A DNA stretch of 64,000 bases from contig OZ241865.1 of assembly GCA_965203275.1 (NCBI GenBank), positions 1,120,001 to 1,184,000 of the forward strand. The letters are read 5' to 3'. This document shows positions 1 through 64,000 of the stretch, in pieces; positions within the stretch are counted from its first letter, which is position 1; each line of letters opens with the position of its first letter. The notes beneath the pieces were generated by a model. It was not told the origin of the DNA, made no database searches, and saw nothing but the letters and a program-made list of their open reading frames with translations. The DNA is from Bdellovibrionales bacterium. Lineage in GTDB: Bacteria; Bdellovibrionota; Bdellovibrionia; Bdellovibrionales; JAUICD01. A program made the translations under genes and the position numbers.

Positions 1-1
1 T

Positions 2-1123
2 GCCAATGAGCAATGGGCAATCAAAACAAAGCATGATCGTTTTGTTATCAAAAAAGGTAACGGAGAGCAATATTTTATTGGCCGTCAAGCCGTTCAATCA
101 AATGCTTTTGATCATCTAAGAGATTTTGTGGATCATCAGTTAGCTTTTTTAGAATCGTCAGAAGATGCAGTGTGTGAAAAGCCACGCAAGAAGCCAGATT
201 TGCAAATCACAAAGACAAAAGCTGGTCAAAAGGGTAAAGATATTTTGGTTTATATTCAAGAATCAGAGCATCTTGTGATCAGTAATAATAAATGTTCTTC
301 TTTGACTGGAGAGGGGGTTTTGGGTTTACCAGTTGATCGTTCATGGTATATTGGTCCTAAGACTGTTGCAATTGATTTAGGAAACCGAAGGAGATGGAAT
401 TTTGGAGATTCAAAATTTATAGAATATTATCAAAAAGAATCAAAAAGTGCAGGTGTAGGTGCAGGTGAGGAAAAGGTCGAAAAAATATTAGCAAATAACT
501 CAATGATTCCAGAGTGGGAGAAGATCCATGCATTTGAAGAAACTTTAAGTTCTATAGACATCATAGGTCGACGCCATTTATCTTATAGCAAAAACTCTTC
601 TCATTTTGATTTTATGACTGGTGGCAAGCAGTATCGGTTTTATGAAATTCGCAATGGGCAAGGACTTATTTGGGCTTTAAAACTTCCAGATAAGCCTTTC
701 CTTATTATCTCTCACTCATTTAATTGGGGAGAGTTTAATTTAGATTATATAACTGGGTCTAATTCTGGTATTATAGCCATTCTTAAAGATTCTCAAAAGC
801 CTGATAATGAAAGAATAAAGGCTCTGAGACAATTAGGTAATTATTGGAATAGCTCATTTCAGCAAATATTATTTACTATTTTAAAAGATGAAGGTGAATC
901 AGAGAGTTTACGTAAAATCATCACAGAGGCTTTAGTCCAAAAACCCACTGCTTTAAATAAAAAAGTTTTACTTGAGGTACTTATAAGTACACAGGAGGAT
1001 TCTTTGAGAAGGTATATTTCTCGAAGGCTAAGTTTGCTTTATCCTAAAGGACAAGCCATTTTAAGGACTGATGATTCTTTTACTATCACAGAAAAAATGA
1101 ATGTTTGGAGAGGTATGCAGTGA
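2..1123 (+). CDS. Hypothetical protein with C-terminal HEAT-like helical repeats; 5' end probably beyond the window edge
   Basis: The frame of ORF 128..1123 is open back to position 2. The C-terminus has HEAT-like motifs (ERIKALRQLG, LRKIITEAL, LRRYISRRL). Confidence 0.55.
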   Translation, partial: ANEQWAIKTKHDRFVIKKGNGEQYFIGRQAVQSNAFDHLRDFVDHQLAFLESSEDAVCEKPRKKPDLQITKTKAGQKGKDILVYIQESEHLVISNNKCSSLTGEGVLGLPVDRSWYIGPKTVAIDLGNRRRWNFGDSKFIEYYQKESKSAGVGAGEEKVEKILANNSMIPEWEKIHAFEETLSSIDIIGRRHLSYSKNSSHFDFMTGGKQYRFYEIRNGQGLIWALKLPDKPFLIISHSFNWGEFNLDYITGSNSGIIAILKDSQKPDNERIKALRQLGNYWNSSFQQILFTILKDEGESESLRKIITEALVQKPTALNKKVLLEVLISTQEDSLRRYISRRLSLLYPKGQAILRTDDSFTITEKMNVWRGMQ

Positions 1124-1234
1124 ACTTATAAAAAGGTTTGAGAATAAGGGCTGATGATTATTTCTTTAGACACAGTCTTCAGGAATTATCATATTCAAAG
1201 GTGTCATTTTTGTGACAGTAAGTTATTTTGTCTT

Positions 1235-3457
1235 TTAATGAATATAAGCTTGATAGATGGGTTGATTGTTGACTAAAAAGCAAATCTGCTTTGTTTTTTT
1301 GCCATTCTTCTCTTCAAGAATGTCTACCACAACAGCTTGACCATCCTTCAAATGGTCTTTCAACAGAGCTTCTGCTAAATGTGTTTCTAAATGCCTCTGC
1401 AAAAATCTTTTTAATGGCCTTGCTCCATATACAGGATCATAAGATAACTCTACAATGCCTTTGCAAGCCTGCTTTGTTAAAGTCAAATGAATCTTTCTAT
1501 CCTTTAAGCGGTTGGCTATTCGCTGAACCTGTAGGTTGGCTATTTGCAAAAGATTGTCTTTGCTCAATGGTGAGAACATCACTATTTCATCTACCCTGTT
1601 TAAAAATTCTGGACGGAAAAATTCTTTTAACTCTTTGATCATTAACTCTTTTGTTTCTTCTTTGATACTAGAGAGGTCTTGTGATGCTGGGTCTTCTAAG
1701 TCTTTCAGGATATGGGAAGCTCCTATATTAGAGGTCATAATTAAAACTGTGTTTTTAAAATCCACTGTTCGCCCTTTAGAATCTGTCAATCGACCGTCAT
1801 CTAAAATTTGCAATAAAATATGAAAAACATCAGGATGAGCTTTTTCAACTTCATCTAACAAGATCACAGTGTAAGGTTTACGTCGAATGGCTTCTGTAAG
1901 CTGTCCTCCTTCTTCAAAACCAATGTATCCAGGGGGAGCTCCAATCAAACGGCTGACAGCGTGTTTTTCCATATATTCACTCATATCTAAACGCAAAATA
2001 TTATTTTCACTATCAAACAGGGCTTCTGCTAATGCTTTTGCTAACTCTGTCTTACCTACACCTGTTGGTCCTAAAAATAGAAAAGAGCCGATCGGCTTTT
2101 GAGGATCTTTAATACCTGCTCTAGCTCTTAAAATGCTATCACATACCCATTTAACAGCTTCATGTTGTCCAATCACACGCTCATGTAATTCATCTGATAA
2201 ATGTAATAGCTTTTCTTTTTCTCCTTTTAAAAGGCGAGACAAAGGGATACCTGTCCACTTAGAAATAATATCATGGATTTCTTGATCTGTGACAGCTTCT
2301 GATAAAAGCTTGTGAGAATTAAATGCTTTTTCTAGTTGAGCTTCCTCTTGAGCTAAAGTTTTTTCTAACTCTGGTAGTCGCCCTAACTTAAGGGCTGCCA
2401 TCTTTTCTAAATTATATTCTCTTTCGTATCTTTCAATTTCATGCTTGACTGATTCTATTTCTTTTCGAATAGATCGCAGTTTTTGTACAGCTTGTTTTTC
2501 TTGCTCCCATTGTTTTTTCATTTGAATAGAAGACTTTTTTGATTTTTCTAATTCTTCTTTGACTTGCTTTAGTTTTTCTTTACTGGATGCATCTGTTTCT
2601 TTTTTTAAAGCTGTCTCTTCAATCTCTAGCTGCAAAATTCTACGGGTGATTTGATCTAGCTCTGAAGGCATGGAATCTAACTCTGTACGAATCATTGCAC
2701 AGGCTTCATCCACAAGGTCAATGCCTTTATCTGGCAAAAAGCGATCGTTAATGTATCTGTCTGATAACACAGCCGCAGAAACCAATGCAGAATCATGGAT
2801 GCGAACCCCGTGATGTAGTTCAAATCTTTCTTTTAACCCTCGCAAAATAGATATTGTGTCATCTACAGTAGGAGGCTCTACCAATACAGGCTGGAAGCGA
2901 CGTTCTAAAGCCACGTCTTTTTCTATGTACTTTCTGTACTCATCTAAAGTTGTTGCTCCGATACAATGTAGCTCTCCTCTGGCCAACAAGGGCTTTAATA
3001 TTTGCCCTGCATCCATAGCTCCTTCTGTCTGGCCAGCACCCACAATTGTATGTAGTTCATCAATGAAAAGTAAAATACGTCCATTTGATTTTTTGATTTC
3101 AGATAGCACAGCTTTAAGACGTTCTTCAAACTCCCCTCGGAATTTTGCTCCTGCTAAAAGTGAAGCCATGTCTAAAGCAAAAATACTTTTCTCTTTTAAA
3201 CCATCAGGCACGTCTCCTTTGACAATTCTTTGAGCTAAGCTTTCTGCAATCGCTGTTTTACCCACGCCAGGCTCTCCAATGAGGACAGGATTGTTTTTAG
3301 TTTTACGAGATAAAATGCGAATCACTCGACGGATTTCAGAATCTCTACCAATCACAGGATCTAATTGACCTGTTTTAGCAATCTCAACTAAGTCTCTGCC
3401 ATACTTTTCAAGATGTGTTTGATGAGCATTTGGATTATGAGATTGTGAATAGGTCAT
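1235..3457 (-). CDS. clpB: ClpB AAA+ disaggregase lacking the N-terminal Clp repeat domain
   Basis: Two AAA modules (GEPGVGKT / [18 protein letters not shown] / LLDEVEKAH) and a long coiled-coil M domain. RBS AAGGAG precedes the ATG. Confidence 0.93.
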
Positions 3458-3614
3458 GGTTACTTTCTCCTTATGATTTTTTTGATGAATGCTTTGCTTA
3501 TTTAAAAGGATTATTTTTTAGTAAGGCTTGTTTTAGAACAGTCAGTCTTTGATCTGCGATGCGGATTGACTGACTGTCTAAAAACAGCTAGAAGTTAATG
3601 CTTTGTGAGACAAA

Positions 3615-4064
3615 CTAACTAATTTGAATTTTCTTTTTAGGGTTAGATGTCTTTTGAAGGGTAATAGAAAGTAAACCATGCTCAAAGTGAGCTTTGATTC
3701 CTTTGCTGTCAATCCCTTTAGGCAAACGGAAATGTCTTTGAAACTTTCCAATCTGAAGCTCCTCAATACACAGACTGGCATTTTTCTCTTGATGATGTTG
3801 CCTTTTCTCTCCTGAAATTTCTAAGACTCCATCTTCTACAGAAACTTCAAAGTCCTTCTCTTGCATGCCAGGTAACTCGACTTGCATTTGATATTCTTTC
3901 TGAGTTTCAAGAATATTCACTCTAGGACAGAAAGCTTCACCCTTTGTAGATAAAAAATGCTCTCTTCCTACATCCTTAAAAAAGGAGTCTAAAAATAAAG
4001 ATGGAAAAAATCCTTCTCTTAAGTTTTGATGGTTTGGATTAAAAATTTCTTTTGATAACATCAT
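3615..4064 (-). CDS. Hsp20/alpha-crystallin small heat shock protein
   Basis: PRVNILE..ELPG..LEISGEK..GKFQRHFRLP..AHFEHGLLSITL motifs; RBS AGGAGG; upstream of clpB. Confidence 0.92.
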   Translation of the reverse strand: MMLSKEIFNPNHQNLREGFFPSLFLDSFFKDVGREHFLSTKGEAFCPRVNILETQKEYQMQVELPGMQEKDFEVSVEDGVLEISGEKRQHHQEKNASLCIEELQIGKFQRHFRLPKGIDSKGIKAHFEHGLLSITLQKTSNPKKKIQIS

Positions 4065-4307
4065 AACGTACCTCCTATCATTGATTAAAAATTATTAAAC
4101 ACTTACTTACAAAAAGCTAAAATATTTATATTTATAACTTTTTGACCCTCAATTTAAAGGTGTGTGCGATTTGGATTTTGTCAAGGAGGTATCTAAAAAT
4201 ATTTAATGATCTATCCTTTAAAAATGAATTTAAACCTTTAGGCCTTAGGCTTTTAGGTCTTTGGGCCTTTAGGTATGAGTAGATTTTCTTTAAAATATAT
4301 TGACATA

Positions 4308-4335
4308 TTGACAAAAAACTGATGAATGGTATAAT
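4308..4335 (+). promoter_or_regulatory. Sigma70 promoter for 4359..4784
   Basis: TTGACA-16 nt-TATAAT with extended TG. Confidence 0.75.
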
Positions 4336-4358
4336 GGATATAAAGTGGAGGAATACAA

Positions 4359-4784
4359 ATGGAAGAAAGGCCAAACAACGGCCATAGATCAGAAAATGGC
4401 CAATCATTACAAAATGGTACGAAACAAAATGGTGCAAAGAAATCATTTTTATCATTTTTATCATCTGAATTTGTACAAGCTATAGCATTTGTTTTAAGTA
4501 CATTTGCAATCGGTATTGTGAGTGTTGTGACTTCTTTAATTTTAATTAATAGTGTTTTGAATACTCCTATTAAAGAACAAGTAGATATTATTAAAGAACA
4601 AATGGATGATGTTAAGGAACAAATCAGAACTGTTGAGAATAAAGTCGATAGCCTTGAGAGTAAAGTCGAAGGACTTGAGAGTAAAGTCGAAGGCATTGAG
4701 ATTAAAATAGAAGAAATGGTCAAAGAAAATGATCAAAGATTTGATGATGTTATTGAATTATTAACTAAAAGTGTCAATAAATAA
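4359..4784 (+). CDS. Small single-TM plus coiled-coil protein (paralogue family)
   Basis: RBS GGAGGA; hydrophobic segment followed by heptad repeats (LESKVEG). Similar to 47935..48333 (KKSFLSF..AIAF..LN.PIK.Q). Confidence 0.75.
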   Translation: MEERPNNGHRSENGQSLQNGTKQNGAKKSFLSFLSSEFVQAIAFVLSTFAIGIVSVVTSLILINSVLNTPIKEQVDIIKEQMDDVKEQIRTVENKVDSLESKVEGLESKVEGIEIKIEEMVKENDQRFDDVIELLTKSVNK

Positions 4785-5212
4785 TCTTAGCATTCTTTTT
4801 TGCCTACCTTAAGTCAAAATGCAACACTGTTTTAAAAGTTAAAAGGTTTAACAGGTCGTTAATATGGCCGGGAAAGTGTCGCATTTTGAAAATGAAAGGT
4901 TAGTTTATATTTAGACCTCCTTATTTATAATGTCTACAAATTGTCACTTAAACTCATGTTTTCATTATCTTTATGACCTGCGAGACAAGCCACACTATCA
5001 TAAAAACTTACATTATATCTTATTTAGTTTCGAAAGTCAAGGATTTATTATAAGATTTTAAGATTTTGTGAAATTGTTATGTAATTTGAGGGAATCTCAT
5101 CGGAGCAAACACTCTGTGAAGGGGTGGTCTTTCCTTCCTTAAGTGAATTATGGCCTCTGTAGATAGAGTATCTATAAAATCAAGTCTTGCCGGCGAGAGG
5201 GTAAGGATGTAC

Positions 5213-6196
5213 CTAATTTGTTTCATCTAAATAAAGTTTTGTTGGTACAGGACAAATTTTTGGATCATTGCTTAATAAATGTGTAGGATAGATTTGTCCC
5301 TCAATATATTGCCTTCTCATTCTAAGATTTCTTCTTTTTGAAAATAGTTCTTCATAAAGATAGTGTTGAAGAGTTGGATCTTGATTTATATCAATCTCTT
5401 GTAAAGATAGATCTTGTATATAAAAGGGATTCATAATTGATATAGTTTCTTTTGGTGCATGGGCTTGGTCTAGATCGACATGTCCTAGCTCATGGAAAAT
5501 ATACAGCTCTTTTTTTGCTTCAGGAAAAGTCATCCATGCATCATAGTTTACAAGGATATGTCTACTGCTAAGAATGGCGGAAGCTACACCTTGAAACGTA
5601 AATCTTTGAGCTAAGCGACTAATTTGTCTCCAAACCTCACTATCAGATCTATAAAAAAGAATTTTAATAGGATAATCAAGCTCTTCTCGACCTGTAATGT
5701 TTTTCTTGATAGATAAATATTTCTCAATATAAGGTAAAAACACAGGATGTGTATCTGCAACTGTCCATGTTTGATGAGGATCAGATATGCATTTTGAGGG
5801 GACAATTTCAATAAGTATTATGGGGCGGAAAGGTTTAGACCAATCAGGATTAGCATCTAATGCTGCATTTCTCTCCATTAAAGCTTGTGTAATGGTTTCA
5901 TTCTTTTTGCTAAGAGCTAGGTAGAATGGAGTTCGTCCATCTCTCTCTGGTTTGTTTATATCTGCTCCTGCCTCTATAAGCATCATTGCAATTGGAGTTT
6001 GATTATAAACGATCGAATAATAAAGGAGAGTCATTTCTCTAATACCTGTTGTATTAATATCTCCTCCATTAGCCAGAAATTCTTGTACATAGCTCAGTTC
6101 ACCTTTAGAAATTGCGGTAAATATTTTAGAACTTTGAGCATAGACAAAGGGTTTCAAATACAACAAAATGGATAAAACAAATAATAATTTTTTAAT
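5213..6196 (-). CDS. Secreted ankyrin-repeat protein fused to a putative zinc metallopeptidase domain
   Basis: About three ankyrin repeats, then HELGHVDLDQAH and an SIMNP Met-turn-like motif. An in-frame ATT at 6196, 7 nt after AGGAGG, adds a signal peptide (IKKLLFVLSILLYLKPFVYA). Confidence 0.7.
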   Translation of the reverse strand: MKKLLFVLSILLYLKPFVYAQSSKIFTAISKGELSYVQEFLANGGDINTTGIREMTLLYYSIVYNQTPIAMMLIEAGADINKPERDGRTPFYLALSKKNETITQALMERNAALDANPDWSKPFRPIILIEIVPSKCISDPHQTWTVADTHPVFLPYIEKYLSIKKNITGREELDYPIKILFYRSDSEVWRQISRLAQRFTFQGVASAILSSRHILVNYDAWMTFPEAKKELYIFHELGHVDLDQAHAPKETISIMNPFYIQDLSLQEIDINQDPTLQHYLYEELFSKRRNLRMRRQYIEGQIYPTHLLSNDPKICPVPTKLYLDETN

Positions 6197-6455
6197 AAAA
6201 TATCCTCCTAGAAATTTCTTAAGTTATCTTGAGATTATGTTTTATTTCTATGCCTTTAAATTGTCTTGAACTAAAGGGTATATGTCAAGTTCACAGTAAT
6301 ATGTGGTGTTGTGTGATGTTTGTAAGGAGCATGTCCCATAATTCGGCAAAAATAGAAGGCTCATAAATTAGTTTTTAATTGTTTTTTCTTTTTGTCAAAC
6401 TTTTTTCTAATTGTTTTAAGTAAGCCAATGTTTTGTTTTACTTACGATAGGATGA

Positions 6456-6860
6456 TCATAAGGACTTTTCATTTTTGGGCATTTGTTTTTTTTCGTTTTG
6501 CGATCGGTTTTTATCGACTAAAAGATCAAATAAACGATCAAATTTTCGATCAAATTTTTGATCAATTTGATCAATTTTTTTATTTATTTCTTTTATCTGT
6601 GTAGGTATATGATTGTATACTTGCTCTTGAATAGGCTTAATTGTAGCAGTCAGTAGATCTCTTAAGTTATTTTCTGATTGTTTTACCAATTCTCTTAAGT
6701 TATTCTCTGATTTTTCTATCCGTTCATTTAATCTATTTTCTGATTGAGTTGTCCTTTTCACCGCTCTATCATAAAGAAAAAAGCCCATAAAAGATATAGC
6801 CATGATTGTTGGTAGGTCTAAATATTCAACTATCTTTAAAATAAATTCGTAGAAACCCAT
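6456..6860 (-). CDS. Small TM plus coiled-coil protein (NHIPTQI family)
   Basis: N-terminal TM, SEN(R/N)L repeats and an NHIPTQIK motif shared with 30709..30972 and 58783..59046. Confidence 0.7.
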   Translation of the reverse strand: MGFYEFILKIVEYLDLPTIMAISFMGFFLYDRAVKRTTQSENRLNERIEKSENNLRELVKQSENNLRDLLTATIKPIQEQVYNHIPTQIKEINKKIDQIDQKFDRKFDRLFDLLVDKNRSQNEKKQMPKNEKSL

Positions 6861-7017
6861 AATGTCCTCTTTAGTTATACCATTACATTATCAATATTAA
6901 AAAACACTTATAAAATTACATAATTTTACAACATTATCTAAGGCCTGTCTAGCCCAAAACACCGGAATCTATACGTATTACTTTATTATAAAACAACGTT
7001 AAAGTCAAGTTTTTGAC

Positions 7018-7045
7018 AAAAAAAAGAGCTACCAAAGTAGCTCTT
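7018..7045 (-). terminator. Intrinsic terminator
   Basis: Minus strand AAGAGCTAC-TTTG-GTAGCTCTT followed by a T-run. Confidence 0.6.
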
Positions 7046-7178
7046 AACTAAAAATATAAAGGTAAACAAGACTCACTATGATCAACTGAGTCTTACTAAA
7101 TTTATCGGCATGGCCTGACTTTAATAAAAACTTCATGATTCCAATTGAGGAAGTTTTTATGGGCATATAACATTTAAA

Positions 7179-7781
7179 TTATTCTGTAGCACCAGCCTGT
7201 CGCAATAAATCTGCAATTATGGTATAGTCAGACATAACAGCCTTAAATAAAGCTGTTTGTTCATTATTGTCTTGAATATTGACCTGGGCATTGGCATTTA
7301 GCAATGACTGTACAATCCGAACACGGGTATCAATACCTGCTCGGGACAAAGGGCTATTATGAGGGCTATCAGAACTAGCTTGCATTAAAGCCGTCTTGCC
7401 TCTTGGGGTTTGAATGTCAGGATTTGCACCGGCATCTAGTAATAACTCTACAATCTCAGCCCGGCCCAGAAAGGTAGCCCATATTAAAGCCGGGGGATTA
7501 GAATCTGTTTGGTCGATATTCACACCTTCTTCAATTAAACTTTTTACAGCATTAGTATCGTTATTTAAAATAGCTATCTTTAGGTCTTCGAATTGGCCTT
7601 GAATAGCCTGACATATTCCTTCAACCTGCTGTTGTCCATTTCCTACTTCGACTTGTTGGCCATTTCCTACTGAATTTGAGTAGCCTGAAACTTCAATAGC
7701 CTCTGGATTTTGAGTAAGTTCTGGATTTTGACATGCAACCATGGATAAAGATAAAAAATAAAGAAAAAATATATTTCTCAT
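7179..7781 (-). CDS. Ankyrin-repeat lipoprotein
   Basis: Lipobox-like SMVAC; about four ankyrin repeats; RBS AAGGAGG. Confidence 0.85.
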   Translation of the reverse strand: MRNIFFLYFLSLSMVACQNPELTQNPEAIEVSGYSNSVGNGQQVEVGNGQQQVEGICQAIQGQFEDLKIAILNNDTNAVKSLIEEGVNIDQTDSNPPALIWATFLGRAEIVELLLDAGANPDIQTPRGKTALMQASSDSPHNSPLSRAGIDTRVRIVQSLLNANAQVNIQDNNEQTALFKAVMSDYTIIADLLRQAGATE

Positions 7782-7849
7782 TGTTTAGACCTCCTTGTTA
7801 ATGGGTTTTAATGGGTTTAAAATTTTAAGTTAAATAACATCAAGGTATA

Positions 7850-7865
7850 TGCAAGATTAAGGCCT
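7850..7865 (-). promoter_or_regulatory. Putative sigma54 promoter for the ankyrin lipoprotein
   Basis: Minus strand AGGCCTTAATCTTGCA has GG-N10-GC spacing. GACA/TGTC enhancer-like sites lie at ~7907-7951. Confidence 0.45.
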
Positions 7866-8047
7866 TGATTAAAAGGGCTTTTATCTATGGTTTGAAGAAA
7901 AATACCGACAATTTTTGTCATTATGACTTTAAAGTGTCCGCAATTTGTCACTTAAGCTCCATACTTTAAGATTTTTTACTTCCTTAAAAGAAACTCGAAG
8001 CTATTGAATAAATACCCATACCCACAAATAAAGTGTTAAACTCAGGA

Positions 8048-11000
8048 TTAAAGCTTTTGATATACAAAACTTGGTCGTCTCAATAAATTAAATGTATCAA
8101 TAAATTCAGGCTTTTCAATGCCTTTTGTAGCTTCTGCGAGCAAACCTGTTTGAGCTTTTGTCTTCCAACAAGGATGAATAATTATAATGTTTTTGTTGTT
8201 CACAGCAAAACCATAAAGTTGATCATAATCTTTTTTTGATCGACAGCCAGTGAAGCCTTCACAGAATTGATCTCTTAAAGATTTTGCTTTTTCTCTCCAG
8301 CCTTGTAATTCAGGAGTATCAGGAGCATCAAACTGACCATCAGTTCCACATTTATAGTCTTTGTTGATCAGTGTTTTAAGTAGAGATATACCCAAACGCC
8401 AATCAAGTAAGCCATGATAATTAATATTTCGGTAAGCTTTAAGACATCGATGACAAGCAGAATCGCATTTATTGATATGATCTTCTTTATAAAGATTTTT
8501 CATAAAAGCACTTTTGTTTGGACTTTTTATTTCTTTGAGAATATCTGAGAGAATAGTTTTAATTTGAGTACAAAATCCGGCTCCATTAGGAAGTTTGTCA
8601 TTCAACCTAATCTCTCCACTTTTCTCTTTTTTGACAATGTTACCTATATCCAGTTCCTCTGGGTCAATATCCCAATGCTCTGCAATCAATGTTCTTAAAA
8701 GGAAAGCCGCAGAATAATAAGCTCCCTTCATAGCAGAATGTGTTTTTAATAAATCCAGATCTAGTTCCTCTGGTATTTGATTTTGATTGTGTGTGATACT
8801 AAAAACCTCTGTTTGCTTTTTTGAAGCTAAGGCTACTTTCATTTTTTGATTATTTTCATTATCAGATCTGAACTTAAAATTTTTATCTGTATATTGTCCA
8901 TATTCTGAGATAACCCATTGGTTTTTTAAACTTAATCCGTTTCTTTTAATTTCTCCAATAGAACCTTCAAAAAACTTTTTATTATTATCATTGATTCGAA
9001 AGACAGAACCATCATTCTTTGAGTCAATCTTGCAATTGAAACCATCCAACAGCTGATGATTAAAAGAAGTATCAATAAAGCTCCCTGCTCCATGGAATAC
9101 AGGCAAATCAACCTCAGTGGCCTCTTTTCCAAAGGAAAAATCAGTACGAAACCCTTTAGGAGTAATATATTCAAAAGTAAATTCTGGTTTAGAGTTTTGC
9201 TTACATTCAGGACACTCTGAATAAGTAGGTTCTGTTTGAGATGATTTAATATATCGGCATTTTTCACACCGAAAGATCCATCTTTGCTCTAATATAGGGT
9301 CATCTGTTTTTATATCTTTGCTACGTATAGAGTATAAAGGTGATGTAAAACCTATGGATGTGTGGATTCTTTTATCCTTGGTTTTTTGAGATCCTGGGGC
9401 AAAGTCAGAGATAGCTATTTCAAGGTCTCTATCAATACTTTGGAAACTATTACCACGTCGTCCGTGATACAAATAACGTACGCGAGAGGGCATACCAAAC
9501 ATAGGTAGTAAATTCTTCTCAGCTAAGGCTTCAGCAAGTCCTAAGCTTTCACTTTGTCCTTCGATACTTTTATTGATCTCTTTATAGAGTTCATCTTGGA
9601 TAAATTCTTTGATCTTTTCTCTGCCTATTTCATCTTCATCAACTCCAAAAGTAATATTTTTTATAATTGAATCTATATCTGAATCTGAAAATTTATTTAA
9701 TTGCTCTCTTATTTTGTCTTTAACTTTATCTTTTTTATTTTCAGCATTCCAATTTTCGATTGTACCAAATTCCCCATGAGTATCTGTATTCTTAGGACCA
9801 TCTGAGCTTTTGATACCTGCATTTTTAAAGGCTTGTCTTAAGATTTCCTTGATGACGAGTCGTCTTGCAATTTCTATTCTATTCATAGACAAAAATGGCA
9901 ATGGTGGTTTTTGATTAAGCATTTGATTGGGATTGTTGAAATAAAAATTATCAAAGCTATTACCTCGACACAAAGTCACAGCAAAAGAAAAAGCTTGATC
10001 TCGCCGGCCTGCTCTACCTACTCTTTGTTGATAATTAAACCTTTGAGGTGGCATATTAGCTAGAAAGACTGATTGCAAAGAGCCAATATCTACACCCACT
10101 TCCATTGTGGTGGTCACGCTTAAAATGTCTATTTCTTTGACTGCTTTGATTTCATCTTTAAATGTGAGTCCTCTAAAATGCCTTTGTCTCTCTGGTTGTT
10201 GCTCTTTATCTGTTTGAGCAGATAACTCCTCACAGTGGAGTCGAAAAGGAAAAGGCTCTCTTTCTTGTTTGACTGCTTGAGAATAATAATTTTTCTCATA
10301 TAAATCTTCACATCTTTTACTTGGTTTTTCTAGTAATGGTTGAAAGCAATTACTGCATATCTCACCACTTTTATGAAGGTGAGGTCTTTGACACGTTTGA
10401 CATATCCAAACATGATCTTGTTGATTGGCAATTTTGATAAAAAGATGGTTTGGTTCTAAGATGCATTTTCTATGATGTCCAAATTTTGGATCACAAACTA
10501 ATTTGTCAATCAGACTGTTTAGTTTTTCTTGATCTATATTGTGTTTTTCTGCACATTTTTCAAGGTAGTCACGAGCTTTTAGTAATTTATTGATATATAG
10601 ACCATCTAGTGTTTTGTTATATATTCCTCTATATCTATATTTATCACCAAAGATACGGATGCAACTATTGCTGATTTGTTTAATGGTATCTATTGAAAGA
10701 GCATTTTCCATTCCTAAAATTTGATTTTTTTGTTCTTCTATAATTTGATCCTCTATATCAAGACAGGCATAACCTAAGCCAGAGGATTCAAAACCAAAAT
10801 AAAGCCTTGAGAATAAAATCGAAAGAATAGTTTTTTTAATCTCATTTCTAAAATTTCCTCTTTTGTCTTTAAGGGTTTGAGATATATCTTCTTTCCAAAT
10901 TTTATCTTCTTTTTCAAAATCAAATAAATCACACCATGAATGTTCTTGATTATTTTCTGAATCCCATATTTTATCTTTTTCATTTCCTGCTGGATTGACT

Positions 11001-12158
11001 CCTATATCTTTGAGTCTTCGTATTAATGTTTCATCTGTTTGATCTTCAAATAAAATTTTCAATGAGACAATTTGTGTTTCTTTCATTCTTTTGATTCGTT
11101 CTATATTTTCCTGATACTTTTTTGCTTTGCCTTTTATTTCTTCTGATGGGTTTTTTAATTGTTTATAATCATCAATAACTTTTATATTATCTTTTAATCT
11201 ATCAAAGCTTCCTGGATGCTTTTCTTTGTATTTTTTAGCATCTTCACTTTTTATCTCTTGCTGTGTCTCTACATCTGCAAGTAAGGCTGGCTCTCCCCTG
11301 ACAATCAAACGCAGTTCATTGTAGAGCATATCTCTGAGCAAATCCCTGTAATGCTCTCTTTCAATACCATTGCTAACCCTGGCAGCTTCCTCACGGCTAT
11401 CAGAAAAAGCAATAAGCTTTTTATTTTCTGAAGGCATTCGATAAAAAAGCTCTTTAGATAGAATTTGAATCATTTTTGAAAAGCCAGTTCTAAACCCTCT
11501 AATGGGTGTTTTGTTGTTTGTTCTTTGAGTGTAATCTGTAGCACAACTAGGGCATATTGAAGCTAGTGCCATTGCATTTGATTCTTTATTGCTGGTATGA
11601 AATAAATAGCCATTAATACCATCTTTTTGGTTTGTATGTCCAAGTTGGACTTTTCCTGTTTTTATATTTAAAGAGGCTGTTTTCCAAGAGGCTTTATCTT
11701 TTGTTTTACTTGTTGATTTTGTAAGAGATGATGGACTCCATTTTTTATCTTTAACATCTGTATCAATTTCTGTATTGGGCCAAAAAAGAGCAAAATCTTT
11801 ATAACTTCTTTTTTCAACAAAAAAAGCTTTTTTGAAGCATTTTTATCTGGTGTTGATACAATTCAAAGTTTTTTTTCATCAATCCAGCTTGAATAAAGTC
11901 TTGAAACTTTTTGATCTGATCAGGTGAAAAATCTTTGAGATCATCTTCTGTCAAAGCAGAGATATTTTTCTCTGAGCTTTTGTATTTTGGAATCAGTTCG
12001 ATCCAGGGCTTTTGATAAAACAAACCTTCTTTATCTAGACGCTTTTTTCTTTCCTGTTCAACAGATGGAAACTGTGGTGTTGCAAATCTTGTCTGCACAT
12101 ATAGCTTAAAGCTATCTTTTATTTCTTCAAAGGTTTTGATAGGGTCACGCAATGCCAT
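8048..12158 (-). pseudogene. druE: Druantia DruE-like SF2 helicase with DUF1998, internally deleted and frameshifted
   Basis: The N-terminal fragment 11814..12158 (DPIKTFEEIK...LYQHQ Q-motif) stops at 11814. A second frame is open from ~11825 to 8048 with helicase-C motifs ([22 protein letters not shown]) and DUF1998 ([20 protein letters not shown]). No Walker A or DExH motif is present. Confidence 0.7.
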
Positions 12159-12229
12159 CCTCCTTAATGACTTATTACCTTAAAAACGCTTACTTATAAG
12201 ATATCCATGTATCTTATTTGTCTATAGAC

Positions 12230-12592
12230 CTAGGCTGTTTTCTTTTTTGAATATGTTTGGAACATCCATAAAACTTGTGATGCGGGCATTGTAATATTTT
12301 GTTTTTTCTTAGCTGCTTTTTCAATATCTTTCTTTAAAAAACGTTGCCATTGTCTAGGATTGTCACTGAACTTTTCTGCTACCATTTTGGCAAATTCAAG
12401 GCAAGGAAAACATCGACCTGTCTCTAAGTCACTCAATTGCCTTTTGCTAATTCCTAACATCTTTGCTACCTGACTTTGTGTCATTTTATTGCACAATCTT
12501 TCAGACTTTAAAGCACTTGCGAAAGTCAAAGGACCAAACTCTGTCTCTAGTTTTTCAGTTGTTATTACTCTGCCTTTTCTATTTATAGTCAT
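12230..12592 (-). CDS. XRE-family HTH regulator (HigA-like)
   Basis: MTQSQVAKMLGISKRQLSDLETGR helix-turn-helix. Confidence 0.8.
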   Translation of the reverse strand: MTINRKGRVITTEKLETEFGPLTFASALKSERLCNKMTQSQVAKMLGISKRQLSDLETGRCFPCLEFAKMVAEKFSDNPRQWQRFLKKDIEKAAKKKQNITMPASQVLWMFQTYSKKKTA

Positions 12593-13550
12593 GTTTAGTG
12601 ACCCCCTTTATAATGATACGATAAAAACCTTTATTCTCAATAAGTTTGGCTATTTCATAAGGTACATTTTTAAAAATGAACTTTCTTCTTTCTTTTTGAG
12701 GGAGACTTCCTGAAAGCATTGTCAATGCTCTTTCTAAGAGAGGTGGAAGTCGAAGATCACTACTCAATTCAAAAGTTTTTTTATTGTATTTTAAAATACT
12801 TTTACTAGAATTCTTGAGTATTAGCCATCGTCCCTGATCTAAATGAACCTTTACTTTACATTCATTTGATTTTTTGAACAAATAGTATTTGTAATAATTG
12901 TTATAATGAGAGAGTTTGATAAGAGATAACTCTTTTTTTAAAGATTGATTTTGATTAAATTTTTTGAATGTTAATTGAGTTAAGTCAAACACTTCTTTAA
13001 TGTCTGATGCTTGTCCACTATGCCAATGAGGATTTAAATATTCCTCATAATCAGATAGATTTTCAGCAAACTCTAAAATACTCCAAGCTATAGGTTCTTT
13101 ACAAATCTTGATATAAGATGATAATTGATTACCCTGAAATTTCACTTGATCCCATTGAGCTTCTAAGCTTTGTATATCTTCAGGTTTTATAATGATAGTA
13201 TCAGGAAGATGCTTATTTGTTTTTATATCAATATTTATATGCATTTTAAGTGTTTTTAAAAGATGAAAAGAGCGTCCTCCTGTTAAAAGAAAAGTTGGTT
13301 GTATAAATGGTAATGCAACCAACATAGGAGGAGCTACTTGAACAAATGTCTGATCGTTGGTTTCCCCTATATCAATGTAACCTAAAGCACTTAAGTCTCT
13401 AGCTAAGTTGTATGCGAAATATTTGCTTTCTTGTTCTGTTATTTGTCTTGTATAAAGAAGCTCTACATATTTTCTAAAATCACTCCAGCTAAGAGATTTT
13501 TTCTCAGAGAGTAAATACAGTAAGTGGTTTCCAGATTGATTTTTAGACAT
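12579..13550 (-). CDS. Druantia-associated protein (DruG / C-terminal DruH-like)
   Basis: LLYLLS...SWSDF...LSALGYID...VAPPML..LLTGGRS pattern recalled from Druantia partner proteins; co-oriented upstream of the DruE-like gene. Confidence 0.45.
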   Translation of the reverse strand: MSKNQSGNHLLYLLSEKKSLSWSDFRKYVELLYTRQITEQESKYFAYNLARDLSALGYIDIGETNDQTFVQVAPPMLVALPFIQPTFLLTGGRSFHLLKTLKMHINIDIKTNKHLPDTIIIKPEDIQSLEAQWDQVKFQGNQLSSYIKICKEPIAWSILEFAENLSDYEEYLNPHWHSGQASDIKEVFDLTQLTFKKFNQNQSLKKELSLIKLSHYNNYYKYYLFKKSNECKVKVHLDQGRWLILKNSSKSILKYNKKTFELSSDLRLPPLLERALTMLSGSLPQKERRKFIFKNVPYEIAKLIENKGFYRIIIKGVTKHDYK

Positions 13551-14391
13551 TTTGAGCCTTGTTTAAAAACTTTTTCCATTCCTTTTTCCACCCTGCTTTT
13601 GATTTGGAGTCTACTTGGATTCGCTTTCTTTTATGCCAAATAATTTTTTTAACTCCTTTAATCTTAAATAAATGCCAATCCTGTGGTATCCCTTTAAAGG
13701 GTAATTCTTGACACTTGTCGCAGTGCTTTTGACCCCATTTTTGCACTTTGTCTAAAAGATTATTATGGATAGCAAGGTAAAAGGGCTGATCAGGTGTGTA
13801 TCTTTGACCTGATATCCAACCACGTATTTCAAGGTGATCTGCTTTAGTGAATATATTGTATTTTTCTCCTTTATAATGAAATTTGTATTGATCACTTGTT
13901 GCATCAAAATCTTTTGTCCAATCTTCCATCTTAAAATTTTCAATAGGAGCAGATACAGAAAAGCTAGAAGTAGAAACTTTCCATTCTTTATTTTTATTTT
14001 TTAAGTTAAAATCTTCTTGAGGAAGACCAGCTATTCTTCTACATCTAAAGGAAAATTGAGCTTGTTTAGCAGTGCAATCTATTTCATCCAAACAAAGATC
14101 AATAAAACCTCTTTGAGTATCCGTATTTTTTTGATCAGATAAATTTGCTTCATCAAGCTCTTCTAGCTGTTTTAAGACTCTTTGAATTAAAGCTGTTTGA
14201 AAGTCAAACTTTCCTTTCTCAATCCTTTTTGAGGTCCTATTTGAAAGCTTATTTTTATGAAACTTTAAAGCTTTTAATATTTCTTCATCTGTAGGATGAG
14301 AGTTAGAATCCCATCCCATTTTCCAAAATATCTCAGGAATTTCTTTAAGATCGTCTTGTGTTAGAACAACTTGATAATAAAGAATACCCAC
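13543..14391 (-). CDS. Probable truncated Druantia-associated protein (DruF/DruH-like fragment)
   Basis: Overlaps the next gene; weak GTG start with no RBS. The assignment rests mainly on context. Confidence 0.35.
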   Translation of the reverse strand: MGILYYQVVLTQDDLKEIPEIFWKMGWDSNSHPTDEEILKALKFHKNKLSNRTSKRIEKGKFDFQTALIQRVLKQLEELDEANLSDQKNTDTQRGFIDLCLDEIDCTAKQAQFSFRCRRIAGLPQEDFNLKNKNKEWKVSTSSFSVSAPIENFKMEDWTKDFDATSDQYKFHYKGEKYNIFTKADHLEIRGWISGQRYTPDQPFYLAIHNNLLDKVQKWGQKHCDKCQELPFKGIPQDWHLFKIKGVKKIIWHKRKRIQVDSKSKAGWKKEWKKFLNKAQNV

Positions 14392-14473
14392 ATAATATTC
14401 TATATTGAAACATAAATCTTATATCATAATAAAAAGAGTTGTGTTATGTCATAGATTTGCTTGTATTCTTAAC

Positions 14474-14587
14474 TCCTGAGGTTGATAGCCAGCAAAATAA
14501 AGTTGAGTAAAATCAGTGGGTTATGAGTCGAAAGAGATTTTGTGCCACTGCCACTAGGTTTTTGTTTTGTGGCAGAATTTTGGAAAA
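14474..14587 (+). repeat. Second dispersed repeat family (~115 bp), copy 1
   Basis: Approximate reverse complement of 30620..30730. Confidence 0.8.
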
Positions 14588-14678
14588 TTTATTAAGAATG
14601 AATTCCTTTATTTTCATCTTATGTTATGTTGCATTATTATTTCAATAATCTTTTATTATAGGGTCATCCGGTGCTGAT

Positions 14679-15593
14679 ATGCAGATATTTAATAAATCTA
14701 AATGGTGGATCAGTTTGGTCTATCCTACACTTTTTGTTATTCTTTGCCTGATCTGGGGGACAACATGGTTGGCCATCAAAATTTCTGTTGAATCTATACC
14801 TCCCATTACTGCTGTGGGATTGCGACTTCTCATTACTTATCCTATATTTTTTGGTTTTTCATTGGTTCGCAGAGAACCTATTTGGTTCTCTTCCAAGCAA
14901 TTATTTCTCTATTTTTTATTAATCACTGCCTTTTATTTTACTCTTCCTTTTTGGTTGACAAGTTTTGGACAGCAACACATCTCATCTGGATTGGGAGGCT
15001 TATTATACAGCTCAATGCCGATTTTTATTTTGCTATTTTCTTTTGTTATCTTAAAAGAGCAATTTTTTCTCTCTCAAATAATAGGTATGATCATTGGTTT
15101 TTTAAGTCTTATAATGATTATTAATCTACAATATGGGCATTTACATCATTCTGGTTTGATTGGTGTCTTTGCATTTATTGTGGCAGTTATGATGCATGCA
15201 CTTGCTTATGTCATCTTTAAAAAAGTTCGAGACAAAATTAGCACTTGGACTATGCATACATTGCCTATAGGTGTATCAGGAGTTCTTTCTATCATTGTAG
15301 GTTTTGTATTAGAGCAACCAAACATTGCAGAATTTTCAAAACATTCTATTTTAGCTACTATTTATCTTGCCCTGATTGGATCTTTTCTTGGGTCTATTAT
15401 TTATGTCTTCCTTTTACAAAGAATAAATACAGTTGTTGTTTCTTTTGTTTTCATAATTTTTCCTGTCATTGCAGTTGTTGTGAGTGTATGGTATGAAAAC
15501 ATGCCTATTTCAGAGGGTTTTTTGTTCTACACTATTATTTTGCTGATTGGTTTTGCCATTACAAAATTCCCTATTGAAAAATGGAAAAAGTGA
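14679..15593 (+). CDS. DMT/EamA family transporter
   Basis: LIWGTTWLAIK...PP....GLR start; about ten TM helices in two EamA repeats. Confidence 0.9.
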   Translation: MQIFNKSKWWISLVYPTLFVILCLIWGTTWLAIKISVESIPPITAVGLRLLITYPIFFGFSLVRREPIWFSSKQLFLYFLLITAFYFTLPFWLTSFGQQHISSGLGGLLYSSMPIFILLFSFVILKEQFFLSQIIGMIIGFLSLIMIINLQYGHLHHSGLIGVFAFIVAVMMHALAYVIFKKVRDKISTWTMHTLPIGVSGVLSIIVGFVLEQPNIAEFSKHSILATIYLALIGSFLGSIIYVFLLQRINTVVVSFVFIIFPVIAVVVSVWYENMPISEGFLFYTIILLIGFAITKFPIEKWKK

Positions 15594-15600
15594 AACAGAA

Positions 15601-15838
15601 ACTAGCTTACTTTTAGTGAAACAAACTAGCTGAAATCACTTAATTTCTAATTTTCAAACCTAAATTCCTTACCTTTCCAAAGAAATCCAGAGAAACAAAC
15701 TTTTTCCTTAACATCTCACTCAAAATGCATCATGCCTCTGGCAGGCTTTTGAGACAGTTAGCCTTTGATCGACGGCGAGAGCCGTCGGGCTAACTGTCCA
15801 AAAGTAGCCAGAGGCTAGACCACTTTTAGTGAAACAAA
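15601..15838 (+). repeat. Structured palindromic repeat element, left flank of the rpn gene
   Basis: Long imperfect hairpin at 15716..15832; 15601..15727 is similar to 61331..61463. Confidence 0.85.
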
Positions 15839-15843
15839 TGTGT

Positions 15844-15872
15844 TTGACATTCCATCAAGATATGTTTATTCT
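15844..15872 (+). promoter_or_regulatory. Sigma70 promoter; predicted start near ATG 15880 (leaderless mRNA)
   Basis: TTGACA-17 nt-TATTCT, ending 7 nt before the ATG. Confidence 0.55.
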
Positions 15873-15879
15873 ATGCAAA

Positions 15880-17040
15880 ATGAATCAAGTGAAACAAAAT
15901 CATCTTAAGAATCAAGCTCAAAAAGAAGAGCAACAAGCTATTTCTCAAGCTCATGTCCATGACCTGTCTTTCAAAAGGTTTTTTGATAGTGTAGAGAACA
16001 TATTAGCCTTTTTAAACCTTGCTTTTTCTCAGGCATTTCTAAACCTTTTTAACCTTGACTCACTCAAAATAGAAAAGAATGTTTTAATAGCAGGTATAGA
16101 AATGCAAATAGACCTTCTCATTTCATTAACCCTTAAAAACTCTCAAAAAACAGTCAGATTTATCTTTCTTTTAGAACACAAAAGCTGGCCAGACCATAAT
16201 GTCTTAAAACAATTATTAAAATATCAGGCTACAGTCTATGAAAAATATGGCTATCCAGTAATTCCTATTGTTTTTTATCACGGGATGAAAAAATGGACAG
16301 TGCCTATTTCTTTCCATGATTACTTAGAATCTCAAGGTTATTTTCCTGATCATTCTCGCAGTCTTATTGCTCCTTACCTTATGAATTTTTCTTATGTGCC
16401 ATTTGATCTATCGGTTTATGATATAGAAGCGAAGGCAAAAGGTTCAATGATCAGCCCTATTTTGCATTTATTTCAGGGTATTTGGTCTTTAGATAGTAGA
16501 AAAAGTACAAAGGAACAGCATGATTTTTTCATAAAATTTTTTTCATTTGTGAAAAAAGTGTCGCAAAGTACCGATAAAAAGTATATAATAGAACTCATCA
16601 CTAAAGCGATGACTTATTTTTATCAGTACAATAATCAGTTAAGTAAAGAAGTTGTTCAATCAGCTTCAAAAGAAGTGACTCAACAATTAGGAGGAGAAAA
16701 TATTATGGAAGCATTTGATTTTACCATAGAAGGAACTATGAAAAAAGGCATTCAGATTGGCCGAGAAGAAGGCATTCAGATTGGCCAAGAGAAAGGCATT
16801 CAGATTGGCCGAGAGAAAGGCATTCAGATTGGCCAAGAGAAAGGCAGAGAAGAAGGTAGGCAAGAAGGTAGGCAAGAAGGTAGGCAAGAAGGTAGGCAAG
16901 AAGGCAGAGAAGAAGGTAGGCAAGATATTATCTTAAATATGCTTAAAAATAACATGGATATTTCGATCATTGCAAAAATCACAGAGTCCACAGAGAACAA
17001 AATACGAGAAATACAGAAAAAACTAAACAACTTGGGCTAA
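15880..17040 (+). CDS. Rpn/YhgA-like PD-(D/E)XK nuclease (Transposase_31 family)
   Basis: HDLSFKRFF, IDLL, LLEHKS, VIPIVFYHG motifs; C-terminal GREEG/GRQEG repeats and a terminal HTH-like tail. Confidence 0.9.
   Translation: MNQVKQNHLKNQAQKEEQQAISQAHVHDLSFKRFFDSVENILAFLNLAFSQAFLNLFNLDSLKIEKNVLIAGIEMQIDLLISLTLKNSQKTVRFIFLLEHKSWPDHNVLKQLLKYQATVYEKYGYPVIPIVFYHGMKKWTVPISFHDYLESQGYFPDHSRSLIAPYLMNFSYVPFDLSVYDIEAKAKGSMISPILHLFQGIWSLDSRKSTKEQHDFFIKFFSFVKKVSQSTDKKYIIELITKAMTYFYQYNNQLSKEVVQSASKEVTQQLGGENIMEAFDFTIEGTMKKGIQIGREEGIQIGQEKGIQIGREKGIQIGQEKGREEGRQEGRQEGRQEGRQEGREEGRQDIILNMLKNNMDISIIAKITESTENKIREIQKKLNNLG
16705..17040 (+). CDS. Internal in-frame small ORF (RpnS antitoxin-like, 111 aa)
   Basis: AGGAGGAG at 16689-16696, then 8 nt, then an in-frame ATG at 16705. 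Confidence 0.65.
   Translation: MEAFDFTIEGTMKKGIQIGREEGIQIGQEKGIQIGREKGIQIGQEKGREEGRQEGRQEGRQEGRQEGREEGRQDIILNMLKNNMDISIIAKITESTENKIREIQKKLNNLG
16745..16925 (+). repeat. Coding tandem repeats (24-bp GIQIG(R/Q)E(E/K) and 12-bp GRQE units)
   Basis: aaggcattcagattggcc x4; gaaggtaggcaa x5. Confidence 0.9.
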
Positions 17041-17057
17041 AGATTATTGCATTTTTT

Positions 17058-17556
17058 TCACTCAAAATAAATCATGCCTCTGGCATGTTTTCTGGCAGTT
17101 AGCCCGACGGCTGTCGCCGTCGGGCTAACTGTCCAAAAGTAGCCAGAGGCTAGTTCAATTTTAGGGAAACAGAGGCTGGTTTATTTTTAGTGAAAAAGAT
17201 AAGAAGGCGGTAGCCTTCGGCTGGCAACCAGAAAGTAGCCAGAGGCTAGACCACTTTTAGTGAAACAACTCCTTAACATGGAGTAAAAAAACGAGGAGAT
17301 CCTCATGACTCAAAGTGAACAGGCTTTCTAGGCGATGACCATTTTATCGATGGCGAAAGCCTTTGCAGGGCAACAAGTGTAAGAAGGAACTTTTTCCTTA
17401 ACATGGTGTTAAGAAATGAGGACATCCTTCTTCCTAAAATTGAACAAGCTTTTGAGGCGGTTAGCCTTTGATCGACGGCGGTAGCCGTCGGGCTAACTGC
17501 CCAAAAGTAGCCAGAGGCTAGTTCAATTTTAGGGAAAAAGACCACTTTTAGTGAAA
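17058..17556 (+). repeat. Mosaic cluster of structured palindromic repeats, right flank of the rpn gene
   Basis: About four full or partial units carrying GC-GNNA-GC hairpins and AGTAGCCAGAGGCTAG. Confidence 0.88.
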
Positions 17557-17584
17557 AAAACCAAACAAACGAAAGGATTAAAAA

Positions 17585-19705
17585 GTGAAATTATCATCAC
17601 CTCATAAAAAAAAGGCATTTAGTACATTTTTTCTTTGGTTAATGCTTGTGGCAAGTGTTATTGTTGTGTTTCAATTTTATGTAGAGCAGACACAAGATAA
17701 CATCGCAGATTTTGACTACGGAAAATTTTACACAGCTGTTGAAAACAAAGAGATTGAAAGTGTGATTTTTTATGAACACACAGGTCAAATCAGTGGTGAA
17801 GTCAAACCAGCATTTCAAGAAAAATACCAAGGTAAAAAATTCAATATTTATGGTGCAACAGGAGAGGAGTCTTTTAAATTTTTAAAAGAAAATGGCATTA
17901 TTCCAAGCTATGCTCGATCTGATGATTCTTTAATCTATAAGGTTATTATGACTTGGCTTCCACTCCTTGTGATCATTTTGTTTTTCTTTTTTATTTTTCG
18001 TCAAATACAGGCAGGTGGTCGAGCTATGAGCTTTGGTAAGAGCAAAGCCCGCTTACTCACAGAACATAAAAACACTATTACATTTAAAGACGTTGCTGGG
18101 GTTAATGAAGCTAAAGAAGAATTAAATGAAATCATTGCTTTTCTCAAAGAACCCAAAAAATTTACCCAACTGGGTGGTAAAATTCCTAAAGGGGTTTTAA
18201 TGATAGGTTCTCCTGGAACGGGTAAAACCCTACTTGCTAGAGCTGTAGCTGGGGAAGCTGGTGTGCCTTTCTTTACTATTTCTGGATCTGATTTTGTGGA
18301 GATGTTTGTGGGCGTAGGAGCTTCTCGAGTCAGAGATTTATTTGAACAAGGTAAAAAAAATGCTCCATGTTTGATCTTTATAGATGAAATTGACGCTGTA
18401 GGAAGACATAGAGGTGCAGGGATGGGAGGAGGCCATGACGAAAGAGAGCAAACTCTCAATCAACTTTTAGTTGAAATGGATGGTTTTGAAAGCACAGAAG
18501 GTGTGATTTTAATTGCTGCAACCAACAGACCAGATGTTTTGGACCCTGCTTTACTAAGGCCAGGAAGATTTGATCGCCGAGTGATTGTAAGCAAACCTGA
18601 TATTAAAGGCAGAGAGAAAATATTAGAAGTGCATATTCATAAAGTACCTACCTCAAAAGAGGTGGATTTAAAAGTTATTGCCAAGGGGACCCCTGGTTTT
18701 TCTGGAGCAGATTTAAGAAATTTGGTCAATGAAGCTGCTTTATTAGCTGCTCGTAAAAGTAAACAAATTGTAGATATGGATGACTTAGAACAGGCTAAAG
18801 ACAAGGTATTGATGGGGTCAGAACGTAAGTCTATGACCATTAGCGATGAAGATAGAAAAATTACAGCCTACCATGAAGCAGGACATACATTAGTAGGTAA
18901 GATTATTCCTGGAACAGATCCTATTCATAAAGTCACTATTATTCCTCGTGGCATGGCATTGGGAGTCACACAGACCTTACCAGAGGAGGAGCGTTTGAAT
19001 ATGACAAAGCAGAAAGCTAATAATATGATAGCCTTTTTGTTTGGTGGGCGAGCTGCCGAAGAAATCATATTTGAAGATTATACAACAGGAGCAGGTAATG
19101 ATATTGAAAGAGCGACAGAGATTGCTAGAAAAATGGTTTGTGAGTGGGGAATGAGTGAAACCTTAGGTCCATTAGCTTTTGAGAAAAGAGAAGGACCTGT
19201 ATTTTTAGGTTTACAAACAAAAAGTGATAAAGATTACTCAGAAGCAACAGCTCAACAAATTGATCAAGAGGTCACACGTCTGATCATGGAAGGACATAAG
19301 AAGGCTAAAAAAATCCTTGCAGAAAATATTGCTATTCTGCACAATTTAGCAGAAGCCCTGTTAGAGAAAGAAACCATAGACGGTGAAGAAGTAGATATGA
19401 TTATGAGAGGCAATACTTTAAAAGATATAGAAGATCTAAGAAATGAGCGTTTAAAAGAACTGGCTGCTGAAAACAAAAAACAAAAGAGAAAAAACAACAA
19501 AGCCCAAAAAGCAAAAGAGAAAAAAGAGAAAGAGAAAAAGGATAGCCAGCAAACTTCTCAAAAAAGCAATAGCCTTTTTGGTAGTGCCAAAATTAGAAAT
19601 AAATTTACACCGGGTGAAAAATCTAACTCTAAACAATCTAATAAAAAAACATCATCAAAAGGTCCTAAGCGATTTGATCAACCTTCCACCCCTAAAGATA
19701 CTTAA
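17585..19705 (+). CDS. ftsH: ATP-dependent zinc metalloprotease FtsH
   Basis: Two TM helices, [19 protein letters not shown], the SRH motif and AYHEAGH. Confidence 0.97.
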
Positions 19706-19711
19706 CAAACT

Positions 19712-20563
19712 CTAAACACGACCTAGTGTTTTTTTCATAAAATGAGGTAGCTGGAAAGCAGCCTTATGTATACCTGAATTATAATACTGAAAATCCCATC
19801 CTTTTGTTTTATGGGCATCATAATCTTCAATAGGATGATATTTTTTAGAAGAAAACAGAAAAGACCAAAGCCCCCCTGGATAAACTAAATTTGAATAATT
19901 ATAAAACTCAACAATAGGAAAATGCTCTTGAAGTCTTCTCATCATAGATGCTTGCAGTTCACCTTCATAAAAAGGTGATTCACATTGAGATACCACAATG
20001 CCGTCTTCATTTAATATGCAATGTATATTTTGATAAAACTGACTATCAAAGAGTGGAATAGCAGGTCCTAGAGGGTCTGTAGAATCCACAAGAACCACAT
20101 CAAAATGTTCTGTGGTATTTTTAACATACTTGACACCATCATCGATATGCACTTTCACACGTGCATGATCTAATTGAGAGGCTGTTTGAGGTATGAATTT
20201 CTTACAAGCTTCTACCACACAAGAGTCAATTTCTACAAGGGTGCATTTTTTAACTTGTGGATGTTTTAAAACCTCTCTGACAGTTCCACCATCTCCACCT
20301 CCAATCACTAAAATATTTTGAGGGTGAGAATGAACAAAAAGAGGTACGTGAGCAATCATTTCATGGTACACAAATTCGTCTTTTTCTGAAAGCATAGCGA
20401 TTTTATCATTGAAAAGCATTTTTCCGTATCCTTCTGTTTCAACCACCTGAACATGTTGAAACGGGCTTTTTTTAGAATACAAAATCTTTTTTATATCATA
20501 ACGTAAACTTAAAATGTCTTGATGTCTTTCTTCTATCCATAGATTAGCTTTTTTCATAATCAC
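19712..20563 (-). CDS. speE: Spermidine synthase (polyamine aminopropyltransferase)
   Basis: DEFVYHEMIAHVP, LVIGGGDGG, DVVLVDSTDP and YPGGLW motifs. Confidence 0.95.
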   Translation of the reverse strand: MIMKKANLWIEERHQDILSLRYDIKKILYSKKSPFQHVQVVETEGYGKMLFNDKIAMLSEKDEFVYHEMIAHVPLFVHSHPQNILVIGGGDGGTVREVLKHPQVKKCTLVEIDSCVVEACKKFIPQTASQLDHARVKVHIDDGVKYVKNTTEHFDVVLVDSTDPLGPAIPLFDSQFYQNIHCILNEDGIVVSQCESPFYEGELQASMMRRLQEHFPIVEFYNYSNLVYPGGLWSFLFSSKKYHPIEDYDAHKTKGWDFQYYNSGIHKAAFQLPHFMKKTLGRV

Positions 20564-20567
20564 ACTC

Positions 20568-21584
20568 CTACTTAAGTGAAATTTTAAATGGTTCTAATGC
20601 CTGGCTTTGTTTTTTATAAAAATTATAAAATTGAATATCATATCCAAAATTAAGCTTTTTGCATACCTTTCTCTTAGGTAAATATAAATGATTAAGGCAA
20701 GGGGTATGTTGAATTTGAAATTGAAAAATGTCAAATAGTTTAGGTTTAAAAATATCTAAAATCTTTTCAATAGTTGCTTGATAGTCATTTGTAAAAAAGT
20801 GATTGGTTTCAAAGCTCACATAAGAACCTAAATCACCAGGACTTATGTGAAAAGTATAATATTCATTTTCTCTTATAGCATTTAAAGAATAGCCATAAGG
20901 TTTAAAAATATGATCATCAATTTGGAATTTGTTTGGAAAGATATCATAAAGACCAAGTGATTGAAAAGCTGTCTTTATTTCTGCATCCAACTGAGAAGAT
21001 GAAAAGACATTTTTAATAGTATCGTCTATTTCATGCATGAGCAATTCTAGTGTCATATCTTGAAGGTAAAGTAAAAAAGGACTCATTTTATTGTTGTGTA
21101 AAAGCATTTCAGGTGTCATATCTTTTAAGTTAAGTGTCGTAGTCTCAATGTCTTTGCAGAAAAGACAAATATGATGCTCTGTCAGATCTCCAAAACGATA
21201 AGCTGTAGCATTAAAGTGATTTTTTAATCTCTTAGCATCTTCATAGAAATTTGTAGATTGGTCTGTAGGGAAAATAGGATTTTTCCGCTCATAGAAAAAT
21301 GAAAGTATATGATCTTTAGGAATAAAATTTAAAATTTCTAAAGTGGCATCTACTAAAGATGTATTTCCACAAGTGATCATTGTCATAAAATGATCATAAA
21401 TAAACAGTGATGACTCAGAAAGTAAATAAGCAATGCAGTAATCATTTTGCATAGAAGACAAAATTTGGGACTTTGACTTTTTGACGACATTTTTCCATAA
21501 AGAGATATCTAAATGCCTCAAAGACTTTATATCTTCTGAAACAAAAAGTTCTAGTTTTTTCTCTGTTCCTTCAAAGCGTGTCAT
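20568..21584 (-). CDS. speD: S-adenosylmethionine decarboxylase proenzyme, eukaryote-like class 2
   Basis: FEGTEKKLE, YLLSESSLF (autocleavage site), TCG, GYSLN and SYVSFETN motifs; adjacent to speE. Confidence 0.9.
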   Translation of the reverse strand: MTRFEGTEKKLELFVSEDIKSLRHLDISLWKNVVKKSKSQILSSMQNDYCIAYLLSESSLFIYDHFMTMITCGNTSLVDATLEILNFIPKDHILSFFYERKNPIFPTDQSTNFYEDAKRLKNHFNATAYRFGDLTEHHICLFCKDIETTTLNLKDMTPEMLLHNNKMSPFLLYLQDMTLELLMHEIDDTIKNVFSSSQLDAEIKTAFQSLGLYDIFPNKFQIDDHIFKPYGYSLNAIRENEYYTFHISPGDLGSYVSFETNHFFTNDYQATIEKILDIFKPKLFDIFQFQIQHTPCLNHLYLPKRKVCKKLNFGYDIQFYNFYKKQSQALEPFKISLK

Positions 21585-21748
21585 TTTTTAGCCCTATGAT
21601 GATCATTGCACTGTGTTTGAGTTATGATTTTTTATAGGTTTTTACTTACTTCAACAATAAACTTATCCATTTGACTCTATCCCCCTCCCCTCTCTTCAAA
21701 GAGATCAAGGGCAAGCGATTTTGAACCAAATCAAAATGCCTAAACCTT

Positions 21749-22639
21749 TTAAGAAGACGCGATGTAAGCAGAAAGTAATACCATCAAGAAACACCAAAGT
21801 AAAGATAAAATACCTAAAATAAATAACACATCTTTGATATATATTTGCTTTTGTCGATAAAGCTCTTGCAATAAAAGTTTATGTGCTATCACAATAGAAG
21901 ATGGATGCTGTTCAAATAAAATTAGGTCATTGCCCATAGAGCCTTTAACTAATATCTCCCCTTTCACGGATGGTTGCGAGTTCAATAAGGATGGTAAGTG
22001 ATCTATTTGATTTGCGAATAAAACTTCTCCTTTATGATTCCATATTCCATAAAGACATATTTGAGATTCCCCCATAGCTACAGCAAGAGCTTCCTTTTCT
22101 ATTTCAAAAATAGCAATTTCTTTTTGAAAGCTAGGTTCTGTAGGAATAGTCAAAGGTACAACCACAAGCAAATTTTTAAAAGGAGAGTTTATGAAGTACA
22201 TAGGATGTTTTAGATCCAAGGAATTAAGCTCTTTACTAAGCCAAAACATAAGGTCTTTGATATGAAGCTTTTCTATAGATTGATTGTCAAATAAGTTTTT
22301 TTTATACCAGTGTTTTTTAACAGAATAAAACGGACCTTTACTAAACAAAATAAATCTTAAAATGTTTCTATGGGATAAATACTGCTCTGTTGACATGGAT
22401 GCAGGGTTATTTTTAGCACCAATAGCATAATTCATTAATTCATCGTTGAATTGACTTAATCTTTGTAGGCGATTTTGTTGTTGTTCTTGACAATAGGCTT
22501 TTTGAGAGGATACTTTCCAATTAAAGTTCTTGTTTTGTTGATAATAAGCTACTAAACAGACAACTGTAGCAATAATAATAAGACCAAACCATAAAATTTT
22601 ATGAGAGAAAACAAGAGAAGGTAACCATTTTAAAGACAT
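21749..22639 (-). CDS. Hypothetical membrane protein (two TM helices flanking an extracytoplasmic domain)
   Basis: Hydrophobic segments at both ends; 296 aa. Confidence 0.6.
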   Translation of the reverse strand: MSLKWLPSLVFSHKILWFGLIIIATVVCLVAYYQQNKNFNWKVSSQKAYCQEQQQNRLQRLSQFNDELMNYAIGAKNNPASMSTEQYLSHRNILRFILFSKGPFYSVKKHWYKKNLFDNQSIEKLHIKDLMFWLSKELNSLDLKHPMYFINSPFKNLLVVVPLTIPTEPSFQKEIAIFEIEKEALAVAMGESQICLYGIWNHKGEVLFANQIDHLPSLLNSQPSVKGEILVKGSMGNDLILFEQHPSSIVIAHKLLLQELYRQKQIYIKDVLFILGILSLLWCFLMVLLSAYIASS

Positions 22640-22779
22640 TTTTATAAACCTTTCTTAAGATGGTATAAAATGGCACTTAATAGTCATTGAACTTTAATGA
22701 TATTAGACAGTGGTTTTTTATATTTTGCAATGAGAATCATTGTCATAAAAAATTTTCAAAAAACAAAAGGAGGGAGAAC

Positions 22780-23658
22780 ATGGGCAAAATACAAGGTGTT
22801 TTGACAGCTTTAGTGACACCATTTAAAAATGGTCAGATAGATGTGGTTTCTTTAAAGAAGCTTGTGCGACATCAAATAGATGGAGGCATTCATGGTCTTG
22901 TTGTCATAGGGACCACTTCTGAAAGTCCCACCTTAAATGATCAAGAAAAAAAACAAATTTTTGATATAGTGAGGTCTGAAGTGGCAGGGCAAGTGCCATT
23001 GATTGTGGGAGTGAGTTCTAACTGCACAACCGATGCCATTGCAAAAGCTCAAAGGACAGCTGATTGGGATGGCGTAGATGCTCTTTTATGTGTTGTACCT
23101 TATTATAATAAGCCTCCTCAAAGAGGTCTTCTGCATTACTTCCAACAAATCACGCGATCTATCTCTATTCCTATTTTACTTTACAATGTGCCATCTCGAA
23201 CAGTCACTTCATTAAAATTAGAAAGTATTATTGCTCTAGCAGAGTGTGATCAAATTATTGGGATCAAGGAAGCATCAGGTGATATGATTTTTGATAAAGC
23301 TTTATTAGAGCATTTTTCAGGAAGTCGTATGTTTGCAATTTTAAGTGGGGATGATGGAACCTTTGGACCTTTTATGGAGTTGGGTGGATGTGGTATTATT
23401 TCTGTTATTTCTAATTTATTACCACTTCAAACTGCTACAGTGTATAATTCTTATGTGGACAAAGATATAACAAAAGCCAAGTTGCAGTTTCAAGAGCTAA
23501 AAAAATACATAGATCTGTTAAATTTTGACACCAATCCTATACCCATCAAAACAGCATTATATGTGTCAGGATTAATTCCTAAGCTAGAATTCAGGAGTCC
23601 TCTGATGGTTCCAGAAGCTCAACAAATCCAGCAACTTAAAAAAGAACTTACAATATAG
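22780..23658 (+). CDS. dapA: 4-hydroxy-tetrahydrodipicolinate synthase
   Basis: TALVTPF, GTTSES, PYYNKP, LYNVPSRT, GIKEASG and NPIPIK motifs; RBS AGGAGG before ATG 22780. Confidence 0.95.
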   Translation: MGKIQGVLTALVTPFKNGQIDVVSLKKLVRHQIDGGIHGLVVIGTTSESPTLNDQEKKQIFDIVRSEVAGQVPLIVGVSSNCTTDAIAKAQRTADWDGVDALLCVVPYYNKPPQRGLLHYFQQITRSISIPILLYNVPSRTVTSLKLESIIALAECDQIIGIKEASGDMIFDKALLEHFSGSRMFAILSGDDGTFGPFMELGGCGIISVISNLLPLQTATVYNSYVDKDITKAKLQFQELKKYIDLLNFDTNPIPIKTALYVSGLIPKLEFRSPLMVPEAQQIQQLKKELTI

Positions 23659-23714
23659 TTGATGCTAGACTAGCCTGATTGATTTTAGCAAAATAGCTTT
23701 GAACGAAATTTACA

Positions 23715-23776
23715 AAAGCATCTAAGGAGGAATCTATTTTTGTAGGATTTCCAAAATGTCCTTTGGATGCTTTTTT
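23715..23776. terminator. Inverted repeat between convergent dapA and ssb
   Basis: AAAAGCATCTAAGGA ... TCCTTTGGATGCTTTT. Confidence 0.45.
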
Positions 23777-23824
23777 GCAGGCCAACACACTGTCACCTTC
23801 TTACATAATTTCTTTCTGAAACCC

Positions 23825-24379
23825 TTAAAAAGGCATTTGGTCTGATGCTTCTGCACCCTTTCCGTTATTCACCCCTGTATTTGTTGCTGGAGCTGGAGGG
23901 GTAGTAGTTTGTTGTTGTGGTGGATCAAAATGAGGCTCTTCTACATAAGGCTTTTCTTCATAAGAAGATGTGTTGCCACTGTTATTTTGATTATTTTGAG
24001 ATAATTGAGATGTAGTAGTAGTAGGCGATACAGAAGAACTCTTATGTTCACTAGGGCCACCTAAAAACTGCACAGTTGAAGCAATGATTTCGGTAGAATA
24101 TTTCTTTACATTTTGGCTGTCTTCCCATGAGCGAGTTTGCAATCGCCCTTCAAGATAAACCTGTCGACCCTTTGATAAATGTTGATGACAGATTTCACCT
24201 AACCGACCCCATGCGATAATTCTATGCCACTCTGTTTTCTCATTCTGCTCACCCGTTTTGCTTTTCCAATACTCGTTGGTTGCTACATTAAACCGTGTTA
24301 CAGAATGTCCACTGGTCGTATGTCGCAACTCAGGGTCACTTCCTAAATGTCCTATAATAATAACTTTGTTAATGCTCAT
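23825..24379 (-). CDS. ssb: Single-stranded DNA-binding protein
   Basis: [20 protein letters not shown] and EGRLQTRSW motifs; acidic DQMPF tail; RBS AAGGAG before ATG 24379. Confidence 0.96.
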
Positions 24380-24768
24380 TACATGTCTCCTTCTTTCCTT
24401 AATTTTTAACAATTAACAATAATAATTATAAATAACTTAAAATTCTTTCTTTTCTTTATCACTTAAGTAGCAATCACTTAAGTAGCATTTAAATAGCCTT
24501 AAATGAATGATTTAAGCTTTCATAATAATAACTCTAAATTTACACTTTTACCACAAATACTTCAACAAAGATAGTCTGCTCAAAGCGTTGTCACACTTTG
24601 GCAAGTATTTTCTTTCAAGTCAAGGATAAATATTGATTTTAATAACTTTTTAGCCATTATTAAGGCTCTATTTGACTCTCTGTGCCATAAATAAATAGCC
24701 TTTAGATGATTACAACAATCAAATGGATTTTGTGGAGGGGGAGAGGATGACTATGACGATGGATTTTT

Positions 24769-25725
24769 TTAAGGGGCATATTCCATCACAGCAAAAAACT
24801 CTAATTGTGGATTTGCTCCTAAAAAATCTTCTGATTTCATAAGGTTTTGCAAGGCAGGTGGTAGCAATTGTTCTTCAATAGAAGATGGTGGTCGATGAGG
24901 TAGAAGTCCAAAAACAAACACAGCTTCACTTCGGTTGAGGGTGATCTGAAAAGAAAGAGCTTCCTGTAAAGCTCTTCCTTCCAACTCTACCAGAAACACA
25001 TTAATATCCGGCTCTAAAGTGACACTTGTTTCAGAAAGCTCTGTTACATTCAAATCAATGACGATACCTATTTGTCCAAAAGAGTCATTTTCCTCACCTC
25101 TTAAAGCAAATACCTCTCTTTGGTTTTCTCCTTGCGGTTGTTTTGTAACTTCCCATGTTCTCTGTGTTAAAATAGTTTTATTTTCAGCTGCTCTTAAAGC
25201 CTGTGCAAAATCAAAAATCACAGCATGTTGACTGCCTCGAGGTTCTGCTGTCTGAATTAAGGGACTGTCTGTGGGTAACACAACAAAATAAACCCTGATT
25301 TGACCTGATGAAAATGTATCATCTTCTTTATTTGATTCTTGTATTTCGATGGAAGGACTTGTAGAAGGTAATATGTCTTGAGATAAAAAAGCATCATTTT
25401 GAGAAAGCTGGGTAAAACCTTCGTCTACTATGTCTGATTTTTGTAACAATCCTTGGGACTTTGGTAAATCTTCTATAGAATCATTGAGTTGAGATGAAAA
25501 GATATCAGTATCTTCATCTTGAAGATGAATAAGAATTTTTTCATAAACAAAAAAAGTTGTAATGGAGACAACAATACATAGTAACACAATATAAAAACCT
25601 GTACTTTCCACAACCTTTTTAAAAAAAGATTGATGTTGAGAGATATAGGTTTCCATATTGACACCACACTTTGCACAGAAGATATCTTGTGGCTGTTCAA
25701 ATCCACAATGTGGACAAATAATCAT
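24769..25725 (-). CDS. Zinc-ribbon membrane-anchored hypothetical protein
   Basis: N-terminal CPHC..CAKC followed by a TM helix. Confidence 0.7.
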   Translation of the reverse strand: MIICPHCGFEQPQDIFCAKCGVNMETYISQHQSFFKKVVESTGFYIVLLCIVVSITTFFVYEKILIHLQDEDTDIFSSQLNDSIEDLPKSQGLLQKSDIVDEGFTQLSQNDAFLSQDILPSTSPSIEIQESNKEDDTFSSGQIRVYFVVLPTDSPLIQTAEPRGSQHAVIFDFAQALRAAENKTILTQRTWEVTKQPQGENQREVFALRGEENDSFGQIGIVIDLNVTELSETSVTLEPDINVFLVELEGRALQEALSFQITLNRSEAVFVFGLLPHRPPSSIEEQLLPPALQNLMKSEDFLGANPQLEFFAVMEYAP

Positions 25726-25815
25726 TGAGTACTCCTTTAAGTTTTTCTAATTCAAATTTTCATAACTTTATCTTACATAACCCTACAATCTTTGTATATA
25801 ATCATCATTAGAAAA

Positions 25816-26058
25816 TTAGAAATAAAAAAAACACCATAGACAAACAGCACATACAATACCTAAAAGTCCTATATCCATTAAAGACCAGTATTGACTAATA
25901 CTCCAAAAGCATAAAAAGAAAAACGAAAAAACAAACCAAAAAACTAAAAGAGGCTCGAAGAATCCTATCACCCCTTCTCCAAAAGTAGCAAAAATCCAAC
26001 CTAAAACAAACCCCGTGACCGCTCTTAAAATAAATATAGTTGTTTTTAATAGTTTCAT
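25816..26058 (-). CDS. Small hydrophobic membrane protein
   Basis: 80 aa with about three TM helices; lies in an operon-like run after the TPR gene. Confidence 0.6.
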   Translation of the reverse strand: MKLLKTTIFILRAVTGFVLGWIFATFGEGVIGFFEPLLVFWFVFSFFFLCFWSISQYWSLMDIGLLGIVCAVCLWCFFYF

Positions 26059-26067
26059 AAAAATATT

Positions 26068-29000
26068 TTACTGTTGTGAAAGTTTTAATATTTTAGATTC
26101 AATAATTTTTTTATCATAAGCATTTGGAGCTGTTTGAATGTAACGTTCATAAACAGCAATAGCCCTTTGCACTTGCCCTTTTTGTTCATAAATTTCTCCT
26201 TGTTCTTTATAGATCAAAGGATTTGCTCCTGATAACTTTTCTGCTTGTGCAATCATTTTTTCTGCAACATCAAAGTTATTAGAAAGTCTATAAGCTTGAG
26301 CTAGAGAGATATAGATCTGCCCACCTTGTGGACGAATTTTAATAGCTCTTTGATATTCTGCAATAGCCTTTGCATAGTGACCAGTTTTCATATAAGTATC
26401 CCCTGCAAGCAAATAAGATTCAGCTAAATTAGGATTGATTTGCTTTTCTTTTTTAGCTGCCTGAAGAGCTTCATTGGTTTGTCCTAGCTGCAAATAGGCC
26501 TGCCCTTGATAAAAATAAGCCCTTGGATATTTGTCATTAATTTTTAAAACTGTTTCAAATTGAGGGATGGCCTCTGTGTATCTTTGAGCTTCCATATAAA
26601 TGACACCAACCTGAAACAAAGGCTTAGCATCAACAGGATCTGCAATAGCAGCATTTAAGTAAGCTTTCAAAGCTTTGTTTATTTCGCGGTCAGGCATTTG
26701 TCTATAAATATCTCCCAACAGCACTTGAGCTTTTTTATTTCTAGGATCTCTTATGACAATTTCATTCAAAATGGCTTCTGCTTTTTGGTATTCGTGATCC
26801 ATAAAATAAATTTCAGCTAAAGCGATCTTATAATCTGGCTGATCTGGGTATGTGTTGATCAAAGGCAGGATATATTTTTCACCAAATTCTCTTCCTTGCA
26901 AGGCTGCTATCACCTTTGCATAAAAAGATTGAATCTTTGCATCCACACCTACCAGCTCAATGGCTTTAGCCATAATTTGATAAGCTTCTTGATATTTGTC
27001 AAGATGGTAAAGACCTTGTGCAAGAATCATGTTGGTCTCTATATCTGTGTCGTAAAGCTTAAGGGCTTTTTTAGCAAAAGATATAGCTCCTTTATAATTT
27101 TGCCTTCTCAACTCAACTAAGGCGACAGATTTGAGCAGTTTATAATTTTGAGATGTTTTTCTTATGCCACGTAGAAGAAAGGCCATAGCCATATCAAATT
27201 GATATTTTTGAGAAAGAATATCAGACAAAGCCACATAAACATCTATCATTTGAGGGTCAGCTACGAGAGCTTTTTTCATCCAAGTGACACTTTCTGTTCT
27301 GAAATTTAATTCCCAAAGAGATTGACCTGCTCTCAATGCTGCCATAGCATTTTTTGGATTCTGCTCGAAAGCTGCCTTATACTGAGCCTGAGCTTCTGCA
27401 AATTTTTTTTTCTCATAAAAAAAATCTCCTAATGCTATTAATTGACTTTCTGTCGTATGGAGTGCTTGTAGAGCTTCCTGACCTCCTATACTTAAAATAA
27501 TTTCTTTAGATTTGAGATTTAATGGATCTTTCTCATAACTTTTTTGAGCAAAGTTTAATGCCATTTTATTATTTTTTTGACTTATATAATATCGAGATAA
27601 GGCAAGGGTGACCCGAGAATAAATATCTGGTAAAAGTAAAATTTCATTAGACTTAAGTCCTTGTGTGATTCTTTGAATGCCTTGTTGATGATTTTCTAAA
27701 ACAGTTAGATCTAAATATCCTAATAAAACCATTGTAAAAATATGTGATGGGTTTTGTGTGTGAATCTGCCTTAAAGTTTCTGCTACAGCAATAGGTGGTT
27801 TTTGATTTATAGACAGTTTTTGATCTATTTGGTACTGGGCTTCCCTAATATAAAGTTTAAGCCAATGAGTCCAAGTGTTTTGTTTTGCCATAGATTGGGC
27901 TTTTTGAATATAGGCAATCGCCTCATCGTACTGGCCTGACCTTGCTAATATCTCTGCCTTTATATCATAGAGAACAGGAATTTCAGAATAATTTTTAAGA
28001 GCATTATTTGTGATGTTGCTAGCCATTTCTATTTGATCTGATAAAAGATGTTTGACAATAAGACATAAATTTTGATGGATACCAATGGCTTGTACTTGTG
28101 AGATTCTCTGTGAAAGCTGAGTGATGGCAATACGATCTTCAGATGTTTTTTGGGAATAAGGCCAAAGCTCTCTGTGTGTTAAACACAGCTGTCCTAGTAT
28201 ATCTGGAACATCTGAAGCATCCTCTGCTAGCTGTACAAGTTGCTCTTGTGCTTGTACATAACCTTTATAAGTGCTTGTGTAAAATAATTTAAGGATTTTT
28301 TGAAAACGTTCTTTAAGTTTATCTTCGGAAACTTTACCTATATCAAACTTACTAGGGAATATTAAAGAGACCCTCTGTGTCTTTTCTTCTTCCTCTCCCT
28401 CATCAAGTACAAGGTAAGCAACGGATATAAAACAACATAAAAAAAGTAGTTTAGATATTGATCGAGATGATTTCTTTTTCTGCTTTTTCTTTCCTGGAGG
28501 TTTTTCTTGTATCATCTGTTGTGTTTCATTTTTGGGAAAATCTTGAGCTAATAGTTGCTGATTTTTAGGTAATGGCATATTAGAGTTATGAGAAACTTGA
28601 CTTGCATAAGGGCTATGATGAACGTCCTTAAAGTCAATGTCTTGAGAAGATAGTACAGATGGCTTCTGCTCTGGTGTTTCTGTTTTTTCAGAAGCTTCTG
28701 AATCTAAAAGGTCTTTATCTAAGCCATTTTTTTTACGAGATGAAGAGTTAAGAATTTGACCAGAATGATCAGAAACAATATCTTCTGCCGAAATACTTTC
28801 AATAAGAGGCTTTTCTGAATGATCTGTTGATGGGGTCACATCTATATTTTCCACTTCAGGAGCATTTTCTAAATCTTCATCAGGACTTTCTTTATCAGGG
28901 TGAGGTATTAGAGGATTAGCAAGGGCAGAAAGTAAAGCTTCATAAAATGGAGGACATTTAGATAAGTTTTGCCATAAGCCTCCTGGATATTCAGAAACCT

Positions 29001-29118
29001 TCTCTGTACCTGTTAGCTGACCTTTGTGGATGAAGTCAATGATCTCTGTTTGATTATAAGGGCCAGCTATCTGCCCATCTGTGTACTTGACCATCCACTT
29101 TGAATTATTTTTAGACAT
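26068..29118 (-). CDS. GYF_2-like N-domain, TM and large TPR-repeat protein
   Basis: W.VK..DGQIAGPY...W N-terminus, a low-complexity linker, a TM helix and many TPR repeats. Confidence 0.85.
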   Translation of the reverse strand: MSKNNSKWMVKYTDGQIAGPYNQTEIIDFIHKGQLTGTEKVSEYPGGLWQNLSKCPPFYEALLSALANPLIPHPDKESPDEDLENAPEVENIDVTPSTDHSEKPLIESISAEDIVSDHSGQILNSSSRKKNGLDKDLLDSEASEKTETPEQKPSVLSSQDIDFKDVHHSPYASQVSHNSNMPLPKNQQLLAQDFPKNETQQMIQEKPPGKKKQKKKSSRSISKLLFLCCFISVAYLVLDEGEEEEKTQRVSLIFPSKFDIGKVSEDKLKERFQKILKLFYTSTYKGYVQAQEQLVQLAEDASDVPDILGQLCLTHRELWPYSQKTSEDRIAITQLSQRISQVQAIGIHQNLCLIVKHLLSDQIEMASNITNNALKNYSEIPVLYDIKAEILARSGQYDEAIAYIQKAQSMAKQNTWTHWLKLYIREAQYQIDQKLSINQKPPIAVAETLRQIHTQNPSHIFTMVLLGYLDLTVLENHQQGIQRITQGLKSNEILLLPDIYSRVTLALSRYYISQKNNKMALNFAQKSYEKDPLNLKSKEIILSIGGQEALQALHTTESQLIALGDFFYEKKKFAEAQAQYKAAFEQNPKNAMAALRAGQSLWELNFRTESVTWMKKALVADPQMIDVYVALSDILSQKYQFDMAMAFLLRGIRKTSQNYKLLKSVALVELRRQNYKGAISFAKKALKLYDTDIETNMILAQGLYHLDKYQEAYQIMAKAIELVGVDAKIQSFYAKVIAALQGREFGEKYILPLINTYPDQPDYKIALAEIYFMDHEYQKAEAILNEIVIRDPRNKKAQVLLGDIYRQMPDREINKALKAYLNAAIADPVDAKPLFQVGVIYMEAQRYTEAIPQFETVLKINDKYPRAYFYQGQAYLQLGQTNEALQAAKKEKQINPNLAESYLLAGDTYMKTGHYAKAIAEYQRAIKIRPQGGQIYISLAQAYRLSNNFDVAEKMIAQAEKLSGANPLIYKEQGEIYEQKGQVQRAIAVYERYIQTAPNAYDKKIIESKILKLSQQ

Positions 29119-29163
29119 TTGACATCCTAAAATTTTTATTTACGTTACGTTACACTTTTAAAA

Positions 29164-30423
29164 TTATTCCTTTGTTCTTATAATATTTCCTCCTAATGAA
29201 CAAAGTTTCTGCTCTAATTTTTCGTACCCTCTATCTAAATGATACACCCTATGAAGAGTTGTTGTACCTTCTGCGACAAGGGCTGCTAAAATTAAACTAG
29301 CACTTGCCCTTAAGTCTGTAGCTATTAAATCAGCTCCCTTTAATCTTATCGGTCCTCTTACGATAGCAACTTTTGTTTTAGGTGTAATATTTGCTCCTAA
29401 TCTTTTTAATTCTTGAACATGCATAAAGCGATTTTCAAAAATATTCTCTGTGATGACACTTACACCCTCTGCTTGTGTCATAAGAGCCATAAATTGAGCC
29501 TGAAGGTCTGTGGCAAACCCTGGATAGGGTGCAGTAGATATATCCACTGCTTGAAAGGATTTGCCAGGTGCAATGTGTACCCAATCTGCCCCTTCTCTGA
29601 GATAAAAACCTGCTTCTTTTAGTTTATCAATTAATGCTTTCAAATGCGATGGAATACAGTGTTGAATGGTCACATTGCCACCAGTGATGGCACCTGCTAT
29701 GAGAAAAGTTCCTGCTTCTATACGATCAGAGATAATACTATGGGCTTGTTCTACTGGCCTAAGGCATGGAACTCCCTTTATTTTAAGTAAACTGCTACCA
29801 GCACCTAGAATGTCAGCTCCCATTTTATTCAGATAATGAATAAGATCTGTGATTTCAGGTTCTTTGGCTGCATTTTCTATGATAGTTTCTCCTTCTGCCA
29901 TTACAGCAGCCATAAGTATATTTTCTGTCCCTCCTACAGTAACTCCATTAAAAATAATATGAGTTCCTTTAAGTTTTTCACACTTGCCATGAACGTAGCC
30001 ATCTTTGATTTGAAATGAAGCTCCCATAAGCTTAAGAGCTTCTATGTGCTGGTCAATAGGACGTGTTCCTATAGCACAGCCTCCTGGCAGACTGACAATG
30101 GCTTTCTTGCATCTTGCTAAAAGAGGACCTAGGCATAAAACACTAGCCCTCATTTTACTCACAAGCTCGTAGGGAGCTTTGATACTTTTAATTTGAGGGA
30201 TAGAAACTTTTAATTGTTTATCCTGTCTTTGAATAGTTGCCCCTAATTCTTTGAGAAGTAGAATAGTCGAATCCACATCTTTTAAATAAGGGACATTTGT
30301 AAAGGAATGTTTCCCTTCTGCTAAAAGTGTAGAAAACAAAATAGGCAAGACAGCATTTTTAGAGCCACTACAAGCTATTTCCCCTGACAGCTTGTGTCCT
30401 CCTTGAATAATTATTTTTTCCAT
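29164..30423 (-). CDS. murA: UDP-N-acetylglucosamine 1-carboxyvinyltransferase
   Basis: GSKNAVLP, LPGGCAIGTRP, PYPGFATDLQ, DLRA and HLDRGYE motifs. Confidence 0.97.
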   Translation of the reverse strand: MEKIIIQGGHKLSGEIACSGSKNAVLPILFSTLLAEGKHSFTNVPYLKDVDSTILLLKELGATIQRQDKQLKVSIPQIKSIKAPYELVSKMRASVLCLGPLLARCKKAIVSLPGGCAIGTRPIDQHIEALKLMGASFQIKDGYVHGKCEKLKGTHIIFNGVTVGGTENILMAAVMAEGETIIENAAKEPEITDLIHYLNKMGADILGAGSSLLKIKGVPCLRPVEQAHSIISDRIEAGTFLIAGAITGGNVTIQHCIPSHLKALIDKLKEAGFYLREGADWVHIAPGKSFQAVDISTAPYPGFATDLQAQFMALMTQAEGVSVITENIFENRFMHVQELKRLGANITPKTKVAIVRGPIRLKGADLIATDLRASASLILAALVAEGTTTLHRVYHLDRGYEKLEQKLCSLGGNIIRTKE

Positions 30424-30546
30424 AGTCGTTTCCCCTCAATTTTTTTGTACATATCATTCTCAATCCTTTGTTTGGGCCTTTTATTATCTAATTTCGGTTA
30501 TTGTCGTCTACCCGTACGCACCTCTTTCAGAGATACGTGCGTTTGG

Positions 30547-30615
30547 TTCACTAAAAGTAAAGTGACCAGAGGTCAGACCACTTTTAGTGAAACAAAGCAC
30601 TTTGAGTGAAACAAC
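30547..30615 (+). repeat. Internally deleted copy of the structured repeat
   Basis: TTCACTAAAAGT..TGACC-AGA-GGTCA-GACCACTTTTAGTGAA. Confidence 0.75.
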
Positions 30616-30619
30616 ATAG

Positions 30620-30730
30620 ATTTTCTAAAATTCTGCCACAAAAACAAAAACCTAGTGGCACAAAATCTCTTTTGACTCATAACCTACTGAATTTACTCAG
30701 TTTTATTTTTGCAGGCTATCAAACTCAGGA
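30620..30730 (-). repeat. Second dispersed repeat family, copy 2
   Basis: Approximate reverse complement of 14474..14587. Confidence 0.8.
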
Positions 30731-30972
30731 TGAGATTTTTAAATAGTCCTCTTAAAAAGCAAATGGATGATATAGAGAAATATTTAAACAACCATCTATC
30801 TTCACAAATCAAAGAAATAGAAGACAATATAAAGGCACTTAATCAGAAAATTGATCGCAATTTTGATAAGTCCACCGAACAAAACAATCAACGTCTTGAT
30901 AAGATGGCCGATCAGAACAGTCAAATTTTCAAAGATATAATGCTTTTATTAAAAGATAAAAAGAATAATTGA
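30730..30972 (+). pseudogene. 5'-truncated coiled-coil family gene (TM segment missing)
   Basis: LNSPLKKQM...NNHLSSQIK matches the family; its 5' end abuts the repeat. Confidence 0.55.
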
Positions 30973-31223
30973 TGCCTAATCCTATACTGATCTCTTAACT
31001 CTCAAACTATACTATGAACTATCCCTCTGATTCTATTCTCAATATGAACCTATATAATAAAGTCTTTTAATCCTCAAAATCAAGATGCTTGGTTTATTTT
31101 CTCTACATTGCTACCGATAAGAACTATAACTGTGGTGTAAGACATCTAGTATACTTTGTGTCTTTCATGAACATGAAACCTAAGTAACTCAAAATATATG
31201 AAGTGAAAAAAGACTGTGTTATA

Positions 31224-32942
31224 ATGAAATATTTTTTATCTTTACTTTTGATTATCTTTTTGATTCACGGGGCATATCCCATCAATGCATTAGCACAGTC
31301 AGACGAAAGTTGGGAAACTCAACAAATACAACGAAGTTCTCAATCTCAACAAAATTTACCAAGTGGAACATTCACCTTACCTAATAACGTTTCAAGTGAT
31401 GTGTTTGTCAAAGACCTCATGGATCAAGGCTTGCTCAATCCTATCAATGATGCTTCTTCTATTAACTTATTTCAATCCATTTGTTCTTCTGTGCATATTT
31501 CCTCTTTAAATCAAAATCTCAACACATTTTGTGAGATCATCGTTGCTTCAGAAATTTGCCAAGCTATAGAGGATAAAGATGATCTTTTGCAATGCAATGA
31601 TTTTTCAAGATCAAAGAGTTTAAATCCTATTGAGTTTTTGGCTGGTTGTACAGAAGGTCTTTTTGATTCTTTAAGAGAAATCTTATCTTTCGTGTGGGAG
31701 ATAATTAAAGTTATTGGGAAGACTTTTTTAAGCCCTATTGACACAGCTACTCAAGCAGTACGTCAACAAGCTGAATATCTTAATTCAGTCAAATTATACC
31801 TTCAAACTGAATATGATAGAGCTTATCAAGAAGCTAATTTCCCTAAAGGATACAATGCAATGAAAGAGGTAGCTTCTGGTGTAGCTTTAATGCTTATAAA
31901 AACCCTTTCAGATGCTCTTTATCAAGGTTATCAACAGTTTGGATGCTTAAATGCTAAAGCGAGGACAGATGCTATTTGCAAAGTTGCCGGAGAGCTTTTT
32001 ATTCCACCTGCTGTAGCCATTAATTTATTTAAAGTAGGTATCAGAGGTATTCGAACGGTTGATAAATTGGATACCTTTATCAGTAATCAAAAAAGAAGAT
32101 TACGTCCAACTAATGATTTAATTTCAAGACAACGATCTGCTGAGACTATATTAGAAAGACCACTAAGCCCTAGAGAAGCTAGAGCTGTACAGGCAGCTCA
32201 TGAAATAGGAGAAGGTCAGTTAGGTAGAGATGGCACACTAGCCGGTATTGGAAATTATACAGATCAACAATTAAGAGATAAAGCAAGAATTTTAAGAGAA
32301 GCTGGCTTTTCAAGAGATGAACGTCGCAGATTAATTGAAAGTGGCGTCGTCGGTGGCAAGAACGCCAAACAGGTAGAGCAGACACAGTGGATAGAGATGA
32401 TGATGCTTGAAGAATTCTCATATTTGGAACCATCACAACAAAAAAAACTTAAAGAAATTCTACATAACTCGATTTCCATAGAAAAGGGAGAGGCTCCCAG
32501 CTTAAGAGAAAAAATGGAAAGGAGTAACATGTTTTCAGATAATGAACAGAGAAATGACATAATAAAGAAAATAAATGAATCTTTGTCAAATCGAACGGAT
32601 GTGATACGAGCTAGAATTGCAAATACATTTGCAGAACATTCTAATAGAGTTCAAAGCTTAATAACAAGAATAAAAGCAAACAAGTCAATTAGTACTCAAT
32701 TTGAAGATTTTATGAACCTTTTATTATTAGAGAATCCAACAACTTATAGGAGTGCATTAGGTGAAAACTATCGTGGACAATTAAAAGGCACAACTGAATC
32801 TATACATCATTATCACTTTAAACCAAAAAACAAATTTTATACAATTTGCTGGATCTACAGCAACGGAGGAGAGGTAAAAATAACAAATATTATCGAGGGT
32901 CATCTCAGAAACAGAAATTATATATCTAGATGTCGACCATGA
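31224..32942 (+). CDS. Secreted multidomain protein with a possible C-terminal RelE-like toxin domain
   Basis: Signal peptide; Cys-containing helical region; AHEIG..GNYT..QLRDKARIL..AGFS module; C-terminal HHYHFK..FYTICW..EVKI..GH. Confidence 0.6.
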   Translation: MKYFLSLLLIIFLIHGAYPINALAQSDESWETQQIQRSSQSQQNLPSGTFTLPNNVSSDVFVKDLMDQGLLNPINDASSINLFQSICSSVHISSLNQNLNTFCEIIVASEICQAIEDKDDLLQCNDFSRSKSLNPIEFLAGCTEGLFDSLREILSFVWEIIKVIGKTFLSPIDTATQAVRQQAEYLNSVKLYLQTEYDRAYQEANFPKGYNAMKEVASGVALMLIKTLSDALYQGYQQFGCLNAKARTDAICKVAGELFIPPAVAINLFKVGIRGIRTVDKLDTFISNQKRRLRPTNDLISRQRSAETILERPLSPREARAVQAAHEIGEGQLGRDGTLAGIGNYTDQQLRDKARILREAGFSRDERRRLIESGVVGGKNAKQVEQTQWIEMMMLEEFSYLEPSQQKKLKEILHNSISIEKGEAPSLREKMERSNMFSDNEQRNDIIKKINESLSNRTDVIRARIANTFAEHSNRVQSLITRIKANKSISTQFEDFMNLLLLENPTTYRSALGENYRGQLKGTTESIHHYHFKPKNKFYTICWIYSNGGEVKITNIIEGHLRNRNYISRCRP

Positions 32943-33050
32943 GCTTCAACTCTATAAACCCTAAAATTTTTACATAGTATACAGATTCTTCTTTCAATTA
33001 TGGTTCATATATGTTAATAAGTATCATAATTAAATTAAAGGAGGATATTT

Positions 33051-34490
33051 ATGCAACAAATGAAATGGATTTTTATTGTGTTTATACTGTGGATAGGACA
33101 GCAAGCCATAGCACAGATGTCAGTCAAAAATCAAGCACAGAACCTAATTAATCCTTTTGAAGGATTGCCTTCAGCACAAGCCATATATTCTTATTTAAAA
33201 AATGGGGGTCATATCAATAAGAGGGGTTACAATGATGAGTCCTTTCTCCATGTAGCTGCTTATCTCAATGATATTCCATTGGCTACTTTTCTCTTAGAGC
33301 ATAGGCGAAGTGCTGATCTTGTAGATAAAGATGGATGGACACCCTTACATGTAGCTGCTTATATGAACCATCAAGATTTTGCAGATTTCTTATTACAACA
33401 TGGAGCTAACATCAATGAAAAAGACTTTGTAGGACAAACTCCCCTCCATGTAGCCACTTATAGAGAACATGCTGATTTTGTAGCCTTTTTAATACAACAA
33501 AATGCTTCTGTAAATGAAGTGGATAAAATGGATGAAAGTTCACTTTTTTTAGCAGCCAGCACAGGAAATAAAAGCATTGCTCTTATGCTCTTAGATGCAG
33601 GGGCCAATATACATCTTAGAGAAAACATTCACAATTTGACACATCTTCATGCTGCTGTGCGTGGAGGAAATAAAGAAATTGTATCTCTTTTTTTAGAGCG
33701 TGGGGCAGACCCTAATGCTGTAGATCATTTTGGTCGCACTTCTCTTGTTCTTGCCTTATCCACAATGAGGATAGAAATTGCGACTATCCTTGCAAAACAA
33801 GAAAATGTCAATATTCATACACCCGGTATAAACAATATCCGACCCATTGATCTTGCTGCTTTTATAGGTGATATTGATTTGATCTCTACGCTACTAGATC
33901 GCAAAGCTCTTTCTGATCCCTCACTTTTTCAAGCAAGCCAGGGTACATCTTCAAATATGCTATTTCAAGAAGTTATTTTCTCCTCTCTTTCCTGGGCCTT
34001 GTATGGATATAACCCTATAGAGTCATTTTCCTTAATTCAACAAGCTATAAATAACCATAGTTTTTTAGTCCTTGCCAATCAGACTTGGCAATCTTGGATG
34101 AATTGGATTTTATACGAAGGATACGCTGATCTCATCCAAACAAGGGCTATGTATGAAAACATTGAATATCTTACAGATCAAGTCAGAACTATTCATCAAG
34201 AAACAGGTCAAACGTATCTTCACTCTGCTTTATATCGTCGCCCTGATCTCTTATTTATAGAACATGAATTGAAAGATCCAAAAGAACAAATTAATTTTTT
34301 GATGGAAGCAGGATTTGATATAAGATTTATAGATAATGACAGTCGCACTCCCTTCCATTGGGCTTTGTATGGAGCAGATCCAGAACTAAGAAGCTTTTTT
34401 AAAGAAAAATATTATGATCCCATAATAGAATCCATTATCTCTAAAGAAAAAGCTCAAATGAAAAATACTTGTGAGAATGCTCTTTCATAA
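33051..34490 (+). CDS. Secreted ankyrin-repeat protein
   Basis: Signal peptide (QQAIA) and about eight ankyrin repeats (GWTPLHVAA, GQTPLHVA); RBS AAGGAGG. Confidence 0.92.
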   Translation: MQQMKWIFIVFILWIGQQAIAQMSVKNQAQNLINPFEGLPSAQAIYSYLKNGGHINKRGYNDESFLHVAAYLNDIPLATFLLEHRRSADLVDKDGWTPLHVAAYMNHQDFADFLLQHGANINEKDFVGQTPLHVATYREHADFVAFLIQQNASVNEVDKMDESSLFLAASTGNKSIALMLLDAGANIHLRENIHNLTHLHAAVRGGNKEIVSLFLERGADPNAVDHFGRTSLVLALSTMRIEIATILAKQENVNIHTPGINNIRPIDLAAFIGDIDLISTLLDRKALSDPSLFQASQGTSSNMLFQEVIFSSLSWALYGYNPIESFSLIQQAINNHSFLVLANQTWQSWMNWILYEGYADLIQTRAMYENIEYLTDQVRTIHQETGQTYLHSALYRRPDLLFIEHELKDPKEQINFLMEAGFDIRFIDNDSRTPFHWALYGADPELRSFFKEKYYDPIIESIISKEKAQMKNTCENALS

Positions 34491-34500
34491 TGAAGATAGA

Positions 34501-34528
34501 CAAAGGGTTAAGTAGCCCTTGTTTTTTA
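34501..34528 (+). terminator. Intrinsic terminator
   Basis: AAGGGTTA-AG-TAGCCCTT followed by GTTTTTT. Confidence 0.5.
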
Positions 34529-34688
34529 CTCTTAAGAATGTGAAATATAAAAGCAAAAAACTTACAAATAGAAGGATTTAATTGTTCATGCGAAAAGGAC
34601 AACATAACTTACAAACTTTCTTCATTTCTGCTGTCTGTCTGATCAGATGCTTAAGATTCCCACTAGATGCTTCAGATGCCCATCTAAG

Positions 34689-37670
34689 TTAATGAACTGA
34701 CTTTAACTGATTTAAAATCAAAGGGACTTGATCCATTATAAAAGTCTTCATATTATCAAAAGAAGCCTTCACATCATTGACTTGGGTTTGTGTAAAGATA
34801 TTTTTCCCTTGTAGTGCATTAAGGTAAGTTGAGGCTTCTTCATGCAATCCTTCTACATAAAGCTCCTTAATTAAAATACTATGGACAGAATTATCAAAGT
34901 TATCTACTAAGTGTAAGGCTAACTGTTCTAGGAAAGCTTGATCTGTTGAGATAAAGCCTAAACGTCTTAAATTAGAATAACTTATAATAGCCTCTCTAGG
35001 ACTGCTAGTCCCTTGTTGATATTGGTTATAATAATTAATGAGATTTGTATACCAAGGACAGAAAGGTTCACGGATAGTTGCTTGATGACAATTTGTTCCG
35101 TCTGTTTCTCTTTCTGTTATAAACTTTAAAGCATCTTCTTTGGTCGATGCATTGTAAAAATGTCGAGTGATGAGGGAATGATTGATGATATCGTACACAG
35201 AAACACTTTCATCTAAAAAGAAACTCCTATCTGCACCAAAAGTCAGCTTAGGATGTTCTAGCGTATGATAACCTAAACTATTTGTGCTACCTAAATGAAG
35301 GCTTGTCATTTCATTTGTCAACTCTAAAGCCTTCACACTCAACAAATGGCCTATCCCCACAACTTGATTAACCTTTGAGACAAAAGGTTCTGAAAACCTT
35401 CTTTGCAGTACATCCGAAGGATTCCCTAAATTATCAAACTCTGACTTTTTAGCTATAATGACTAAGTCACTCCCCACCACATAAGTTTTTACATGTGGGA
35501 AAACAGCAGATAAATTATTAAAGATCATCTTCACAAGATCTAAGTTCATAGAATAAGTATGAAACCACTGAGCTAGGACTCCATCAGAGCTTAACTTGCG
35601 AGAGAGTAACTCATAAAACTCTAAAGCAAATAAATTTTCAACCCCAACAACCCAAGGGTTACTAGCTTCTGATGCAATAAAATCATAAGTTGTTTTAGAA
35701 TGAGTTAAAAATTTAAAAGCGTCGCTTTCTATCACTTGGATTTTAGGATTTTGACTCACATGAAAATTCACTGGATCAAAAATAGGATGTCTCCTCACAA
35801 GTACATTAGAAATTTCTATGGCTTCAACACTTTCCACATCTTCAAAACGACCTATACTACCTGCGGTAATCCCTGTTCCAAATCCAATCACAGCTGTCTT
35901 AAGTGACCTTGAAGTAGATGCATGTAGATAAGGCAAAAGAGCTGTAGCATAAACTGTTGGAAAGTCACCCCAAGAACTGCCATCAGACTTGCCATTAACA
36001 ATAATAGACATAATTTCATAATTAGGACCCGGTACGACATAGGATTCAAATGTGGTTGGGAAATTACGATCTCTTCCCTTTAAAACAGCAATAGTTGAAT
36101 TAGGACCATCTTCTATAAAAATAGGGTTACCTGCGTATGACTTTGGTAAAAAGAAAGACTTAAAATGATAAGATTGCATTTCTTGATTTCTAAAAAGTCC
36201 AACATAATGATGGCGACGATTCCATTCTGGTGTCAAAAACATAAATCCTAAGTAAAACAAAACAAATATCGAAACAAATACCTTGAGTTTATAATGTTTG
36301 AAACTCCAAAAATCTTGCATGACCTCTTTTGTACAGCTTAAAACCACTCCCATTATTAAAAGTGTCAAAATACAAAGTCGAAAAACATCTTCTATATCTA
36401 TAGAGGCAAAATACAAAAAACCATATCCTAAAAAAATAGCACCAACCAGAGAACCTATCGTATTAAAAAAATATAAATAACCACAAACCCTGCCATAATT
36501 CTTTTGATTTTTGTTGATAGTACAGTAGACCAGTGGCAGAAGACTCCCTAAAAAATAAAAAGAAGGGATTAAAACAATGCCTAAAATCACAAAAGTTAAA
36601 CCCAAAAAGACAAATTGGGTCAGTGGCACTGTGACAAGGCTCACACGCAAATGATTAATAATAGAAGGTAAATAAGGAACTAAAACAAAGAAAACAGCAA
36701 AGCCAATGCAACCTAAGAGAAGCCTGTTTAAAATAGCCATAAAGTGATTATAATGTTTATTCTTTAAATGTGTTGTGTTATTGACATGCCTGACAATAAA
36801 TAAACTTCCTAGTCCAATGCCTAAAACCACAAGGCCCAATACAGTAGGGAAAACATAAACATTAAATCCTATTGTTAAGGCCAATATACGGACCAACAGA
36901 ATTTCCAATCCTATTGTGACAGCACCTATCACAAAAACAAGTCCATAACATAACAGATTGTTCATATAATTTTGATCTTTTGATGAACTGATCTCTTGTT
37001 TTGCTTGTTTTACCTCACGCTCTCTGTGGGACTTAACAATCAGCTTGCCTTGTAGAGGGTTTACAATATAAATAATGCTCACAATAAAATTCAATCCTCC
37101 CATTACAAAAAGGCTATAGGGCAATCCTAGCCAAGGAATCAACAAATATCCCCCTAACAGACATCCTATAAAAGCCCCGACTGTGTTGACCCCATAAATG
37201 GTAGCATGGTAGGAATCAATCTCTTTTGTTTTGTGTTTATTTTTAGCCTCTGGGAAAACCATTGTCATCAGAGGAATAGTGGCTCCCATTAAAATTGTTG
37301 GTAACAAAATAGCAATAACAACAATAAAAGTGTCAAAAATAAAAGATAAAGGGCCATTAAAGCTTAACTTTTGCAGAAGAACAAAATATGTAGGAAAACA
37401 TACAACGTAAGCAGATGTAGCAAATTCCACCCATCCATAAAATTTCAGTAATCCCCTCCGTGTGGAAATAAGCTCTTCTTTCTCATTGGTTAAATAACCA
37501 AATAAGGCATAGCCTAGACTTAAGCCTAAAAGAAAGATAGCTACTACAAGGGTTGCTGACTTAGCTTCACTACCTACTAGGATCGCAAGATACCTCTGCC
37601 AAACCATTTGATAAACCAGGCTGACCATGCCTGTAGTCAAAATACAAAATAGTAAAAGCTTTTTATACAT
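34689..37670 (-). CDS. Fused multi-TM / spermidine synthase-like SAM-dependent protein
   Basis: LVYQMVWQR..., PTILMGATIP and YGVNTVGA membrane region; VNGKSDG, VIGFGTGITAG and SEASNPW catalytic region. Confidence 0.85.
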   Translation of the reverse strand: MYKKLLLFCILTTGMVSLVYQMVWQRYLAILVGSEAKSATLVVAIFLLGLSLGYALFGYLTNEKEELISTRRGLLKFYGWVEFATSAYVVCFPTYFVLLQKLSFNGPLSFIFDTFIVVIAILLPTILMGATIPLMTMVFPEAKNKHKTKEIDSYHATIYGVNTVGAFIGCLLGGYLLIPWLGLPYSLFVMGGLNFIVSIIYIVNPLQGKLIVKSHREREVKQAKQEISSSKDQNYMNNLLCYGLVFVIGAVTIGLEILLVRILALTIGFNVYVFPTVLGLVVLGIGLGSLFIVRHVNNTTHLKNKHYNHFMAILNRLLLGCIGFAVFFVLVPYLPSIINHLRVSLVTVPLTQFVFLGLTFVILGIVLIPSFYFLGSLLPLVYCTINKNQKNYGRVCGYLYFFNTIGSLVGAIFLGYGFLYFASIDIEDVFRLCILTLLIMGVVLSCTKEVMQDFWSFKHYKLKVFVSIFVLFYLGFMFLTPEWNRRHHYVGLFRNQEMQSYHFKSFFLPKSYAGNPIFIEDGPNSTIAVLKGRDRNFPTTFESYVVPGPNYEIMSIIVNGKSDGSSWGDFPTVYATALLPYLHASTSRSLKTAVIGFGTGITAGSIGRFEDVESVEAIEISNVLVRRHPIFDPVNFHVSQNPKIQVIESDAFKFLTHSKTTYDFIASEASNPWVVGVENLFALEFYELLSRKLSSDGVLAQWFHTYSMNLDLVKMIFNNLSAVFPHVKTYVVGSDLVIIAKKSEFDNLGNPSDVLQRRFSEPFVSKVNQVVGIGHLLSVKALELTNEMTSLHLGSTNSLGYHTLEHPKLTFGADRSFFLDESVSVYDIINHSLITRHFYNASTKEDALKFITERETDGTNCHQATIREPFCPWYTNLINYYNQYQQGTSSPREAIISYSNLRRLGFISTDQAFLEQLALHLVDNFDNSVHSILIKELYVEGLHEEASTYLNALQGKNIFTQTQVNDVKASFDNMKTFIMDQVPLILNQLKSVH

Positions 37671-38094
37671 AGAAAAGTTCCTTTTTGTTTGGATGCTTTA
37701 TTTTTTGAAGGTTTAAACTCTACAAAATGACAGATCATTATAGACATAAACTTTATAATAATGCTTTTAGTGAATATTGAAAGCTTTGTATAGCTTTAAC
37801 GCAGCATGTCTTTTTTTTAATCATAATCATTATCATTAAAGAATAATTTACATTGAAACTTGTTATTTCAACATAAGCTCTAAAGTTCAGTGACCTTGAC
37901 TGCATATTTCAACATGCAATAAAATGATCTACAATAAAAAAGAATAAAAATAAAGTGTTGTATGGCAAGCCTTTAATCGATCTTCTTTAAATTGTGTTTT
38001 TAGTTTTTTGAAACTTTCTTGATTTGAAGATATGGAGTGAGAGATGATCAATTCAGGGATAATTAATTTTGAGTAAAGCTTATAGGACCTTGTA

Positions 38095-40059
38095 ATGATG
38101 AGATATTTAAAAAAATTATATTATGTTCTATTTCTGTATCTAATGGCTTGTACCACAGCTTCTATGGATTCCAAAGTAGACTCTGTACAAGGCCAGCAAT
38201 TACTTCAACAATCCAAACAACTAGAAACTGTCAAAGAGCTTTCTGCACAGGGTAAGATTCAACAGGCTATCACTTTATTAAAAAGCTTAATAAAAGAGAA
38301 AAAAACAAGTGATGCTTATTTTTTACTTGGAAATCTTTATTACCAACAAAAAAAGTATAAAAATGCTTATACCAATTTCATGCTTGTTCTACCTCGGAGT
38401 AGGCATAGCACTCAAGCCAAAGTACAAGCAGCTTATAGTTTATCTCATTTAGGGATGGACAGTAAAAAAAAAGCCTATTGGATGCTAGAGCAAATATTGA
38501 AAACTTCCAGACTGCCTCATAAAGAAAAAGTTCGCATTTACAAACTTAAAAGTTTTTTATTGCAACATGTTAAACATGATCCTCTTGAGCAAATTAAAAC
38601 TTACGTTCACCTTTATCATTTATCTAAAAATCCCACCATGAAAGAAAGCTATCAATCTCGTGGAGTTTCACTTATAGAATCTAACTTGCTAGATGAAGAT
38701 CAACTTCAATATATTATTCAAAACAAATCATTAAGAATATTGAGAGCTGTGGCATTTTTCCATTTAGGGTCTTTGTATTTTCAACAAGGTGCATTGCAAA
38801 AGGCTTCAGGTTATTTAAAGAGAACATTAAAAACAAAATTAGACGAACAGTACAAGCAAAAGGCAAAGCAAATATTGACACAAATAGAGTCTTTAAGTCA
38901 AGTCAATCCCAACACAATAGGAGCTATACTCCCTTTAAGTGGTGAGGATGCTGTTTTTGGTTATAAGGCTTTAAGAGGCTTACAATTAGCACTTGGTATT
39001 TACAATGCTCAAACACAAAAGCCAAGTGATATGCAGCTAGCCGTGATAGATAGCAGGAGCGATCCTCTTATTGCTCAAAAGGCAGTCCAGAGACTTGTTG
39101 TCGAAGATCATGTAATAGCTATTGTGGGAAGTTTAATGAGTAAAACCTCCGATGCTGTGGCTACACATGCTCAGAAATTATCAGTACCTAATATTTCTCT
39201 TTCTCAAAAAAATGATATCACCCAAATAGGAAATTATGTTTTTCAAAATGCTCTGACAGGTCAAATGCAAATAGAGTTTTTAGTTGAAACAGCTATGCAT
39301 AAAAAAGGTCTGAGACGATTTGCTGTCTTGTACCCTAATGATCAATATGGTGTTGAATACACACAGCTTTTTTGGAATGCCGTTGCAACAAAGGGGGGTC
39401 AAGTTGTAGCTGCTCAGACTTATATGAAAGATGAGACGGACTTTAGAGAACAAGTCCAACGTATGGTAGGTACTTTTTATATAGAAGATCGCAAAGACGA
39501 ATTTAAAGAGAAACTAAAAGAATGGAAGGATGCTCATCCTAATAATCGCAGAGGTCCTCCTAATAATTTATTAGAACCTCTGGTCTTTTTTGATGCTTTA
39601 TTCATTCCTGATGGTATTAAAGTTTTAGGTCAAGTAGCTCCTATGTTAGCTTATAATGGTATAGAAGATATGACCTTATTGGGAAGTAATTTATGGAATA
39701 CTCCTTTGTTATCTAGGAGGGCTGGACAATTTTTAAAAGAGCCTCTTTTTATAGATAGTTTTTCTATGTCAGATGACGCTTTTGTTCAATCACAGTTTTA
39801 TAAAGATTATATTCAAATATTTAAACAAAAGCCACATATTCTTGAACTGCAAGCTTTTGAAGCAGGTTTAATACTAAGAAAAGCTATTCAAGAAGGTATA
39901 AAAAGTCGTAAAGAGTTACAACAAAAAATGTTACACATCAATTTGAGAGGTGTTTTAGGGGACTTAAAAATGACAGAAAGCAGACAGGTCAAAAGGCCTA
40001 TGGTAGCTCTCACTTATGATTCTCAATCGCGTCAGATCTCTACATTGTTCCAAAATTAA
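38095..40059 (+). CDS. Lipoprotein with TPR and periplasmic-binding domain (penicillin-binding protein activator LpoA-like)
   Basis: Lipobox LMAC, TPR repeats, IGAILPLSG and FDALFIPD. Confidence 0.8.
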   Translation: MMRYLKKLYYVLFLYLMACTTASMDSKVDSVQGQQLLQQSKQLETVKELSAQGKIQQAITLLKSLIKEKKTSDAYFLLGNLYYQQKKYKNAYTNFMLVLPRSRHSTQAKVQAAYSLSHLGMDSKKKAYWMLEQILKTSRLPHKEKVRIYKLKSFLLQHVKHDPLEQIKTYVHLYHLSKNPTMKESYQSRGVSLIESNLLDEDQLQYIIQNKSLRILRAVAFFHLGSLYFQQGALQKASGYLKRTLKTKLDEQYKQKAKQILTQIESLSQVNPNTIGAILPLSGEDAVFGYKALRGLQLALGIYNAQTQKPSDMQLAVIDSRSDPLIAQKAVQRLVVEDHVIAIVGSLMSKTSDAVATHAQKLSVPNISLSQKNDITQIGNYVFQNALTGQMQIEFLVETAMHKKGLRRFAVLYPNDQYGVEYTQLFWNAVATKGGQVVAAQTYMKDETDFREQVQRMVGTFYIEDRKDEFKEKLKEWKDAHPNNRRGPPNNLLEPLVFFDALFIPDGIKVLGQVAPMLAYNGIEDMTLLGSNLWNTPLLSRRAGQFLKEPLFIDSFSMSDDAFVQSQFYKDYIQIFKQKPHILELQAFEAGLILRKAIQEGIKSRKELQQKMLHINLRGVLGDLKMTESRQVKRPMVALTYDSQSRQISTLFQN

Positions 40060-40069
40060 AGTAAATAAG

Positions 40070-40188
40070 TGCTGGCATCGTGCTACTTTCCCACAACGAG
40101 GTCGTTGTAGTATCATCGCCGCTGGTGGACTTAACTTCTGAGTTCGAAAAGGGATCAGGTGTACCCCCACCGCTATAAAAACCAGCAA
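40070..40188 (-). rRNA. rrf: 5S rRNA (stand-alone)
   Basis: Minus strand GCTGGTTTTTATAGCGGTGGGGGTACACCTGATCCCTTTTCGAACTCAGAAGTTAAG...GGGAAAGTAGCACGATGCCAGC, with complementary ends. Confidence 0.95.
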
Positions 40189-40193
40189 GAATC

Positions 40194-40222
40194 AAGTTAC
40201 GATTATTAAGCCTTTCTGTCAA
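40194..40222 (-). promoter_or_regulatory. Sigma70 promoter of the 5S rRNA
   Basis: TTGACA-17 nt-TAACTT, ending ~6 nt before the 5S 5' end. Confidence 0.6.
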
Positions 40223-40459
40223 TAGACTTTATATATTTTTATGTTTTCTTTTTTTTAACTTAGAGAAATTAGAATATCTTATAATTTTGAAATGCTTTAA
40301 AAACTAGAAACTAAAAATAAGAAAGAGCCAATTGACTTTGATGCGAGATAGTTTATGGTGGGCTTAATACTTTGATTTTATTGATATTTATTAAAGAGCT
40401 ATGTGGTTGACTTTAACAGTTTTAAAATATAAACTTAATAATAATAGGAGATGAATTTT

Positions 40460-41809
40460 ATGCAAGTCAATCGTGTCACTTCACCAGTAAATGCCTATCA
40501 AGGGGTTTATATCTCAACTTACGGCTGTCAGATGAATGTCAATGATACGGAGCGTATGTATGCGATCCTAGAGATGCAAAATTATATGCGTGTACCATCT
40601 CCTCATATAGCTGATTTGATCATTATTAATTCTTGTAGCGTTCGAGAAAAACCTGTTCATAAGGTTCATAGTGAAGTGGGTCGTTATAAACACCTTAAAA
40701 AGAAAAACATAAATTTACGTATTGGTGTAGGCGGTTGTGTTGGTCAACAAGAAAAACGCAAATTACTTAAAGATATTCCCTTATTGGACTTTGTATTTGG
40801 ACCTGATAATATTGATGAGCTTCCTCAAATACTTGCTTCTACAAATAATTCTATAAATAAACAGAGAATCAACCATGCAAGATTGTATCCTAAGAAACCT
40901 TACGAAATTCAAACATTGATTCAAAACCCTGGACTGTCTACATTTGTGAACATTACTAAAGGATGTGATAATTTTTGCACTTTTTGTGTCGTACCATTTA
41001 CAAGAGGACGATTGCGTAGCCGACCTCCCCAAGATATTATCCAAGATATTAACTCTCTCACTCAAAGAGGAGTTTTAGAAGTCACTTTGTTAGGGCAGAA
41101 TGTAAATTCATATAAGATAGACTCTCAAATTGGCTTTGCTGAGCTTCTTAAACAAATCTGTCAGCAGACCAACATTCAACGTATCCGCTATACAACAAGC
41201 CATCCTAAAGACTTTGACCTGGAGCTTGTTAAAGTGATGGCTCAATTTCGACCTCGCATTTGTGATTATATTCATTTACCTGTGCAATCTGGAAGTTCAA
41301 CAATACTTGAAAGAATGAACAGAGGCTATACAAGAGAAGACTATCTTAAAAAAGTCAAAATGATTTTAGATCATCTGCCAGGAGTGGCTTTATCTACAGA
41401 CATTATAGTAGGATTCCCCGGAGAAACCAAATCTCAATTTGAAGACACATTAAGCTTATTGAATGAAGTGCCTTTTGAGTCTATCTTTGCTTTCAAATAT
41501 AGTCCTCGGCCTTTTACTAAGGCAGCTCAATACAAAGAGCAGGTACCAGAGGAAGAAAAATCTCAAAGACTTCATCAGCTTTTTGAAAAACATAACAAAA
41601 TAGCCTTTGAGCTTGTTAAACGTTATGAAAATACTTGCGAAAATGTTTTAGTTGAAAGTTTTGAAGAAGAAACCAAAACAGCATCAGGTCGGACGACTCA
41701 AAATAAAATTGTACATTTTAAAGGCCATCGCAGTCTTGTTGGTAAGGCTATTCCTGTAAAGATCCATCAAGCTTTTCCTCAAACCTTTAGAGGTGAAGCT
41801 GTTGCTTAA
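40460..41809 (+). CDS. miaB: tRNA-2-methylthio-N6-dimethylallyladenosine synthase
   Basis: TYGCQMN, NSCSVRE, radical SAM GCDNFCTFC, TDIIVGFPGET and a TRAM domain. Confidence 0.96.
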   Translation: MQVNRVTSPVNAYQGVYISTYGCQMNVNDTERMYAILEMQNYMRVPSPHIADLIIINSCSVREKPVHKVHSEVGRYKHLKKKNINLRIGVGGCVGQQEKRKLLKDIPLLDFVFGPDNIDELPQILASTNNSINKQRINHARLYPKKPYEIQTLIQNPGLSTFVNITKGCDNFCTFCVVPFTRGRLRSRPPQDIIQDINSLTQRGVLEVTLLGQNVNSYKIDSQIGFAELLKQICQQTNIQRIRYTTSHPKDFDLELVKVMAQFRPRICDYIHLPVQSGSSTILERMNRGYTREDYLKKVKMILDHLPGVALSTDIIVGFPGETKSQFEDTLSLLNEVPFESIFAFKYSPRPFTKAAQYKEQVPEEEKSQRLHQLFEKHNKIAFELVKRYENTCENVLVESFEEETKTASGRTTQNKIVHFKGHRSLVGKAIPVKIHQAFPQTFRGEAVA

Positions 41810-41852
41810 GCTCCATAAAATATGCAAAGAGAGTTTCAAGAAAGTCACACTT

Positions 41853-42512
41853 TTATAGCGAAATAAAGGGTAAATGGGTAGACTTTTGAGAAATAGCAAG
41901 GCTGTAATGTTGTGGTACAAACCAAGAAATAGCCTTTAATATCCCTTCATGCTCTGAAACAGGAGGATTACCTAAAGATTCCACAGAGAAACATATATCC
42001 ATATTTTGTTGGTCCTGACCTATCATTAAAAATCGAGGTTGATAAATACCTTGATCAAAAAAAAACTGTTTAAGTATAGACCGCACATATAAAGGTAAAA
42101 ATGCATCACTTGGATGTGCTAAAATAGCCTTTGAATTTGTAGGGTTTTGAAGTATTGGTTCAGAAAAATTCAATTTTGAAGAGCTTTGCGAATGAATAAA
42201 TTGATGAGTTTCTTTAAAATGCCAAATCATCCCATAAGGAAATATATAATCAGGATATTTTTTCTCAGGATGAACCACTAATCCAATGCCTTTTTGTGCA
42301 AGCCAGTTAAGAAGCTTACCAGCTGGTTCTTTGGAGTCCTCCTTTATTTGTATTAAAAAATAAGGCATGCCATCAGATCCTTGTTGGCTTTGATCTGATA
42401 AAAGAGTTAGGCAAGCTTGAGGTAAGAGATTAAAAAAATGCTCTTGCCAATGCTGATCTCTGCCTTCATCTTGAACTTGCAAACAAGTAATGATTTCTCT
42501 TTGTATACTCAT
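41853..42512 (-). CDS. Hypothetical protein
   Basis: ATGA overlap with the mutL stop places the start at 42512. Confidence 0.7.
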   Translation of the reverse strand: MSIQREIITCLQVQDEGRDQHWQEHFFNLLPQACLTLLSDQSQQGSDGMPYFLIQIKEDSKEPAGKLLNWLAQKGIGLVVHPEKKYPDYIFPYGMIWHFKETHQFIHSQSSSKLNFSEPILQNPTNSKAILAHPSDAFLPLYVRSILKQFFFDQGIYQPRFLMIGQDQQNMDICFSVESLGNPPVSEHEGILKAISWFVPQHYSLAISQKSTHLPFISL

Positions 42513-44371
42513 ACAATCCGGCCAAACTCTCTGTCTAACTTTGAAAAAGCTATCTCTGTAAAAACAGGTCGGCCATGAGGACAAAAGCTAGATAATTTGA
42601 ATTCATCCATTTGTTCTAACAGGCTTTTCATTTCTTGACAACTTAATACTTGCCCTGCTCGAATAGCCGAATGACAAGCCATACTTGCAAACAGATCACC
42701 TACCATAGATTCTAAGGCAAAACTCCCACCTTGCTCCTCTGTTTGTCTTGCAGTATCTATCAGTATTTGACCTAAATTTTTACCAGAAATGATCTCTGGT
42801 TGAGCAGATATGATCAGTGTATCAGGACCTATTTTTTCTAGTTCGATACCTATTTCATTAAAGTTGTATTTAAGTAACTCATCACATAAATGAGGTTCTA
42901 ATTTAAAAGTTTGTGGTATTAAATTTTTCTGCACTTGAAATTGTTTTTTATTCCAAGATTCCATAAGCCTTTCAAAAAGTATACGCTCATGGGCTGCATG
43001 TTGATCGACAAGGATTAAGCTTTTTTGAGATTGGGTTACAATATAAGTTAAATTGCACTGACCTAAAACCTCTAAAGTAGCCCATTTTAAATGATCTTCT
43101 ATGGATTGATCTGTCACAGTCGTTTGATTTGGTTTATTCACCAAACTTGGAAACATTTCTAAAAAAGAACTTTCTTGCGAGTCTGAGCTATTTTTAAAAG
43201 TTCTTTGTATATTGCTTTGTTGAGGAGGGCTACTTGAATAACTTTGATGGGCTTTAGATGCTGGCTCTTGTAGAGATGTTGTGGTCTGATGAAATAATCT
43301 ATCTTGTTGAAAAGATGGATCTTTCGATAGAGTCTCTTGATTATTTGCTTGAGTATGTGAAAGAATATCTTTAAGCCAAGGAGCTTCTTCTAAAGCTTTT
43401 CTAAGAGGTCTGGATACAGCACGAAAGGCATCAGAAGCTTCCCTAAACTTGACTTGAGATTTTGCAGGATGGATATTGACGTCAATTTCAGCCGGGTTAC
43501 AAGTCAGGTTGACTACAGCTGTTGGATAAGTGCCATGCATAAGTAAGTTTCTGTAGGATTCTATAATTGCCATTTTAAGTTTCATATCTTGAATCCATCG
43601 CCTCTGTACAAACAGCCAAATGTTTTGGCTATTTCTTTGTTTGTTATGAGGGCGACTAAAAACAATTTCACATTGAAAATGCAAATGTTGACCTTTTGTA
43701 TGATAAAGCGAATCATCTTGAAGTACTTGTTTAACCCTCTGATAGAAGGAATTTTGCATAGGAAAGTAATACAAAAGCTGTTTGTTTTGTAAAATCTTAA
43801 AAGTTATATATGGATGGATCATAGCTAAAGCTTTGATTGTTTTCTTGATTTGTGTGGATTCTGCCCCTTCAGATTTTAAGAATTTTAATCGAGCAGGGCA
43901 GTTATCAAATAATTTATTGACTTTTACAGATGTGCCTGGATTGCTGTGAGTGGGGAATACCTGATCACATTTTCCAAAAGAAGATGTCAGTGTATAAGCA
44001 TGTTGCGATTTATTTGTTGAAGATGTGATAGAAAGATGACTCACACTTGCTACACTGGCAAGAGCTTCCCCCCGAAAGCCAAAGCTTGTAAGTTTCCAAA
44101 GATCATCTGTTGCAGAGATTTTACTTGTGGCATGCCTTGAAAGAGCTAATGGAAGCTGGTTTTGTGGAATACCACACCCATCATCTTTGATTTGTATTTC
44201 TTTACCTCCCTTTGCAAAATTTATTTCTATGTACTTAGCACCCGCATCTATGCTGTTTTCCAATAGCTCTTTGAGAAGGTGAGCAGGTCTCTCCACCACT
44301 TCACCCGCAGCAATTTGATTGATTGTGCTTTGAGGTAGTTTTTTAATGCAATGAGTAGATGAAATAGACAT
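42509..44371 (-). CDS. mutL: DNA mismatch repair protein MutL (endonuclease-proficient type)
   Basis: NQIAAGEVVERP, GFRGEAL, DQHAAHERILFE, ACH and CPHGRP motifs. Confidence 0.97.
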   Translation of the reverse strand: MSISSTHCIKKLPQSTINQIAAGEVVERPAHLLKELLENSIDAGAKYIEINFAKGGKEIQIKDDGCGIPQNQLPLALSRHATSKISATDDLWKLTSFGFRGEALASVASVSHLSITSSTNKSQHAYTLTSSFGKCDQVFPTHSNPGTSVKVNKLFDNCPARLKFLKSEGAESTQIKKTIKALAMIHPYITFKILQNKQLLYYFPMQNSFYQRVKQVLQDDSLYHTKGQHLHFQCEIVFSRPHNKQRNSQNIWLFVQRRWIQDMKLKMAIIESYRNLLMHGTYPTAVVNLTCNPAEIDVNIHPAKSQVKFREASDAFRAVSRPLRKALEEAPWLKDILSHTQANNQETLSKDPSFQQDRLFHQTTTSLQEPASKAHQSYSSSPPQQSNIQRTFKNSSDSQESSFLEMFPSLVNKPNQTTVTDQSIEDHLKWATLEVLGQCNLTYIVTQSQKSLILVDQHAAHERILFERLMESWNKKQFQVQKNLIPQTFKLEPHLCDELLKYNFNEIGIELEKIGPDTLIISAQPEIISGKNLGQILIDTARQTEEQGGSFALESMVGDLFASMACHSAIRAGQVLSCQEMKSLLEQMDEFKLSSFCPHGRPVFTEIAFSKLDREFGRIV

Positions 44372-44653
44372 ATTAATTAAGTTATTTGTAGTTTAATTTT
44401 ATTTGAGTTATCTTCTGGCTTTACTTTACTAGCAGATACTTTACTCCCTTTTTATTACCTTGTATCTCTTTATTTAAAAGTATTGCTTGTTAAAAGGGAT
44501 ACAATGCACTTGTTTTCTAACATACTCGCTCGATTAAGTCTTTATCTCATATTGATCACACTGTCAAGTAACTCACTTGATATACAGAATTTTGTGCAAG
44601 GCGTTATATATAATTCTTGAACAAATGCCTTTTAATGTGACTATACTATAGGT

Positions 44654-45997
44654 ATGGCAGTTGCAGTCATTGGTGTCGCACTTATATTCTTCTTAGGACA
44701 TGCTCTTAAATGGATTTTTATTCATACAAAGATTCCTGATCTTTTATTATTGGTTTTATTAGGATTTTTAATAGGGCCTGTTTTTGGAGTTATTGATGCT
44801 TCGGCTTTAGGTAAGGTGGGTCCCTTACTCTCAACTGTAGCCCTTATTGTCATCCTTTATGAAGGTGGCATCACTTTACACGCTAAAGACCTTGTCTCTT
44901 CCAGCTTGCCCGCATTAGGGTTATCTCTGATTGGATTTATTCTCGTAGTGTTTTTTTCTAGTATTGCTGCTTGGGTCTTTACACAAGATATAGGATTGGC
45001 CTTGTTGTTTGGAATAGGCATCAGTAGCACTTCATCCGCTATTGTGATCCCTACAGTGAAATATTTAAGCATCGAGGATAAGACAAAAACTATTCTCAGT
45101 TTAGAATCTGCCTTTACTGATGTTTTGGCAATTGTGATTTTTTTAGTGGTGTTGGATGCTAGTTTACAAGGTAAGTTTAGTTTTGCACAGCTTCTTATAG
45201 GTATTGGACCTAACACTTTAAAGGCTATTTTAGTAGGCTGTGCTTCTGGTATATTGTGGTCTTTTTTAAGAAATCGGTTTTTATTTTTGTCAGATATAAA
45301 ATTTTCCGGTGAGGCCTGGGCATTACTTTCTTATGGTATTTTAGAGTTGATGAAACTTAATGGAGCAATTGGTGTTCTAGCTTTAGGGTTTACGTTAGCT
45401 AACTTAGATTTACTCCCACAGTTTGCAAAAAACTTTATGAGCCGAAAACCTATGAGTTATATGGAGTTAGAGCTTTTAGGAGAGGTGACTTTTCTTTTAA
45501 AAACAACATTTTTTATTTTTCTCGGTATGCAAATTAAGTTTTCCAATTGGATGGTGGTCATCTTCGCTATAGTGATCACAGCACTTATTTTTGTGTTAAG
45601 GTATTTTATGGTGCTTCTTGTCTTAAGCAAAAAAAATTACTATCAATTAGACGCTATGATCACAGCAGCTATGGGACCAAGAGGATTAGCTTGTGCTGTT
45701 TTAGCCACATTACCAATTCAAAGAGGTCTTGAAGGTGGAGATTGGTTGCAAGACACCATGTTTGCACTGATACCCATGACAATTATTGTGACAGCAACCT
45801 TGATTGTGATGTTTGAGCGAGAAAGTATGAGAAGATATCTTAGTCACTTTTTTATTAAGTACACAAAAAACATGAAAATAAATCAAAGTGATCATCACAC
45901 ATCAGATCATTATTCTCTACCAAAACCAGCATTAGGAGATAAGCCTGATGAAGAAAAAATGAAAAACAATGATGCACATGAGAAGAGGACTGAGTAA
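44654..45997 (+). CDS. Cation:proton antiporter (CPA1/NhaP-like)
   Basis: About 12 TM helices; ILYEGG, STSSAIV, LESAFTD and GPRGLA motifs. Confidence 0.88.
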   Translation: MAVAVIGVALIFFLGHALKWIFIHTKIPDLLLLVLLGFLIGPVFGVIDASALGKVGPLLSTVALIVILYEGGITLHAKDLVSSSLPALGLSLIGFILVVFFSSIAAWVFTQDIGLALLFGIGISSTSSAIVIPTVKYLSIEDKTKTILSLESAFTDVLAIVIFLVVLDASLQGKFSFAQLLIGIGPNTLKAILVGCASGILWSFLRNRFLFLSDIKFSGEAWALLSYGILELMKLNGAIGVLALGFTLANLDLLPQFAKNFMSRKPMSYMELELLGEVTFLLKTTFFIFLGMQIKFSNWMVVIFAIVITALIFVLRYFMVLLVLSKKNYYQLDAMITAAMGPRGLACAVLATLPIQRGLEGGDWLQDTMFALIPMTIIVTATLIVMFERESMRRYLSHFFIKYTKNMKINQSDHHTSDHYSLPKPALGDKPDEEKMKNNDAHEKRTE

Positions 45998-46107
45998 GGT
46001 TTCTGTTTTTAATGTTTAACACTATGAAAATTTTAGGGCATTATCGAAGGGGATATTTTCATATAATCCAATAACAAAACAGTACACAGCAAATCAGAAA
46101 TAAAAAC

Positions 46108-46330
46108 CTGTCCCCTCTCTCATTTTAGACTATTATCCTATATTGATAGACCTTAGAAGGTATTTTTTGCAATGAAACTGTCCCGTTTTGTCCCGTGTTT
46201 TTTATAAAAAAGCTCTTTTTGATAGAGACGGGACAAAACAGGACAAAACAGGACATTGTACCGAGTAAAACATTAAATTATTATAGTATTATTATATATT
46301 TATAAAAAAACGGGACAACGGGACAGGGGT
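46108..46330. repeat. Direct and inverted (C)GGGACA / GGACA short repeats
   Basis: TGTCCC x3 (46108, 46179, 46189) and GGACA x5 (46231-46325). Confidence 0.75.
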
Positions 46331-46537
46331 TTGACTAATTTTACCTCTTGGGTATCTTTAAAAAAAAATCACTGGAAATTTTGAAACAATAAAGCTCCAC
46401 TTTTGCATTGCTTTGTACTTCTTAATTTTTATTTAAAGTTTGTGAACCACCTAAAAATTAGGGCTACCGTCACTTATGGTTATGATCATAGAAAGAACTG
46501 CAAGTCATAAATGCGGTCTATAAGTGTTGTATTGTTT

Positions 46538-46578
46538 CTATCGGCATCTATTGACAAAACTTTAATCTATGATAGTCT
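46538..46578. promoter_or_regulatory. Overlapping divergent promoters: sigma28-like (minus) and sigma70 (plus)
   Basis: Minus strand TAAA-N15-GCCGATAG (46564..46538); plus strand TTGACA-16 nt-TAGTCT with extended TG. Confidence 0.5.
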
Positions 46579-46584
46579 ATATAT

Positions 46585-46707
46585 AGCCTGTCTTCTGTTA
46601 TTGAATAACATGGCAGGGTTTTATTTCTACTTTGGTAGATAAGATGATTTGTAAATTTATAAGTTTTACATGCTCAAAGAGAGGCTAGCCAACTACCTCT
46701 TTTTTTA
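46585..46707 (+). ncRNA. Candidate structured small RNA or leader
   Basis: Upstream promoter, three hairpins including TATTTCTAC-TTTG-GTAGAT, and a terminator AGAGG..CCTCT with a T-run. Confidence 0.4.
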
Positions 46708-46761
46708 TTTGTAAGGATATATGAATATAAGATATAAGGTTAATATGAAAAAGAGGACATT

Positions 46762-47295
46762 ATGAGTGATGATGATTTTCCAAGCAATGGACCTACAAAA
46801 GAAAATGGCAATCCTTTAAAAGAATACTTTAAAGGAATTTTACCTTTCTTGCTACTGATTCTGAAAGAAATCAAGTCTAACTGGCCTTTATATTCAATAA
46901 TTTTGTTTGTGTGTTTTATCTTTCCACCACAAGACTACGGTTCTATTTCAACCATTATAGGTATTCTCTATATTCTTTTTAATGTTAAACTTATAACTCC
47001 AATAAAAAGTGAGATAAAAGAAATTAAAAAAGATGTTGAGAATACTAATAATGAGATAAAAGAAATTAAAAAAGATGTTGAGAATACTAATAATGAGATA
47101 AAAGAAATTAAAAAAGATGTTGAGAATACTAATAATGAGATAAAAGAAATTAAAAAAAATGTTGAGGATACTAATAATGAAATAAAAGAATTAAAGAGTA
47201 GTATTGATAAAAAATTTGAAGATGTAAGTATTGCTATCAAAGAGATAAATAATAACGATAAGTTTAAAAACAAGACGAATTCAAGTGATAATTAA
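46762..47295 (+). CDS. TM plus coiled-coil protein with 14-aa tandem repeats
   Basis: EIKEIKKDVENTNN x4 (42-bp units at ~47011-47190); hydrophobic N-terminal half. Confidence 0.75.
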   Translation: MSDDDFPSNGPTKENGNPLKEYFKGILPFLLLILKEIKSNWPLYSIILFVCFIFPPQDYGSISTIIGILYILFNVKLITPIKSEIKEIKKDVENTNNEIKEIKKDVENTNNEIKEIKKDVENTNNEIKEIKKNVEDTNNEIKELKSSIDKKFEDVSIAIKEINNNDKFKNKTNSSDN

Positions 47296-47477
47296 GATAA
47301 ACTTTCAAAGTCTTTTGTGGATATAATCATATCTTATTTAACACCATCAAAAACCCATCAGACCGCATGCTAAACCCATCAAAAACCCACTTTCACGATA
47401 TTTGACATACCTTAGTCTATTTGATATGATAATTGTAAGGTTTTGTAGAATTGGATTAATTTAACCAGGAGGTTATT

Positions 47478-47669
47478 ATGACTATGGAAGGAATGAGTAA
47501 CCAAATAGAAAGATTGAACATTGAGCTTAATTGTCTACAGAAGTTTAATGGTCACGCAAAGTTTAAAGCAAATGTAAATGATACACGCATAATAGCAAGA
47601 CAAGTGGAGCGTCGTCTTAATTTAATAAGAGAAATAGACGCGAACATGGAAGCAAACAAAGAGAAATAA
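47478..47669 (+). CDS. Small hypothetical protein
   Basis: RBS AGGAGG; upstream TTGACA..GATAAT promoter-like sequence. Confidence 0.55.
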   Translation: MTMEGMSNQIERLNIELNCLQKFNGHAKFKANVNDTRIIARQVERRLNLIREIDANMEANKEK

Positions 47670-47934
47670 GGGGGGAGTCCCACAGAGGCGGGGGCATGAT
47701 CACGCGAGGGTGGTCTTTACTCCATCAGGGTTTTATACTTCCTAACTTTTAGCATACCCCGGTCATTTTCAGATAGTTAAAACCGCTCTAATTTGAATAT
47801 CAGGATGCTGAAATCTCAAAAAAACATCAAAAACCCTCATTTTCACGACGCTTGATAGACAAAAGTCTATCTTTTTTAAAGTTTTTGCTGTATACAACCG
47901 AAAAAATAATAAATGATAAAAAAACGGGGGTTTT

Positions 47935-48333
47935 ATGAATTTGGAAGATACACCAGTTAATGGCGATCCGTCAGGATATGAATCAATCTCACAAAATAAT
48001 ACGAAGAAATCTTTTTTGTCATTTTTTGATTCTGATATTGTAAAAGCTATAGCATTTCTTTTAGGAACCCTGGGCAGTCTTTTTTTGATTCTTTTATTTG
48101 GTGTCGTTAGCGTTTCAGGGAGTTTGTACTTTATCGGCAACTTGTTAAATGCTCCTATTAAAGATCAAATGAGTGCAATTAAAGTGCAAGTAAATAGTAT
48201 TGAACAAAAATTTGATAGCATTGAAGTAAAATTAAACAATATGGATAAACAAAACAAAGCTATCATAGAGGGGTTAAAAAGTCAGGGTATTCAAGTTAAA
48301 TATCAAACGGCCAAAGATGGTGAGACCCTTTAA
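47935..48333 (+). CDS. Small TM plus coiled-coil protein, paralogue of 4359..4784
   Basis: KKSFLSFFDSDIVKAIAF...LNAPIKDQM. Confidence 0.75.
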   Translation: MNLEDTPVNGDPSGYESISQNNTKKSFLSFFDSDIVKAIAFLLGTLGSLFLILLFGVVSVSGSLYFIGNLLNAPIKDQMSAIKVQVNSIEQKFDSIEVKLNNMDKQNKAIIEGLKSQGIQVKYQTAKDGETL

Positions 48334-48344
48334 GGTTATAAGGA

Positions 48345-48373
48345 TTGAGTTTATCCAAAGAGGATGATATACT
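48345..48373 (+). promoter_or_regulatory. Sigma70 promoter driving the crRNA-like unit
   Basis: TTGAGT-17 nt-TATACT with extended TG; predicted start ~48380. Confidence 0.65.
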
Positions 48374-48379
48374 ATAATT

Positions 48380-48518
48380 AATTTCTACTGTTGTAGATTC
48401 ATATAAGTATAAGCAAGCAATTAACCATATCTAAAGATAGGGATTGACTTGTAAGTGGATATGAAAACTAAAGTTTCCATGATTCCATATTAAAAGAGGC
48501 CTTATGGTCTCTTTTTTT
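48380..48518 (+). ncRNA. Solitary Cas12a-type repeat unit / crRNA-like RNA
   Basis: Exact AATTTCTACTGTTGTAGAT at 48380-48398, then a unique segment, then a terminator AAAAGAGGCC-TTAT-GGTCTCTTTT (48492-48518). Confidence 0.7.
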
Positions 48519-48528
48519 AGGAGAAAAA

Positions 48529-48708
48529 ATGTGGTTCGCTTGTGTTATTTGGCTTTCGTATTTTTTTATTTTTATTCCTTTGCTAACCTATGTTGTTTCT
48601 TTAATGAATCCAAATCCAATCTGGGTGCTTGTCATTGGTTGCCTTTTGTATATAGGAGTTTTGGCCTTAATAGTTTACAAGCAAATAAATGATGGGAAAT
48701 GGAAATAA
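48529..48708 (+). CDS. 59-aa two-TM hydrophobic protein (not in the ORF track)
   Basis: RBS AGGAG; MWFACVIWLSYFFIFIPLLTYVVSLMNPNPIWVLVIGCLLYIGVLALIVYKQINDGKWK. Confidence 0.55.
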   Translation: MWFACVIWLSYFFIFIPLLTYVVSLMNPNPIWVLVIGCLLYIGVLALIVYKQINDGKWK

Positions 48709-48917
48709 ATTTTTTTATGTTGCCTTTTGAATTGGCATTTGGCTTTTTAGGACCGATCATCAGTAAGATTATCGGATTTTCAATAAGTATGTACTTTTAT
48801 ATATATATTTTTTGCTTACGACAAAAAACTAGAGATAATTGCTTTGTATGTATGCCTATATCTAACTTTGATTATTATGAGTTATGTGATGGTGTTTCTT
48901 ATGGGTATTGTATCTAA
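48699..48917 (+). CDS. Small hydrophobic hypothetical protein or fragment
   Basis: Overlaps the previous stop; hydrophobic N-terminal half. Confidence 0.3.
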   Translation: MEINFFMLPFELAFGFLGPIISKIIGFSISMYFYIYIFCLRQKTRDNCFVCMPISNFDYYELCDGVSYGYCI

Positions 48918-49100
48918 AATAAAATCATAACGGCCCTGTTTCTCAAAATGATACAAATTGCTGATATTTCTTAAAAATTTCTCAAATAATAGTTAAGTCC
49001 TGCTTAAATTTTCTAAAATCCTATATTTCCATAGTTTTTTATAATCTATATTAGGCTTGACTTTTCAGAAATATGATGTTGTAAAAAATTAGAGGTACAA

Positions 49101-49823
49101 ATGAAAAAATATATATTTGTCCTATTTATAATCTTGCTTGTTTCTAGTGATTCTCTATCTATGGGCCTATTGAGGACTTGTACTGAAGTCCTTATGCCAA
49201 ATTCAAAACAAAAAGTTATTGAGAGAGAATTATTGAAGCTAAATAATAGGTTATTAAATATTGTTTATACCGGTGAATCCCTTGTTCATGCCGGTGGCCG
49301 TATTAGATTGATAAAGAAAGTGCTAGAGGCTGGAGCTAACGTCAATTATCAAGACGACTATGGCTGGACGGCTTTAATGTTGGCTAGTGAGAATGGCTAT
49401 ATTGAAGCTGTAAGGGCATTGCTAGAGGCCGGAGCTAACGTCAATCTTCAAAACAAAAAAAGTCGCTATACGGCTTTAATGTTGGCTAGCCGTAAAGGCC
49501 ATATAGAAACTGTAAGGGCATTGCTAGCTTATGGAGCTAACGTCAATCATCAAGACAGATTTGGCAGTACGGCTTTAATTTGGGCTAGTTATGACGGCCC
49601 TATAGAAATTGTAAGGCTATTGCTAGCTTATGGAGCTAACGTCAATCATCAAGACAAAAAAGGCAGGACGGCTTTATATTATGCTGGTCGAGGTTATTTT
49701 GAAATTGCAATTGAAAGACTCTTAATCTCTCTTGACTTCATTCATTCTAGCATTCGTTCTCGTAGTCGAGAAGATTCTATCGAAATTGAAAGACTATTAA
49801 GAGAGGCCGGAGCTACAGAATAA
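49101..49823 (+). CDS. Secreted ankyrin-repeat protein
   Basis: Signal peptide; about four near-identical GANVN(H/Y)QD..G.TAL repeats. Confidence 0.92.
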   Translation: MKKYIFVLFIILLVSSDSLSMGLLRTCTEVLMPNSKQKVIERELLKLNNRLLNIVYTGESLVHAGGRIRLIKKVLEAGANVNYQDDYGWTALMLASENGYIEAVRALLEAGANVNLQNKKSRYTALMLASRKGHIETVRALLAYGANVNHQDRFGSTALIWASYDGPIEIVRLLLAYGANVNHQDKKGRTALYYAGRGYFEIAIERLLISLDFIHSSIRSRSREDSIEIERLLREAGATE

Positions 49824-49867
49824 TACCAATTCTATATTTGTCTCAAAATAATAATCTTTAGTCTTGA

Positions 49868-50170
49868 TTAAAGAATTTCTAATAAAAGATCGTCTAAGAG
49901 AGAATCACAACCCAATAAATGGTCGTCACTTAAGAGATAATCAGAGTCTAAAAGATACTCTAAGTAAAGATCATCGGCTAAAATACATTCGTCTAACGAA
50001 TGATCGTATCCTAAAGGTTTATCTAAAAAATACTCATTAAAAGGATAATCAAAACATCTATTTTGCTCAGGAATCACTACTACTATAGTAGTTTTAGAAG
50101 GATATAGCCAGAAAAGCACAGTGCTTATCAAAATCAAGATACCGATAATATTATTTTTTATAAAGCTCAT
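49868..50170 (-). CDS. Small membrane-anchored protein with an Asp/Leu-rich tail
   Basis: RBS GGAG; N-terminal TM; low-complexity DxLL repeats. Confidence 0.5.
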   Translation of the reverse strand: MSFIKNNIIGILILISTVLFWLYPSKTTIVVVIPEQNRCFDYPFNEYFLDKPLGYDHSLDECILADDLYLEYLLDSDYLLSDDHLLGCDSLLDDLLLEIL

Positions 50171-50311
50171 AAAGCTCCCATATCCATAAAATTCTTTTGA
50201 TATTTAGGCAAAGTCTTTCATAAAAATATCTACCATGCAAGCACTTTCCGTTTTAACATGTTGTGTTAGCAGGTTGCTTATTTTAACACGCCACTTCTTA
50301 AGTAAACCAAA

Positions 50312-50885
50312 GTGGGGAGACAGAGCTTGAATAGAATCAAACAATATGTAGCTTATTATCGAGTATCAACATCAAGGCAAACTATTGGCTTACAAACTCA
50401 AGAGACAATGGTTAAAACCTATCTTAAAGATAAATGGCCTCCTATTAAGTCATTCACAGAAAAGGAAAGTGGGAAGTGTGATAAGAATCGACCACAATTG
50501 CAATTGGCTTTGGAATATTGCAAACAATATAAGGCAACTTTGATCGTGGCTACATTGAGTCGGTTAAGTCGGGATTTGCATTTTATAACGTCCTTATCCA
50601 AATCTTAAGATAGATTTTGTATGTTGTGATATGCCTGATGCAACACCTCTGACAATAAACTTGATGGGAGCGATTGCTCAATATGAAAGAGAGACTGTAT
50701 CTAAGAGGACAAAAAGAGCTTTGGCAGAGTTAAAAAATCGTGGGGTGGAACTTGGAGCAAATAATCCTAAGGTTAAAGCTGGTCTTGAAAAATACCGAGA
50801 CAAACAAAAATACGTTTTTGTCCTAGTCTTGTCAAAAAAAATCAATAAATTGACGGGAGGGGACAAATGTCAGACAAAAAAATAA
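50312..50885 (+). pseudogene. Serine recombinase (resolvase/invertase), frameshifted
   Basis: YYRVST, ESG...RPQL and SRLSRD motifs, then a one-base shift at ~50606 to KIDFVCCDMP...ERETVSKRTKRAL...RGVELG. Confidence 0.85.
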
Positions 50886-51082
50886 ATAAAAAATCACAAA
50901 ACGCACCAAATCTTTTCATAAATTCTTATAAATTTGCCTTAAAGATGGTCGAGTTAGGCTTCGATGTTTTCTTATGCAATAAAGACAAAACACCCGCACG
51001 TAAGGACTCCTGGAAAGAGAATAAGCTGGAATATGACGAAATTCAAGAGATTCAAAAAAACCATAGACCGAACAAAGAATAG
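50867..51082 (+). pseudogene. Fragment of a bifunctional primase/polymerase N-terminus
   Basis: ALKMVELGFDVFLC..DKTP resembles the Prim-Pol start; RBS GGGAGG; only 71 aa. Confidence 0.45.
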
Positions 51083-51347
51083 ATGACTTGATCTTATCCT
51101 CTACAACCTAACAAATTTCTGATAAAGTATTGTCTGAAACTTGAAATGAATGACTATTTTTGGTACACATTCATAATGGCTCCTTTCTTTTTATTTTTAA
51201 AAGTTAATGGTTAATAAAATTTGGTTGGCTGAAATATGCCAACCAGGAGCCTTCTATCTTACATCTTCTCTAAGAAAAACTCACCGAATTATAGGACATG
51301 CTCTCAAACTCAGGCTTTATGTTAGATAAGAGTTCATTGAGGAGCTG

Positions 51348-52562
51348 TTAAGGAGATGATGTTAAACTAAGTTGATAAAAATGACCTGAATCAGTAGAAA
51401 AAATAATATGCCCTGTAGGAGTTTCTCTAATATGGCGAATTCTTTCTTGAAAGCCACTTAAAAGAGTTTCTTCCTTTAATACTTTATGATTCCCGGAACG
51501 ATGACTTTGAATGACCACACGACTAATATGCGGTCTCATTAAGGCTGTTGAAAAGAAGTCTCCTTTCCACTTGGTAAACAACCGACCTGAATAAATCATC
51601 AAAGAGCTAGGAGCAATAGAAGGAACATAAAACTTAATAGGTTGTTGCATGCCTTTCTTGTGAGTTGTTCCAATTTTAGGCCCCCAGTATTCCCGGCCAT
51701 AAGTGATCACAGGCCAGCCATAATTTTTGCCTTTTTGAATAAGATTAATTTCATCTCCGCCTCTTGGCCCATGTTCTTGCTCCCAAATTTCACCTGTCAG
51801 AGGATGAACAGCTAAGCCTTGTGGATTCCGATGCCCCCAGCTCCAAATAGCAGGTAATATCTTTCTGCCGTTTTTTAACTTTCGGTCTACAAAAGGGTTA
51901 TCCTTAGGGATAGAACTATCCAGATGCATGCGATAAACCTTTCCGTTAGGATAACTTAAGTCTTGAGCCTTATGCCGATCGCCTCGATCACCTATTGCAA
52001 AATAAATCATCTGGTCCTTAAACACAATACGGCAACCAAAATGACGACCCCCTGATCCCGGAGGAGATGACTTAAAGAAAGTTTTGATATTTTGAAGTTT
52101 TTGATTTTGTAGTTTAGCTCTGGCAACAATTGTACCTGCACCACCATCATACCTTGCTACATAAGAAAAAAATATCCATTGATTTTGAGCAAATTGAGGG
52201 TGAACACGTACGTCCATTAATCCTCCTTGTCCTACCTCTGCTGTTTGAGGAAGACCAGAGATAGGTTGCTTAAGACCTGTAAGCAATGAAAGTAAATACA
52301 TATCTCCATCTCTTTCAGTGACAATGATTTGAGGTAGCTTATTTTTGTCTGTAGAAGGTAAAAAATCAAAGCCCCATATCACATCTCGATCATCGGGCCA
52401 GGATTTAGAAAGGTGCTTCACAATGATATTCTGTCCTTCAGAAGAAAAATTTAATACTTCATTGTTGTTATGAGACGTTTTAGAAGCAAAACAAGATAAA
52501 CTGCCTGTGATCAGAAAAAATAAAATAAAAAAGAAATAACTTAATATTTGTATATTCATCAT
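51348..52562 (-). CDS. PQQ-dependent sugar dehydrogenase (GSDH/YliI family)
   Basis: GQGGLMDV..HP, HFGCR, GHRNPQG, EHGPRGGDEIN and NYGWP motifs. Confidence 0.93.
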   Translation of the reverse strand: MMNIQILSYFFFILFFLITGSLSCFASKTSHNNNEVLNFSSEGQNIIVKHLSKSWPDDRDVIWGFDFLPSTDKNKLPQIIVTERDGDMYLLSLLTGLKQPISGLPQTAEVGQGGLMDVRVHPQFAQNQWIFFSYVARYDGGAGTIVARAKLQNQKLQNIKTFFKSSPPGSGGRHFGCRIVFKDQMIYFAIGDRGDRHKAQDLSYPNGKVYRMHLDSSIPKDNPFVDRKLKNGRKILPAIWSWGHRNPQGLAVHPLTGEIWEQEHGPRGGDEINLIQKGKNYGWPVITYGREYWGPKIGTTHKKGMQQPIKFYVPSIAPSSLMIYSGRLFTKWKGDFFSTALMRPHISRVVIQSHRSGNHKVLKEETLLSGFQERIRHIRETPTGHIIFSTDSGHFYQLSLTSSP

Positions 52563-52753
52563 CCTGACTCCAAATATATTATAACCTGCATTTTAAGAAG
52601 ATATGTTAAAATCTTATTACTATTTTTTACATTATTGATACCATAATGTTTTTTCATTTGTCACCTACCACACATACCTAAATGATCGAGTGACTTTATA
52701 AAACCATGCCCATCCACTTAAAATAGCATGAATCACTTGAAAAGAAACAATAT

Positions 52754-53578
52754 TTAAACAATCTTTTTATTCCAAATAAGAATAATATTTTCTTTCTCTG
52801 ACGGCATTTTAAGAAAATCATTATTTTTTATTGTCACCAATATATTTTGAGGATTGTTGATGGTTGTGGTACAAGGGCAGGTCTGTCCATTGAAAGAAAG
52901 CTCTGTTTGAAAAGTACCCTTTAAAGCAACTTCTGTCTGTGGTTGAAAAGTAAACTGACGTACATTGTTTTGCTTATGCCTTTGATCTGGCTGTAAACAT
53001 CCTCGAATATAAAAGCTTCTTCCTAGAAGCTTTGCTACTTGTGATACATTACCTTTTGAAAGAAGCTTTCGAATATAAGTGCTAGAAACAATGTGTTTAT
53101 TTAAAATGACAGGTGGAATAACTGTAAGCTTTATATTGTTGTGCTTTGCCATAATTTTAAGTTGTTTTAAAGTTCCAGCTCGATCTGCTCCAAAAGAAAA
53201 ATCATACCCTACAACCAGATGGCATGGAGTAAAAGGCTTGCAGATCCATTTTTCAAAAAACTCTGGATATGAAATATTTGCAACTTTCTTTGAAAAAGGT
53301 TCAATAATTAAGTAATCTATCCCTCTTTTTTGAAAAATATTTTTTTTATCTTGCCGATCAAATAGAGGTAAAAAAGGCAACGGCTTAGAGGACAAAACTT
53401 GTCTGGGATGTGGATCAAAGGTCATAACAACAGAAGGGGCTTGAAGTTTTTGAGCAATATGTACAAGATGGTCAAGTAGTTTTTGATGCCCTAAGTGAAT
53501 GCCATCAAAGTTGCCAATAGTCATTACTGATTGAGACAAAGGGTTTGACAAGCTTTGAATACCATCAAATATTTTCAT
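52754..53578 (-). CDS. ribF: RibF-like FAD synthetase with a degenerate riboflavin kinase domain
   Basis: IGNFDGIHLGHQ, TFDPHP, VGYDFSFG and VSSTYIR motifs; no PTAN motif in the short C-terminal domain. Confidence 0.8.
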   Translation of the reverse strand: MKIFDGIQSLSNPLSQSVMTIGNFDGIHLGHQKLLDHLVHIAQKLQAPSVVMTFDPHPRQVLSSKPLPFLPLFDRQDKKNIFQKRGIDYLIIEPFSKKVANISYPEFFEKWICKPFTPCHLVVGYDFSFGADRAGTLKQLKIMAKHNNIKLTVIPPVILNKHIVSSTYIRKLLSKGNVSQVAKLLGRSFYIRGCLQPDQRHKQNNVRQFTFQPQTEVALKGTFQTELSFNGQTCPCTTTINNPQNILVTIKNNDFLKMPSEKENIILIWNKKIV

Positions 53579-53665
53579 TACAACACTGACCTTTTATAAA
53601 GCATTTACAAGAAAGGTATTATAAAACCTTATAAACCTCAATGATTTATTGTCGATTTAATAAAC

Positions 53666-54634
53666 CTAAAGCCCTCGAATGTTGGGTACTTGACTAGGAT
53701 TGCCCGTGATACGGAATGCATACGTACCTGCCTTTTTATGTTCCCCTAAGCTTAATACATCTATCAAAGCCTTAAATTGTGCTTCTATGTTTGGCTTTAA
53801 TGTCAAGCGACAGGCTAAGTTATAATCTCCAGGTAATATTTGTGGACTCCCTCTGCCTCTACGAAATTGCAGATTCAAATATCCACTAATTTGTCCTACC
53901 AAATCATCTCCTGCCCTACCTATTTCTAATGTTTCAAATTGTAGTTGTCCTTCTTTTAAATGGGTTTGAATTAAAATTTCTTTAAGAGATAAATTCGGTA
54001 ATGGAAAAGGTCCAATAGGGGTTGGAATAGATAAAGCATTCAATTGAAAGTTTTGAGTTTGTGTTCTAAGCCTAAAATCAGGTTGATCTTCATAAGTTAA
54101 GTCAATCTGCCCTTGCCCTTGAAGATAAATAACTCCCTTAATATTTAATTGCATTTGCATAACTTCTAAAAGCTTCTGAATAGAAATATCTTGTGTTCGA
54201 ACTTTGGCCTCTAGTTTAGATATACCCTCTTCATTTTGCTCTAATACATTCACCAAAACACTTAAATTGCCATTCATTGCTCCTTTAAGTTGAGCTTCCA
54301 TCCCCATGCGTCCCATCAAAAGAGAAGAAAAAATCGGCATTAAAACCATCTCTTCAACCTCTAAGCTTGATATTTGAGGTGTGTTGATCATGACTTCGGA
54401 CATCTGAAAACCAGGTGAAGGAAGTAACTTTAACATAAGGTCTTCAAATTGCAAAATCACTTGATTTCTGGTGTTTTTAGCTATGGTATCAGAAATAAAC
54501 AAAGATAAATCAGAAAAAGGGAAAAGCAATATAGAAAAAAGCATCATACTGATCAATGTGACAAATATTTTAAGTTTATGGTATCTTAATACATTCAAGA
54601 TGGGGCTAGTGAATGTTTTAATGTTCATGATCAA
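53666..54634 (-). CDS. gspN: Type II secretion system protein GspN-like
   Basis: N-terminal TM ending LFP, beta-rich body; third gene of the L-M-N run. Confidence 0.65.
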   Translation of the reverse strand: MIMNIKTFTSPILNVLRYHKLKIFVTLISMMLFSILLFPFSDLSLFISDTIAKNTRNQVILQFEDLMLKLLPSPGFQMSEVMINTPQISSLEVEEMVLMPIFSSLLMGRMGMEAQLKGAMNGNLSVLVNVLEQNEEGISKLEAKVRTQDISIQKLLEVMQMQLNIKGVIYLQGQGQIDLTYEDQPDFRLRTQTQNFQLNALSIPTPIGPFPLPNLSLKEILIQTHLKEGQLQFETLEIGRAGDDLVGQISGYLNLQFRRGRGSPQILPGDYNLACRLTLKPNIEAQFKALIDVLSLGEHKKAGTYAFRITGNPSQVPNIRGL

Positions 54635-54639
54635 ACCTC

Positions 54640-55323
54640 TTAGCCGTCATTTTTTGAATCAGCTGTATCATTTTCGTTATTAATAGTTTGGGGATAAAAC
54701 CCTACAATAGTATACATCACGTCATAATAATTTTCGTTTTCTTCACTTGCTTTCATATCTAAGCCAATTAATTTGACAGCTGTGTGAATTGTTTGCAGAC
54801 GAAACCCTATATCTGCTACTTGTGTTAAATTTAAGGATCTTAAAGAAAGCCATACTCCTTTTTGATCTACAGAATTAGGACCTTTTGATTTGCCTGGTGG
54901 TTGAATCAATGCAGAAGGGTCCAAATCTCGCGTAGATACATCTTCAATTTGTTTAGGGTCTAAGTAAAAAGACTCTAAAATACTATGAACCCTTTGTTCT
55001 AAAATAGCAGGACTTGGAGGTGATGCAATACGTGGAGCAAGAGCTATATTCCTTTTAAGTTTAATAATATCTTTAATAGCATTTTGATATTCTTGAAACT
55101 CTGCTAACTTTACAGAAGACTCAGCAAACATCCCCCACATGCTCCAAAGCATAAATCCAATACTTCCAAAGATAGCACCCATCCTCAAAAGCCTTTGAGA
55201 AGATGGTTTCATATTATCGTACTTTTCTTTCAAAGAGATAAAGGCAGAAGATTCTTGCACTTTAAGCCATATCTCTTTCAATCTATCTTGTAGTTGTTCT
55301 TTAAGATCATTTAACCTTGACAT
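54640..55323 (-). CDS. Type II secretion system GspM-like protein
   Basis: Single TM, coiled coil and ferredoxin-like C-terminus; position in the cluster. Confidence 0.55.
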   Translation of the reverse strand: MSRLNDLKEQLQDRLKEIWLKVQESSAFISLKEKYDNMKPSSQRLLRMGAIFGSIGFMLWSMWGMFAESSVKLAEFQEYQNAIKDIIKLKRNIALAPRIASPPSPAILEQRVHSILESFYLDPKQIEDVSTRDLDPSALIQPPGKSKGPNSVDQKGVWLSLRSLNLTQVADIGFRLQTIHTAVKLIGLDMKASEENENYYDVMYTIVGFYPQTINNENDTADSKNDG

Positions 55324-55332
55324 ATTATACTC

Positions 55333-57003
55333 CTATTCTGCGTGTTTAATAGTAAATTGATAAGCAAAAGATAATTTTTTAGGTGCTGTAGGGTCTTTTG
55401 AAACCGAAGTAAAGGTCGGTGTTAATGTTTGCACTTTCCCATTTCGTGCTATACCTTTTAAAGTCGATTGAATAAGAGCCTTTTGATTAGGGTGAGTTGT
55501 TTCACCTTCAATCTGAACATGATTATTTCGAATTAAAAGCCTTTTAACTTCTATCGTTTGATTTTTGTTGTTCATAAATTGACTACTGATCAAAGACAGA
55601 CTATCAAGGGCAGAAGGGATTTTTATAATTTCTGATAGATCTTGTTTGTTTTTAATATCTCTACGTTTTGTACGAATAAATTTTTGAATGCGTGGCAAAG
55701 AAACTCTCTTTAAATTAATCCCTGGAGCTTTTGATTGAGTAGATAAAGCATCATAACCTGCGTCCACTAAACTATCTGCTAAATTACTTCTGACCATTGT
55801 GTATATAAAGAAAGCAACAATACAAGCTGCTACTACTTTTATAGAGTGATTATAAGTTTTCCAAAATTTTTTTAAAGATTTATCTTGAAATGCAAATTCG
55901 TTCTTTCTAAAGTTTACAGGAGGATTCTTAGGTTGACGTAGACCTTCAATAGCCATGCCTATAGCCATACCCGATGTTCTTTCAGGTAGCTTCACTGATG
56001 TTTGATGATAGCGACAGTGATTTAAGAGTTCACAGGTTGTTCCTAATTGTTGTGACAAATAACCATCTATACTTGTCAACCCGCTCACTCCTCCTAAAAG
56101 CTTAATATGAGAAAATTGCAGTTTTTGCTTGCTAGATAAAGACAAAAGCATACGTTTGAGCAGAGAGATGAGATGATTTAAGCTTTCTTTAATAGTGTTA
56201 GAAAAAATAATTTGATCTTCAGAAGCGTCATTTTCAAGTTCTGGCAATAGTACAAAGCCTTTTTCTCTGAGTATTTGCATGGCTTCAGTCTCTGAAATTT
56301 CATATCTTTTCATAAGGTTTTTTATGATATTTAAGCCTCCAAAATATAGACTGTATGTTTGAATTAAATGTTTATCAATGTAAGTAGAAAAAAGCGTTCT
56401 TTGATGTCCAATCTCTAAGATTCCGTGTGCATTTCTTAGGTTAAAAGTATTTAATTCATCTTCGTCCTTAGCATAGATAGATGTAGGTAGTGACATGGGA
56501 GGTTCATTCCATATAGAAACTAAATTTGCAGTGGCTACGCCTTGGGCTGTTACCATTTTGGGATTGATCCCTGCATCAGTTGCTAAAGATAAAATTTCTT
56601 TAATATGTTGTTGAGGGCATATAAAGGCTAAAACTTCTGTAATCTGTCCAATAGTGGCAACCAACTTTGCTTCATAAATAGCATCATTATGATCAAAAGG
56701 AACTTCATCTACTAACTGAAATGGAAGGCTTTTGACAATTTTGTGTCTTTCTTTAAAAGGGAAAGCTTTATATCTGACACTTACAAACTCTTGTTTAACT
56801 GCAAAGACAAAAGAGGCTTTCCTGCCTTGATAGTGATGAGCTATTTTCCTTAAAGCGTCAATGATTAGGACTCTTGTATCAGCACTGAGGTCTTGGGTGA
56901 GTGGTATTTCGAGATAATCTACAACCCTATAGCTATGAGTTGTGGCTTCGACCTCAGCTACTTTAATAGAATAAGAACCAATATCAACAGCAACACTTCT
57001 CAT
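55333..57003 (-). CDS. GspL / PilM-like actin-fold protein with C-terminal PilN-like region
   Basis: VAVDIGSYSIKVAE, EIGH, FGG, LLGGVS and VNFRK motifs plus a TM helix. Confidence 0.8.
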   Translation of the reverse strand: MRSVAVDIGSYSIKVAEVEATTHSYRVVDYLEIPLTQDLSADTRVLIIDALRKIAHHYQGRKASFVFAVKQEFVSVRYKAFPFKERHKIVKSLPFQLVDEVPFDHNDAIYEAKLVATIGQITEVLAFICPQQHIKEILSLATDAGINPKMVTAQGVATANLVSIWNEPPMSLPTSIYAKDEDELNTFNLRNAHGILEIGHQRTLFSTYIDKHLIQTYSLYFGGLNIIKNLMKRYEISETEAMQILREKGFVLLPELENDASEDQIIFSNTIKESLNHLISLLKRMLLSLSSKQKLQFSHIKLLGGVSGLTSIDGYLSQQLGTTCELLNHCRYHQTSVKLPERTSGMAIGMAIEGLRQPKNPPVNFRKNEFAFQDKSLKKFWKTYNHSIKVVAACIVAFFIYTMVRSNLADSLVDAGYDALSTQSKAPGINLKRVSLPRIQKFIRTKRRDIKNKQDLSEIIKIPSALDSLSLISSQFMNNKNQTIEVKRLLIRNNHVQIEGETTHPNQKALIQSTLKGIARNGKVQTLTPTFTSVSKDPTAPKKLSFAYQFTIKHAE

Positions 57004-57138
57004 ATTTTGACCATCCTCTTGATTATTTTAGCATTTTTTATTGTTATGTCTAGTATATCTTATTTTTTTGTTATTTTAAGCATATTAATATTTTAGTGCC
57101 TGTTTTCTGTATTGCCAGAATACCTTTTTCTTTAAAAT

Positions 57139-57224
57139 TTCACTCAAAATGCATCATGCCTCTGGCATGTTTTTGGGCGTTTGTCTCACTAAAAATAAAC
57201 CAGCCTCTGACCACTTTGAGTGAA
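57139..57224 (-). repeat. Partial copy of the structured repeat
   Basis: TTCACTCAAAATGCATCATGCCTCTGGCATG..., as at 15716 and 17058. Confidence 0.8.
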
Positions 57225-57355
57225 TAAGGTAGGCTTTGACCTTGTCTCTTGAGTTTGTAAGCCAATAGTTTGCCTTGACGTTGATACTCTATAATAAGCT
57301 ACATATTGTTTGATATTTTCCATCAAGTATATTTTTGATTTTTAACAATTGAATA

Positions 57356-58564
57356 TCAAGGTTTAGATTTCATAAAGTCTTTAAGTTTTTGTATTGGTAG
57401 TTCTATTATTGTCTTTATCTCATCCCCTTTGTCTTTGAGGGGTCCATCCTCCGTAATGAAGGCTTTTGAATAAACACATAATGGCAAAAATAAGTCATCA
57501 TTCCTTTGATTCTCTTTACTGTGAATAAAACTGCCATGGCTTACTTTATCTATATGCTCTTGTTTGAGATCATTATAATATCTTATAGATGCATACGTTT
57601 TTAAAAATGGATATTTAAATTCTTTTCTAATATCTCTGTCAAATTGTTCTTTTAGAGCGTCAATTTTTTGTTGAGAAAGACCATGAAATTCTTTATCCTG
57701 CCCTCCGATTTCTTTTTTTATATATTGTACCTTTTTTGATATATCACTTAATTTTTTTTGTGTCATGGTTGTTTTAAGTAGTTTTTCCATTTCTTCTATC
57801 GTAAGATTTGTGTTGAGCAAATCATCTTCTTTATTTTCTATAAGAGTTAATTGTATTAATTTTTTATATATAATCCATTCTAAATATACAAAATGAAAAT
57901 GAAAGTATTTGGCTTTGAGATGGTTATATCCATTTTCTTTAAAATCTTTGTATATTTCATCGTTTTTTTCTCTCTGTTTTTTTGTTTTAGAATATAACTT
58001 GTCTATATTCTCTTTTTTTTCTTCAGGAGAAACACCAAAGATATCTAGTATATCCTTAGAAGAGAACTTTGGATTTATTTTATTATCCAATTCAATTAAG
58101 CTTTCCCTAGAACGTTTTAGATCTTTTAAAAAAATATTCATGACATAATCTGAATAGACTGGAATGCTTTCTATAATCCCATCACCATCAATTTCTTTTT
58201 TTATAAAAAAGCGATTATCTGGTAAGAATTTTAATTGTATTTTTTCCATCATTTCTTTGATAATCTCTAATCTTTCTATGCTTGATTCTTCCTTCTTGCA
58301 TTTCAGGCCTGCTATTTCTGATAACACCTGATAGGCTATAAAGACTATACCACTGCTTTCTTTTACTTTCTTACAAAAAGGGTCCATTTGTTTTTGATCT
58401 TTTTGAAATACATTTATTATATTGGTATCTATTAAAATCATCTTTGAATTGCCCTCTTGATCTCTAAAATTTATATTCATTTTCCACTTCCTTTCTTTGT
58501 TAATTAATTGATTAAATAACTCTTTTAAAAGAAGATACAAACGAAGAAAGTTTAATTTTTTCAT
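57356..58564 (-). CDS. PIN-domain-like hypothetical protein (start possibly 58480)
   Basis: ILIDTNI, VLSEI and C-terminal NDDL..AFITED acidic motifs fit a PIN fold with a large helical insert. Confidence 0.55.
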   Translation of the reverse strand: MKKLNFLRLYLLLKELFNQLINKERKWKMNINFRDQEGNSKMILIDTNIINVFQKDQKQMDPFCKKVKESSGIVFIAYQVLSEIAGLKCKKEESSIERLEIIKEMMEKIQLKFLPDNRFFIKKEIDGDGIIESIPVYSDYVMNIFLKDLKRSRESLIELDNKINPKFSSKDILDIFGVSPEEKKENIDKLYSKTKKQREKNDEIYKDFKENGYNHLKAKYFHFHFVYLEWIIYKKLIQLTLIENKEDDLLNTNLTIEEMEKLLKTTMTQKKLSDISKKVQYIKKEIGGQDKEFHGLSQQKIDALKEQFDRDIRKEFKYPFLKTYASIRYYNDLKQEHIDKVSHGSFIHSKENQRNDDLFLPLCVYSKAFITEDGPLKDKGDEIKTIIELPIQKLKDFMKSKP

Positions 58565-58651
58565 ATCTTTCTATTAATATATCAGAGACTAGAATACCTA
58601 ATAAAATTTTTAGAAAATCACTATTCCAATTGTTTCTTAACACAACATATC

Positions 58652-58786
58652 AAAAGACAAAAGAGACCACAAGTGGCCTCTTTTGTCTAAATACATAGAA
58701 AAGATTTAGTGTCGTATCTACAGAAATTAATACATACCAACAGTAGAAATTAAATATAGTATCTCATCTTATTCGGATAAAATTAA
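58652..58786 (-). ncRNA. Second crRNA-like module (interrupted Cas12a-type handle) with promoter and terminator
   Basis: Promoter region homologous to 48340-48394; AATTTCTACTGTTG + 16 nt + GTAGAT; terminator GACAAAAGAGGCCAC-TT-GTGGTCTCTTTTGTC. Confidence 0.55.
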
Positions 58787-59046
58787 TCCTTAGGTTTCTT
58801 ATCCTGTTTGGTTAATTGATTCGATAGATGTTGTGCGAATAAGGTTACTATCTCTTTATAGTTTTTATTGTTTTCCTCTGACAATTTATCCACTTTATTC
58901 TCAATCTTACTGATTTTATTCTCAAGCTTACTGATTTGTGTCGGTAAATGATTAGATACTTGATAAATTAAATAAATAACTAAAGGAAAAATTATCGTGG
59001 AGCTATGTTCTAAAAACAAAGTATATAAGAGACTTGCTGTTGTCAT
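58783..59046 (-). CDS. Small TM plus coiled-coil protein (NHLPTQI family)
   Basis: RBS AAGGAGG; TM helix; NHLPTQISKLENKISKIENK. Confidence 0.75.
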   Translation of the reverse strand: MTTASLLYTLFLEHSSTIIFPLVIYLIYQVSNHLPTQISKLENKISKIENKVDKLSEENNKNYKEIVTLFAQHLSNQLTKQDKKPKD

Positions 59047-59570
59047 TTTGTCCTCCTTATTTTATTATCCATAGTTTATTTTTTATTTATGAATTGTTTC
59101 GATGATGACTGGTCTAAAGAGCATGCCTATTTACTAGTCGGAGTCTTATATCATAAACTTTAGAAAAAAGATAGAAGTTGTTATTTAAGTGTCTCTAAAA
59201 GAGACAATAAAAAACATAAAGATTTTATAAAATCCACAATAAATCCACTTTTAAAGCTTAAACCTTGACGGGTTGCATCATTTATTGACCAAACACCACA
59301 ATCAAAATAAAATAATTCCTTTAACCAAATAGAGAGGTTGCTAAATTTTCAAAAATAGATAGATGCTGGAGCAAGATAGTAAACCCACCACTTATATTAA
59401 ATTCCATTTAAGCATCACCAAACCCTGCAAAAAGTGACTTTTGATCTCAAAATGCCTGGAATAGAATTAGGAATGTGCTACACCAAACAGTTGGAGTTAA
59501 GACTGCATCCTCGCTAGATGCTTTGTGAGGGACTCCATCCACTTTTTTATAGCTTTTCTTAAAGAAAAAA

Positions 59571-59660
59571 CAAAAGGGCCGTGAGACCCTTTTGTAAATG
59601 AAACGTTAATTAAGATTTATAAAAAGAACATAAGGGCCGTAGCAAACGGCCTTTATGCTC
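59571..59660 (-). terminator. Tandem hairpins downstream of the pilin gene
   Basis: CATAAGGGCCGT-AGCAA-ACGGCCTTTATG and CAAAAGGG..CCCTTTTG. Confidence 0.6.
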
Positions 59661-59697
59661 ATCATGCCTAAACTTTAAAATTAAAAGATTATGTTTC

Positions 59698-60390
59698 TTA
59701 CCATTGGTGTTTTTCTTTCAATTCCTTTGCTTGGTCGATGGTGATAACGCTTTCCTCTCCACCAATAAACCCATAGGCCTGGACTCTAAAATCACCGCCT
59801 GTTGTTGGAGGTGCCGGTTCCAAATCAGTATCTGTTGGAGCAGGACTAAACTCAAAGTCAGCAAGTGCAGTGGCTATATCTGGCAATGCTCCAGAATCAG
59901 TTGCTTGGTTACCTGAATAAGCATCACTGGCTATCTGAAAGTTATCACCAATGCTTCCATAATCTGTCCATACCCCTGTTCCTGTACATGAGGCTACTTG
60001 AGTTCCTTCACAATCGCTTTCAGAAGAAGTAGCACATCCAGTACCACCTAAACCAGTACACACACCTCCATTACTGGCATTGGCTTTTATGTCCTTCAAA
60101 TCACCTTCACCAGCACCGCTGTCAAAACCTAAGTTGTATCTTACAGCACCTTCTGGTCTCATTCCTGTAGCCGCTACATTGCTCATAGCAACCGGTGCAA
60201 CATTAGCCACCTTAAAGTGCTTATAATAAGCCGATGCCATCACCTTGCCTTCTGTAGCTTTGGCATCCAATTGGAATCGTCGATATTGTGGAATAGCCAC
60301 AGCGGCCAGAATTCCAATAATAGCTACGACGACCATTAATTCAATTAAACTAAAACCTTTTTGATTCTTTAAAAATATTGAGTTTTTCAT
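59698..60390 (-). CDS. pilA: Type IV pilin (PilA-like)
   Basis: [26 protein letters not shown] prepilin motif; RBS GGAGG before ATG 60390. Confidence 0.88.
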
Positions 60391-60565
60391 AATAACCTCC
60401 ACGGTTTAAAATAATTCAATGCAATGGACAAGCACCTTTTACTTATCCTTCTTTACTCTTTAGTTAGGCTTGTTTGTATCTCCCAGATGCTTATTCCACC
60501 TAACCTTTCCTTCCTCCTCTTTACTTAACCGGGATCCGGTAAACCGGCAGTCCGGCATCAGAAAG

Positions 60566-60716
60566 AAATTTTTCCTTAACATCGTGTTAAGAAACGAAGG
60601 GATCCTTCTACTAAAAGTGGTCAGGCTTTCTAGGTTGCCAGCATTTGAGAAGGCGATAGCCTTCGGCTGGCAACCAGAAAGTAGCCAGAGGCTAGACCAC
60701 TTTTAGTGAAACAAAC
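60566..60716 (+). repeat. Full copy of the structured repeat
   Basis: All stems present; GATA loop. Confidence 0.88.
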
Positions 60717-60740
60717 CTAAACGACCTAGTGATTTCAAGG

Positions 60741-61120
60741 ACTTAGCACTGTGACTTTTGTATAAAAGTCACAATTTGAAAGAGTAAAAAACAGGCAAAT
60801 TTTTGCAAGAAAATTGTTTTGAAAAATAAAACAAAACAAAAGTTATAAAACGCGAATTAAAAATGACTACTTATTTTTCTGATCTTATGTTTTTAAGATT
60901 AGTAAAGTGTTTCAAGATGATACAAAAATTCAAAAAAGTGATTCTTTTTGATACAAAATGTCACTTTTTTTGATTTTTTTTAACAAAAATATAAAGTTTT
61001 ATGTCATAATAAACGATAAGAATTGTGTTAGACGAAAAATTAGAAATTTCTAAAGTCGACCTAAAAAAGTCTAACAATTACAAACACTTAATACTGTAAC
61101 TTTTATACAAAAGTCACAAT
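60741..61120. promoter_or_regulatory. Pair of 24-bp palindromic operator-like sites
   Basis: TGTGACTTTTGTATAAAAGTCACA (~60750) and TGTAACTTTTATACAAAAGTCACA (~61095). Confidence 0.5.
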
Positions 61121-61124
61121 ATTA

Positions 61125-61440
61125 AGTTACTAGAATCACTGGATTTCCAATTTTCAAATACCCTTTTCCCCATCTTTTAGAAAATACAGAGAAATGAACT
61201 TCTTGTTTCCTTAACATGGTGTTAAGAGACAAGGAGATCCTTTCTACTAAAAGTAAACGGACTTTTGAGGTGATGACCATTTTATCGATGGCGAAAGCCA
61301 TCGTGGTCATCACCCAAAAGTAGCCAGAGGCTAGTTTACTTTTAGTGAAACAAGACTTATTGGAATCACTGGATTTCCAATTTTCAAACCTAATTCCTCC
61401 CATTTTTTAGAAAAATATACAGAGAAACAAATATCTTGTT
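61125..61440 (+). repeat. Structured repeat copy with duplicated AT-rich flank
   Basis: Unit at ~61200-61350; GAATCACTGGATTTCCAATTTTCAAA occurs twice. Confidence 0.85.
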
Positions 61441-62280
61441 TCCTTAATATCTCACTCAAAATGAGCCACACCTCTGGTGTGTTTTTGGGCATTGCTCTGA
61501 CAGCTATCGCTGTCTAAAAAGAGCAATGCCTCAAAAATCCGCTCATTTTGAGTAGAGCGGATCTCCTTGCTTCTGACACCATGTTAAGGAAACAAGGTAT
61601 GCTTTTAAAATGTTTTTAAGGAGCATGCGAGTTGCGATAAAGGAACTTTTTCCTTAACATTTCACTCAAAATGAGCCACACCTCTGGTGTGTTTTTGGGC
61701 ATTGCTCTGACAGCTATCGCTGTCCAAAAAGAGCAATGCCTCAAAAATCCGCTCATTTTGAGTAGAGCGGATCTCCTTGCTTCTGACACCATGTTAAGGA
61801 AACAAGGTATGCTTTTAAAATGTTTTTAGGGAGCATGCGAGTTGCGATAAAGGAACTTTTTCCTTAACATTTCACTCAAAATGAGCCACACCTCTGGTGT
61901 GTTTTTGGGCATTGCTCTGACAGCTATCGCTGTCCAAAAAGAGCAATGCCTCAAAAATCCGCTCATTTTGAGTAGAGCGGATCTCCTTGCTTCTGACACC
62001 ATGTTAAGGAAACAAGGTATGCTTTTAAAATGTTTTTAGGGAGCATGCGAGTTGCGATAAAGGAACTTTTTCCTTAACATTTCACTCAAAATGAGCCACA
62101 CCTCTGGTGTGTTTTTGGGCATTGCTCTGACAGCTATCGCTGTCCAAAAAGAGCAATGCCTCAAAAATCCGCTCATTTTGAGTAGAGCGGATCTCCTTGC
62201 TTCTGACACCATGTTAAGGAAACAAGGTATGCTTTTAAAATGTTTTTAGGGAGCATGCGAGTTGCGATAAAGGAACTTTA
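61441..62280 (-). repeat. Four near-identical 210-bp tandem repeats, each containing an inverted structured unit
   Basis: Units start at 61441, 61651, 61861 and 62071 and differ at only a few bases. Confidence 0.95.
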
Positions 62281-62292
62281 TGTTAAAAGAGG

Positions 62293-62819
62293 AAAGGATC
62301 CTTTCTACTAAAAGTGGTCAAGCTTTCTAGGCAATGACCATTTTGTCAAAGGCGAAAGCCTTTGCAGGCAACACTCAAAGTGTAAGAAGGAACTTTTTCC
62401 TTAACATGTAGTAAAAAAACGAGGGGATCCTTTCTACTAAAAGTGGTCAAGCTTTCTAGGCAATGACCATTTTGTCAATGGCGAAAGCCATTGCGGTCAT
62501 TGCCAGAAAGTAGCCAACACCAAAGTGAAACAAAAGGAAATCTTTTTCCTTAACATCGTGTAAAGAGACGAAGGGATCCTCATTACTAAAAGTAAACGGA
62601 CTTTTGAGACGATGACCATTTTGTCAAAGGCGAAAGCCTTTGCAGGCAACACTCAAAGTGTAAGAAGGAACTTTTTCCTTAACATGTAGTAAAAAAACGA
62701 GGGGATCCTTTCTACTAAAAGTGGTCAAGCTTTCTAGGCAATGACCATTTTGTCAATGGCGAAAGCCATTGCGGTCATTGCCAGAAAGTAGCCAGAGGCT
62801 AGACCACTTTTAGTGAAAA
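62293..62819 (+). repeat. ~278-bp duplication made of partial and full structured units
   Basis: ATGACCATTTTGTCAAAGGCGAAAGCCTTTG at 62334 and 62612. Confidence 0.9.
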
Positions 62820-62934
62820 TAAAGTAATGTGAAAATTTCTTTGATCTCTCTTATAAAAAGCGATATAAGTAAATAAATATCGTGTTGAAAAACTAACTTT
62901 TTCAAACAAAAAACTGCAAACTAAGGAGGGTCTT

Positions 62935-63681
62935 TTGATTTTTTCTGTTATCAATCAAAAAGGAGGAGTCGCTAAGACAACCACTGCTTTAAATATAGCA
63001 GCTACTTGGGCTAAAAACAAAATCAAGGTTTTACTCATTGATGTTGATCCTCAATCTTCAGCTACAAAAGCTATTTTTGGAGACTGTGAATTTGAAAAAA
63101 CCATTTATGATGTCTTGATCAACAAACTACCTCCTGAAGAAGCCATTGTTTCTTCAAAACAATTTGGTTTTGATGTCATTCCTTCAGAGATTATGCTGTC
63201 TGGATTGGACATTCAAATTGCAGCTCATTTTGGTAGAGAAAGGCTTTTAAAAAAAAGACTCGATTTAATTAAAAGAAAATATCAAGCCATTATTATAGAT
63301 TGTCCTCCTAGCTTAGGCCTGATCACTGTCAATGCTTTGATGGCTTCTCGTGATATTATTATACCTATTTGTCCTGAGTATTTTTCTGCAAAAGGTATTG
63401 ATCTTATACTAGAAACTGTCAATAATTTGAGGGCAGGTTTAGGGCATAAATTAGGAGTGAAGGGCATTGTGATCACAAGATATAAAGAGAGAAAAATTTC
63501 TACGAAGATTATACAACAAATAGAAAAAAAATATGGACTGAAAGTTTTTAAAGATTATATCCCTGATGCTATTGCTGTGGAAGAAGCACATCATGCTCAC
63601 ATGCCGATGATTAATTATTTGCCTCATCATAAAGCAACTCGAGCTTACCATAAATTATCAAAGGAGATTTGGTCACAATGA
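62935..63681 (+). CDS. ParA/Soj family ATPase
   Basis: NQKGGVAKTTT, DVDPQ and IIDCPPSLG motifs; RBS AAGGAGG with a TTG start. Confidence 0.93.
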   Translation: MIFSVINQKGGVAKTTTALNIAATWAKNKIKVLLIDVDPQSSATKAIFGDCEFEKTIYDVLINKLPPEEAIVSSKQFGFDVIPSEIMLSGLDIQIAAHFGRERLLKKRLDLIKRKYQAIIIDCPPSLGLITVNALMASRDIIIPICPEYFSAKGIDLILETVNNLRAGLGHKLGVKGIVITRYKERKISTKIIQQIEKKYGLKVFKDYIPDAIAVEEAHHAHMPMINYLPHHKATRAYHKLSKEIWSQ

Positions 63682-64000
63682 CTCATAATCCTCTCTTTGT
63701 TGATTCTACAAAATTCCGCGGTGAAATGATCATGGCAGACCTAGAAGTGCATGGTGTCGACTTGTTAGAAGGTGAAAGTCTTTATACAAAGGTGATTTTA
63801 AAGGATGGTAGAAGTTATTTAGTCAACTTAACCTCTCAATCAAATTACTATAAAGGGAGTATTCGTTTAGCATATCAAGAAAATGTAAGCTTTCAACATT
63901 TCATTATGAGAGGGGAGCAAACTGTAGCTAAAACCCAAGAAGAAAAACTTGCTGTCAATTATATCAATAAGTTTAGCCCTAAAGAGTTAGCCTTTCATCA
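63678..64000 (+). CDS. Hypothetical protein, runs off the window
   Basis: ATGA overlap with the parA stop; the frame is open to the end (MTHNPLFVDSTKFRGE...). Not recognisably ParB. Confidence 0.6.
   Translation, partial: MTHNPLFVDSTKFRGEMIMADLEVHGVDLLEGESLYTKVILKDGRSYLVNLTSQSNYYKGSIRLAYQENVSFQHFIMRGEQTVAKTQEEKLAVNYINKFSPKELAFH

Follow-up and report, generated by a model that had tools for sequence, protein, structure and literature searches.

The stretch of DNA analysed here (the window, 64,000 nucleotides in all; C1:1120001-1184000 of a single 2.57-Mb contig, 35% G+C) contains a small island at ~46000-51100, flanked by genes for a Na+/H+ exchanger and a glucose/sorbosone dehydrogenase. Within this island lies a short element, unit B (48345-48518), which from its sequence is best read as a self-contained crRNA-like RNA gene, a single-repeat mini-CRISPR. 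At its core is AATTTCTACTGTTGTAGAT, the exact 19-nt handle of type V-A crRNAs, whose stem (TCTAC/GTAGA) and loop (TGTT) are the same as in the 3' part of the genome's CRISPR repeat; as RNA it reads AAUUUCUACU-loop-GUAGAU and has the 5-bp stem that is a feature of V-A crRNAs. At ≤3 mismatches the window holds two handle-like matches against 0.05 expected, with two or more seen in 0 of 100 shuffles, and the stem pattern TCTACNNNNGTAGAT occurs exactly twice against 0.01 expected. The coordinates of the unit, its parts and its neighbours are collected in Table 1.

Table 1. Features of the island and the other solitary units in the window (positions count from the first nucleotide of the window).
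Feature	Position	Strand	Basis or remark
Unit A	46622..46704	+	handle TATTTCTACTTTGGTAGAT at 46622-46640; fold z = -2.2; nhmmer E = 0.0014
177-aa coiled-coil protein with internal 42-nt tandem repeats	46762..47295	+	downstream of unit A
Upstream gene, 132 aa, one hydrophobic segment and a coiled coil	47935..48333	+	genome-specific expanded family
Unit B, promoter	48345..48373	+	sequence, consensus scan, -10 conservation among paralogues
Unit B, type V-A 5' handle	48380..48398	+	exact match, 5-bp hairpin fold
Unit B, spacer-like (guide) segment	48399..48440	+	copy-specific sequence; fold
Unit B, conserved 3' module GATTGACTTGTAAGTGG...TTTCCATGATTCCATAT	48441..48491	+	forms hairpin (fold)
Unit B, terminator-like hairpin AAAAGAGGCC/GGUCUCUUUU and U-run	48492..48518	+	fold
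59-aa strongly hydrophobic ORF	48529..48708	+	GGAG 6 nt upstream; 11 nt past terminator
Ankyrin-repeat protein of the island	49101..49823	+	very large genome family, 216 tblastn segments
Serine recombinase (resolvase/invertase), frameshifted, ORFs of 98 and 84 aa	50312..50885	+	
Third unit, disrupted	58738..58792	-	nhmmer E = 6e-6

The original prediction placed the handle where a promoter should initiate, and the sequence bears this out: the handle begins 6 nt past a promoter composed of a -35 box TTGAGT (48345-48350), a 17-nt spacer and a TG-extended -10 box TATACT (48368-48373), the latter overlapped by a second TATAAT (48373-48378). A consensus promoter scan listed this site, but the 23 sites that it gave in all do not exceed chance (17.1 ± 3.8 in shuffles), and we therefore base the promoter call on conservation of the -10 box among paralogues of the unit. 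Transcription is predicted to start at or near the first base of the handle.

The predicted guide-like segment and intrinsic terminator were likewise found, as a copy-specific insert and a 10-bp hairpin (48492-48515) running into a U-run. This terminator was judged by folding because a terminator scan did not list the site. The 141-nt RNA as a whole folds at -37.8 kcal/mol (z = -4.35; 0 of 200 shuffles fold as well) into the handle hairpin, a stretch of ~15 guide bases predicted to be unpaired, two hairpins and the terminator stem, in that order. By eye, the 3' module resembles a degenerate second repeat, and both this module (ATTGACTTATAAG...TTTCCATGATTCCATAT) and the 5' part of the unit (ATTGAG...TATAATTAATTTCTAC) resemble the full array repeat.

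The TG-extended -10 box sits in the 5' half of a variant V-A repeat, of which the exact handle is the 3' half. Unit B may accordingly be laid out as a degenerate mini-array, repeat-spacer-repeat, with the first repeat turned promoter. It is a single unit rather than part of an array, the nearest other handle being 1.76 kb off, and the only Rfam matches in the window are to 5S rRNA. Public short-read contigs of the organism end at 48369 and resume at 48489 (depth about 6x); they break at unit B because its core is repeated, so that these contigs do not independently confirm the join across the unit. Contigs of the organism occur in sequencing runs from at least two studies. Unit B is a real, non-random feature, of a known class in an unusual form.

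The handle of unit B lies 46 nt past the 132-aa gene. Homologues of this coiled-coil protein were sought by a word search of 5.8 billion proteins, which returned only the protein itself, and in five relatives, which had none. Within the genome, an iterated profile gathered about 96 small coiled-coil ORFs, many of them in tandem, a count that coiled-coil bias may inflate. The 59-aa hydrophobic ORF that follows unit B had no family match and, by tblastn, no other copy in the genome. An intact 246-aa paralogue of the split serine recombinase is found elsewhere (L028:9272-10012). As to the decayed mobile element of the original prediction, the island has its frameshifted recombinase and its ankyrin gene, and it has no phage structural or conjugation genes.

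A family of solitary units in one genome

Unit B had been described as solitary, and in this respect the original prediction was mistaken. An nhmmer profile search at E ≤ 0.1 found 25 places in the genome, which are six array repeats, 19 solitary units and nothing else; a stem-pattern scan, BLAST and the profile agree on this family. The genome search for further handles that had been proposed alongside the prediction thus yielded, besides unit B itself, the six array repeats and 18 other solitary units. The units lie 0.02-2.2 Mb from the cas locus, and three of them are in the window, at 46622, 48380 and 58738-58792. Unit A has a diverged handle with another loop that keeps the 5-bp stem TCTAC/GTAGA, then guide-like sequence and, at 46676-46704, the hairpin of a terminator; its 5' side carries a hairpin and a U-run instead of a clear promoter, and it has a paralogue at C1:958671. 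In the third unit of the window the family -10 box and the first half of the handle are followed by a 16-nt insertion that splits the stem-loop, after which come a guide-like segment and a terminator.

Two sorts of unit can be told apart. Seven units of the first sort have the TGTT loop of the array, match 18-19 of the 19 handle positions and carry a unique insert, with either the conserved 3' module or a terminator behind it. An eighth TGTT-loop unit, at C1:1546817, has a U.G stem variant and is laid out as in the second sort. This second sort comprises about nine units with other loops (TATT, as in the repeats of a congener, TATC and others), in which the terminator follows 17-28 nt after the handle, mostly 17-22 nt by eye, and the guides are related to one another (AAAAyTCATrAT...). 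Over the family, 9-10 units have the terminator at 17-22 nt past the handle, which is guide length (by eye), and the inserts of the three TGTT-type units that we measured are 21-32 nt long against 26-28 nt in the array. Several guides are akin to one another or to the conserved 3' module, some units have small handle-end duplications, and the 3' module is also seen behind other coiled-coil genes where there is no handle.

To see which parts of the units are held constant, we calculated mean pairwise identities among the eight TGTT-type units, for which the random expectation is 0.27. Identity was 0.97 in the handle and 0.81 in the -10 region (-24 to -5), and fell to 0.41 in the -35 region (-45 to -25) and 0.32 from -70 to -46; it was 0.29 in the 20 nt after the handle, where the guide lies, and 0.27 in the next 20 nt. 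Handle and promoter are thus conserved while flanks and guide are at random level, each copy having its own guide. The -35-like hexamers differ between copies and, by eye, are plausible and suitably spaced. The 5-bp stem is kept in 18 of 18 aligned units, 14 of them with C-G and four with U.G at the varying pair, and there are no double compensatory changes. Since the coiled-coil proteins just upstream of units are only 30-46% identical, the copies are old or fast-evolving, yet their core has been kept. A constant core of ~40 nt, made up of the -10 box and the handle amid noise-level flanks, speaks for selection acting on an RNA that is transcribed and bears the handle; the same pattern could alternatively stem from gene conversion involving the array repeats.

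The units are tied to the coiled-coil gene family. At least 8 of the 19 lie within 260 nt downstream of family ORFs, and such sequence makes up an estimated ~1% of the genome; one copy has its -10 box overlapped by the stop codon of the gene before it. Seen from the genes, 8 of the 96 family ORFs are followed by a unit at that distance or less, and 88 are without one. The islands around other units are likewise small, are flanked by housekeeping genes and hold ankyrin genes, serine recombinases, transposases of the Mutator and YhgA types, HNH genes and a D12 methyltransferase; one unit adjoins EH-signature and SNF2-HNH genes. Among 100 ORFs neighbouring units there were no matches to families of phage structural proteins or conjugation machinery, and because the islands are without such genes, and the recombinase here is broken, the label of mobile element is a weak one. 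The closest approach was in a 123-aa ORF next to the unit at C1:437904, which matched the C-terminal domain of a relaxase weakly and in part.

Outside this genome, a search of 40 other genomes of the order found no dispersed units; two of the 40 have the handle, in arrays only. The congener has no syntenic counterpart of the unit B island. Exact searches for promoter plus handle returned nothing from genome contigs or viral contigs and a single match from metagenomes, which is the last repeat of an ordinary array.

The cas locus and a candidate partner nuclease

The original prediction held that there was neither an array nor a cas gene, which is true of the 64-kb window and untrue of the genome. 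An array and cas12a-family genes lie on the same contig at C1:235-246 kb, ~0.92 Mb from unit B. The V-A array (C1:245.3-245.7 kb) has six spacers, six full repeats ATTGAAAGGGACTTATAAATTTCTACTGTTGTAGAT and a truncated seventh, and the 3' part of its repeat is identical to the unit B handle. The cas12a ORF (982 aa) matches the Cas12a model at positions 327 to 1287 only, so that the N-terminal third (~326 residues) is missing, and no remnant of it was found in the cas locus with a relative's Cas12a as query.

Head to head with this truncated gene is a 1325-aa ORF without a match to the Cas12a model (TIGR04330). It aligns over its full length to solved structures of Cas12a3 (PDB 21we, E = 1e-71; 9hlx, E = 2e-58), and the other chains that it matches at E ≤ 0.1 are two oligopeptidases, with no Cas12a or Cas12a2 chain among them. 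In the alignments the RuvC I-III positions read GIDRG, ILEDLD and D..AAYNIA. By sequence similarity, then, the ORF is a Cas12a3 homologue and the genome's only intact Cas12-family effector. The search for Cas12-like genes that the original prediction had recommended was therefore productive, giving both the Cas12a3 homologue and the truncated cas12a. No TnpB-like gene was found elsewhere in the genome, the sole match of the Cas12f/TnpB zinc-ribbon type being inside the Cas12a3 gene. Cas12a3 has been described as an RNA-triggered nuclease that cuts the 3' tails of tRNAs and prefers a purine-rich flank, with its Cas12a-type crRNA held by the 5' pseudoknot that Cas12a also uses (PMC12851939).

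The remainder of the locus is in decay. The cas1 gene is truncated (model positions 103-316 only are matched), a query with the Cas4 of a relative revealed no Cas4 remnant in the locus, and inspection by eye showed no cas2 ORF there; the six-spacer array would therefore no longer be able to grow. The congener has the complete set, with a 1407-aa Cas12a, cas4 and a full cas1, in addition to a 1334-aa protein that is 50% identical to the Cas12a3 homologue and an array of 59 regularly spaced repeats with one more about 0.77 kb downstream.

Guide targets and possible roles of the units

We compared the guides of 18 units and the six array spacers, as 20-mers, with the whole genome at ≤4 mismatches. 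Within two mismatches they matched only themselves and identical duplicate units, and the first 20 nt of the unit B guide had no target elsewhere in the genome at ≤3 mismatches. PAM-flanked seeds were at chance level genome-wide, and those within 6 kb of units were, among the matches listed, short, inconsistent and again at chance level; near unit B there was none of ≥9 nt. A 12-nt TTG-flanked seed of the units at C1:1744667 and 1884196 falls at the start of a gene and was judged to be chance. By eye, from its N-terminal sequence, that gene resembles one for a mevalonate-diphosphate decarboxylase. One unit, at C1:960072, has a guide that can pair with unit B RNA at 48416-48435 with three mismatches (positions 6, 9 and 10), followed by GAUAG; this is perhaps an inverted or shared segment.

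The original prediction had also offered a role as regulator or antitoxin of the CreA/CreR kind, which these data do not favour. None of the 18 units' guides has a PAM-adjacent seed of ≥9 nt in four scanned non-coding stretches that cover cas promoter regions of the locus, where the longest seeds (9-10 nt, from one unit) lie downstream of the cas12a remnant and have no PAM. Nor was there, among the matches listed, a PAM-flanked seed in neighbouring promoters. Against array spacers, namely 82 V-A spacers from this genome and two relatives and 24 II-B spacers, the guides gave only chance-level matches of 8-11 nt; conversely, the spacers of three V-A arrays had no match on the islands of this genome. 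The 20-mer of the unit B guide had no exact match in viral contigs, although the external target searches are weak evidence because they use exact matching only.

We tentatively favour the reading that the units load the effector and mainly compete with it or buffer it, without giving this even odds. Transcription would start with the first base of the handle or a few bases from it, leaving little or no need for 5' processing. The Cas12a3 homologue, and formerly Cas12a as well, would bind the RNA by its handle, and the RNA would be trimmed to the handle and a guide of ~20 nt; for unit B, loading onto Cas12a3 is probable. The 19 units would then compete with six array crRNAs and so damp or buffer Cas12a3, as Racr do. 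As the guides have no target in the genome or the cas promoter, occupancy by guides that do not fire would be the most likely effect. The units probably entered or spread with the small islands that bear recombinase and ankyrin genes and with the lineage-specific coiled-coil gene family. Several points tell against a decoy. A decoy needs no particular guide, yet the 9-10 units with guide-length spacing to the terminator have the layout of CreR and Cracr; a decayed element has no obvious need of an anti-CRISPR, yet seven copies keep 18-19 of 19 handle positions; and inhibition by solitary repeats, as published, concerns Cas12a (PMC10651486) rather than Cas12a3.

A second reading, which we regard as somewhat unlikely, is that the units are orphan crRNA genes whose fixed, hard-wired guides arm the Cas12a3 homologue against RNAs transcribed from phages or competing elements, supplementing an array that can no longer gain spacers. 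In every TGTT-type unit the conserved handle and 3' parts enclose a spacer-like segment found in no other copy, in the three measured cases near array spacers in length, and the fold leaves ~15 nt at the start of the guide unpaired; the spacing of handle and terminator noted above would also suit a guide. Self targets are absent, as expected for immune spacers, and the effector is intact while the adaptation module is dead. That Cas12a3 binds a Cas12a-type crRNA by the shared 5' pseudoknot (PMC12851939), and that rival-targeting mini-arrays on mobile elements have been described (PMC11656645), are both in keeping with such a role. However, the unit B 20-mer has no exact viral match, the guides match the V-A and II-B spacers at chance level, and the kinship among guides together with the handle-end duplications has the look of drift from one ancestor, not of acquisition.

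A broader proposal embraces parts of both readings: in a bacterium without spacer acquisition or its DNA-cutting Cas12a, the units would be dispersed, selection-maintained 'germline' guide-RNA genes that use the repeat as their own promoter and either hard-wire Cas12a3 against recurrent invaders or buffer a suicidal nuclease. We consider this unlikely; were it true, it would amount to an innate, array-free mode of CRISPR guide supply.

It is more doubtful still that the units are relics, that is, decaying mini-arrays or dispersed CRISPR repeats that have no present function and are kept similar by gene conversion. The cas locus itself is decaying, an insertion interrupts one unit of the window, the stem of four units contains a U.G wobble, and changed loops or handle-end duplications are seen in several. 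Hairpin repeats are abundant within the genus and insert into CRISPR repeats, copies of the 3' module exist without a handle, and solitary repeats have often been judged spurious (PMC10120712). Against this, seven copies keep 18-19 of 19 handle positions and the -10 box amid flanks of random identity, each of the seven has its own -35-like box and terminator, and a matching intact effector has been retained. If the units are relics after all, they document the decay of a V-A locus whose repeats persist.

Least probable, and in our view very unlikely, is a cis regulator or guard of neighbouring genes in the manner of CreTA or CreR, or a 3'-UTR processing element, such that expression of the neighbours depends on the presence of the effector, whether because a Cas12a-family protein binds or cleaves 5' of the handle and strips the terminator hairpin from the upstream mRNA or because a nearby toxin-like gene, for example the 59-aa hydrophobic ORF, is repressed: the proximity of at least 8 of the 19 units to family ORFs, the stop codon overlapping a -10 box, the small hydrophobic ORF directly after unit B and the established CreTA/CreR logic of type I and V-A systems speak for it, but neither the cas promoters nor, among the matches listed, the neighbouring promoters have a PAM-flanked seed above chance, the DNA-binding Cas12a is truncated, Cas12a3 targets RNA and the parts of its published account used here describe no transcriptional repression by it, the hydrophobic ORF has no paralogue at other units, and 88 of the 96 family genes are without a unit.

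The preferred reading, competition or buffering, and the hard-wired guides share the step of loading onto the effector. If loaded, the units would be either the first natural RNA inhibitors or buffers of an abortive-infection nuclease of the Cas12a2/a3 type, or a supply of guides that is independent of array and processing. The probable partner, an RNA-triggered tRNA nuclease, was itself described in 2026. The compact design with the promoter inside the repeat may serve guide expression.

Comparison with known solitary repeats and mini-arrays

Judged by anatomy, the Racr and CreR/CreA-like RNAs named in the original prediction are the right class for comparison. RacrVA1-3 are reported as solitary V-A repeats with their own promoter that are carried on mobile elements and inhibit Cas12a (Camara-Wilpert et al. 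2023, PMC10651486). As a class, Racr are small RNAs, often encoded beside acr genes, that bind the Cas protein and lower interference, by a proposed occupancy of the effector. Unit B, too, is a solitary V-A repeat with its own promoter close upstream, away from cas genes. As to the mobile carrier, the islands hold a broken serine recombinase, transposases and HNH genes, and no phage or plasmid backbone. Whereas Racr are described as phage- or plasmid-borne, here there are 19 chromosomal copies in small decayed islands that are tied to a host gene family, and whereas the partner of RacrVA is Cas12a, that of the present units is probably Cas12a3.

The viral CracrVA1 is reported to mature to a 19-nt handle and a 21-nt guide (10.1101/2024.10.29.618823), and both CreR and CracrVA1 to repress the cas12a promoter through about 10 matching PAM-proximal bases (10.1101/2023.03.10.532045; 10.1101/2024.10.29.618823). 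Unit B shares with them a single handle, a guide of ~20 nt, a rho-independent terminator and its own promoter. Their guides match the cas12a promoter next to a TTTV PAM, however, which no unit here does, and CreR lies inside the cas locus (Liu et al.), whereas the units described here are scattered along the chromosome at 0.02-2.2 Mb from it. Shmakov et al. (2023, PMC10120712) describe conserved solitary repeat units of V-A loci that adjoin many cas12a genes and are weakly repeat-like. Like ours, these are stand-alone V-A repeat-like sequences without a clear target; unlike ours, they stand beside cas12a and are weakly similar to the repeat, where here an exact handle is dispersed and each copy has a promoter and a terminator.

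In viruses and plasmids, mini-arrays described as targeting rivals consist of repeat-spacer units without cas genes (PMC11656645). The present units resemble them as repeat-spacer units, some with what by eye looks like a degenerate second repeat, that have no cas genes of their own and would borrow the effector of the host, but they have no recognisable virus or plasmid backbone and exist in many copies on one chromosome.

The likeness to CreTA is one of setting, unit B being beside a small hydrophobic ORF that is putatively toxin-like. CreTA itself is an RNA toxin-antitoxin guard, a degenerate mini-CRISPR beside a small toxin gene, whose guide partly matches the toxin promoter. Here, among the matches listed, no guide matches such a promoter, and the units are outside the cas locus.

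Solitary repeat RNAs have thus been known as anti-CRISPRs of phages and as regulators of cas loci, and the present genome adds 19 dispersed units that carry their own promoters. What sets them apart from the known class is their number, their dispersal, their tie to one family of genes, a repeat that contains the -10 box, and the fact that the only intact partner in the genome is, by sequence, a Cas12a3 homologue.

The two CRISPR systems

In the type V-A locus of the Bdellovibrionales genome, a cas12a remnant that lacks ~326 N-terminal residues and an intact Cas12a3 homologue are arranged head to head, and a truncated cas1 follows. The counterpart from a congener has intact genes for both effectors as well as intact cas4 and cas1, all in one orientation. 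A second system, of type II-B, lies outside the window and comprises a Cas9 of 1476 aa (TIGR03031), cas4, a cas1 gene broken up into two ORFs, and an array of 24 repeats, each of 38 nt. Spacer 3 of this array and spacer 1 of the V-A array have 26 of 28 nt in common, so a single invader is remembered by both systems.

Copies of an abundant hairpin repeat of the genome are inserted in CRISPR repeats, directly after AATTTC or AATTTCTACT; such copies cut short the last repeats of arrays and that of one solitary unit, that is, one of the dispersed single V-A crRNA handles with a guide-like segment.

Coordinates of the features discussed (C1, the 2.57-Mb contig)
Feature	Position	Extracted locus
cas12a remnant, Cas12a3 homologue, truncated cas1	C1:235349-244285	L002
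Type II-B system	C1:2266380-2278445	L038, L039
Hairpin-repeat copies in CRISPR repeats	C1:364060-364200, 245680-245760	
Hairpin-repeat copies in CRISPR repeats, congener		L022:170-960
5S rRNA gene	window 40070-40186 (-)	
Iteron-like clusters	window 46150-46330	
42-nt tandem repeat	window 47010-47180	
132-aa coiled-coil protein	window 47935-48333	
Unit B complementary site	window 48416-48435	
Complementary guide	C1:960087-960106	
Ankyrin-repeat family member	window 49101-49823	
Coiled-coil ORFs, examples	C1:209338-212474, 654134-659491, 2207636-2211731	
EH-signature and SNF2-helicase-HNH genes	C1:954849-958579	L027:349-4079

The island and its gene families

Iteron-like inverted clusters of the words GGGACAAAAC and GGGACA lie at the left island edge. 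The gene for the 177-aa coiled-coil protein contains four tandem copies of a 42-nt repeat, whose peptide unit is KEIKKDVENTNNEI. Small coiled-coil ORFs number about 96 across the genome; many encode a hydrophobic segment, and many stand in tandem runs of 7-10. Searches of five relatives and of a large protein collection did not find the sole family member tested, the 132-aa protein. The ankyrin-repeat family is very large (216 tblastn segments with a single query), which fits a host-associated lifestyle. The only Rfam match within the 64-kb window is the 5S rRNA gene, with no 23S or 16S rRNA genes beside it.

Complementarity and neighbours of solitary units

The guide of the solitary unit at C1:960072 is complementary at 17 of 20 positions to the RNA of unit B, the solitary unit with its handle at window 48380-48398, where the site is flanked by purine-rich GAUAG. 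This could reflect either an inverted segment or cross-targeting among units. The units at C1:958671 and C1:960072 form a paralogous pair, and adjoining them are genes for an EH-signature protein and an SNF2-helicase-HNH protein, which we take to be Zorya-like.

Follow-up and report, generated by a model that had tools for sequence, protein, structure and literature searches.

A predicted Cas12a-type solitary-repeat crRNA-like gene family, dispersed over one Bdellovibrionales chromosome and associated with the 3' ends of a lineage-specific gene family

CRISPR repeat-like RNAs that stand apart from the spacers of an array have been described in several settings. Racrs, also called solitary repeat units (SRUs), are driven by their own promoters, and three type V-A Racrs are described as inhibiting a Cas12a system (PMC10651486). 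Of the SRUs, 2,103 are given as viral and 90 as plasmid-borne, and all GTDB prophages together contribute 188 (Camara-Wilpert et al., Nature 2023, PMC10651486). In both the viral CracrVA1 and the host CreR, one repeat-like unit is reportedly followed by a spacer-like stretch and then by a rho-independent terminator, the guide of CracrVA1 being 21 nt long (Liu et al., 10.1101/2024.10.29.618823). Shmakov et al. (10.1101/2023.03.03.530964 / PMC10120712) describe standalone repeat-like elements as crRNA-like RNAs with regulatory roles.

Here, we describe a module on the minus strand at 58.7 kb of the window (the whole 64,000-nt stretch of Bdellovibrionales DNA that was analysed), together with a sister module at 48.4 kb and their relatives elsewhere in the genome, whose coordinates carry the prefix G000:C1. 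We are highly confident that the module is one copy of a dispersed family of Cas12a-type solitary-repeat crRNA-like genes and, judging from the sequence, many guide-like RNAs are probably produced in this bacterium from outside the CRISPR array. The features are as follows, TM-CC denoting a family of small membrane/coiled-coil protein genes.

58783..59046, minus strand: TM-CC gene, 87 aa (family HMM E 1e-22)
58752..58791, minus strand: candidate promoter region, the upstream part of the reported module
58716..58751, minus strand: Cas12a-type crRNA 5' handle with a 17-nt loop insertion, AATTTCTAC-TGTT, 17 nt, GTAGAT
58685..58715, minus strand: spacer-like stretch of about 31 nt (ACGACAC...TTTAGAC), its 3' bases overlapping the extended terminator stem
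58651..58688, minus strand: rho-independent terminator, AGACAAAAGAGGCC-ACTT-GTGGTCTCTTTTGTCT and a T-rich tail (stem 58688-58655)
47935..48333, plus strand: TM-CC gene, 132 aa, directly upstream of the sister module
48340..48379, plus strand: predicted promoter of the sister module, TTGAGT (48345-48350), 17 nt, TG-extended TATACT (48368-48373), 6 nt, handle
48380..48398, plus strand: perfect 19-nt Cas12a-family crRNA handle, AATTTCTACTGTTGTAGAT, exact match
48399..48491, plus strand: variable spacer-like stretch of about 30 nt (48399-48428), then a two-hairpin tail of about 63 nt
48492..48518, plus strand: rho-independent terminator, AAAAGAGGCC-TTAT-GGTCTCTTTT and a T run, with a 10-pair stem in the minimum free energy (MFE) fold
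46622..46706, plus strand: third solitary unit, with a degenerate handle whose stem is intact (TATTTCTACTTTGGTAGAT), then 35 nt and a terminator
49101..49823, plus strand: ankyrin-repeat gene, in the island beside the sister module (49101..50885)
50312..50608 and 50631..50885, plus strand: serine-recombinase (resolvase) gene, split in two frames
G000:C1:245287-245700: CRISPR array with six spacers

The preliminary description had aligned the two main modules without gaps and, indeed, 58791-58738 (minus) and 48340-48393 (plus) are identical at 47 of 54 positions, a count that takes in the homologous promoter regions 58752-58791 and 48340-48379 and the first handle bases. It had also stated that the modules share a terminator and differ in the middle. 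The AAAAGAGGCC/GGTCTCTTTT terminator is found at both 48492-48518 and 58688-58655, and the distance from handle to terminator stem is 97 nt at 48.4 kb versus about 31 nt at 58.7 kb. In the terminator scan, the 58.7-kb hairpin has 15 pairs, six of them G-C, with 0.1 expected in shuffles; a simple scan missed 48492-48518, probably since the stem extension absorbs the T run. At the sister module, the promoter scan places TG before the second hexamer of the match at 48345..48373, and the geometry of this promoter puts the expected start point at 48380.

The handle at 58.7 kb is split by an insert, as the preliminary description had noticed, although the insert measures 17 nt rather than 16 and sits in the hairpin loop. 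The alignment gives the 12 other copies 17 gap columns at this place, and the insert brings the handle (58751-58716) to 36 nt against the canonical 19, with both stem arms kept and a loop of 21 nt. The promoter consists of a -35-like TTAATT (58786-58781), which overlaps the TAA stop codon of the TM-CC gene upstream so that this codon falls within the promoter region, and a TG-n-GATACT -10 (58766-58758) 6 nt from the handle; the consensus scan leaves it uncalled because its -35 matches at only three of six positions. Against a covariance model of promoter and handle the copy scores 61.7 bits (E 7.7e-8), and the fold z-score of the whole RNA is -5.7, with the canonical 5-bp handle hairpin absent from the MFE fold. 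Given the loop insertion and the weaker -35, this copy is probably a decaying or altered member of the family, and the earlier wording, decaying or a variant, was reasonable. The degenerate handle at 46622-46640, a site that the preliminary description did not name, has its own terminator, and its unit lies about 55 nt upstream of the TM-CC gene 46762-47295. In the Rfam search of the window the modules reached no family, and the sole match was a 5S rRNA (40070-40186).

The identity of the handle is clear. The sequence at 48380-48398 equals the last 19 nt of the repeat in the genome's own array (G000:C1:245304 onwards) at all 19 positions, and with its AAUUUCUAC-loop-GUAGAU form, 19-nt length and 5-bp stem it is a Cas12a-family (type V-A) handle, which bears out the description of the module as crRNA-like. 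The preliminary description had argued against chance, and the counts agree: with up to three mismatches, AATTTCTACTGTTGTAGAT has two matches in the window versus 0.05 expected, and none of 100 shuffles reached two, while the 26-nt promoter-handle junction matches both window sites versus 0.00 expected. Across the whole genome, the handle pattern at up to two mismatches gives 19 matches and the reversed control pattern none. A chance hairpin is thus ruled out by the 19/19 identity to the array repeat and by these control counts.

The cassette was said to be recurrent, and about 19 solitary handles occur in the genome outside the six-spacer array. This number derives from 20 non-array matches with up to three mismatches, less three that were dropped as chance matches lacking promoter or terminator context (152496, 1836048 and 2150112), plus two loop-length variants from a profile search. 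The covariance model finds 15 copies here; in 149 other genomes of the order it matches only in one, G001, where all five matches lie in or just beside the CRISPR array. Among the public runs listed for this DNA there was no RNA run, and contigs from four runs break at the modules, since the modules are repeats.

As in the crRNAs of a type V-A array, a guide-sized stretch comes after a 19-nt 5' handle, and the handle is the same; unlike array crRNAs, the units are scattered, each with its own promoter-like site and most with a terminator, and they are between 18 kb and more than 1 Mb away from the CRISPR-cas locus. Each unit is a single handle, and the only array is that at G000:C1:245304-245636 with a truncated repeat. 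The solitary units lack the upstream 17 nt of the repeat, a leader and a following repeat, apart from the copy at G000:C1:363994, in which a degenerate second repeat follows in the manner of a one-spacer mini-array. Dispersed fragments of a CRISPR array are ruled out, the 5' half of the repeat and the second repeat being missing, and a REP-type selfish hairpin repeat is ruled out by the sequence, the promoter and terminator context and the tie to one gene family.

The preliminary reading hinged on the handle being better conserved than its flanks, and this is what we find. In 153 pairwise comparisons among 18 copies the handle averages 0.85 identity, well above the promoter (0.59), the upstream coding sequence (0.52) and the first 20 guide nucleotides (0.50); random genome segments give 0.44-0.50. 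Thirteen of the 19 handle columns are invariant across 17 rows (16 solitary copies and one array repeat), and none of the 50 stem cells in the 10 distinct rows is unpaired. The sole stem change is C to U, which preserves a G-U pair, and the other changes fall in the loop or the first 3 nt.

These figures bear on the possibility that the units are relics, i.e. that a promoter-handle piece entered an ancestral TM-CC 3'UTR once or a few times and was then copied passively through duplication and gene conversion, with no present function. Recent duplication or gene conversion could account for part of the handle conservation, and compensatory double changes in the stem are absent among the aligned copies. 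Some copies are visibly degraded, namely those with the 58.7-kb loop insert and the three-mismatch handles at 46622 and G000:C1:958667, and some have no clear promoter. The tail of about 63 nt in the 48.4-kb module is common to other TM-CC 3'UTRs, and the shared tail and terminator also follow handle-less family genes (four examples), which are sister paralogues of the handle-bearing ones. Because the tail and terminator occur without a handle, conservation of the terminator is in itself no evidence for an RNA; of the promoter, handle and terminator that had been presented as jointly conserved, the conservation stands but this use of the terminator does not. Against passive copying, the adjoining coding sequence and guide are much less conserved than the handle, and every change spares not only the stem but also the 3' GTAGAT and TTCTA, whereas neutral decay would not spare exactly the part held by Cas12a-family proteins. 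The spacing between -10 and handle, fixed at 6 nt in 10 of 13 aligned copies (4 nt shorter in the other three), points the same way. We therefore consider a purely relic origin distinctly unlikely.

The CRISPR-cas locus offers a likely partner protein for the units. Its cas12a is N-terminally truncated, covering only model positions 326-1287, cas1 is truncated and cas4 is a remnant. By contrast, a Cas12a3 homologue of 1325 aa is encoded in one open frame (G000:C1:238802-242779) and aligns along its length to solved Cas12a3 structures (E 1e-71 and 2e-58), and it is the only intact Cas12a-family effector in the genome. Cas12a3 is a recently described RNA-triggered nuclease that acts on tRNA tails. 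Since cas12a is truncated and the Cas12a3 homologue intact, the latter is the likely binder of the handle.

The family promoter has the layout TTGAGT, 17 nt, TG-TATACT, 6 nt, handle. Promoters were called by consensus match only, so their activity is putative, but this sigma-70-type arrangement with an extended -10 would start transcription at the first base of the handle. At 10 of the 19 copies a TM-CC stop codon precedes the handle by 13-125 nt, and only promoter-like sequence intervenes. Because there is no terminator between the family gene and the handle, the TM-CC mRNA should read through it, and the handle might then act in cis: Cas12a3 would cut the read-through mRNA just 5' of the handle, coupling TM-CC stability or expression to Cas12a3 and releasing a crRNA. 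The Cas12a3 clade is described as retaining crRNA-processing residues (PMC12851939). The argument is, however, purely architectural, at the other nine copies no family gene is immediately upstream, and an internal promoter starting at the first handle base would be unnecessary if processing were the purpose. We regard such a cis-acting role as very unlikely.

The stretch after the handle is 17-35 nt long, except in three copies where about 25-30 nt are followed by the conserved two-hairpin tail. Copies of this long type are near-identical in promoter, handle and tail and differ mainly in the first 21-30 nt past the handle. Most copies end in a rho-independent terminator. Five RNAs were folded, giving a handle hairpin plus terminator with z-scores from -2.2 to -5.7; the canonical hairpin forms in four, and the spacer-like stretch is unpaired in three.

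These properties raise the possibility that the units are hard-wired guides, that is, fixed crRNA genes for Cas12a3, each sensing a particular foreign or host transcript and leading to tRNA-tail cleavage and growth arrest, an 'innate' set replacing the defunct adaptation machinery. The state of the locus fits this, with cas12a3 intact, cas1, cas4 and cas12a degraded and an array of only six spacers. So do the stretches themselves, which have the right size for a Cas12a-family guide, the confinement of variation in the long copies, and the mini-array-like arrangement at G000:C1:363994. On the other hand, several short guides are related to each other and to the 3'UTR tail, which looks like shared ancestry; the middle is variable, as the preliminary description had it, but not freely so.

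The searches for targets also speak against hard-wired guides. When the first 20 nt of 18 guides were compared with the genome at up to four mismatches, only the modules themselves and chance-level AT-rich matches were found, and there were no other sites at 16/20 or better. For the 58.7-kb guide in particular, no other genome site has fewer than four mismatches to its first 20 nt, viral contigs contain no exact match to its 20-mer, and comparison with phages gave chance-level matches only (E 3). Three guide 20-mers had no exact matches in viral contigs, and a BLAST search of GenBank phages with the two window guides gave no match better than E 0.9. On balance, hard-wired sensing is a rather unlikely reading.

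The architecture is that of the type V-A Cracr/CreR RNAs, as described: the hairpin-forming handle is kept, a spacer-like stretch of about 21 nt follows, and each has its own promoter and a terminator. In those RNAs, however, at least 9-10 PAM-proximal nucleotides of the spacer-like stretch match the cas promoter beside a PAM, and CreR is placed inside the cas locus (10.1101/2023.03.10.532045), as are the elements of Shmakov et al., whereas the copies here lie outside it, distant and many. Comparing 18 guide strings with the 13-kb cas region, we found no PAM-flanked seed of at least 10 nt in the cas12a/cas12a3 intergenic region, where the only match, an 8-nt seed, has no PAM. The rest of the region contains 10-12-nt seeds at about the estimated chance rate, among them one 10-nt seed with a T-rich PAM in a neighbouring ORF, outside the intergenic region. 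Repression of the cas promoter in the Cracr/CreR manner therefore finds no support here.

The resemblance to the Racrs, as far as these are described, lies in a single repeat mimic directly 3' of a predicted promoter, away from cas genes and matched to the cas subtype of the host. Racrs, including RacrVA1-3, are described on phages, prophages and plasmids and, like the Cracr RNAs, as one or a few per element, while here about 19 copies share a chromosome, situated in 3'UTRs of paralogous genes and in islands where no phage genes were found. Moreover, the likely partner is Cas12a3 and not Cas12a, and inhibition, a feature of Racrs, is putative here. A strict promoter-plus-handle pattern had no matches in viral or in genome contigs. 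Solitary units with a promoter-like site and a handle do occur in metagenomic contigs, several with a terminator-like hairpin, and six of seven such look-alikes that were checked have a mobile-element-type or phage-family (PHROG) match on the contig, including integrase, Arc-like repressor, DUF932, Fic and PHROG-only genes.

The TM-CC genes sit in small islands and, in those that we scanned, phage structural, replication and conjugation genes were not found. A gene set of ankyrin, HNH, resolvase and IS256-type transposase genes recurs around three other modules, and of three resolvase genes seen, those in the window and at locus L088 are broken or truncated. The island genes are in keeping with the competitor reading given below, but with no phage or conjugation genes found in what was scanned and the resolvases mostly broken, an anti-CRISPR carried by an active mobile element would be no more than a possibility. 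PADLOC found nothing among the neighbouring uncharacterised genes.

The TM-CC family is expanded only in this genome, and many of its members, including two tandem arrays of eight or more genes, have no crRNA-like RNA. A word-based homologue search with a TM-CC protein returned only the protein itself, whereas a profile search gave 109 proteins at E 0.001 or better in 1.8 billion, none of them at 1e-30 or better. Pfam and PHROGs yielded sub-threshold coiled-coil noise only, and the ESM Atlas scores, at 0.84 or below, are leads only. Small single-pass membrane proteins are a common type of toxin. The pairing of such a gene with a crRNA-like RNA brings to mind CreTA-like addiction, in which the RNA guides a Cas effector to repress the toxin and loss of the effector kills the cell; a protein toxin repressed by CRISPR has been reported (10.1101/2024.01.05.574328). 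In CreTA, the spacer-like stretch of the antitoxin RNA partly matches the promoter of the neighbouring toxin gene. Here, in the 3 kb surrounding each module, cognate seeds reach at best 0-10 nt, the non-cognate means spanning 0.7-8.8 nt, so that no cognate specificity is seen. The DNA-binding Cas12a is truncated, and the many family genes without an RNA also argue against addiction, which we consider highly improbable.

The reading that we tentatively favour, while placing it a little short of an even chance, is that the solitary RNAs compete with or re-programme the crRNAs. The RNAs would be made with an already 'mature' 5' end, by transcription from the first base of the handle, and would be bound by the Cas12a3 homologue, as the sole intact Cas12a-family effector here. 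By analogy with Racr and Cracr/CreR, they would then compete with, or re-programme, the few crRNAs derived from the array; the solitary units would not be products of adaptation. The presence of an intact cas12a3 next to defunct adaptation genes is at least as well explained by a host that makes use of the RNAs as by one that they inhibit.

A further, unlikely reading is that Cas12a3 has been domesticated in this lineage after the decay of cas12a and the adaptation genes. The approximately 19 fixed, promoter-driven crRNA-like genes, lying in TM-CC 3'UTRs and co-transcribed with them, would then be what mainly programmes it. They would form a chromosomal network of guides that serves hard-wired sensing or post-transcriptional control, and not adaptive immunity or anti-CRISPR.

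Promoter-driven solitary repeats have been known as anti-CRISPR RNAs of phages and plasmids and as regulators inside cas loci. What differs here is that the same RNA design occurs about 19 times on one chromosome, tied to a lineage-specific gene family at its 3' ends, in a genome where no intact effector other than Cas12a3 could hold the handle. The layout, a protein gene with a crRNA-like unit in its 3'UTR, is a natural one. As decoys, the RNAs would be self-borne or island-borne silencers of a growth-arresting CRISPR effector, and an extreme example of such silencing; as guides, they would form a natural hard-wired set for Cas12a3. Either way, they offer short, defined natural RNAs for studying how Cas12a3 is controlled in cells.

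The solitary handles described here, 19-nt Cas12a-family crRNA 5′ hairpins lying outside a CRISPR array, sit in modules made of a promoter-like site, the handle, a spacer-like stretch (the guide) and, in most copies, a terminator. The preliminary description had proposed that two modules of the window are homologous, and the strings it quoted are found at 58791-58738 (minus strand) and 48340-48393 (plus strand), identical at 47 of 54 positions without gaps. The 3′ part common to both reads AATTTCTACTGTTG... The handles of the window are as follows:

46622-46706: third handle, degenerate (TATTTCTACTTTGGTAGAT), with its own terminator
48340-48518, plus strand: module with the full handle AATTTCTACTGTTGTAGAT at 48380-48398
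58791-58651, minus strand: reported copy, with its handle at 58751-58716

The 19-mer handle has two matches in the window at up to three mismatches, against 0.05 expected from shuffling, and the 26-nt junction of promoter and handle is present at both, with an expectation of 0.00. Both units also finish, as had been claimed, with a AAAAGAGGCC-loop-GGTCTCTTTT hairpin followed by a T run. The handle of the reported copy is indeed split by an insert, for which 16 nt had been given; since this handle spans 36 nt, the insert is 17 nt, one above the earlier count. It lies in the loop, between both stem arms. Owing to this loop insertion, a weaker -35 and a non-canonical MFE fold, the reported copy is more likely than the other copies to be impaired.

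A handle search of the genome studied (G000, contig C1), allowing up to three mismatches, gave 26 matches: six in the array, 17 solitary and three set aside. The last (152496, 1836048 and 2150112) were taken as chance matches, as their mismatches break the motif and they lack promoter and terminator context. Two further copies with altered loop length, the reported one and one at 1916923 with a 5-nt loop, came from a profile search and bring the solitary copies to 19; a promoter-plus-handle covariance model trained on 13 copies recovered 15 in this genome. The typical promoter has a -35 TTGAGT, 17 nt, a TG-extended -10 TATACT and exactly 6 nt before the handle, which places the predicted transcription start at the first A of the handle. 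The spacer-like stretch is typically 17-35 nt and is followed by a rho-independent terminator, none being evident in 3 of the 19 copies within the stretch read. In three ‘long’ copies (960068, window 48380 and 2428091), some 21-30 variable nt instead lead into a conserved tail of two hairpins, and the terminator follows. At C1:363994-364090 (locus L007), a degenerate second repeat AATTTCTACTTCCGCAGAC lies 41 nt past the solitary unit, which looks like a promoter-driven one-spacer mini-array.

Mean pairwise identity of module segments (18 copies, 153 pairs; one recent duplicate left out)
Handle: 0.85
45-nt promoter region: 0.59
Guide, first 20 nt: 0.50
Upstream coding sequence: 0.52
Random genome segments: 0.44-0.50

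The handle is thus better conserved than its flanks (0.85 versus 0.50-0.59), the opposite of the pattern that would have counted against the preliminary description. Aligning 16 canonical-length solitary handles with one array repeat (17 sequences) shows no variation in 13 of 19 columns and pairing in all 50 stem cells; the sole stem change, C9 to U, retains a G-U pair, and the remaining changes are confined to the loop or the first three bases. As no double compensatory stem change occurs among these 17 sequences, the pattern is evidence of constraint and not proof of covariation. The modules very probably form a Cas12a-type solitary-repeat RNA gene family; it is improbable that they are relics.

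The genome, a single contig of 2.57 Mb on which the window occupies C1:1120001-1184000, has one CRISPR array (C1:245304-245636), made up of six complete repeats plus a seventh that is truncated. The last 19 nt of its repeat, ATTGAAAGGGACTTATAAATTTCTACTGTTGTAGAT, are the solitary handle motif, which is the part kept as the 5′ handle in mature Cas12a-family crRNAs. The array belongs to the following locus:

C1:235349-245700 (L020): CRISPR-cas locus with truncated cas12a, intact Cas12a3 homologue, cas4 remnant, truncated cas1 (a 245-aa fragment), whole cas2 and 6-spacer array

The sole cas12a match is a 982-aa frame with a 504 bp spacer upstream; it covers only positions 326-1287 of the TIGR04330 model, so the N-terminal third is absent. 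An intact 1325-aa frame, divergent from cas12a, is the Cas12a3 homologue: among solved structures only Cas12a3 proteins match it (E 1.2e-71 and 2e-58), and it aligns to Cas12a3 in several blocks along its length, keeping GIDRG and LED, presumably RuvC motifs. Among five array-bearing relatives, G001, G187 and G181 carry a cas12a of full or nearly full length together with a Cas12a3 homologue on one strand, in the same region as the array; G108 has only the Cas12a3 homologue and G011 only cas12a. Judging from the three genomes with both effectors, the pairing looks ancestral and the genome studied looks to have lost a working cas12a.

Cas12a3 has been described as an RNA-guided, RNA-triggered nuclease that cuts tRNA 3′ tails and arrests growth; it grips the crRNA pseudoknot like Cas12a and prefers a purine-rich flank (PMC12851939). 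Our tentative reading, held at slightly less than even confidence, is that the modules would act as a crRNA-like competitor or re-programmer of Cas12a3. That they are instead hard-wired Cas12a3 guides is unlikely, and a CreTA-like module is very improbable. No target of the guides was found. For 18 guides, the first 20 nt match the rest of the genome only at chance-level AT-rich sites; viral contigs yielded zero exact matches to three 20-mers, and phage BLAST gave only chance-level matches. The cas12a/cas12a3 intergenic region is free of PAM-flanked seeds reaching 10 nt, and the seeds around a module's own genes do not exceed in length those of non-cognate regions.

Several short guides resemble one another and the tail of the TM-CC family, whose genes encode small proteins that combine a single membrane helix with a coiled coil. 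In 10 of 19 copies the handle starts 13-125 nt past a TM-CC stop codon, and 16 copies have such a gene within 2 kb. The family has 78 six-frame matches in this genome (E <=0.01) and one or two borderline matches in each of four other genomes of the taxonomic family; searched against 1.8 billion proteins, its profile matches 109 with E <=0.001, of which none reaches 1e-30. Since handle-less TM-CC genes may have the same tail and terminator (four examples), these are the family's own 3′UTR, and the promoter-handle piece has either been inserted there or been lost from it. In a protein tree of 49 members, scored by regular expression with one handle-bearing gene counted as handle-less, the two kinds of gene are interleaved and well-supported branches require at least three handle-state changes. 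That the modules are a Cas12a3-processed 3′UTR element is quite improbable, less so only than the CreTA-like case. Tandem TM-CC arrays of at least eight genes each, without Cas12a handles, occur at C1:209338-212474 and 654134-659491.

Ankyrin-repeat genes, a 105-aa HNH endonuclease gene, serine recombinases (two of three seen broken or truncated) and an IS256-type transposase recur near modules; the many ankyrin genes would be compatible with host association. At the island edge in the window, adjoining a Na+/H+ exchanger gene, short direct and inverted repeats (GTCCCGTTTTGTCCCG / GGGACAAAACAGGACAAAACAGGACA / ACGGGACAACGGGACAGGGG) cluster at 46170-46330 and could be a recombination or binding site. 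A motif CATCAAAAACCC..TTTCACGA..TTGA at 47340-47400 and 47810-47870, possibly a shared operator, precedes the island genes 47478-47669 and 47935-48333, its first occurrence extending into the region's best promoter match (47402-47430). Three successive 58-aa frames at 61616-62249 (minus strand), with 52-aa frames opposite, have a 210 bp period and hence mark a tandem DNA repeat. Directly downstream of the reported module, a 402-aa gene (57356-58564, minus strand) without a match in Pfam, PHROGs or PADLOC opens a cluster of type IV pilus genes (PilM-like at 55333-57003).

Of 201 genomes examined from the order, 37 contain the handle at up to two mismatches. Multiple matches are arrays (G001, G011, G108, G181 and G187), and single two-mismatch matches are about as frequent as reversed-control matches. 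G001, of the same genus, carries an array with about 59 repeats and, besides, a single reverse-strand handle match; it has no dispersed modules, whole-module BLAST matching only the array and chance-level words, and the five weak covariance-model matches (2603935-2607921) all lie in or beside the array. G175, from another family, has two isolated handles far apart (L050:1501-1519 and L118:1001-1019) and no array matched in the handle pattern search, so single chromosomal solitary handles occur elsewhere in the order.

With a looser promoter-handle pattern, 15 loci were recovered from metagenomes, and four of these are arrays. Twelve loci were looked at more closely, 11 singles and an array of two repeats; of the singles, at least eight are solitary, each with a promoter-like upstream and several with a terminator-like hairpin. 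Six of seven loci checked for gene context have a mobile-element-type or phage-family (PHROG) match, the neighbours being integrase, Arc-like repressor, DUF932, Fic and PHROG-only genes. Across 185,579 species genomes, the pattern found eight loci, four arrays and four singles, the singles each in a different genome. These look-alikes indicate that the RNA design exists elsewhere; multi-copy chromosomal expansion was found only in the genome studied in our order, metagenomic and species-genome searches. A Planctomycetaceae MAG contig (CAYZMZ010000086.1; L120:676-1030) carries a tandem run of nine or more Cas12a-type handles, one every 30 nt, adjoined by a canonical handle; as only about 11 nt separate them, the tandem handles have no real spacers and may be a multi-handle decoy array.

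Like type V-A crRNA-like RNAs, the modules combine a single repeat-like unit with a spacer-like stretch and a rho-independent terminator, the layout given for CracrVA1 and host CreR (10.1101/2024.10.29.618823), but no cas-promoter match of the kind that defines Cracr and CreR was found. They share the architecture of Racrs, promoter-driven solitary repeat units, among them three V-A examples that inhibit a Cas12a system (PMC10651486). As to carriage on a mobile element, they lie near recombinase, IS256-type and HNH genes, with no phage structural genes found around them. The literature on Cas12a3, Racr/solitary repeats and CreR/crRNA-like RNAs, in the portions available, describes no such dispersed chromosomal family, which is not proof of absence. 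New here are the copy number, the chromosomal spread and the fusion to one gene family's 3′UTR and, likely, Cas12a3 as the partner of solitary handles.

What the first reader, a model, noticed from the sequence alone, without database searches (positions are those of the whole stretch)
60566..62819. Novel branched repeat family with compensatory changes in every stem
Copies at ~15716, 17058-17556, 30547, 57139, 60600, 61240, 61450-62280 and 62293-62819 share one fold while their sequence differs. P1: ACTAAAAGTGGTC/GACCACTTTTAGT, ACTAAAAGTAAAC/GTTTACTTTTAGT, CCTAAAATTGAAC/GTTCAATTTTAGG, ACTCAAAATGAGC/GCTCATTTTGAGT. P2: CTTTCT/AGAAAG or CTTTTG/CAAAAG, followed by a bulged A. P3: GGCAATGACC, GGTGATGACC, GGTTGCCAGC or GGCATTGCTC, each with its complement. 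A T-rich internal loop leads to an apical GC-GNNA-GC hairpin, and a side hairpin has an invariant CC-AGA-GG core with covarying outer pairs. Structure, not sequence, appears to be under selection. It is more elaborate than classical REPs and I do not recognise the family.
Basis: seen in the sequence. Interest (0 to 1): 0.87.

Follow-up and report, generated by a model that had tools for sequence, protein, structure and literature searches.

The report
Abundant branched hairpin DNA repeat family
This is a real, very abundant family of about 160-base DNA repeats that fold into a three-armed hairpin and fill about 7% of an uncultured bacterium's genome; it behaves like selfish REP-type DNA rather than an RNA gene, and it sits unusually often beside "Rpn" nuclease genes.

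Summary
The same element occurs at 1218 loci in the 2.57 Mb genome (773 near full length, about 6.7% of the DNA). Every stem shows compensatory changes: 94.9% of cells paired, and 30 of 38 pairs changed on both sides, a value reached by 0 of 500 shuffles.

It is best read as a modular, REP/BIME/REPIN-like selfish DNA element, not an RNA gene:
- It lies in both orientations and 87% of copies are intergenic.
- Copies cluster in head-to-tail arrays and head-to-head doublets.
- Stems are Watson-Crick on both strands (G-T 204 versus A-C 164 mismatches).
- Rfam has no match.

It is not a RAYT system: the genome has no Y1 transposase. It is not a classical MITE either: I found no target duplication, only 69 of 690 copies have matching ends, and no parent IS turned up.

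The family is confined to this genome, a same-genus genome and one sister-genus genome among 41 relatives searched.

New here: Rpn-like PD-(D/E)XK nuclease genes (Transposase_31 and PDDEXK_2, about 40 copies) adjoin the repeats far more often than other genes do (36 of 43 versus 318 of 1815). This makes them a candidate partner, but that link is unproven.

The scan had already found this family in two other windows of the same genome.

The parts
60572..60716 (+). Full element: 5' module (TTCCTTAACAT...GGATCC), 98-nt three-way-junction core at 60611-60708, and 3' tail GTGAAACAA
   Evidence: nhmmer hit over hmm 1-101, score 79.5; 5' module edge; sequence
60520..60560 (.). CCGG/GGATCC-rich simple motif that often precedes 5' modules
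   Evidence: Sequence. The same motif lies beside several repeat clusters. GGATCC occurs 1223 times against 254 expected.
61207..61355 (+). Full element (P1 ACTAAAAGTAAAC, P3 GGTGATGACC)
   Evidence: nhmmer hit over hmm 1-101, score 91.8
61439..62279 (-). Tandem array of four 210-bp units. Each unit is a complete reverse-strand element bounded by TTTCCTTAACAT ... ATGTTAAGGAAA, plus a spacer (S) of about 55 nt.
   Evidence: TRF: period 210, 4.0 copies, 99% matches; four cores at 61453-62182; S spacer shared with head-to-head doublets elsewhere
62293..62823 (+). Head-to-tail array of four elements: three truncated (cores 62308-62378, 62437-62516, 62586-62656) and one full (62715-62815). It includes a 278-bp two-unit duplication.
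   Evidence: (D10, 92% identity)
15704..15841 (+). Chimeric copy. The left half has the reverse-type P1 arm and side hairpin; the right half is forward type. It abuts the start of an Rpn-like gene.
15829..17040 (+). Rpn-like nuclease gene (Transposase_31, PF04754; TIGR01784). Inverted repeat copies bracket it, with their 3' ends facing the gene.
   Evidence: Pfam E 4.2e-24; NCBIfam; flanks at -2 and +19 nt
17059..17542 (.). Cluster of copies: a full core on the minus strand (17059-17164), 26-nt tandem 3'-end fragments (17144-17199), two partial copies, and a full plus-strand element (17394-17542)
30558..30597 (+). Remnant copy keeping only the side hairpin, the P1 3' arm and the tail
   Evidence: nhmmer hit over hmm 70-101; sequence in family D4
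57124..57237 (-). Degenerate reverse-strand copy between two genes
   Evidence: family D5 reference copy; nhmmer hit over hmm 48-101

Best explanation
This is a family of selfish, modular, palindromic DNA repeats of the REP/BIME/REPIN kind. The functional form is a folded single strand or cruciform of DNA, not an RNA.

Anatomy. Each unit of about 160 nt has three parts:
- a 5' module,
- a 101-nt core that folds into a three-way junction (P1; P2-P3-P4 with a GNNA-type apical loop; side hairpin P5 with an invariant CCAGAGG),
- a short tail.

Inferred mechanism. The invariant motifs are TTCCTTAACAT, GGATCC, ACT-AAA, CCAGAGG and TTTAGTGAAAC. I take them to be contact points for a trans-acting protein encoded elsewhere in the genome. 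The variable stems only need to pair. Copies multiply next to and between existing copies, giving head-to-tail arrays and head-to-head doublets. They also exchange modules by recombination, which gives mosaic copies. Stem complementarity would be kept up in two ways: only well-folded copies are copied, and mismatched arms are corrected against each other by template switching.

Shown: abundance, fold, covariation, DNA-like symmetry, clustering rules, clade restriction, and the absence of a RAYT or parent IS.

Inferred: the single-stranded intermediate, the trans-acting enzyme, and the correction mechanism. The best candidate enzyme is an Rpn-like PD-(D/E)XK nuclease (see the novel case).
For: Abundance:
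- 1218 non-overlapping loci, 773 near full length, on both strands (631 + / 587 -).
- 171,744 bases, 6.7% of the genome.
- 17-48 full copies in every 100-kb bin.

Intergenic and clustered:
- 1061 of 1218 loci lie outside crude ORF calls, which cover 77% of the genome.
- 343 intergenic regions hold 764 full copies.

No consistent orientation to genes over all copies: ++ regions 108 versus 72, -- regions 95 versus 103.

Fold and covariation. P1 pairs lying 78-94 columns apart rank among the top 45 mutual-information pairs.

DNA-like symmetry: of 19,025 stem cells, 18,145 are Watson-Crick, 204 G-T, 164 A-C and 512 other.

Mosaic structure:
- About 8 self-complementary P1 types are combined with about 10 P3 types.
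- Normalised mutual information between paired arms (P1L-P1R 0.71, P3L-P3R 0.79) exceeds that between P1 and the nested P3 (0.54-0.60).

Ordered arrays: adjacent full copies are ++ 150, -- 127, -+ 88 and +- 19. Of the -+ pairs, 36 have a 120-145 nt gap holding a conserved spacer.

Maintenance of pairing (459 nearest-neighbour pairs):
- 156 changes fall in 17 unpaired columns, against 287 changed columns among 86 paired columns.
- 22 isolated double changes are all Watson-Crick to Watson-Crick, against 3.3 +/- 1.7 expected (maximum 10 in 1000 permutations).

Known families: no Rfam match at gathering score; the best E-value is 0.19.

Precedent: REPINs also show compensatory changes in their hairpins (PMC3116915, passages read).
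Against: - No movement was shown. I found no empty site, excision product or polymorphic insertion; Logan contigs break at the repeats.
- No enzyme is identified.
- There is no target-site duplication. Only A-rich ends recur, so the element's edges are defined by conservation only.
- The copy nearest a gene start points its 3' end at the gene more often than not (171 versus 51 within 250 nt for ordinary genes). This could hint at a transcription-related effect. It is partly geometric, and it also follows from the cluster layout.
- As RNA, the plus-sense strand is predicted to be slightly more stable (mean -52.0 versus -49.5 kcal/mol, more stable in 382 of 428 cores).
Confidence: 0.62

Rival explanations
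1. No dedicated enzyme exists. Copies spread only by replication slippage, unequal crossing-over and ectopic recombination between existing copies. Stem complementarity is a mutational by-product of quasi-palindrome template switching. The link with multi-copy genes arises because repeat-mediated recombination duplicates whatever lies between repeats.
For: - Near-identical tandem arrays occur (210-bp x4 at 99%; a 278-bp duplication at 92%).
- 26-nt tandem duplications of the 3' end occur.
- Copies are mosaic, with break points at helix borders.
- A non-nuclease family (tandem-HTH protein) is also flanked: 10 of 12 members within 120 nt.
- No particular repeat sub-family goes with any gene family.
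- Template switching in quasi-palindromes is an established mutation class (PMC7202029, abstract seen).
Against: - 178 of 392 clusters are single copies, spread evenly over the genome. Local duplication alone does not explain that.
- Invariant loop and junction motifs (CCAGAGG, TTCCTTAACAT) are kept across three genomes while the stems vary. That suggests recognition by a protein.
- Other dispersed multi-copy families are not flanked: IS256-like 1 of 9, 23S-IVP-like 2 of 11, resolvase 0 of 6.
Confidence: 0.2
2. It is a structured RNA family, either a cis-regulatory leader, terminator or RNase III site, or a small RNA. On this reading the fold is selected at the RNA level.
For: - The fold is branched, with a GNNA-type apical loop, and covariation is strong.
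- The plus-sense strand is slightly more stable as RNA.
- The copy nearest a gene start is usually co-directional with the gene.
- The side hairpin followed by a T-run scores as terminator-like: 13 sites against 2.4 in shuffles.
Against: - There is no Rfam match.
- Both orientations occur in all intergenic classes, including convergent ones.
- G-T and A-C mismatches are about equal, 204 versus 164, whereas RNA stems tolerate G-U far better than A-C (the RNA expectation is from general knowledge).
- 1218 copies include many truncated and chimeric ones.
- Promoter-like sites are fewer than in shuffles, 1 versus 5.0.
Confidence: 0.08
3. It is a classical MITE: an internally deleted insertion sequence moved by a DDE transposase that recognises terminal inverted repeats.
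For: - A sub-family has 11-12-nt inverted ends (TTTCCTTAACAT ... ATGTTAAGGAAA). This includes the window's 210-bp array units.
- The genome holds IS256-like (9 copies) and DDE_Tnp_1 (3 copies) transposases.
Against: - Only 69 of 690 full copies carry the inverted right end at the element border, while 644 of 690 carry the left motif.
- No target-site duplication appears in a scan of k = 2-8 over all offsets.
- The ends of the IS256-like and DDE_Tnp_1 elements are unrelated to the repeat's ends.
- These IS genes are not near repeats: 1 of 9 and 0 of 3.
Confidence: 0.06

Closest known systems
REP / REPIN elements with RAYT (TnpA-REP) transposases (Bertels & Rainey 2011, PMC3116915; PMC8266576, abstract only)
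   Same: - High-copy extragenic palindromes.
- Inverted doublets with a spacer.
- Compensatory changes in the hairpin.
- Vertical persistence within one clade.
- Conserved short motifs beside variable stems.
   Different: - The unit is about 160 nt and branched (three-way junction plus an extra 5' hairpin), against REP hairpins of about 20-40 nt (the REP size is recalled).
- Head-to-tail arrays outnumber inverted doublets (277 versus 88).
- The genome has no Y1/RAYT gene.
- The genes that flank the repeats are multi-copy PD-(D/E)XK Rpn-like nucleases, not a single-copy HUH enzyme.
BIMEs of Escherichia coli (bacterial interspersed mosaic elements; recalled, not read here)
   Same: Mosaic combinations of a palindromic unit in alternating orientation with several other conserved short motifs. 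Here these are the core, the 5' module, the S spacer and the GGATCC-rich motif.
   Different: The sequences are unrelated and the core is branched. Coverage is far higher (6.7% of the genome). BIMEs belong to the REP/RAYT world.
BOX elements of Streptococcus pneumoniae (modular boxA-boxB-boxC repeats; recalled, not read here)
   Same: Modular, strongly folding intergenic repeats of 100-200 nt with no known dedicated transposase.
   Different: The sequences are unrelated and the copy number is about ten times higher. No comparison could be run: no BOX sequence or model was available to test against.
Rpn (YhgA-like, PF04754/PF12784/TIGR01784) recombination-promoting nucleases (PMC5350276 passages; PMC10400941 abstract; PMC12445526 and PMC13439711 passages)
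   Same: The genes beside the repeats belong to this family. They are multi-copy in a host-associated genome, as reported for PDDEXK2 genes in Wolbachia and Rickettsia. They carry variable short tandem repeats in the C-terminal part.
   Different: No defined DNA element or end sequence is described for Rpn genes in the passages I read. Here they adjoin one particular structured repeat family.

Membership tests
REP/REPIN-RAYT system | High-copy, extragenic, hairpin-forming palindromic repeats | tested here: met
   1218 loci, 87% intergenic, fold confirmed
REP/REPIN-RAYT system | The replicative unit is an inverted doublet forming a long hairpin | tested here: inconclusive
   Head-to-head pairs number 88, of which 36 have a fixed 120-145 nt gap and a conserved spacer, against 19 tail-to-tail pairs. 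Direct pairs (277) and single copies (178 clusters) are commoner.
REP/REPIN-RAYT system | A cognate Y1 (HUH) RAYT gene flanked by the repeats | tested here: not met
   PF01797 gives 0 matches in this genome, while the control genomes ring. The same-genus genome has one Y1 gene with IS200-like hairpin ends; its nearest repeat is 3.6 kb away. G004 has repeats but no Y1 gene.
MITE (non-autonomous DDE transposon) | Terminal inverted repeats at both ends | tested here: not met
   The left motif is in 644 of 690 copies. The inverted right motif sits at the border in only 69 of 690.
MITE (non-autonomous DDE transposon) | Target-site duplication | tested here: not met
   The k-mer scan over offsets found only the A-runs that are part of the consensus. 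No empty site was available for an exact test.
MITE (non-autonomous DDE transposon) | A parent IS sharing the ends | tested here: not met
   The IS256-like and DDE_Tnp_1 ends are unrelated. Other IS types were not surveyed exhaustively.
Any Rfam RNA family | A covariance-model match at gathering score | tested here: not met
   Only 5S rRNA matches in the window. The best sub-threshold hit in 60400-63000 has E 0.19.
Integron attC sites | Structured recombination sites in one co-oriented array next to intI | not tested
   I ran no intI search. Dispersal over the whole genome in both orientations does not fit an integron array.
Rpn-nuclease-associated repeat (proposed, not an established family) | Rpn-like genes adjoin the repeats more often than other genes do | tested here: met
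   36 of 43 Rpn-like genes or fragments have a core within 120 nt, against 318 of 1815 other genes (odds ratio 24, Fisher p 2e-20). Gene fragments and paralogues are not independent.
Rpn-nuclease-associated repeat (proposed, not an established family) | The association holds in related genomes and is specific (cognate sub-families) | tested here: inconclusive
   - G001: only 5 of 19 Transposase_31 genes lie within 600 nt of a repeat.
- G003: 16 Transposase_31 genes and none of these repeats in about 230 kb sampled or by covariance model. It has a different palindromic family beside 4-5 truncated copies.
- No cognate repeat sub-family exists in G000.

The most novel reading that the evidence does not exclude
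The repeats and the Rpn-like PD-(D/E)XK nucleases (Transposase_31, PDDEXK_2) form a previously unrecognised partnership, analogous to REP-RAYT. The nuclease would recognise and cut the folded three-way-junction DNA at its invariant motifs. Template-switch repair would then copy, shuffle and correct the elements and relocate the nuclease genes themselves. This would give the orphan 'putative transposase' Rpn family its first defined DNA substrate.
Probability: 0.3. Interest if true: 0.85.

Novelty: new variant of a known kind. Interest (0 to 1): 0.62.

Why it matters
One repeat family filling 6.7% of a bacterial genome, with a branched fold kept across three genomes while its stems change, is an unusually clear case of intragenomic selection, or templated correction, acting on DNA structure.

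It shows that REP-like systems can exist without a RAYT.

If the link to Rpn-like nucleases holds, it would bear on a long-open question: what these widespread 'putative transposases' act on. They are common in intracellular symbionts and sit next to Wolbachia cif genes. It would also give a concrete substrate for biochemistry.

Tried and rejected
- **Rfam.** Gathering and permissive searches found nothing.
- **RAYT.** None in G000. The G001 Y1 gene proved to be an ordinary IS200-like gene away from the repeats.
- **Target-site duplication scan.** Only consensus A-runs appeared.
- **Replication-strand bias.** GC skew is weak and irregular, and no orientation bias is visible.
- **Cognate sub-family test.** Flanking repeats are of many types. 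The weak enrichments (p 0.013 to 0.0006, uncorrected) are probably due to duplicated loci.
- **Filled versus empty site from a split Rpn gene.** The difference turned out to be a complex rearrangement, not a clean insertion.
- **Sequencing runs.**
  - No RNA holder is listed.
  - Logan contigs of four runs are short and break at the repeats, so no empty site or junction could be trusted; the many 'joints' have sides of 20-30 nt inside repeats.
- **Pattern scans of public collections.**
  - Among the 1 viral and 12 metagenome single hits plus those two genome-contig hits (15 loci), 2 weak covariance-model matches appeared (19.5-19.7 bits, E about 0.03: one metagenome locus, one genome contigs locus). 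They are most likely chance.
- **G022.** This order-level relative has 14 PDDEXK_2 copies. The copies share a conserved upstream stretch with a small hairpin, but I saw no dispersed repeat in 6 loci. This says nothing either way.
- **Promoter scan.** Nothing above chance.
- **Self-nesting.** In the window's 62293-62819 array the truncated units are not followed by their missing remainders, so I could not confirm nesting there.
Full report
**1. What is there**

The region 60566-62819 lies in a 2.5-kb intergenic gap between a pilin-like gene (59698-60402, minus strand; N_methyl motif) and a ParA-type ATPase gene (62935-63681). It is almost entirely repeat DNA.

An nhmmer profile, started from the core at 60611-60709 and iterated over the window's whole genome, finds 1218 non-overlapping loci. 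The genome is 2,567,810 bp in one contig, 35% G+C. Of those loci, 773 cover nearly the whole 101-position profile, split 631 plus and 587 minus strand. With flanks they cover 171,744 bases, 6.7% of the genome. An independent blastn census gave 860 merged loci and 173,974 bases.

Conservation in the flanks of 690 full copies shows that the unit runs from about -54 to +7 around the core. It comprises a 5' module (A/T run, TTCCTTAACAT, a small hairpin, GGATCC), the core, and the tail GTGAAACAAA. The copies at 61450-62280 are the same unit on the other strand, as four 210-bp tandem units.

**2. The fold and the covariation are real**

So does a run on 42 copies taken from three genomes. The structure has P1 (13 bp) closing a three-way junction, P2-P3-P4 as the long arm with an apical GNNA-type loop, and P5 as a short side hairpin with the loop AGA in an invariant CCAGAGG.

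On alignment A1, 94.9% of 1285 cells are standard pairs, against 77.3% in shuffles and 33-50% when the partners are slid by 1-3 columns. Thirty of 38 pairs have changes on both sides. None of 500 shuffles reaches the observed value on any of the five measures.

On 640 distinct copies of this genome the main pairs switch between A-T and G-C or C-G in hundreds of copies. One example is pair 59-153, with A-T 338 and C-G 244. P1 pairs that lie 78-94 columns apart are among the 45 strongest mutual-information pairs.

The 5' module hairpin pairs in 80% of cells but does not covary.

**3. DNA, not RNA**

- Stems are 95% Watson-Crick, and the two kinds of one-step mismatch are about equal: G-T 204, A-C 164. 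An RNA under selection would tolerate G-U far better than A-C (general knowledge).
- Copies lie in every class of intergenic region, and over all copies show no consistent direction relative to the flanking genes.
- There are many truncated and chimeric copies: 446 partial hits with break points concentrated at helix borders.
- Rfam has no match. Promoter-like sites are not enriched.
- One caveat: the copy nearest a gene start points its 3' end at the gene more often than not, 171 versus 51 within 250 nt for ordinary genes. Part of this is geometry, because the 5' module adds about 54 nt on one side. Part follows from the cluster layout in section 4.

**4. How the copies are arranged**

Full copies form 392 clusters, of which 178 are singles. 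Neighbouring copies are mostly head-to-tail (150 ++ and 127 --), often with the next 5' module starting 6-7 nt after the previous tail.

Inverted neighbours are strongly asymmetric. There are 88 head-to-head pairs (5' modules facing) against 19 tail-to-tail pairs. Thirty-six of the 88 have a 120-145 nt gap that holds a conserved spacer of about 55 nt between two inverted TTCCTTAACAT motifs. The same spacer separates the units of the window's 210-bp array.

The family is therefore modular: core, 5' module, spacer, and a GGATCC/CCGG-rich motif. It recalls the mosaic BIMEs of E. coli (recalled, not read here).

Stems come in discrete, self-complementary types: about 8 for P1 and about 10 for P3. 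These are combined in many ways. Paired arms are more tightly linked than P1 is to the nested P3. So inner hairpins are exchanged as units.

**5. How pairing is kept**

Among 459 nearest-neighbour pairs of copies (at most 4 differences), unpaired columns change 2.8 times as often per column as paired ones. There are 22 isolated double changes, all from one Watson-Crick pair to another, where 3.3 +/- 1.7 are expected; the maximum in 1000 permutations was 10.

This fits selection on the fold at the moment of copying. It fits equally well arm-against-arm correction by template switching in quasi-palindromes, a known mutation class (PMC7202029, abstract seen). I cannot separate the two.

**6. What moves it**

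- It is not a RAYT system. PF01797 finds nothing in this genome, although the control genomes ring. The same-genus genome G001 has one Y1 gene, but it carries IS200-type hairpin ends, and the nearest repeat is 3.6 kb away. G004 has the repeats and no Y1 gene.
- It is not a classical MITE. The inverted right end is present in only 69 of 690 copies. No target duplication shows up. The ends of the two recognisable DDE IS families are unrelated.

**7. The association with Rpn-like nuclease genes**

The window itself shows a Transposase_31 gene (15829-17040) bracketed by inverted copies.

Genome-wide there are 16 PF04754 matches and 14 PF12784 matches. Both kinds hit NCBIfam TIGR01784, 'Rpn family recombination-promoting nuclease/putative transposase'. 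The Transposase_31 genes fall into recent paralogue groups (89-98% amino-acid identity; PDDEXK_2 members cluster at 70% or more). For Transposase_31, the shared DNA ends within tens of bases of the gene, directly against repeat sequence.

Thirty-six of 43 Rpn-like genes or gene fragments have a repeat core within 120 nt, against 318 of 1815 other genes (odds ratio 24, Fisher p 2e-20). True transposase and recombinase families are not flanked: IS256-like 1 of 9, DDE_Tnp_1 0 of 3, resolvase 0 of 6.

Upstream of Transposase_31 genes the repeat's 3' end faces the gene in 18 of 19 cases. Ordinary genes show the same tendency.

Evidence against a specific partnership:
- Fragments of broken genes are counted separately, and paralogues are not independent.
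- A non-nuclease family (a secreted tandem-HTH protein) is flanked as often, 10 of 12.
- No repeat sub-family goes with any gene family.
- In G001 only 5 of 19 Transposase_31 genes lie within 600 nt of a repeat.
- G003 has 16 Transposase_31 genes and none of these repeats.

G003 does have a different palindromic family of about 100 nt, with at least 64 matches. It also has varying self-complementary stems, and copies abut 4-5 truncated Transposase_31 genes.

Earlier notes of this scan report Rpn genes tied to hairpin repeats in unrelated genomes. I treat them as leads only.

In the passages I read, Rpn proteins are Ca-stimulated DNA endonucleases that raise RecA-independent recombination. A template-switch model is discussed, and no defined element is described (PMC5350276). 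PDDEXK2 'transposases' are multi-copy neighbours of cif genes in symbionts, again with no ends described (PMC12445526 and PMC13439711).

**8. Distribution**

A covariance model built from A1 finds the family in this genome, in the same-genus genome G001 and in G004 (11 matches). It finds none in 38 other relatives, including G002 and G003 of the same family. A blastn search gave the same three genomes.

A record of the same genus is titled a Bdellovibrionales MAG. Pattern hits elsewhere (2 genomes, 1 viral contig, 12 metagenome contigs) are single. Only 2 of the 15 gave weak model matches (E about 0.03), so they are most likely chance.

**9. Verdict**

The element is a new, branched and modular variant of the REP/BIME/REPIN kind of selfish DNA, without a RAYT. 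Its mobilising activity is unknown. Rpn-like nucleases are the best candidate, at about 0.3 probability.

The scan had already described this family from two other windows of the same genome. My results agree with those notes. New here are the genome-wide census, the array rules, the DNA-versus-RNA test, the exclusion of RAYT and MITE models, and the Rpn association.

Noticed in passing
window 16744-16925 (inside the Rpn-like gene 15829-17040): The C-terminal part of the nuclease gene holds in-frame tandem repeats of 24 nt (4.3 copies) and 12 nt (6.3 copies). Variable four-residue repeats are reported for E. coli Rpn proteins and their intragenic antitoxins (PMC10400941, abstract only).
   Followed up: no
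G000:C1:1997666-1999798 (L060) and 11 paralogues, outside the window: A 12-member family of 640-910-residue proteins. Each has a signal-peptide-like N-terminus and about ten tandem 44-residue helix-turn-helix repeats. Ten of 12 members lie within 120 nt of a repeat. It may be a secreted DNA-binding effector of this host-associated bacterium.
   Followed up: partly
G003:C1, e.g. 863289-863389 (L045:5290-5390): The sister-genus genome G003 lacks the window's repeat family. It has its own palindromic repeat of about 100 nt (at least 64 matches) with varying self-complementary stems. Several copies abut truncated Transposase_31 genes.
   Followed up: partly
window 60720-61190 and 61357-61414: The AT-rich stretch between repeat copies is itself multi-copy: contig word depth is 2000-3000, against 50-100 over the neighbouring genes. 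It contains a long 19-bp-stem hairpin (61086-61127) and a 58-nt segment repeated at 61127-61184 and 61357-61414.
   Followed up: no
window 57300-63700 (runs X1, X2, X6, X7): The unique flanking genes are found letter-perfect in contigs of runs from two differently coded host organisms. They are found partly, with some diverged pieces, in a sponge metagenome run. The bacterium therefore seems to be associated with more than one host.
   Followed up: no
whole genome G000: GGATCC occurs 1223 times against about 254 expected from base composition. 436 of these lie in or beside repeat units; the rest are largely in CCGG/GGATCC-rich simple motifs next to them.
   Followed up: no
window 47010-47195 and 49331-49676: Two coding tandem repeats: a 42-nt repeat (4.5 copies, 97% matches) in ORF 46762-47295, and 99-nt ankyrin repeats in ORF 49101-49823. 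Both are typical of host-associated bacteria.
   Followed up: no
G001:C1:2743786-2796190: Seven Transposase_31 matches and four PDDEXK_2 matches are packed into about 52 kb of the same-genus genome. This looks like an island of Rpn-like genes.
   Followed up: no
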